Assembly (NCBI GenBank): GCA_019058275.1
Contig: JAHLVW010000071.1
Location: 1-24,346, forward strand
DNA length: 24,346 nt
Origin: Candidatus Heimdallarchaeota archaeon
GTDB taxonomy: Archaea > Asgardarchaeota > Heimdallarchaeia > JABLTI01
Reading direction: 5' to 3'
Part shown: piece by piece, positions 1 to 24,346 of the stretch
How positions within the stretch are numbered: position 1 is the stretch's first letter
How the letters are laid out: each line of letters begins with the position of its first letter
The notes under the pieces: model-generated
Told to the model about the DNA's origin: nothing
What the model saw: only the letters and a program-made list of their open reading frames with translations
Database searches by the model: none
Position numbers and translations under genes: made by a program

Positions 1-2
1 GA

Positions 3-629
3 TTAGATCCAGACCTATGGGATGATAAGGACCTAAACTGGGAAGAACGATTTGGTTTCGGTCCAGGATGGGATGGTTTAGATCAATGGAGAATCAGATT
101 TATTCCAGACCAACAATCCTAATTGCTCGAATTAGAAGCAGGTAAAGTAGATATTGATTTTGTTGGATGGAATCCACAAGCAAGAGACGATTTAGATGCT
201 GATCCAGACTTCACTATACAAAGTGATACAACTTACAGTTTTGGTTTCTTCGGATACAACATGCGAGAGGTAAGAACTGTTATTGGCAACCGTGACCCAT
301 GTCCATTAGACCCAAGTCTAACTAAAGGTCTAGCCGTTAGAAAAGCTATCTCTTATGCAGTTGACAGACAAGAAATCAATGATGTTATTCACAGAGGTGA
401 ATACGCAATTTCTGATACTCCACTCTATCCAAAGATGGGTGTCTGGAACAATCCAGACATTATCAGATACAACTTCGACCTTGACAAAGCACGATACTAC
501 ATGACCATTGCTGGATACGATATTGATTACACAATAACAAATCCAGGATTTACTTACTGGATGACTTTTTCAGCAATAGTAGTTGTTGCAACAGTTTCTA
601 TCTTTAGTATTAGAAAGAAGAAAAAATAG
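3..629 (+). pseudogene. ABC peptide/nickel transporter substrate-binding protein (SBP family 5, DppA/OppA-like), 3' part with C-terminal TM anchor; 5'-truncated by window edge and interrupted by in-frame TAA at 120-122
   Basis: Frame 3 is open from position 3: LDPDLWDD...WRIRFIPDQQS*LLELEAGKVD. Family-5 motifs IPD...LLELEAGxVD, AVRKAISYAVDRQEI and RYNFDLDKA are present. It ends in a hydrophobic helix plus RKKKK. CAA>TAA would explain the stop; it could also be a sequencing error. Confidence 0.8.
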
Positions 630-648
630 ACCATTAAATCTATTCAGA

Positions 649-680
649 AAGCAGGGGTTCATTCCCTGCTTCTTTTTCTT
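649..680 (+). terminator. Hairpin + T-rich tract, probable intrinsic terminator
   Basis: AAGCAGGG (649-656), loop GTTCATT, CCCTGCTT (664-671), then CTTTTTCTT, about 20 nt after the SBP stop. Confidence 0.65.
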
Positions 681-758
681 ATAGAAAATTGAAGTAATTA
701 GAAAAATACTTGAACCTATTTTGATGTTAATAAATATACAGTACTGGAGTTCAGACAG

Positions 759-1454
759 TTGAAGAAGAAACACTTACTTACTATAGGAATTCTTACGCTT
801 ATCATATTAAGCTCAATACCTACTTCAGTTAACAGAAAAGGGTTGGATATGAATCCAAGATTAGCAAAGGGTATAGATTTTGAGAGCTCTGTTATTCTTA
901 TTGCTTATGAGTATCATATAATTTCACTCTCTATTTCCAAAGGTCAAGCTATAAGTGGTGATTGGGAGGCTACACCAACAGATGTTGTTTCAACTGCTTT
1001 TTTAGTTTTTATTGTTGATTCAGAAAATCTTGAGGTATGGAAAGCTAGCAGTAATTTAAGCCAAGCAGTGAGTAGAATACCAGCAAGTGATCTGTTGTAT
1101 CTGTATGATCCATTATTGAGAGTTGATGATATCCCCCTTGATAATCGTCGTAGTGGAACTTTTCAAACTAAGGTTCCTTATACTGATAATTGGTCTTTGG
1201 TTCTTTATGCTGGTCCAACAGCTATACCATTGACATTCAGCTGGCACATTTCAGTAGTTGAAGGCAGATTACTTGATATTGTACTTTACTCTTTGATTGG
1301 AACCTTCGGTATTGTAGCAATCACTCTTTTCACAGTGAAAGTTCTAAGAGATAAGAGAGTCTCTTATGAAGTGGAACTGGAAAAGATTAGAAAAGAAGAA
1401 GCAGAAAGAGAGGAACAAGTTCGTCAATTAGAAGAGCCAAACGAAGACTATTAA
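759..1454 (+). CDS. Type I membrane protein with extracellular beta-sandwich, possibly GOLD/p24-like
   Basis: TTG start after GGAG. Signal peptide MKKKHLLTIGILTLIILSS; beta-strand-patterned ectodomain (YHIISLSISKGQAISGDW...LVFIVD...SGTFQTKVPYTDNWSLVLY); TM IVLYSLIGTFGIVAITLFTV; charged cytosolic tail. Topology is solid, the GOLD call is tentative. Confidence 0.6.
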   Translation: MKKKHLLTIGILTLIILSSIPTSVNRKGLDMNPRLAKGIDFESSVILIAYEYHIISLSISKGQAISGDWEATPTDVVSTAFLVFIVDSENLEVWKASSNLSQAVSRIPASDLLYLYDPLLRVDDIPLDNRRSGTFQTKVPYTDNWSLVLYAGPTAIPLTFSWHISVVEGRLLDIVLYSLIGTFGIVAITLFTVKVLRDKRVSYEVELEKIRKEEAEREEQVRQLEEPNEDY

Positions 1455-1487
1455 AATTCAGGTTTCAAATTTAGAAGTGAGAGTTAA

Positions 1488-2756
1488 TTGTCAAATAGTA
1501 GTTTAAATATGTCATCCTCTCCTTCCGAGATAAATCGTAACTTATGTCAAAAATGTCAAGGTTTTAGAAAATTATGTGGGAAAGGAATTTGTCCCATTTT
1601 TGTTAAAGCAAAATCAATTGCTGAAATTCAAAAGACTTTTTCTAAAACAGATTTCTTCGGTGCTTCACCTCCTAGCTTTTTCGTAGGTGAATATGGTTAT
1701 CCTAGAGTTTTTATTGGTCCATTGGTTCCACCTTTGGCTTCTGTAGATACTTCTATTTATGATGCAGAAGAACAATGGATTTTCAAAACAATGGATGAAA
1801 TTGTAGGCTATAGAATGTCACTTGTAAGAGGAAAGAAAGCTGTCAAAATTAAAAGTGCAAGAGATCCAAGTAAACTTCTAGAAATCACTCAAGAATTAGT
1901 TATGTCAAGCAAACCTGTAGATACTGAGATGTCTTTCATTAAGCGCCCTAAACTGGACATTGATTTTTCACCTCGAGTTGCTCCCTCAGGTCCGTCCGGA
2001 ATTATAAAGAAAGCGCAACTCACTGAAAATCCAAAAATCCCTAGAGTTGTGGATAAAGTGGTGAGTGATACTGATTTGAAAGCTATAGGAGGAGTAACGA
2101 AGCTTTACGATGATAAAATAAATCAAAGACATATAACACGAATGCTTTCAGCAGGATTATTTGGAGTGAAGAAAAATCGAAGACTAGTTCCAACAACTTG
2201 GTCAATAACTGCTGTTGATGATATTTTAGGTAAACGATTATGGAAAAAGATACTGAATAAAGATTGGATTAATAACGTTCGTATTTTTAGTCATAAAGCA
2301 CTTGGGAATTTAGTAGTCATTTTCTTATATCCTTCTGGATGGATGTTTGAAGCTTTTGAGTACTGGTTTATAGGTTCAGGAGATGCCATGGCTATAGATT
2401 GGGAAACTTGGAAAGGTCGAAAAACCTATGCTAAAGATGTTGTCGGGGCATACTACTGCACAAGATTTCAAGTCTTGGAATATCTTGAGTACATTCAAAG
2501 ACAAGCTGGTTGTTTCGTGTTTATGGAAGTCGATAAAGAATGGATACCAACTGGTGTTTGGAGATTTAGAGAAATTGCTAGAGAAGCATTGAAGAAGAGA
2601 CCCTTAGTTTTCGATGCTGTGGAACAGGGATTTTTGGGACTAAAGAAGATTATACAGTATCCTCTCGAGAAATATTTGGAGAAAAGTAATACTTACAAAA
2701 TTATTAGATCACAAAGAACTCTCAAGGATTATTTCCCTAAAGATATTCATGGATAA
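1488..2756 (+). CDS. nreA: Archaeal DNA repair protein Nre (NreA family)
   Basis: N-terminal CQKCQG..LCGKGICP, motifs SPPSFFVGEYGYPRVFIGPLVPP, RRLVPTTWSITAVDD and GVWRFRE, and C-terminal PCNA-binding PIP box QRTLKDYF. Alternative start at ATG 1509. Confidence 0.92.
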   Translation: MSNSSLNMSSSPSEINRNLCQKCQGFRKLCGKGICPIFVKAKSIAEIQKTFSKTDFFGASPPSFFVGEYGYPRVFIGPLVPPLASVDTSIYDAEEQWIFKTMDEIVGYRMSLVRGKKAVKIKSARDPSKLLEITQELVMSSKPVDTEMSFIKRPKLDIDFSPRVAPSGPSGIIKKAQLTENPKIPRVVDKVVSDTDLKAIGGVTKLYDDKINQRHITRMLSAGLFGVKKNRRLVPTTWSITAVDDILGKRLWKKILNKDWINNVRIFSHKALGNLVVIFLYPSGWMFEAFEYWFIGSGDAMAIDWETWKGRKTYAKDVVGAYYCTRFQVLEYLEYIQRQAGCFVFMEVDKEWIPTGVWRFREIAREALKKRPLVFDAVEQGFLGLKKIIQYPLEKYLEKSNTYKIIRSQRTLKDYFPKDIHG

Positions 2757-2779
2757 GAAAAGAAGAAAGAGGATTAAGC

Positions 2780-4351
2780 TTATTTCTTCCTCTTTTTACT
2801 CATTCTATATGACATTGCTTGAACACGATCTGCTGCACTAGCTTTACCCATAGTTTCTTCCACCATAATTTCATCCATTTCAGCTAGCTCATCAGCAAGA
2901 TACTCTTGTGCTACAGCAGCTGCTGGAGCAACTCTGGACAAATTGGCTTGCATTTTGACCATCATATCTTTACTCTTCTTGCGGTCTTTTTGCATGACTT
3001 GGGCAGCTCTTTGAACTGTATAGTCAGCAATAAGGTCAGCATCCAAGCTTTTCTCGAGTTCTTCTTTTAACCCGGTAACTTCTAATTCTTGTTCAATGAC
3101 CCTAATTCGCTCATTATCATCTTCATCTTTGTAACGAATTTGGACTTGGACTGGAACTTTCTTACGATCTTTGACTTTCTTCTTAGGTTTAAATTCAAAA
3201 GCGATAGATCGTGACTTTGTTAGACCACCTAAGGAAATATCTTCTCCTCGTTTGTAGTCTATGTCTCTAGTTCCTGCACCACTAACAGTTGAAAGCTCTA
3301 ACTCATCTGGTACGATAATTTTGATCCTTGCATTACGACCAATGATTTCATCATCAGCAATTAAGCCAAAACTATCTGCGAGTTCTGTAAGATCTGCATA
3401 GAACAAATCTCCACCAGTGATTTCTGGCATTTGAGCTAGTGATTTAAGTTCTAGTGAACCTTCACCTGCAATTCCAACTAAGTCAAGAACTATACCATTC
3501 TTTTTCATTTCTTCAGCAATCATTTGATAGAATTTCCTTCCTTCTGGGCTTGCACCAGAAAGACTGCCTATTCCCTCATTAGCCATACCATCTGTAAGCA
3601 TGAGGATTCTACCTGTTCCTGCTGAAAGTGACATAATCCTGGCTGCAACAACTGCTGGACCTAAAGCTGTTGAACTTAAGGCTTGCATTTTTTGGATTGT
3701 TTTTTGCCAGTCTTTTGCAGTTGTCTTCATAGTCATTTTTGATAGTTGCTTTTTCACCCAACTGTTGTTAGCAACTTGTTTTTCGATAGCTTTGACATCA
3801 TACAGTGTGTCTCCGCTAAGGGTTTCAACTACTTCTCCATCTGGAGAGTAGATTCGTAAGGAACTTTCAAAGGTTACCATGCCAAATAATGCATCTTGTT
3901 TTGTTTTGGAATAAGCTTTCAGAGTTGAAATTAGACTTTGTTTAACTCCTTCTAATTTCGATCCACTCATTGATCCGGAAACATCTAAAGCAGCAATTAA
4001 GGAATTGCCTTTTTGTAAGCCAGCTCCAAATTCAGGTTTGGTTGTGTCAGGAGGAATCAACCAACCAGCGTATGCATTGATATCGTTTGGCAAGTCTTTG
4101 GGGTCAATAACGTTGATAGCTCCACAGTATTGGCAGTTAAAAAATGTGCCAACATTTGAATCAGTTTCAATGTGTTTTACATTAGTTATGATTGCTCCAC
4201 AGTTAGAGCAAATAATTGGCTTCCCCTTGATTTCAGGTTTAGCTTCATCTAATTCATTAAATGATACTTCCCCAACAAGAGGAATGTCTTCTAAGAGTTT
4301 CTCTGAAGCGGGTATTTTATCGCCCGTAGAGAATTTCATTCCTTTAACCAT
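2780..4351 (-). CDS. Sec23/Sec24-like protein: zf-Sec23/24 Zn finger + vWA (intact MIDAS) + beta-sandwich + short helical region
   Basis: PIICSNCGA...FNCQYCGAIN Zn finger; DVSGS, STALGPA and LTDG MIDAS elements; VPVQVQIRY...RIRVIEQELEVT resembles the end of the Sec23 beta-sandwich. Start at ATG 4351 (GTG 4360 possible); TATA-like sequence at about 4375-4391. Confidence 0.8.
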   Translation of the reverse strand: MVKGMKFSTGDKIPASEKLLEDIPLVGEVSFNELDEAKPEIKGKPIICSNCGAIITNVKHIETDSNVGTFFNCQYCGAINVIDPKDLPNDINAYAGWLIPPDTTKPEFGAGLQKGNSLIAALDVSGSMSGSKLEGVKQSLISTLKAYSKTKQDALFGMVTFESSLRIYSPDGEVVETLSGDTLYDVKAIEKQVANNSWVKKQLSKMTMKTTAKDWQKTIQKMQALSSTALGPAVVAARIMSLSAGTGRILMLTDGMANEGIGSLSGASPEGRKFYQMIAEEMKKNGIVLDLVGIAGEGSLELKSLAQMPEITGGDLFYADLTELADSFGLIADDEIIGRNARIKIIVPDELELSTVSGAGTRDIDYKRGEDISLGGLTKSRSIAFEFKPKKKVKDRKKVPVQVQIRYKDEDDNERIRVIEQELEVTGLKEELEKSLDADLIADYTVQRAAQVMQKDRKKSKDMMVKMQANLSRVAPAAAVAQEYLADELAEMDEIMVEETMGKASAADRVQAMSYRMSKKRKK

Positions 4352-4451
4352 TGTAATCACTGTCTCAACAACTCATATTTAAATATATAAAGACATGTAA
4401 TTGCTAAAATTGTCGGTAAAAAGAGATTTGTAGTTAAAAAAAAGTAAAATT

Positions 4452-5504
4452 TTATGAGGGCTTAATTTCACTTAGCAATCTATGAACTACCTGCATAAGT
4501 TTAGCTTTCTTCTCATCATCTGATAAATTAACATCACTTAAATACTCAATTAACTCGTTAAAAGCGTCTTTCATAAATTTACGAGAAGCAATCGAGCCAG
4601 AAATATTCAGAAGTCTTGATCGTAAAGTTTGGATAATTTCGTATGTTTTAAGAGAAAGAATACCTTGTTCTCGTTTTAGTATGTAAAGTTCTTTGCCAGT
4701 ATCAAAACTAATCTTTTCTTGCTCTGCTAGATTCCTTTCAATTTCTGTTAATTCAAGTTCAAGTATATCCCTTGTGAACTTGCTAGGGATTTTTTCCATG
4801 AAAATGTTGTAATCCTTTGCTAAGGATTTTAAATTTTGATGTTGTTTTCTACTAACTGAAAAATATAACATTATTCTAGGGGAGCTTTTAGTAGTATCAA
4901 AAGCATCAATTAGTTCAGTATCTAGCACAGGATCATCATCGGGGATAAATCCACCCTTTAACTTGTGATCTTCCTCATCCTGTTCACGTTGCATTAAGAA
5001 CCTAGTTCGATAATAGTCTAAATCATCTTCCCAACTTTCAGTTTCAAGAAAATGAATGTCACTTAAGAAGTGCTGAACCTGTTCTTGAAGTGGTTCAGTA
5101 GAAGGTCTTTTTAGTTCCTCTTGAAAACTCAAAAATTTGAGAGCTAGATTTTTTCTCTCCTCTATGAGCAAATCAAGTTTCTCCCTGAGAAAACTCAGTG
5201 CAGTACCAGACGTTTCATCAGTTTCCCGTAAGCTATAAACTACTTTTTTTGTTTCGTTAAGTTGCCTTTCTCTTTTGTTAGTAGTTTTCAGTTCTTCAAG
5301 CAATTTTAATCTAACAGGAATTTCATCAATTTTAGCTGTCAAATAACTTACAAGTTTTTTGAATTGATCATCTTCAAGATGAATTAAATCAGATAAATTA
5401 GTTTGAGTTATTGATAGAAGATTCAAAGTGGCATCTGTTGCAAACAATCTGATTTGATGTTGATCTTTATCAGATGATTTCTTTTTTTGAGAACGTTTAA
5501 ACAA
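4452..5504 (-). CDS. Soluble coiled-coil protein, possibly a stand-alone A/V-type ATPase subunit I N-terminal-like domain
   Basis: 350 aa ORF, TTG start after GGTG, no TM segment, long heptad-patterned helices. The CDS is confident; the homology is a weak pattern match only. Confidence 0.6.
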   Translation of the reverse strand: MFKRSQKKKSSDKDQHQIRLFATDATLNLLSITQTNLSDLIHLEDDQFKKLVSYLTAKIDEIPVRLKLLEELKTTNKRERQLNETKKVVYSLRETDETSGTALSFLREKLDLLIEERKNLALKFLSFQEELKRPSTEPLQEQVQHFLSDIHFLETESWEDDLDYYRTRFLMQREQDEEDHKLKGGFIPDDDPVLDTELIDAFDTTKSSPRIMLYFSVSRKQHQNLKSLAKDYNIFMEKIPSKFTRDILELELTEIERNLAEQEKISFDTGKELYILKREQGILSLKTYEIIQTLRSRLLNISGSIASRKFMKDAFNELIEYLSDVNLSDDEKKAKLMQVVHRLLSEIKPS

Positions 5505-5541
5505 TTAGATGCACCAAGTTAATTTCTAAACAATTTTAAAC

Positions 5542-7026
5542 TTATGATTCTACTTTCTTCTTTTCTTGTAATTTAATTGTAATGATACTTCCTATTGTCA
5601 TAACAACAATGAGAACAGGTAACAAAATAAGTGTCGTTAATGACCCTTCAACACCTAACTTTACATCAGTTATCAGGTTCCAAAAGAATATGCCAAAAAG
5701 TGTTAGGGAGATAAGAAATCCTAGAAGAGGTAGTATGAAGTTTGCCTTTATTTCCTTTCTTAGAATTAAACTAGCTAGAGCAATTACCGCAAATAGCAAC
5801 AGGAATATTGAACTCGCTAAATGAGCAATCTGTTTAAGATCAAGTACCAGAGTAAAAACCAGTGTTATTCCACTTATAGTTAGTATGCTAATGAATGGAA
5901 CTCTACTTTTCTTTGAAACAATTTGAAAGAAATTGGGGAAGATTCCTTCACGAGCCATTACATAGGTTAATCTTGAAGAGCCATACAATGAAGCATTAAA
6001 TGCGCTTGCTGTTGAAAAAAGTGCACCAAGAGTTATGATTATGAATCCTGTTTTCCCTAAAACTGGTTCTGCAGCTATTGCTAAAGCATATTCTGCTTTA
6101 TCAGGATCATTAGCAAATATCGTATATTTTGTTCCTCCGAGTGCTGTAAAAGCTACTAGAAGATAGAGTATTGTTGCTATGATAACTGTTCCAAATATTG
6201 ATCGTGGGATGTTCTTTTCAGGATTCTGAATTTCTTCAGAAGCATTAGGTATTAGTTCCATTCCTTCAAATGCTACAAATAGTATTGATGTTCCTACTAT
6301 TGCCATTGCTATACCTGTTCCAACATCTAGTCCGTTACCTTCTGTATCACCAAAGAAGGGTTTCAGATTTGTTGGTGCATTCTTTATGGCTGGATAAATT
6401 GTTATTACAATAAATAGAACAAGAATTACTACTTTAATTAGCACAATAATATTTTGTGATTTTCCAGTTTCCTTAACTCCCACTAAATTAATTGCTGTTG
6501 ATAAAATTATCATTACTGCAGCTAAGACTGATGTCACTATTTTAACAGTCGTTGCAGAAGCACCTTCTCCAAGAACCATATGTGCAAAAAATGATCCAAA
6601 AGTATAAGCATATAAGGCACAAGATGCTAGATAACCAGTCCATAGTAACCAACCAAAGGCACCACCAAAGTATTTACCAAATGCTTCTCTACAATAGGTA
6701 TAGCTTCCACCGGCAGATTGGTATCTCAAAGCTAATTTTGAATACGAATAAGCAATGAATATAGCTAAAACACCTCCAAAAGTAAAGGACAGAATAACGG
6801 CTGGACCTGCAAAACCAGCAGCAATACCCAAAACACTGAAGACACCTCCACCTATTGTTCCACCTAAACCAATGCTCAGTGCTTCTTTGAATCCAAGTTC
6901 TCGAGATAATTCTCTTTTAGAGACAATACTGGTTTCAATTGATCCATGTGAGAATGTACTTACCTGCCCATCTTTCTGTCTTGAAAGTTCAAGGGTTTCA
7001 ATGTTCGCATCTTTTGAATCAGTCAT
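5542..7026 (-). CDS. APC-superfamily amino acid permease
   Basis: LSRELG...IGLGGTIGGGVF (TM1 motif), AGPAVILSF, SAGGSYTY, FVAFEGME...SEEIQNPEKNIPRSI, SRLTYVMAREGIFP; about 12 hydrophobic segments. Confidence 0.93.
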   Translation of the reverse strand: MTDSKDANIETLELSRQKDGQVSTFSHGSIETSIVSKRELSRELGFKEALSIGLGGTIGGGVFSVLGIAAGFAGPAVILSFTFGGVLAIFIAYSYSKLALRYQSAGGSYTYCREAFGKYFGGAFGWLLWTGYLASCALYAYTFGSFFAHMVLGEGASATTVKIVTSVLAAVMIILSTAINLVGVKETGKSQNIIVLIKVVILVLFIVITIYPAIKNAPTNLKPFFGDTEGNGLDVGTGIAMAIVGTSILFVAFEGMELIPNASEEIQNPEKNIPRSIFGTVIIATILYLLVAFTALGGTKYTIFANDPDKAEYALAIAAEPVLGKTGFIIITLGALFSTASAFNASLYGSSRLTYVMAREGIFPNFFQIVSKKSRVPFISILTISGITLVFTLVLDLKQIAHLASSIFLLLFAVIALASLILRKEIKANFILPLLGFLISLTLFGIFFWNLITDVKLGVEGSLTTLILLPVLIVVMTIGSIITIKLQEKKKVES

Positions 7027-7135
7027 AGTATTGCCCTTCTTTTGTTTTTAACTTTATTTCGCTTCTTTTTTTTGTTGATTCTTAAAAACTTACGGATTAA
7101 TTAGAATGTCACATAGTAAAGAGAATTCATATTTG

Positions 7136-8041
7136 TTAACAGAGATCTTTGTGAAAAATCACTACTACTGGGCATTTGCTTTTATGATAAATTTCATTTG
7201 TATCAGTACCAAACAGTCCTAAAAATCTTCTTGGAACATAAGGAATACCCATTACAGCTAAATCTGCATTCTCTTTATTGACAAAGTGACTAACAGAACG
7301 ACCAATATCTCTACCAATAATTACTTGAGTGCTCATAGGATAAAGCAACATGGTGGTATACATTCCTGCTTGTTTCACAAACTCTTTTTCCTCTTCAATA
7401 ATTAGCTTATCATCATCAGCGATATAAGGAACTGTTTCAGGAACAATGATAACATGTAAGAGAGTAATATCTGCATCTCGAGATCTTCCTGCATTGGCAA
7501 TAGCAATAGCAATCTGAACTGCTGAAACCTCACATGGATTGCTAGATCCTATTGGAACTACGATTTTCCTTGGTTCTACATGAGTTCCATAAGTAACCCA
7601 ATCTTTAACTGGAGAACGAATAATCATCACTGAATGACGACTTCTTCTTGCAACACGTTCAGCAATGCTTCCAGCAAATCTTTGAAATAGTCCTTTACGA
7701 CGACTCATCATGATAGTTAATTTTGGAGTTAGTTGATTGATTTCTTCTAGAATAGCTTCATCTGGTCTTATTTTCTTATCTTTTATAACAATGTCAAGTT
7801 TAACGTTAAATTCCTGCGCTTTTTTCTTCAACCACTCAAGTTCTTTGTAAAAATATTCCTCAGTTTTTGTTGAATTGCTTGCTTGATGAAAGACATAAAG
7901 ACTTGTACCAAAATACTCAGCTGTTACGAGAGCAATAAACATTGCATCCCGTTCTGATGGATAACCCATTAATGGGAGTAAGATCTTATCTCCTGGGGCA
8001 CCAAATAGTCCAGAGTCCAAAATATTTGTATGATAAGTCAT
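7136..8041 (-). CDS. Universal stress protein with two tandem USP domains
   Basis: Domain 1: KILLPL...FH...GSIAERVARRSRHSVMII. Domain 2: KIVVPI...ITLLHV...ADLAVMG...LFGTDTNEIYHKSKCPVVV. USP next to an APC permease is a common pairing. Confidence 0.88.
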   Translation of the reverse strand: MTYHTNILDSGLFGAPGDKILLPLMGYPSERDAMFIALVTAEYFGTSLYVFHQASNSTKTEEYFYKELEWLKKKAQEFNVKLDIVIKDKKIRPDEAILEEINQLTPKLTIMMSRRKGLFQRFAGSIAERVARRSRHSVMIIRSPVKDWVTYGTHVEPRKIVVPIGSSNPCEVSAVQIAIAIANAGRSRDADITLLHVIIVPETVPYIADDDKLIIEEEKEFVKQAGMYTTMLLYPMSTQVIIGRDIGRSVSHFVNKENADLAVMGIPYVPRRFLGLFGTDTNEIYHKSKCPVVVIFHKDLC

Positions 8042-8252
8042 ATATTAACAAGAGTCTCCTATGATATTTATAACTAAAGACATGAAATAGTTTTTTCCAC
8101 AGTTGTATTGTTATGATCTTACACTCAAATATATTTAACTCAAGAAGAGAATATTTTATGTCTGTAAAAGTCCTATAAGCAAAGGTTTTTTATTGAAAGC
8201 ACTAAAATTAAGATAATTTCAGTAAAGTACTGTTTCGAAGGAAGGATACCAT

Positions 8253-8855
8253 TTGAACGATCCAACAGTTCAAACTAGCTTCGATTACCTTTTTAAGACG
8301 ATAGTTGTAGGTGATGGTGCAGTTGGAAAAACAGCGATAACGATTAGATATGCTACTGATAAATTCCAAGAAAATTACAAGATGACTATTGGTGTAGATT
8401 TTACGATAAAAATGCTAAAAGTCAAAGATAAGCAAATTAAATGCCAGATTTGGGATACTGGTGGACAAGAACGATTTTCAAAGATTAGACCTCTCTACTA
8501 TCGGGGAGCTTTAGGTGGATTAGTTGTTTATGATGTTACAAACCGAGAATCTTTTGAGAATTTAGAGAAATGGTTCGGTGAAATAGAGAAAAATTGCATT
8601 AGAAAAGTCCCAATTATCCTTGTAGGAAACAAAATTGACTTGGAAAAAAGAAAAGTAAAGAAAAAAGAAGCAAAAGCATATGCAGCTAAAAAGTCAAAAG
8701 ATTTTGGTTACGAAATTACTTATCTCGAAACTTCTGCAAAAACAGGGGAAACCATCAAAAAAGTGTTTACTAACTTGATTTACATGATGGTTGAAGAAGC
8801 GGAAATATCTATGAAAAAGAAGGAAAAAGCAAAACAAGAAAAGAAAATAAAGTAA
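8253..8855 (+). CDS. Rab-like small GTPase (Ras superfamily)
   Basis: G1 GDGAVGKT, G2 T, G3 WDTGGQ, G4 NKID, G5 ETSAK. RabF1 IGVDF, F2 KCQIW, F3 RFSKIR, F4 YYRGA, F5 VVYDVT; N-terminal FDYLFK. Confidence 0.95.
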   Translation: MNDPTVQTSFDYLFKTIVVGDGAVGKTAITIRYATDKFQENYKMTIGVDFTIKMLKVKDKQIKCQIWDTGGQERFSKIRPLYYRGALGGLVVYDVTNRESFENLEKWFGEIEKNCIRKVPIILVGNKIDLEKRKVKKKEAKAYAAKKSKDFGYEITYLETSAKTGETIKKVFTNLIYMMVEEAEISMKKKEKAKQEKKIK

Positions 8856-8921
8856 AAAAAGAAGAACCTTTTTTTAAGAACCCTTAATCAAGATCCCTCA
8901 GCTTTTGGTGTTGAATGATTC

Positions 8922-9065
8922 TTATGGACCAGGTGTAATGAATGGTGGTGCCTCATCTGGTGGACCGATAGCTAATGTAACAGTTAACCAGAGTAAAATT
9001 ATTGCTCCAAACAACAAGAATGCACCCAATCGTTTGTTATTGAATATTTTCTTCATTTTTTTCAT
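8922..9065 (-). CDS. Small secreted/membrane peptide, 47 aa (44 aa from second ATG at 9056), not in ORF track
   Basis: MKKMKKIFNNKRLGAFLLFGAIILLWLTVTLAIGPPDEAPPFITPGP*. SD GGAGGT at 9073-9068, TATA TTTAAATA at 9121-9114; classic n-/h-region signal-peptide layout. Confidence 0.75.
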   Translation of the reverse strand: MKKMKKIFNNKRLGAFLLFGAIILLWLTVTLAIGPPDEAPPFITPGP

Positions 9066-9113
9066 TGACCTCCGCAAGGAGAAAGTTTCTCGATTGAACC
9101 ACTAGCATTTTTT

Positions 9114-9121
9114 TATTTAAA
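9114..9121 (-). promoter_or_regulatory. TATA box of the micro-ORF
   Basis: TTTAAATA on the minus strand, about 50 nt upstream of the ATG and upstream of a GGAGGT SD. Confidence 0.5.
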
Positions 9122-9156
9122 AAGGTCTAAATCTCAAAATCGTTTGCTGGTAATTG

Positions 9157-9200
9157 AAAAAAAGAGAGAAAGAGCAACCTATTCTCTAAAAGAGAAAGGT
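9157..9200 (-). terminator. Probable terminator of the por operon
   Basis: Minus strand ACCT-TTCTCT-TTT-AGAGAA-T-AGGT hairpin, then a pyrimidine tract ending in T7, just after the porB stop. Confidence 0.45.
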
Positions 9201-9214
9201 GAATTACATTTTGT

Positions 9215-10201
9215 TTATTTCAAGTCAACTAGCTTAAGTAAGTATTCCCATTCTTGGTCAACAGCTTCTTGGAACTTGTCAATAAGGTCCTGTCGCTTCT
9301 CAGGTCGGAATAAATGTCTAAATCGTCCTTGTCCCTTCAAGTATTCCTCAATGGGTATTTTTCTTTCAGGTTTATTAGCAATAGCTTTGCTTTTTGGATT
9401 TAGAACATATTCTCTGCCATTGTAGATTTCGTAGAGTGGGAAGTAACAGGTATCAATTGCTTGTTGAGCGATTTTGACTGATAATTCTTCTGCGAATCTC
9501 CATCCTCTTGGGCAAGGCATATCAATCAATATGAATGCTGGACCATCAACATCGAGAGCTTTTCTAACTTTAGTCATCAAATCACGATGTGCTGCTGGAG
9601 AAGCAGTAGCAACATAAGGTATTTTATGTGCAGCAGCGATGGCTACAAGATCTTTTCTCCATTGGATTTTACCAGGGATGACTGATCCTGCAGGTGAAGT
9701 TGTAGTAGAGGCATACATAGGAGTTCCCCCAGAACGGTGAATGCCAGTATTCATGTAAGCGCCATTTGTATAACAAATGTAGACGAAGTCATGACCTCTT
9801 TCTAAGGCTCCACTTAAGGATTGTAAACCAATATCATATGTTCCACCGTCACCAGCGAATGCAATGATATCTGGAACTTTCTTTAGTTTGCCTTTTCTGA
9901 CCATTACTTTATAGGCTGCTTCTGCACCGCTAGCGGTTGCGGCAACATTCTCGAAAGCATTATGGAACCAAGGAACTCTCCAAGCTGTAAATGGGTAGAT
10001 AGTAGTAGCAACTTCTAAACAACCAGTTGCGTGGAAAATACAAACATCGTCTGGTTCAGTAACGAGAGTTGCTAATCGAGCGATTGTTCCAGCAGTACAA
10101 CCAGCACAAAGTCTGTGTCCGGGAGCTAATCGATCTTCTTTTCTCATCAATTCCTTTGCTTTTGGAATTCTTACTTTCTTTAATTCTTCAGTAGTAACCA
10201 T
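9215..10201 (-). CDS. porB: Pyruvate/2-ketoisovalerate:ferredoxin oxidoreductase beta subunit
   Basis: PGHRLCAGC, TGCLEV, AFENVAATASG, TPP motif GDGGTYDIG...N, YMNTG, PCPRGW; SD GGAGG. Confidence 0.95.
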   Translation of the reverse strand: MVTTEELKKVRIPKAKELMRKEDRLAPGHRLCAGCTAGTIARLATLVTEPDDVCIFHATGCLEVATTIYPFTAWRVPWFHNAFENVAATASGAEAAYKVMVRKGKLKKVPDIIAFAGDGGTYDIGLQSLSGALERGHDFVYICYTNGAYMNTGIHRSGGTPMYASTTTSPAGSVIPGKIQWRKDLVAIAAAHKIPYVATASPAAHRDLMTKVRKALDVDGPAFILIDMPCPRGWRFAEELSVKIAQQAIDTCYFPLYEIYNGREYVLNPKSKAIANKPERKIPIEEYLKGQGRFRHLFRPEKRQDLIDKFQEAVDQEWEYLLKLVDLK

Positions 10202-10214
10202 TTGTCTTTTCCTC

Positions 10215-11411
10215 CTACTTTCTCAAACCTATCCATTCGACAGGTACAGCTTTTTCTGCACCTTTGTTTTTGAGCACTTGTTTGTAGATGTACTCATAGT
10301 CTTCAACTAGGACATCTCTACCACCAATTCCAGCTATATAGCCAAAAATTTGTGGATGATCCTTATAATTGTATAAGGAGGTTTTAAGATCACTGTAGAG
10401 AGCAGGTCCTGGAGCACCGAAGGTTAGATCTCGATCAATAACTCCTACTGCATCGACATCTTTCAATGCTTTAGCAAGATCGTCAGCTGGGAATGGTCTG
10501 TAAGTTTTTACCTTAATCATTCCTACTTTCTCGCCTTCTTTTCTTAGTTTATCAACAACGAATTTAGTTGTGCCAGATAATGCACCCATAGTAATAAGAG
10601 CTGTTTCAGCATCTTCCATTTGGTATCCTTCAACACTCTTATAGTGACGACCGGTTATCTCACCAAATTCTTCAAAAGCCTTTGGAATGACTTTTCGGGC
10701 AGCATCCATAGCTAATTCTTGTTGGTATTTAACTTCCATGTAATAGTCTGGAAGTGCAAGAAGACCAGATGAAACTGGATTGCCAGGAATTGTTGGGTGT
10801 ACCATTTCACGCTCATGTAAGAAATCTTTTGCGAATTTTCTGTCTAGAGGGAAAACACCCTCAAGAGCATGAGTTAAAATAAAACCATCTAATCCAAACA
10901 TTACTGGTAATGAGACATCAGGATGTTCTCCAATTTTGAATGCTAGAAATGTATTATCATAGGCTTCTTGAGCAGATTCAGAGAACAAGGAAATCCAGCC
11001 AGTATCTCGACAAACTGTTTGATCAGTTAATTCTCCATGAATATTAATGGGTCCACTGAGTGCTCTATTTGCTACAGACATAACGATTGGTAATCTAGAG
11101 GCAGCAGCAATAAAGAGAATCTCATACATCAAAACAACACCTTGACTTGCAGATGCAGTGAAAACTCTTGCACCTGTTGCACTAGCACCAACACAAGCAC
11201 TCATAGCACTGTGTTCAGATTCAACACAAACAAACTCGGTGTCTACTTCTCCATCATGAACAAAATCACTGAAATGTTCAACGATAATTGTCTGTGGTGT
11301 TATAGGGTAAGCAGCAACGACATCAGGATTAATCACTGCAGCAGCGTTGGCAACAGCTTCGTCACCAGTCATACCAATTCTTTTACCTTTAGTAACTTTA
11401 GCTTTAGTCAT
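10215..11411 (-). CDS. porA: Pyruvate/2-ketoisovalerate:ferredoxin oxidoreductase alpha subunit
   Basis: AAYPITPQT, VESEHSAMS, TASASQG, ANRALSGPINI, DGFILTH, RPFP, GIGGRD; SD AGGTGA. Confidence 0.95.
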   Translation of the reverse strand: MTKAKVTKGKRIGMTGDEAVANAAAVINPDVVAAYPITPQTIIVEHFSDFVHDGEVDTEFVCVESEHSAMSACVGASATGARVFTASASQGVVLMYEILFIAAASRLPIVMSVANRALSGPINIHGELTDQTVCRDTGWISLFSESAQEAYDNTFLAFKIGEHPDVSLPVMFGLDGFILTHALEGVFPLDRKFAKDFLHEREMVHPTIPGNPVSSGLLALPDYYMEVKYQQELAMDAARKVIPKAFEEFGEITGRHYKSVEGYQMEDAETALITMGALSGTTKFVVDKLRKEGEKVGMIKVKTYRPFPADDLAKALKDVDAVGVIDRDLTFGAPGPALYSDLKTSLYNYKDHPQIFGYIAGIGGRDVLVEDYEYIYKQVLKNKGAEKAVPVEWIGLRK

Positions 11412-11422
11412 TTTGTGATCAC

Positions 11423-11749
11423 CTATTGTGACAAATCTTTCATTTCAATTGCATCTGAAGGGCATTCTTCAGCGCAAATTCCACAACCTTTACAATAATC
11501 AAAATCCATTACTGGAATTTCTTCTTCATCCATTGTTATAGCTGAGTCAGGACAGAGAAAGAAACAAGTTGTACATTTGGTGCATTTCTCACGGTCAACG
11601 ACTGCTTTGAATGCACTCCAGTCTCCTGTTTTAAAGAACTTTGAGGATCCAGGGTAAGGTACTGAACCACCCATTGGGAGCTTTTCATAGCCCCATTTCT
11701 GTTCTATCCATTCTTGCATTTCTTTATCATTGAGGGTATTCTTGGTCAT
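11423..11749 (-). CDS. porD: 2-oxoacid:ferredoxin oxidoreductase delta subunit (2x[4Fe-4S])
   Basis: KTGDW, CTKCTTCFFLCPD, DYCKGCGICAEECP. Confidence 0.95.
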   Translation of the reverse strand: MTKNTLNDKEMQEWIEQKWGYEKLPMGGSVPYPGSSKFFKTGDWSAFKAVVDREKCTKCTTCFFLCPDSAITMDEEEIPVMDFDYCKGCGICAEECPSDAIEMKDLSQ

Positions 11750-11751
11750 GC

Positions 11752-12315
11752 TTATTGGACCTCCTCATAAGCTCGTTTTATAGCCTTTACGTTTTTCTCA
11801 CCAATTACTCCCGGGAATCGTGCAGCAGTTGCTTCACAAACATTGTCTATTCCGACAACGTTAGTAATCTTAACTAATGCACCAAGCATTACTGTGTTAG
11901 TAATTGGTCGACCTAATTCTTCCTTAGCAATTTTGGTAGCATCAACTTTGTAAAAAGTAACTTTTTGTTTGATACCAATTTTGCTTTTCAGCTCGTCCAT
12001 AGAACCGGCAAAGTTTGCAATTACAATTCCTCCTTCTTTTAGGCCTTTACCAAGATTAACAGTTCCAATAAGTGTCGGATCAAGAATCACAATTATATCA
12101 GGATAGTGAATCTCTGTTTTGATAGTAAAAGCTTCAGGACAAATCCTAGTGAATCCTTCTATAGGAGCACCAGCTCTTTCAGGACCAAAAGCTGGAAACG
12201 CGTGGACATATTTATTTTCAACGAGGGCAGCTTCTGCAGCTATACGAGAAGCAGTTACTACTCCTTGTCCTCCACGTCCATGGAATCGAATATCTGTTAT
12301 GTTATCTCCAACCAA
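11752..12315 (-). CDS. porC: 2-oxoacid:ferredoxin oxidoreductase gamma subunit
   Basis: IRFHGRGGQGVVT, AFPAFGPERAGAP, NTVMLGA. First gene of a gamma-delta-alpha-beta operon (also called porG); TTG start. Confidence 0.95.
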   Translation of the reverse strand: MVGDNITDIRFHGRGGQGVVTASRIAAEAALVENKYVHAFPAFGPERAGAPIEGFTRICPEAFTIKTEIHYPDIIVILDPTLIGTVNLGKGLKEGGIVIANFAGSMDELKSKIGIKQKVTFYKVDATKIAKEELGRPITNTVMLGALVKITNVVGIDNVCEATAARFPGVIGEKNVKAIKRAYEEVQ

Positions 12316-12360
12316 TTTTGGTTCACACTCGAGTGTTTTTTTCTATGAGCATTTTGAATA

Positions 12361-12434
12361 ATGAAATCATCGAGATAAAGTAGTGTCCAAAAGGAAAATT
12401 CCTTCAGGACTACTATCAATGATTAATGCTTCAT
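12361..12434 (-). promoter_or_regulatory. Extended imperfect hairpin upstream of porC (candidate leader RNA structure or tauE terminator)
   Basis: Nested pairings on the minus strand: AAUCAU/AUGAUU, GAUA/UAUC, GUAG/CUAC, UCC/GGA, GAAGGA/UCCUUU. Confidence 0.4.
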
Positions 12435-12518
12435 TTCTTGCGTCTTAACAAAATCTTTCTGTTTTTTAATTTTGTTCTCCAATCGTAATTTGTAGTATAT
12501 TGATTTACAGCAGTTCAA

Positions 12519-13493
12519 TTACCAAATGCCAATAAAACCAAGTATGGTTTTAATTAAACTGAATATACCAAGTATCAATGTTACTACTCCAACAACAATC
12601 TTGAGCCATCTATTTTCCACTTTTTTAGTTAGTAGTGCTGCAAGAGGAGCTGATAACACTGCACCACTAATTAAAAACGGTGCTAACCCAAGAAAAGCCC
12701 AATTCATTGGAATACCACTAACTGTACTTTTGATTACATTTGTTAGGATATAAGCCAATGCACCTACAAAGCAAATAACACCTTCAGATAAAGATGTTGT
12801 TGCGATAGCATTTTTCCCTTCTCTTCCAGAAAGGATTTGACCTGATACAGTTAAAGGACCATATCCTCCACCAGAGATACCTTTGTTGAAACCAGCAACA
12901 GCTCCTATTGAAATGATTCTTTTAAACGAGAATTTTAATTGTTTTCTTCTGAGAGCCAAGATCAGAATTCCCATCGCAAGAACCATCACACCAATGTATA
13001 GTTTTATACCGAATTTGAAATTTGCATCATAGCTGTAAAAAGCAGTAATGATAGAAGATATAAGTGTCCCAAAAATACCAAAGATAATAAGAATAAATAT
13101 TACTTTAGTATCAGGAGTGAGTTCATTTATTCGTTCTTTCAAACTCTGTTTTTGAAGTTTAGATGTACCTCCAGCAGAAGCATACTGCGGATTAGTACTA
13201 GTGTGGGGAATCATAGGTTTAGCACTAGTATCTACTCTAGTATTCAATTGTTTATTTTGACCAAGGGTCATATTCTTAAACCAAGCATGAAATGCAGCGG
13301 AAACTAATCCAGTTACAAATTCAGACATAAGTACAGCCGGGACAATAAAAGCTGCTTCGTAACCCATTAGGAGTAAGACAGGAGTTAGCGTTGTGCCATA
13401 CCCCATACCCAGTGATGAGTCCATAAATTCACATAGAAAAGCTATAATCATTACAATAATTATTAGCCAACTTAATTCTATTGGGAATGCCAT
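12519..13493 (-). CDS. Sulfite exporter TauE/SafE family membrane protein
   Basis: DSSLGMGYGTTLTPVLL and the repeat NKGISGGGYGP; multiple TM helices; GAVLSAPLAA. Confidence 0.88.
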   Translation of the reverse strand: MAFPIELSWLIIIVMIIAFLCEFMDSSLGMGYGTTLTPVLLLMGYEAAFIVPAVLMSEFVTGLVSAAFHAWFKNMTLGQNKQLNTRVDTSAKPMIPHTSTNPQYASAGGTSKLQKQSLKERINELTPDTKVIFILIIFGIFGTLISSIITAFYSYDANFKFGIKLYIGVMVLAMGILILALRRKQLKFSFKRIISIGAVAGFNKGISGGGYGPLTVSGQILSGREGKNAIATTSLSEGVICFVGALAYILTNVIKSTVSGIPMNWAFLGLAPFLISGAVLSAPLAALLTKKVENRWLKIVVGVVTLILGIFSLIKTILGFIGIW

Positions 13494-13796
13494 TTCATTT
13501 TCCTCAAATATTAATAACTCTACTTTTCCTCATGACAATATACATCATAAGAGAAAATCAAGGAAACTTATAAAAGGAATATATATTTTGTATTTTCTAC
13601 TGTAATCGTTTTTGATAAACATAAGCAGTTTAGCTAATCAAACATGAAAGAAATTAAGGATATAATGCAATTCATATTAGAATTTCTTATTTTGAAATAT
13701 AAGAAAGTAGAATTTGCTCAAAATGAGCACCTCAAATATTGCTATTAACTAAAAATAGATATATGAAGTCTTACATGAAAATGATTGTGAATAATT

Positions 13797-15968
13797 TTGT
13801 CGACACGAGCCTCAGAAGCATTGACAAAGATAGAAGAACTAACATATAGTGGTCACTACAAAGATGCTCTATTTGATGTAAATGAAGCTATAGAGAGAAC
13901 AAAGAAGAAAGAGAAAGAATTATTCATATTTTTAATATTGAAATGTAAAATCCTTATGAGAAGAGGAAATTATATTGACTGTATAGAACTTGTTAATAAA
14001 GTACTAGAGAGTAAGAAAGTAGACTCAGATATTGAATGGAAAATTGATTTTCTGTTTCAGAAAGCTAATGCACTTAGTCAACTAGCACGTTTTGATGAAG
14101 AATTCAAAATTATTACTAATATTGAGGAATTAATAGCTGAATATGAACATGCTTCTACTAAGCTAGAGGATTGGTTAGGTTACATGCATCAACTTAAGGG
14201 GTGGTATTCAATAAATAAAACAAAATTTGATGAAGCAAATAATCACCTACAGAATAGTTTAGAGATTTTCAAACAAAGAAATGATATTGAAAAATTAGCA
14301 ACAACCTACAGATTATTAGGAAGTCTTTACTTAAGAAGAGGAGAAATTGATAAAGCACTTGAATCTTATCAGAAAAATTTGGAAATTAGAGAAGAAACGG
14401 AGAACCAACTTGAAATTGCTTATGCTTACAGAATAATTGGCAGTTTTTATACAGCTACAAGAAGTACTTCCGAAGCTTTGTCTTATTATGATAAATGTTT
14501 ACAAGCAATAGAGAAAAGCGAAAATAATCAACAAATAGGAAATATATACAACCTCTATGGACTTACCTATTATTATATGGGCAACTTGAATAAAGCATTC
14601 GAGTTCTATGAAAAGGGGTTGTTTTATTTGCAACAAGTAGGAAATAAACAACAAGTCGCCTATATTCTTTCTAATATCGGCAATGTCCAAAAATTACGAG
14701 GAAATATCGATAAGGCTCTAGAAGCATATTTACATTGTTTAGAGATATTTGATGAAGTAAACAGCATCCAAAATATAGGAGCAAAATTACTAGATATTGG
14801 TAATATTTACCTACAAAAAGGTGATTATAAAAAATCATTGTCATTTTTAAAGAAAGGATTGGAATATCGAAGGAAAACTGGGAGCTCTCTTTTCATTGCA
14901 GGAAGTTTATACAATCTAATCAAATATTGTAGTTATGTTAATAATAAGATTGAAGCTGAAAAATACCTTAATGAATTAATGGAAATTAACGAAAAGGAAG
15001 AAAGCCTGCTTATCGATTGTAAAGCAAAAGTTGCTGAAGCATTAATCTTAAAATTGGACAATCGAAGCAAGAGTAGAGTAAAAGCGGAAGAATTACTCAT
15101 TCAAGTAATAAATATGGATATTATTGATATTGATTCTTATTATGATGCAATAATTAACTTATGCGAGCTATTTGTTACTGAACTAAAGATAACTGGTAAT
15201 CAAGAAGTGCTTAAAGAGTTAAATGAAATAATTGAGAAGTTAGACAAAACTGCTCAACAGCAGAAGTCATATTGGTTACAAGCAGAAGTTCACTGGATCC
15301 GCGCAAATCTAGCATTATTAGCATGGGATATTAATGGTGCACAAAAGGCACTAACAGATGCTCAAATTATCGCAGAAGAGAAAGGATTTAATCATTTAGC
15401 AAAAAGAGTTTCACAGGAGTTTGATAAGACTCTAAATCAGATGGAATTATGGGAGCAATTGAGGAATAACAATGCTTCTGTCATTGAAAGATTAGAAATA
15501 ACACGATTAGATGAGTTGCTTAACAATCTTAAACAACAAATAATTGATCTTGATGAGCTACCAGCTGAACAACCTGTTATGTTACTTATAATAAAACAAA
15601 CTGGACAACCAGTTTATAATAAAAATTTCTTGCCTGAACAAATTATTACAGATGAATCCTTATTGAGTGGATTCATAAGTACAATTAATGCCTTTTTCAA
15701 GGAAGTTTTCGAAGCAACAGGATCAATTGAAAGAATCAAACATCAAGATCTAACTATTTTACTAAAGCCTGTGGATTCTCTACTATTTTGTTATGTCTTT
15801 AGAGGTCAATCTTATTCTGCTATTAAAAAGATAGATGAATTTGTACAAATCTTATTGAGTGAAAAGAAAGATTCATGGATCAATCTACTTGAACAAATAA
15901 AAACTACTGAGCAGATAAGTGAGAAAAATGAACTAATTTTGGAAGAAGTTATTAGTAGTATATTTTAA
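13797..15968 (+). CDS. TPR-repeat protein with C-terminal longin-like domain
   Basis: About 40-aa repeats (LATTYRLLGSLYLRRGEIDKALESYQKNLEI; VAYILSNIGNVQKLRGNIDKALEAY). C-terminal MLLIIKQTGQPVY...LLSGFISTINAF...IERIKHQDLTILL...LFCYVF fits a longin beta-beta-alpha-beta-beta-beta-alpha pattern. Confidence 0.82.
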   Translation: MSTRASEALTKIEELTYSGHYKDALFDVNEAIERTKKKEKELFIFLILKCKILMRRGNYIDCIELVNKVLESKKVDSDIEWKIDFLFQKANALSQLARFDEEFKIITNIEELIAEYEHASTKLEDWLGYMHQLKGWYSINKTKFDEANNHLQNSLEIFKQRNDIEKLATTYRLLGSLYLRRGEIDKALESYQKNLEIREETENQLEIAYAYRIIGSFYTATRSTSEALSYYDKCLQAIEKSENNQQIGNIYNLYGLTYYYMGNLNKAFEFYEKGLFYLQQVGNKQQVAYILSNIGNVQKLRGNIDKALEAYLHCLEIFDEVNSIQNIGAKLLDIGNIYLQKGDYKKSLSFLKKGLEYRRKTGSSLFIAGSLYNLIKYCSYVNNKIEAEKYLNELMEINEKEESLLIDCKAKVAEALILKLDNRSKSRVKAEELLIQVINMDIIDIDSYYDAIINLCELFVTELKITGNQEVLKELNEIIEKLDKTAQQQKSYWLQAEVHWIRANLALLAWDINGAQKALTDAQIIAEEKGFNHLAKRVSQEFDKTLNQMELWEQLRNNNASVIERLEITRLDELLNNLKQQIIDLDELPAEQPVMLLIIKQTGQPVYNKNFLPEQIITDESLLSGFISTINAFFKEVFEATGSIERIKHQDLTILLKPVDSLLFCYVFRGQSYSAIKKIDEFVQILLSEKKDSWINLLEQIKTTEQISEKNELILEEVISSIF

Positions 15969-16251
15969 ACTCTAGAAATATACTATTAAAAATAATAAAT
16001 GCAAGAAGAATTTGTTAGTTAGTAGGAAACAATTTGCTAGTGCTACTGAATAATCTACTATAATGCTTTTAATTAACGAAACCAACATATTTTTGTCGCT
16101 TTGACTACTTTTGAAAGGTGACTTACTATTGACTTGCAAAGAAATCAGTTTGAACACTGTTCCAAATGGAAAAATACTACTTAAGTATCTGTCGATGTGC
16201 AATGATACATAGAAGTTAGTTAAGATTAAGACAAACAGGAGAAAAAACTAA

Positions 16252-16788
16252 ATGGCATTTTTAGAGAAGTTGTTAGGAAAGAAAAAACATGTAATGATAA
16301 CAATTTGTAGGTTAGATAATACCGAAAAGACATCTGTGATAGACTATTTAGTACATGGTGAACATAGACAAACAATTCCTACAATAGGCGTTAATGTTAA
16401 CACAATCAACTTACCTAAACTTGATCTAAACATCTAAGATCTTGGAGGACAAAAGAACTTCCGCGTACTTTGGTCTGAGATTAATGAACGATCAGATGCT
16501 ATAGTTTACATTATTGACAGCACTGATTACAAAAGATTCGATGAATCAAAAGATATCTTTCATCAGATAGTTAACAGTCAAATAGAAGAAGATATCCCTG
16601 TAATAGTCCTTTTGAATAAATGTGACCTTCCAAACAGAATATCTCGAGCAGATTTCATTTACCATTTTGGATTGCTAGAATTACAAGAAGATGTTTCTTG
16701 GTCTTGCTACGAAGTTTCCGCAGTAATAGGCGTAGGAATAGTAGATGCATTTACTCAATTTATCCATCAATTAGAAGATAAAGCTTAA
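16252..16788 (+). pseudogene. Arf/Sar-related small GTPase, disrupted (in-frame TAA at 16435-16437, degenerate P-loop)
   Basis: Reading through the stop gives 178 codons: MAFLEKLLGKKK...CRLDNTEKTS...TIPTIGVN...NI*DLGGQ...W...AIVYIIDSTD..RF...VLLNKCDL...W...EVSAVIGVGI...EDKA*. It has Arf-type motifs and an N-terminal amphipathic helix; SD AGGAG. Confidence 0.9.
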
Positions 16789-16819
16789 AAAAAGAAAACT
16801 TTGTTTTCCTCGTTTTATT

Positions 16820-18886
16820 TTATTTCAAATACTCTTCAACTAATTTTGTTATTTGATCATTTCTGTATTTGTCAATTTGAACAACACTATGATCTATTGT
16901 TTTAAAGAAAGCTTCATTATATATTCTCTTAGTAAACTCTCGAAACTTTTCACGGAGCAAATAAGTTTCTTTTGAGACAACTAAAGCAAAAAAAGAATCC
17001 TCGCCTGTCTCCAGCATTATTGAAACATTACCATGATCAATAAGCTTTAATCCTCCTTCTTCAGCATCAAGAATTGTCTGACCCATCGTTCTAATTGCAG
17101 TGAGTAAACCTGACAAAAGTTTAGTATCGATTTTACTGCTCTCACCAAAAACTTGTTCATAAAAAGGTAAACCGGAACTTTTGGAAATAATATAGATAGC
17201 TTTAAGCTCTGTTTCAACCTTCTTAGGGCTACTTACGCTTTCAAAAGCAATTGTAGAACGAATTGACTGATTAATACGAGTGAAAATTCTTACTAAGAGA
17301 TTCTGTTTCTCTTTTTCAATTTCAGCTAGTTGATTTCGAGCTTCTTGTTCTTTCTCATGTAAATTTAATTCTTTAGCTAAATCTATCGCTTCATTGAGAA
17401 CATTCTTACTTTCTTTTAGTTTATTAGTCATTGAAAGAAGTAAACCTTGCAAGATAAAGACATCAATTAGAACCAGTTTGTAATCTTGCTCAATACATAA
17501 TTGTTTTGTATCAGCGATTTTTTCAAGTGCATTAACAAGAAGTTGATTTTCATTTGTCATACGATAATTTAACAAATCAATTTCTGCTAATTGTAATTTC
17601 GCATTGATTATTATTTCAAATAGTTTATTTTTCAAAGCTATTTCTAAAGAATTTTCAAGTAATTTTTTAGCTTCTCCAAGATTTGATTGTCTTGCTGCTA
17701 GTCGTGCTTTTCTTAAATAGACCTTAGGTATATCATTCTTTAGATTAGCTTCCTCTATTTCAGCAAGAGCATAATCTAAAATCATGTTAGCATCATTGAA
17801 TTGATCAAGGTTTTCGAAAATGTCTGCTCTACATAAATCAAGAGCTATTTTGATATTTGGAGGAACAGTTACTTCACTCTTTTTTAAACTCTCAAGAGCA
17901 GTTTCAGAGTTTGTTAGTGCTAATTGTGCGTTACCAAAATCTAGATGCAAATGAGCAATATTAGTTTCAGTAGCAACGACAACGTAATGAGAATCAATAT
18001 CAGCATTTTTGGCATTTTCCAAAGCAATGTAGAAATATTTCATAGCCATTTCTAGATTACCCATATTACGATAAATAAAGCCAATATTGTTTGCTGCTAC
18101 TGAAAGCTGATGTTTATTTGCTAGTATTTCTGAAAACTTGAAAGATTCTTCTAAATAATCTAGACCGACTTTTAGATTACCACCTTCTATTGCACATAAT
18201 GCAGTATTATTTAACAAACGATTAAGTAGATACCGATTATTTGATTTTCTTACGAGTAAAATTAATTCTCGACCTATTGTTTCCCCTTCTTCTAATTTAC
18301 CTTCGCTTCTTTTTATGTTTACAATTACTGATTTGCCTAAAGCAAATAACTCTGTAAATGATAGAAGTAAATTATTATTTCCTGAATACTCAACACAAAA
18401 TTTTTCATATTCTTTTGTCAATGATTCTAATTCGGATTGAATTTTCTCAAATTGCCTAGAATAATAGAGATACAATAATCTAATAGCTTTAGCATATAAT
18501 GCATTATAGGGGTCAGCTTTGGAGTATTCTTCTGCTTTTAAAATCACTTCTTCAATATCATCAAATTTTCTTTGACTAACTAATGTAAAAGCTTTAGTGT
18601 TTATTAGACCAGGATGATATTCATCTTTAGAACAAATTTCATTTACTTTATCATACTTGCCCATTAACAAGAAACATTGGGCTGCTAAAAATAGAAATTC
18701 AGAATTACTGATAATAACTCCTTGAATTTCAGACAGAGCAATAATTCCGTTTATGAAATTAATTAATTTGTCTTCTTTCTTTTGAGCATGTTTTTCAACA
18801 TAGGAGATAATAAATGATTGGAAATTATCCTCTAAACGCCAGTAATGATTTAGTAACTCCTTTGGCCATTGTTGATGAAGTTCCAT
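16820..18886 (-). CDS. TPR-repeat protein with C-terminal longin-like domain
   Basis: TPR helices (LSVAANNIGFIYRNMGNLEMAMKYFYIALE). C-terminal AIYIISKSSGLPFY...LLSGLLTAIRTMG...LKLIDHGNVSIMLETG..SFFALVV...LREKFREF is longin-like. Confidence 0.82.
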   Translation of the reverse strand: MELHQQWPKELLNHYWRLEDNFQSFIISYVEKHAQKKEDKLINFINGIIALSEIQGVIISNSEFLFLAAQCFLLMGKYDKVNEICSKDEYHPGLINTKAFTLVSQRKFDDIEEVILKAEEYSKADPYNALYAKAIRLLYLYYSRQFEKIQSELESLTKEYEKFCVEYSGNNNLLLSFTELFALGKSVIVNIKRSEGKLEEGETIGRELILLVRKSNNRYLLNRLLNNTALCAIEGGNLKVGLDYLEESFKFSEILANKHQLSVAANNIGFIYRNMGNLEMAMKYFYIALENAKNADIDSHYVVVATETNIAHLHLDFGNAQLALTNSETALESLKKSEVTVPPNIKIALDLCRADIFENLDQFNDANMILDYALAEIEEANLKNDIPKVYLRKARLAARQSNLGEAKKLLENSLEIALKNKLFEIIINAKLQLAEIDLLNYRMTNENQLLVNALEKIADTKQLCIEQDYKLVLIDVFILQGLLLSMTNKLKESKNVLNEAIDLAKELNLHEKEQEARNQLAEIEKEKQNLLVRIFTRINQSIRSTIAFESVSSPKKVETELKAIYIISKSSGLPFYEQVFGESSKIDTKLLSGLLTAIRTMGQTILDAEEGGLKLIDHGNVSIMLETGEDSFFALVVSKETYLLREKFREFTKRIYNEAFFKTIDHSVVQIDKYRNDQITKLVEEYLK

Positions 18887-19021
18887 AGTAAAACCACTAA
18901 TAATTAACTAGGTATAAATGAAAAGAGAATGGTAGATTTATGTATTTTTATTGGTAGCTATATCGGAAAAACTATCGCTAGGCAGGTTCCTCTACCAATT
19001 GTGTAACATATTTGTTTACTA

Positions 19022-19837
19022 TTACATTAAATAAGGTGCTAAACGAGCATCATTACATACAAATGATCTGAAATTATCAACAACTAAATCATTTAGCTCA
19101 TCGACAGGGGTGTCACGTATTTTTGCTACCTTAGTAATTATTTTCTTAATGTAGGTTGGTTTGCTACGAGGTGCATCAGGTGGTATATCAGGTGCATTTC
19201 TGCATGGACCATCTGTTTCAACTAGCAAAAGGTCATCTGGTATCTCTTTAACAATTGTTTGGATTCAGTCCCAATCCTCTTGTTCGATTACTGGTTTAAA
19301 TTTGTCCATGATAATATTCCCTCCAACTGAGAAATAGCAACCATAGTCAATCATTTCTTTAAGTGTCTGAATTGAACCTTTATACCCATGAACTATGACT
19401 TTTTTTAGTGAAAAATTGCGAATCATCTCGAGACCAATTTCCTCAGCACCATCAAGATGTAAAACAACTAGCTTATTTTGTTTCTGAGCAAATGTAAAGA
19501 AATGCTCAAGAAGCTTCTCTTGAGCAGGATATTGTGATTCATCTTTAAGATGATAACGATCTAGTCCAATTTCACTGTAAGCAACAGCTTGTTCAAAATG
19601 GTCCTTTAAAGAATCAAGTTTGTCAATATAATCCAGAGCTACCTGTGGATGAAGACCAAAACAAGGAATAACAAACTTAGATTTCTTAGCTATTTCTAAT
19701 GTTGATTTGTAGGAATCCAAATCCGTTGTAGCAGATAGTGCATAAATCCTATGCTTACGCATAATGGATAATGCAACCTCGAGAGTTCCTTCCCATCGTT
19801 CGTAAACGTTTGTGTGGAAATGTGCATCGACAAACAT
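19022..19837 (-). pseudogene. tatD: TatD-family hydrolase/DNase interrupted by in-frame TGA (19267-19265)
   Basis: DAHFH, GLHP, EIGLD, VVLH and VIVH precede the stop; the same frame then continues IQTIVKEIPDDLLLVETDGP...P..I..I...VAKIR...NF. 271 codons in total. Confidence 0.88.
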
Positions 19838-19841
19838 GAAA

Positions 19842-20162
19842 TCATACCTCCATTCGTTCTAACTTGAAAACAACTGGTTTACGTCCATCTGTGCATGAAA
19901 CATAGGCCATGCCTTTTTCAGGACGGTAAAAATTACCATCGAAGAAAAGAACTGAAAGATCCTTGTAAATATCTCTCCATGCCCATCCACAAAAACCATT
20001 GGGAATTCGTTCGATATTATCAACTATGAACTCAGTTCCATCATCAAAAAGGTTGCATTTATTATTGGGATTACCAGAAAGACCTTTCAAATTATGATTA
20101 GGACCGAAAATATCCTCAGGACCAAATCTTTTAACAATGGTGATTTTGACTTTTGTCAACAT
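19842..20162 (-). CDS. TIGR04076-family Cys-motif protein
   Basis: KVKITIVK...C..F..G.EFIV...P.GFCGWAW.DI...L..L...G.F...CTDGRKPVVFKLER. Confidence 0.85.
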   Translation of the reverse strand: MLTKVKITIVKRFGPEDIFGPNHNLKGLSGNPNNKCNLFDDGTEFIVDNIERIPNGFCGWAWRDIYKDLSVLFFDGNFYRPEKGMAYVSCTDGRKPVVFKLERMEV

Positions 20163-20191
20163 AATCCCTCATGATTAGTTCAAAGAATCAT

Positions 20192-20515
20192 TTACTCGTC
20201 CATTCTTTCTAATGTGAAAGATACTGGACGAATGCCATCTGTACAACATGAAATCATTTTGGGTTTTTCGACCCAAGGTTCATGATCGCCACCTAAAGCT
20301 AATACTCGAAGATCAGAATGAATATCTTTCCAAGCATAGGTGCAGAATCCTACAGGGCATTGTAGATTCTTCTCTACGATATATTCATCTCCTTCCTTAA
20401 ACCTCGTGCAAATGGTATATTTTTTACCATTTGGAGAAGTAGGAACATCCCCATCAAAGATATATTCAGAGGTCACACGTTTAAGCACAGTTATTTTCAC
20501 TTTATGTCTAGCCAT
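20192..20515 (-). CDS. TIGR04076-family Cys-motif protein (tandem paralog)
   Basis: KVKITVLK...CTRFKEGDEYIV...CPVGFCTYAWKDI...GG...CCTDGIRPVSFTLER. Confidence 0.85.
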   Translation of the reverse strand: MARHKVKITVLKRVTSEYIFDGDVPTSPNGKKYTICTRFKEGDEYIVEKNLQCPVGFCTYAWKDIHSDLRVLALGGDHEPWVEKPKMISCCTDGIRPVSFTLERMDE

Positions 20516-20534
20516 TTATTATACATCTAAAATT

Positions 20535-21274
20535 TCATTTGTTCTTCGAATAGAAAGCATAAAAATGTTGTAGTGTTCTAGTTACTCTTGATTCACTCGC
20601 TTTATCATAAATTGTTGATTTTTTTATACCAATTGGACCAGATTTTTCTTCAATAGCCTTTAACGTGTTATCTCGGAGTTCATTCAGCAGTTTAAGCTGT
20701 TTTCGAACCTCTTCTTTCCCACATAAAGGTCCGTGACCAGGAACAACATAATCAAAATCAACATCCAGGATTTTTTCAAAGAAACTAATCCATTGATCAG
20801 GATTACTTGTCTTATCACCTGCCCAAGGAAGATGACCTTTTCGTCGGGGAAGTAAGCAAAGGTAGAGCAAGCAGTATGCCCTCCTGCATAGTAAAATTCT
20901 ACAGAAGAATCAGCATTTTTGATGATTAGTTTATCTTGGAAGATTATCTCAGGGAGAAATTGTTTACCTTCGTTTTTCATTTTCTTGTAGAGCTGTTTAG
21001 AACCTAGAATAATTGTATCTTTGAAAACTTCAACTCCTCGAGTATGATCACCATGGTAATGAGTTACTAACAAGTACTTTACTGGTAATTTGAAGTGCTC
21101 CTCTATATCTTTTCGAAAATTGGGAGCAGTATATGCTTCCGGTGAAGGATCAATTGCTATTAAGTAATCACCTAATGCAATAGCACCAGCATTAGATTGT
21201 AGCTTATTATTAATAGTTGTTTTCCAAATAACTGTCCTATCTGTAATTTGTTTAATGTAACTGTCCACAGACAT
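20535..21274 (-). pseudogene. Metallo-beta-lactamase-fold hydrolase, frameshifted near 20828
   Basis: Frame A: NAG...AID, THYHGDHTRG, GGHT, EKVIF. Frame B continues PWAGDKTSNPDQW...VVPGHGP. The two halves join at TTC|CCT. Confidence 0.85.
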
Positions 21275-21321
21275 TCTTTATCACTTCTAGCAGCGATTTT
21301 TTCGAAAAATATTTATTTCAA

Positions 21322-21369
21322 AGGATTTATTAATCCTATTGCTAGGAATATTCCTATTGATAGGAATAT
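21322..21369. promoter_or_regulatory. Tandem palindromic operator in the divergent promoter region
   Basis: 18-bp direct repeat TCCTATTG(C/A)TAGGAATAT x2 (21334-21351, 21352-21369). It contains ATATTCCTAT-TG-ATAGGAATAT (21348-21369) and the perfect palindrome TAGGAATATTCCTA (21343-21356). Confidence 0.75.
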
Positions 21370-21415
21370 AAAAACATTTTCAAAGAATAGGGAAAATAAC
21401 AGGCAGGTAGATAAA

Positions 21416-21973
21416 ATGGAAACACCAGAAAAGACAGCAAAAGCTTTGCGAACAACAATGTTAGATCCAACAAGAGTAGCCATTTGGTTTGAAATATTAA
21501 GGAAACCAAAGGTAACAGCATACGAATTAATGGAAGAAATAAACATTAAGAAAACAGCGATGTACTATCATCTAAACCTGCTGGAAGAAGAAGGGATAAT
21601 TAAAGGAGAGGTAGTGAAAAAGCAAAAACACTATAAAGTGCTTGTGAACTTTTTTGAACTGTATCAAGCAGCAAAGGAATTCCTAAAAGATAAGAAACGA
21701 GATTTAGACATTTTTTCATTATTAATAATCAATAGTTTCATTCAAAGAGAGCTAAATAAACTCAGGAACATGTCACCAGAAGAATACCAAAAGAGAAAAT
21801 ATCCAATTGCTTATTCGGGTTTGTGGTTTAGTAATCGAGAGAAAATGGAACAAATTAAAGATGAATACAAACAACTATTCAAAAAGATTCTCGAGTTAGA
21901 TAAAGGGGAAGGACCAAACACGATTGCTCACACTCCATTAGCTTATTACTGGGGGATTATGGATTTTGAATAA
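21416..21973 (+). CDS. ArsR-like winged-helix transcriptional regulator
   Basis: LDPTRVAIW...TAYELMEEINIKKTAMYYHLNLLEEEGII. The true start is likely ATG 21416 after GGCAGGT; the track start at 21248 overlaps the divergent gene and the operator. Confidence 0.85.
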   Translation: METPEKTAKALRTTMLDPTRVAIWFEILRKPKVTAYELMEEINIKKTAMYYHLNLLEEEGIIKGEVVKKQKHYKVLVNFFELYQAAKEFLKDKKRDLDIFSLLIINSFIQRELNKLRNMSPEEYQKRKYPIAYSGLWFSNREKMEQIKDEYKQLFKKILELDKGEGPNTIAHTPLAYYWGIMDFE

Positions 21974-21989
21974 GAGGTTTACTTTCTAG

Positions 21990-22934
21990 TTACTGTTTAT
22001 GTTTAGTAATTGCTAAGTAATTTTTAGTCACTTTGAAACCAAGTTTCTCATATAATTTGTAAGCAACAACATTAGATGTTGTAACTGCAAGACCGATTTT
22101 CTTCATCCCTTCTTCTGAGCAACTTTTTATGATTTGGTTCATAAGTGCTTTACCTAAACCTTTTCGTTGATGATTTGGATGAATGCACACTTCCCCTACA
22201 AAAGCAACTTCAGGGGAATTTGTGAAAACAAAACTTATACCAACCACATTTTCATCAAACAGTATCTGAGGATTAATCTTGACATTGAGACCAGTGAAAT
22301 TATTAGTAAACTTAGCAAACATCTTCTTACTGATTTCTGGATTTCCCATTTCTGGGTAAATAGAAGAATCTGCATGTTCAGGGGGATTTGTATCCCGCAT
22401 GACTGCGAAAAGCTCATCTACCTTTTCTATAGAAAATGGCTCAAAGGTGTATCCTTCTTTCAAATCAGGATCGTTAGGTTCTACCTCATCAATTTCCAAT
22501 AACATTGCAACTCTCGAGAAAAAAGAAAACCCATCTTTTGTAAGCTGTTCCTCAAACGTAGGTTCCTTGTTAAATGGCAATATCTCAGTTTGCCTATAAT
22601 GTTTGAATCCACTCTCAAATACTTTTGATGTTAAAGCTTTGACTAGTTGACTACCACAATCATCTGAATTACAATCAGGATCAATGTAAAATGTAGTAGA
22701 TTCAAGAACCTCTCCTTCAGGTTTACCAGCAATGAATCCTATTGGAATTTCATCATCGAATGCATAAAATAGAATTCTTTCATTCTTCTTCAATAGTTCC
22801 TTAAATTTAGCGACAATGGTTTTAACTATTTCAGGATCCTTAATTCCTCGCTTAAATTCAAGGTAGTCTACAAATTTACACTCAATACCATCAATTGATT
22901 TTATTTCTTTTATCTCTAAAGTCATGATTGGCAA
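21990..22934 (-). CDS. GNAT-family N-acetyltransferase with tandem GNAT domains
   Basis: C-terminal domain VCIHPNHQRKGLGKALM...LAVTTSNVVAYKLYEKLGF; degenerate N-terminal domain FYIDPDCNSDDCGSQLV. Alternative start at ATG 22925. Confidence 0.9.
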   Translation of the reverse strand: MPIMTLEIKEIKSIDGIECKFVDYLEFKRGIKDPEIVKTIVAKFKELLKKNERILFYAFDDEIPIGFIAGKPEGEVLESTTFYIDPDCNSDDCGSQLVKALTSKVFESGFKHYRQTEILPFNKEPTFEEQLTKDGFSFFSRVAMLLEIDEVEPNDPDLKEGYTFEPFSIEKVDELFAVMRDTNPPEHADSSIYPEMGNPEISKKMFAKFTNNFTGLNVKINPQILFDENVVGISFVFTNSPEVAFVGEVCIHPNHQRKGLGKALMNQIIKSCSEEGMKKIGLAVTTSNVVAYKLYEKLGFKVTKNYLAITKHKQ

Positions 22935-23063
22935 AAATCGCTTGGTTATTTTTAAGGATTACATTGGTCTCAGAATTTAGTTCCCTGCTACAACTCTACA
23001 TTAATAAGCATATCGTAATAAAGGAAATATTTCTACAGTAGCAATATCACCAATTTGGCAATA

Positions 23064-23071
23064 TTTATATA
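23064..23071 (+). promoter_or_regulatory. Archaeal TATA box
   Basis: TTTATATA ending 32 nt before ATG 23104, consistent with a short-leader transcript. Confidence 0.55.
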
Positions 23072-23103
23072 CTCTATTGACCTATAATAAAATGTGATAA
23101 AAT

Positions 23104-23487
23104 ATGCGAAAACACAAAAAAAATGAAAAAATGGAACATGGGTTCTATGGTCATCCAATGATACGAAGAAGACCAAGAATGCATCATTTCAGTCCAATAC
23201 ATATGATGCGACATGGAATGCACAGATTTCCAATGGGTGTGCTAGAAGAAATAGAATCAAAAGAAGAAGCAATAGAATTCCTTGAAATGCAAAGCAAAAT
23301 GCTAGACAAACGAAAGAAATACTTGGAAAAAAGAATGGCAAGGTTAGATTCAACAGAAGATGCACTCGAAGATACTATAAAAGAAATTGGAAAAATGAAA
23401 GAATTTTCCCATGAAGAAATGAAGAAAATCATGAAGAAGAACTATAAAGAGTTCATGAAAAAAATGATCGATGAAGATGATTTCTAG
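23104..23487 (+). CDS. His/Met-rich coiled-coil protein, paralog of the C-terminal domain of the adjacent PadR regulator
   Basis: 8 His and 8 Met in the first 45 aa; residues 48-112 align without gaps to PadR residues 142-206. Confidence 0.8.
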   Translation: MRKHKKNEKMEHGFYGHPMIRRRPRMHHFSPIHMMRHGMHRFPMGVLEEIESKEEAIEFLEMQSKMLDKRKKYLEKRMARLDSTEDALEDTIKEIGKMKEFSHEEMKKIMKKNYKEFMKKMIDEDDF

Positions 23488-23613
23488 ACGGGATGAACCA
23501 TATCCAACTTTTTTTTAATTGATGCCAGTCTGAAGGATAATAAAATGAAAATATCCCCAAACTGGAAATACTTTTTTATCTACAAACTAAAAGATTACTA
23601 GTTGGTGAAAGAA

Positions 23614-24237
23614 ATGTTTAGAAGACATCCTCCCTCAAGATTTCATCCTTTCAGACCACCAATGCCTTTTGGTCCTGGAATGATAAAAGACATGAGTCAA
23701 CTAGTGTTTCTTTGGACAATTAGTGAGAGTCCAGATGGCATAACAGGTTATGATCTCTACAAGAACTACGAAGCAAAACAGACCAATGTCTATAGAACAC
23801 TGAAGGAGACGGAAGAGGAAGGGTTCATCACTTCAACAGAGACCATCGTTAAAGGCAGGGCACAGAAGATATACAAGATAACTGAGAAAGGTAGTGAACG
23901 ATTAAAAAACCTCAGAGAAGAGTGGACAAATAAAATAGCTTTTCTTATAGATATTGTCCCACCAGAAAGAGGATATCATCCAATTAAGGGAAAGAAACGC
24001 GAACCAAGGATTATTAGAGATCTAAGAGAGTTAAAGACAAAAGATGAAGTTTTAGATTATTTAGAACATGTAAAAAAATACTATAAAGGAAGGAAGAATC
24101 GCTTGGCAAAAAGAATGGAAAACTTGGATCAAACAGTTAAGGAAGTAGATGAAGTCATTATCAATGTAAACAAACAAGAACCATTCAGTAAGGAAGAAAC
24201 AGAGAAGACTATTAGAGAAATATTAGTGAAAAAATGA
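23614..24237 (+). CDS. PadR-family transcriptional regulator with extended C-terminal coiled-coil domain
   Basis: LVFLWTI...GITGYDL...NVYRTLKETEEEGFI...GRAQKIYKITEKGSERLKNLREEW. Start is likely ATG 23614 after SD GGTGA (TTG 23602 is the alternative). Confidence 0.88.
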   Translation: MFRRHPPSRFHPFRPPMPFGPGMIKDMSQLVFLWTISESPDGITGYDLYKNYEAKQTNVYRTLKETEEEGFITSTETIVKGRAQKIYKITEKGSERLKNLREEWTNKIAFLIDIVPPERGYHPIKGKKREPRIIRDLRELKTKDEVLDYLEHVKKYYKGRKNRLAKRMENLDQTVKEVDEVIINVNKQEPFSKEETEKTIREILVKK

Positions 24238-24346
24238 GTAAATTTCTTATTATAGTTTGCTAATAGGAAAAGTGTTCCAATAAGAAGACCTATTGTTATT
24301 AGACGAGGTCCATCAAGAAGAAGAAGAAGATAAAAAAGAAGGTTAA

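Follow-up and report, generated by a model that had tools for sequence, protein, structure and literature searches.

The window, a stretch of 24,346 nucleotides from a Candidatus Heimdallarchaeota archaeon (contig JAHLVW010000071.1), carries near its right-hand end two genes on the same strand: a small gene, here called S, and downstream of it the gene for a PadR-type regulator. The features of this locus are as follows (PadR residues in the list are in the 211-residue numbering):

23044–23064, no strand assigned: candidate operator O-S, the 21-bp palindrome ATATnnCCAAnTTGGnnATAT, matching at 16/16 specified bases and overlapping the TATA box of S by one base, its last
23064–23071, plus strand: TATA box of S (TTTATATA), read from the sequence
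23094–23098, plus strand: putative Shine-Dalgarno-like GTGAT, 5 nt ahead of the S start codon
23104–23487, plus strand: gene S, 127 aa (P0001), a paralogue of the C-terminal part of PadR that lacks a DNA-binding domain
23104–23232, plus strand: S residues 1–43, disordered tail rich in His, Met, Pro, Gly, Arg and Phe (pLDDT about 50)
23233–23478, plus strand: S residues 44–125, helical hairpin (helices 44–49, 53–96 and 103–125), homologue of the PadR C-terminal domain
23509–23516, plus strand: T8 tract past the S stop codon, likely an archaeal terminator
23551–23571, no strand assigned: candidate operator O-P, where the palindrome recurs (14/16) immediately ahead of the T-rich TATA-like element of PadR
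23572–23581, plus strand: putative T-rich TATA-like element of the PadR promoter, its position kept in orthologues
23614–24237, plus strand: PadR-type regulator, 207 aa from ATG 23614, with GGTGA at 23604–23608 ahead of the start
23674–23955, plus strand: PadR residues 25–118, winged helix-turn-helix (wHTH) and helix 4, which together make a complete short-PadR core of subfamily-2-like type (AF2 pLDDT above 90)
23956–24006, plus strand: PadR linker, residues 119–135, rich in His, Pro, Gly and Arg, predicted with low confidence
24007–24231, plus strand: PadR C-terminal domain, residues 136–210, a helical hairpin (helices 136–143, 147–191 and 197–210) in common with S

A PadR-type regulator with an additional C-terminal domain

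The regulator can be read as 207 residues from its ATG, the start used in the NCBI record, or as 211 residues from TTG 23602. It matches PF03551 over residues 53–102 with 33.3 bits (cut-off 27), a family matched by 32 of the 35 family representatives, and PadR structures come first in its profile search (3l7w, 6e-11; 4esb, 1e-8), while the PadR-type models of NCBIfam, including those of Rv3488 and PhaQ, match it below threshold only. In the AF2 model (pLDDT 87.7 overall) the predicted fold has the helix 1, the wHTH and the C-terminal helix 4 packing for dimerisation that characterise PadR proteins, and Foldseek aligns it with 5zi8_B, 4esb, 6abt, 3hhh and LmrR (target TM 0.7–0.8, rmsd 1.5–2.8). 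Rv3488, BC4206 and LmrR, among its Foldseek matches, are short PadRs, a type that dimerises through helices 1 and 4. Judging from the model, the core of our regulator probably dimerises without the C-terminal domain.

The C-terminal hairpin itself belongs to no Pfam family. PF10400 (Vir_act_alpha_C) does not match the regulator (P0002) at E up to 1 and is absent from the 25 commonest among the 47 families recorded for those 35 representatives, and in Foldseek the AphA-type and B. subtilis PadR structures align over the wHTH only; on these searches the protein falls outside PadR subfamily 1, the two-domain PadR/AphA type with PF10400. The analysis defines a C-terminal domain, so far without annotation, in one sub-family of PadR proteins. 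Tails rich in His, Pro and Cys, similar to that of S, occur on PadR-type proteins of the family, and a Cys/His-rich form is found on many PadR relatives; such His/Met/Cys/Pro-rich tails are candidate sensory parts.

Paralogy of S and the C-terminal part of PadR

The preliminary description of this DNA had proposed that S repeats the tail of PadR, counting 22 identities in 65 ungapped positions. A recount of S residues 48–112 against PadR residues 142–206 (211-residue numbering) gives the same 22/65 with zero gaps, and BLASTP aligns S 47–111 with PadR 141–205, again gap-free, with 23/65 identical, 58% positives and an E of 5e-10, which is a single-comparison value. Both regions are long Lys/Glu-rich helices, among which spurious matches are common, and the Pfam matches of S are chance coiled-coil ones, all of which would suit an artefact of coiled-coil composition, or a sequence S that is not a gene. 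The alignment scores nevertheless speak against such an artefact. The Smith-Waterman score of the pair is 114, whereas four kinds of shuffle (whole-protein, C-terminal-region-only, both-shuffled and heptad-class-preserving, 5,000 trials each) give means of 35–42 and a maximum of 83, none of the 5,000 heptad-class shuffles reaching the real score, and the reversed-sequence control gives 48; Gumbel p values are 1e-7 to 2e-6. The pairwise alignment thus stands above all 5,000 of the composition- and heptad-matched controls, a comparison that the preliminary description had itself put forward. A profile of 11 S orthologues aligned by hhalign to one of 6 PadR orthologues gives a probability of 98.2% and an E of 4.8e-14 over 90 columns (S 27–116 to PadR 117–206), and the shared domain aligns without gaps over 15 sequences. 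An exhaustive profile search of 1.8 billion proteins with this domain returned 67 cluster representatives, all of S or PadR architecture except for a few repetitive outliers; a word-indexed protein search with S as query returned 3 close relatives. Lastly, whole-gene dN/dS of S is 0.14–0.19, the mark of purifying selection that a small gene not evolving neutrally was expected to bear, and S is therefore a real gene; a protein identical to it is present on NCBI record JAHLVY010000001.1. With coiled-coil composition ruled out by the four kinds of shuffle and the reversed control, an artefact or a spurious gene is extremely improbable, and sequence comparison confirms that S is genuinely paralogous to the linker and C-terminal domain of PadR and has no DNA-binding domain. 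The additional likeness claimed for the linker stood in so far as the linker falls within the profile–profile alignment and agrees with the family linker consensus; taken alone it is weak (4/13 ungapped).

The hairpins of S and PadR are both predicted with a pLDDT of about 95, and S alone has its C-terminal helix extended, up to an acidic end, by a stretch that is absent from the domain of the neighbouring PadR. That S has no winged helix had been read from its translation, and the Pfam search agrees, finding neither a wHTH nor any family in it; NCBIfam likewise returns chance coiled-coil matches only. The hairpin gave zero Foldseek matches at E up to 0.001 and no genuine match when its profile was run, at E up to 10, against PDB sequences. 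The hairpins brought up by the wide VIA structure search were generic (histidine-kinase DHp, phasin and designed bundles), and their Z values, 7.3 at most, are below the meaningful level for helical models. The tail is of another composition, with H 10.5%, M 10.4% and P 10.8% across the S family against 1.6, 4.3 and 0.5% in the helical part. Its dN/dS is 0.2–0.38; the hairpin domain, at 0–0.15, is the most constrained part of S.

Conservation and age of the pair

Every sufficiently long locus in nine relatives has S and then, on the same strand, PadR, with flanking genes that differ between genomes, and the same order recurs in four distant metagenomic lineages of S at 26–34% identity, so that the conserved linkage anticipated for the pair is indeed found. 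Genomes of the family carry both genes or neither (two are without both), and in one (G005) S and the PadR gene are set apart by an insertion of 850 bp that holds another gene. S and the PadR gene are a conserved two-gene module of one Heimdallarchaeota-labelled Asgard family and some uncultured relatives. An apparent second PadR copy, on contig C70, was discarded: the start of C70 overlaps the end of C66 by 481 bp at 96% identity and then runs collinear with the NCBI record, hence the two contigs represent a single locus that strain heterogeneity has split.

In a tree of the shared domain, all S domains form one clade, which is sister to a PadR sub-clade other than that of the neighbour. Matched or concerted evolution of S with the domain of its own PadR was not detected: identity is 24% on the diagonal and 26% off it, 635 of 720 permutations match or beat the true S–PadR pairing in the identity test, and there is no homogenisation of the two domains within genomes. 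The placement of the S clade and the lack of homogenisation indicate an old origin. Of the partial duplication suggested at the outset, the paralogy holds; a recent tandem copy of the present neighbour is contradicted by the tree and by the absence of homogenisation.

A palindrome at both promoters

The octamer TTTATATA follows the palindrome in 9 of 10 S orthologues, which bears out the claim that the small gene has a TATA box of its own; GTGA(T/A) is retained at the Shine-Dalgarno-like position of S orthologues, and T-runs of at least 6 follow the S stop codon in six genomes. The palindrome stands upstream of S at 10/10 orthologous loci and at three distant loci, one of which has it at both promoters, and 8 of 9 orthologues also have it ahead of the PadR gene. 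When the genome, a 4.1-Mb, 93%-complete MAG in which weak or half sites would escape, was scanned with a position weight matrix, O-S scored 30.9 and O-P 26.5, the best and second best sites; the next scored 16.4, lay in a coding region and is at shuffle level. On these two grounds the next matches (C33:55251 and C48:48628, about 16 bits) were rejected as further regulon members, and the one-mismatch pattern revealed no conserved promoter sites outside the module in relatives. Two S-less fused homologues carry the palindrome abutting a TATA box ahead of their own gene, which assigns the site to the PadR family; in a pattern scan of five genomes whose PadR relatives lack S, it was found ahead of each PadR gene in four. 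The presence of the palindrome at both promoters and at those of S-less homologues is consistent with a PadR inverted-repeat operator. A further pair of sites from the scan of S-less relatives (G033:C49) falls in a repeated coding-like stretch that offers nothing to interpret.

This distribution bears on the role of S. PadR regulators typically control themselves and an adjacent gene, and S might simply be that gene, the effector regulated by a PadR circuit that represses itself, for instance a small protein linked to metals or stress with a working His/Met-rich tail, the hairpins self-associating without any contact between S and PadR. With the genome's only strong operators at these two genes, S would be the sole non-regulator target; a regulon of two genes has no output unless S or PadR acts otherwise, which favours S as an effector. 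The operator of S is also the better conserved (15–16/16 among orthologues, against 14–15/16 for that of PadR), the tail has the composition given above, and the two domains evolve without matching each other. What this account leaves unexplained is the paralogy between an effector and the regulator's accessory domain, and the fact that this domain is the most constrained part of S; the similar tails on PadR-type proteins point to a common sensory role instead. We regard S as a mere effector as rather unlikely.

The two operators are about 507 bp apart here and a fairly constant ∼500–590 bp apart in most orthologues. Such spacing would suit a co-repressor or architectural partner, S stabilising DNA binding or bridging PadR dimers on the two sites and so giving negative feedback, with its specific C-terminal helix available for a second contact; homology and linkage count for this role as much as for an anti-repressor. 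The insertion in G005, however, alters the spacing while both operators are retained, and the S-less PadR relatives have one operator and evidently work without S, which makes a co-repressor quite improbable.

A proposed regulatory switch

The reading that we prefer is a self-contained switch in which S acts on the PadR repressor in the manner of SinI on SinR, to which we assign a probability of about 0.45. A PadR dimer would bind the 21-bp palindrome, occupy the BRE/TATA edge and so repress its own gene and S. S would dock through the shared hairpin onto the PadR C-terminal domain, the hetero-oligomer replacing or adding to hairpin–hairpin contacts, and docking would alter the repressor's hold on DNA, most likely by weakening it, which would make S an anti-repressor and the whole a double-negative, self-reinforcing switch, as in SinI/SinR. 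The likeliest entry for a signal, by pure conjecture, would be the His/Met-rich tail, responding to metal or redox state.

Structure prediction gives the S–PadR complex a score of 0.57 against 0.01 for the best control, graded as weak support, with runs agreeing in at least 70% of contacts and a partner pLDDT of at least 70; it likewise argues weakly against an S that makes no contact with PadR. In calibration 58 of 80 solved complexes came up to the mark, as did 2 of 110 mismatched pairs; 7 of the 80 and both passing mismatches lay at 0.60 or under. These counts hold roughly here, the prediction having used alignments made for this analysis. A score of this kind could come from the likeness between homologous domains.

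The preliminary description had pictured a dominant-negative heterodimer missing one DNA-binding domain. In this simple form the model is unlikely: PadR 25–118 is already a complete short-PadR dimerising unit in the prediction, so that the shared hairpin is an add-on and S would act on an accessory domain, and since the core probably dimerises alone, PadR might still bind DNA with S attached. A fuller version of the switch, in which PadR and its domain paralogue are each other's sole targets in a closed two-promoter double-negative circuit and the His/Met- and Cys/His-rich tails sense metal or redox state to set the titration, we hold to be doubtful. If true, it would be the first archaeal antagonist of the SinI/SinR or microProtein kind with a defined operator, together with a new sensory domain of the PadR family.

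To our knowledge, almost no circuits of Asgard archaeal transcription factors have been described experimentally. This one can be read from sequence, with a regulator, a paralogue of its accessory domain, two promoters and one 21-bp operator that has no other strong copy, and two proteins and two 21-bp sites are few enough for it to be rebuilt in vitro. Should S antagonise PadR, each of the three domains of life would have a documented case of a regulator titrated by a copy of its own domain, and the device would be more than an elaboration of eukaryotes.

Comparison with known systems

In SinI/SinR (and SlrA) of Bacillus subtilis, as in S/PadR, the small protein is the repressor's interaction domain minus the DNA-binding domain, and the small gene lies directly upstream in the same orientation. 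SinR is a bacterial Xre-type HTH protein with helical hooks, without sequence or fold relation to PadR, and SinI has about 57 residues and no disordered tail, against 127 and a tail in S; the regulator here being PadR-type and S without family match, the pair falls outside the SinR/SinI helical-hook family. Nor do we know of sinI sharing SinR's own operator symmetrically, as S appears to share that of PadR. SinI binds SinR, encoded immediately downstream, through the shared helical-hook domain, and the tight heteromer blocks operator binding by SinR (PMC3917956); that heteromer is established, whereas binding of S to PadR is a prediction.

The dyad of a HAAS domain and a PadR-like wHTH is also a conserved pair, with an all-helical partner proposed to signal by protein contact (PMC11237479, Ravi et al. 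2024), and the S gene likewise always adjoins a stand-alone PadR-like wHTH gene. The HAAS profiles DUF1700, DUF1129 and DUF1048 match none of 30 S-family members (Pfam, E up to 0.01), the GxP kink of the third HAAS helix is not conserved in the S-family alignments and 2O3L does not turn up when PDB sequences are searched with the profile (E up to 10). Unlike the HAAS partner, S is soluble and unfused to membrane or sensor domains, and it is a paralogue of PadR's own domain, as HAAS systems are not described to be. LysR2/LysR1 of Streptomyces also frees a PadR-family repressor from an inverted-repeat operator by means of a partner without a DNA-binding domain (PMC12817078); LysR2, however, a tetramer of the TenA family, has no relation to its PadR, and the genes under control are those of a biosynthetic cluster with 15 transcripts.

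On the side of sequence, S fits the definition of a microProtein, being small, with a single structured domain that is related to one of the several domains of a larger regulator, although its 127 residues, 43 of them tail, place it at the upper edge of the class. Eukaryotic microProteins (Id, LITTLE ZIPPER, miP1a/b) are single-domain relatives of larger transcription factors that form non-productive complexes with them (PMC4807768, PMC7584889). They titrate a dimerisation domain needed for DNA binding, whereas the domain shared by S and PadR is an add-on to a probably self-dimerising core. The view that no archaeal example had been described does not survive comparison with the demi-FFRPs of Pyrococcus, which are archaeal paralogues without a DNA-binding domain, each the stand-alone C-terminal assembly domain of Lrp/AsnC-type regulators (PMC8143865), and in bacteria sinI–sinR is the classical case (PMC3917956). 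Like S, demi-FFRPs consist of the assembly domain of a full-length archaeal transcription factor alone; unlike S, they are of another family and fold (RAM domain), bind amino-acid ligands and are described without a fixed single-partner neighbourhood under a shared operator (PMC8143865). The regulatory logic is therefore known, from SinI/SinR in bacteria and from demi-FFRPs in archaea. What the analysis adds to the preliminary description is the same palindrome at both promoters.

S shares a linker and a C-terminal domain with PadR

The window is one entire contig (G000:C66) of a 4.1-Mb MAG that is 93% complete, and its last 1.3 kb carries the following elements.

23044-23064: operator palindrome before S (O-S)
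23104-23487, + strand: S, 127 aa
23551-23571: second copy of the palindrome, before the PadR gene (O-P)
23614-24237, + strand, as S: PadR-type gene, 207 aa from ATG 23614 or 211 aa from TTG 23602 (numbering used here)

ATG 23614 is the likelier start, because it is preceded by GGTGA (23604-23608) and because an NCBI record with an identical S protein calls the same start. The ungapped alignment of S with the PadR tail, counted by hand at 22/65 identities in the preliminary description, was reproduced exactly; BLASTP gives 23/65 (E 5e-10). The local score of the real pair is 114, against a maximum of 83 in four kinds of shuffle (5000 each), one of which preserves the heptad class at every residue, and 48 with a reversed sequence. 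An effect of coiled-coil composition is thereby ruled out, and it is very improbable that the likeness is an artefact of any kind. Orthologues of both genes were gathered from ten related genomes, in which the shared region aligns without gaps (alignment A3); the loci analysed include those of a 140-aa orthologue (L018, L019, L037 and L038). Profile-profile comparison of the two families (98.2% probability, E 4.8e-14) equates S 27-116 with PadR 117-206; the linker and the entire C-terminal domain are therefore common to both. The linker match proposed earlier is weak by itself (4/13) and gains its standing from lying inside this alignment.

In the PadR model (pLDDT 87.7), helix 1, the wHTH and the long helix 4 occupy residues 25-118, followed by a low-confidence linker (119-135), H136-143, a 45-residue helix (H147-191) and H197-210. 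Foldseek matches residues 25-118 to the short PadR proteins Rv3488, BC4206, LmrR and Listeria 6abt (target TM 0.7-0.8), which consist of this unit alone and are established to self-dimerise. Since the unit equates with entire proteins, the hairpin common to S and PadR is, on these models, an accessory domain, and by analogy the PadR core probably dimerises without it. S is modelled as disordered over residues 1-43, followed by H44-49, H53-96 and H103-125. Searched in 30 S members, the hairpin fell into no Pfam family; in the PadR proteins it does not match PF10400, and no PDB match was informative.

The tails of S and the N-terminal tails of PadR-type proteins contain, respectively, 10.5% and 9% His, 10.4% and 6% Met, 10.8% and 21% Pro, 11.5% and 8% Gly, 10.9% and 9% Arg, and 8.3% and 9% Phe. 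Cys and His runs occur in several PadR-type tails (A4): P0030, P0039, P0054 and P0067 have long N-terminal tails with Cys-Cys and His runs, whereas in three members (P0035, P0049 and P0065) the hairpin is followed by a terminal CxxC...CxxC zinc ribbon. Both kinds may be metal-sensing variants of the family; that the tails sense metal or redox state is a conjecture from composition.

The pair is linked and restricted to few lineages, and S is probably old

In an exhaustive profile search, 1.8 billion cluster representatives yielded only 67 proteins at E ≤0.001. About 20 have the S architecture (A5), made up of a tail, the hairpin and a further helix whose end is acidic. In about 35 others, PadR-type and 180-280 aa long, the hairpin forms the extreme C-terminus (A4). 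The organisms of related loci are labelled Candidatus Heimdallarchaeota MAGs, apart from two labels, Promethearchaeati and Bathyarchaeia. Across 83 genomes from the class, the S-PadR pair is limited to one family, where 9 of 11 genomes besides the source carry it and the two without S are also without PadR; two other families have only the fused form, with wHTH and hairpin in one chain (6/22 and 1/31 genomes).

In the domain tree (74 columns, 19 S and 34 PadR-type sequences; a short alignment, midpoint-rooted), a branch with 94/67 support, present in 93% of bootstrap trees, unites all S. Their clade is sister (98/97) to the PadR-type proteins P0025 and P0027; both have a C-terminal extension like that of S, and neither gene is immediately preceded by an S gene. 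Because the S form one clade, the PadR proteins adjoining S branch elsewhere, and S is no more identical to the PadR of its own genome than to those of others, we tentatively favour a single, ancient origin of S. Its source was probably a PadR paralogue that lost the wHTH. A recent partial copy of the present neighbour is disfavoured.

Selection on the small gene and conservation of the pair, on which the preliminary description had made its case depend, are both found. Between close genomes, dN/dS is 0.14-0.19 for S (0-0.15 in the helical part, 0.2-0.38 in the tail) and 0.05-0.14 for the PadR gene. In every locus of sufficient length the PadR gene lies downstream of S in the same orientation, with a gap of 106-168 nt except in genome G005 (locus L015, contig G005:C165), where 851 nt are inserted. 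This insertion encodes a 193-aa multi-pass membrane protein on the opposite strand, and both operators are retained. Each of four S genes looked up among the most distant representatives (26-34% identity) has a same-strand gene of 215-236 aa following it, on record as PadR in 3/4.

The flanking genes vary: GNAT and 2-oxoacid acyltransferase genes at this locus, and an Arf-like GTPase, a TPR protein or a glycine-cleavage H-like protein in other genomes. The gene of a double-GNAT acetyltransferase (314 aa, 21990-22934, - strand) and S point away from each other on either side of 169 nt of spacer, which contain O-S; as this neighbour recurs only in the closest relative (G004), shared control with S is possible only locally. 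Only in this species and in G004 (L012) does a stand-alone 2-oxoacid dehydrogenase acyltransferase catalytic domain (276 aa; locus L030 of the NCBI record, 9248-10078) come after the PadR gene. Positions 1-481 of contig G000:C70 overlap the window at 23866-24346 (481 bp, 96% identity), and C70 beyond is collinear with the NCBI record (98.8%); an apparent second PadR, 93% identical, is thus the same locus, interrupted by an assembly break inside the PadR gene that probably stems from strain heterogeneity.

Both promoters carry the same palindrome

A 29-nt direct repeat 5' of both genes constitutes a 21-bp palindrome, ATATnnCCAAnTTGGnnATAT, each copy adjoining a TATA or T-rich element and centred 50-53 nt 5' of the start codon. 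Of the 16 specified bases, 15-16 are matched before S, where the palindrome stands in 10/10 orthologous loci, and 14-15 before the PadR gene, where it stands in 8/9; the exception, L017 (G011), has an intact S operator (15/16) and a best site of 9/16 before PadR, and may reflect a misplaced start codon or lost autoregulation. Distant metagenomic loci likewise have the palindrome 5' of S, one of them (L043) also 5' of the PadR gene. With a weight matrix from 14 distinct sites, the two window sites score 30.9 and 26.5 bits; no other site in the whole genome exceeds 16.4 bits, a value within the maxima of locally shuffled genomes (14.8-20.5), and the third- and fourth-ranked sites both lie inside coding regions.

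PadR operators are usually inverted repeats (PMC12817078). A closely similar palindrome adjoins the TATA box 5' of S-less fused homologues in another family (L023, L021); the site is therefore a feature of the PadR family. Its simplest reading is as a predicted autoregulatory operator of that family, which recurs at the S promoter in lineages that have S. T-runs, or a hairpin and then a T-run, 3' of the S stop codon and the G005 insertion sparing both operators indicate that the two genes are transcribed separately.

The 11-nt sequence ATAATAAAATG occurs in two identical copies, one at 23084-23094, 3' of O-S and the S TATA box, and one at 23537-23547, 5' of O-P. At L046 (G033:C49:144000-147500), two near-identical operator-like sites stand 630 bp apart in a duplicated stretch of repeated His/Pro/Gln-rich frames, where no clear gene model was found.

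S as a putative anti-repressor

We propose, with a probability of about 0.45, that S is an anti-repressor: PadR would repress the S promoter and its own, and S would contact the accessory domain of PadR and antagonise it. That S is only a regulated effector is a lesser possibility, favoured by the circuit having no other strong target.

When PadR 22-211 was paired with S 40-127, using our own alignment of each family, complex prediction gave 0.57 in three runs versus 0.00-0.01 for three controls, with at least 70% contact agreement and partner pLDDT of at least 70. The mark is reached by 58/80 solved complexes and 2/110 mismatches; at 0.60 or below, it is reached by only 7/80 solved complexes and by both passing mismatches. 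The prediction lends weak support to binding, and the pass may reflect mere likeness, since the two hairpins are homologous. We infer binding of S to PadR mainly from homology, strict linkage and common control. A bound S acting as co-repressor or bridging partner is somewhat less probable still than the effector role.

Comparison with known systems

For the anti-repressor reading there are precedents: protein partners can neutralise PadR repressors (PMC12817078), and sinI-sinR has the same gene order and logic (PMC3917956). The HAAS-PadR dyad is a known two-gene PadR system (PMC11237479), from which S differs in the domain test that defines the dyad. The preliminary description knew of no archaeal example; demi-FFRPs, archaeal paralogues of regulators that, like S, have no DNA-binding domain, were already described (PMC8143865). 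The logic is thus familiar from other systems; what is new is a PadR sub-family of Asgard archaea with an undescribed accessory domain, its stand-alone paralogue and the twin operator that the two genes share.
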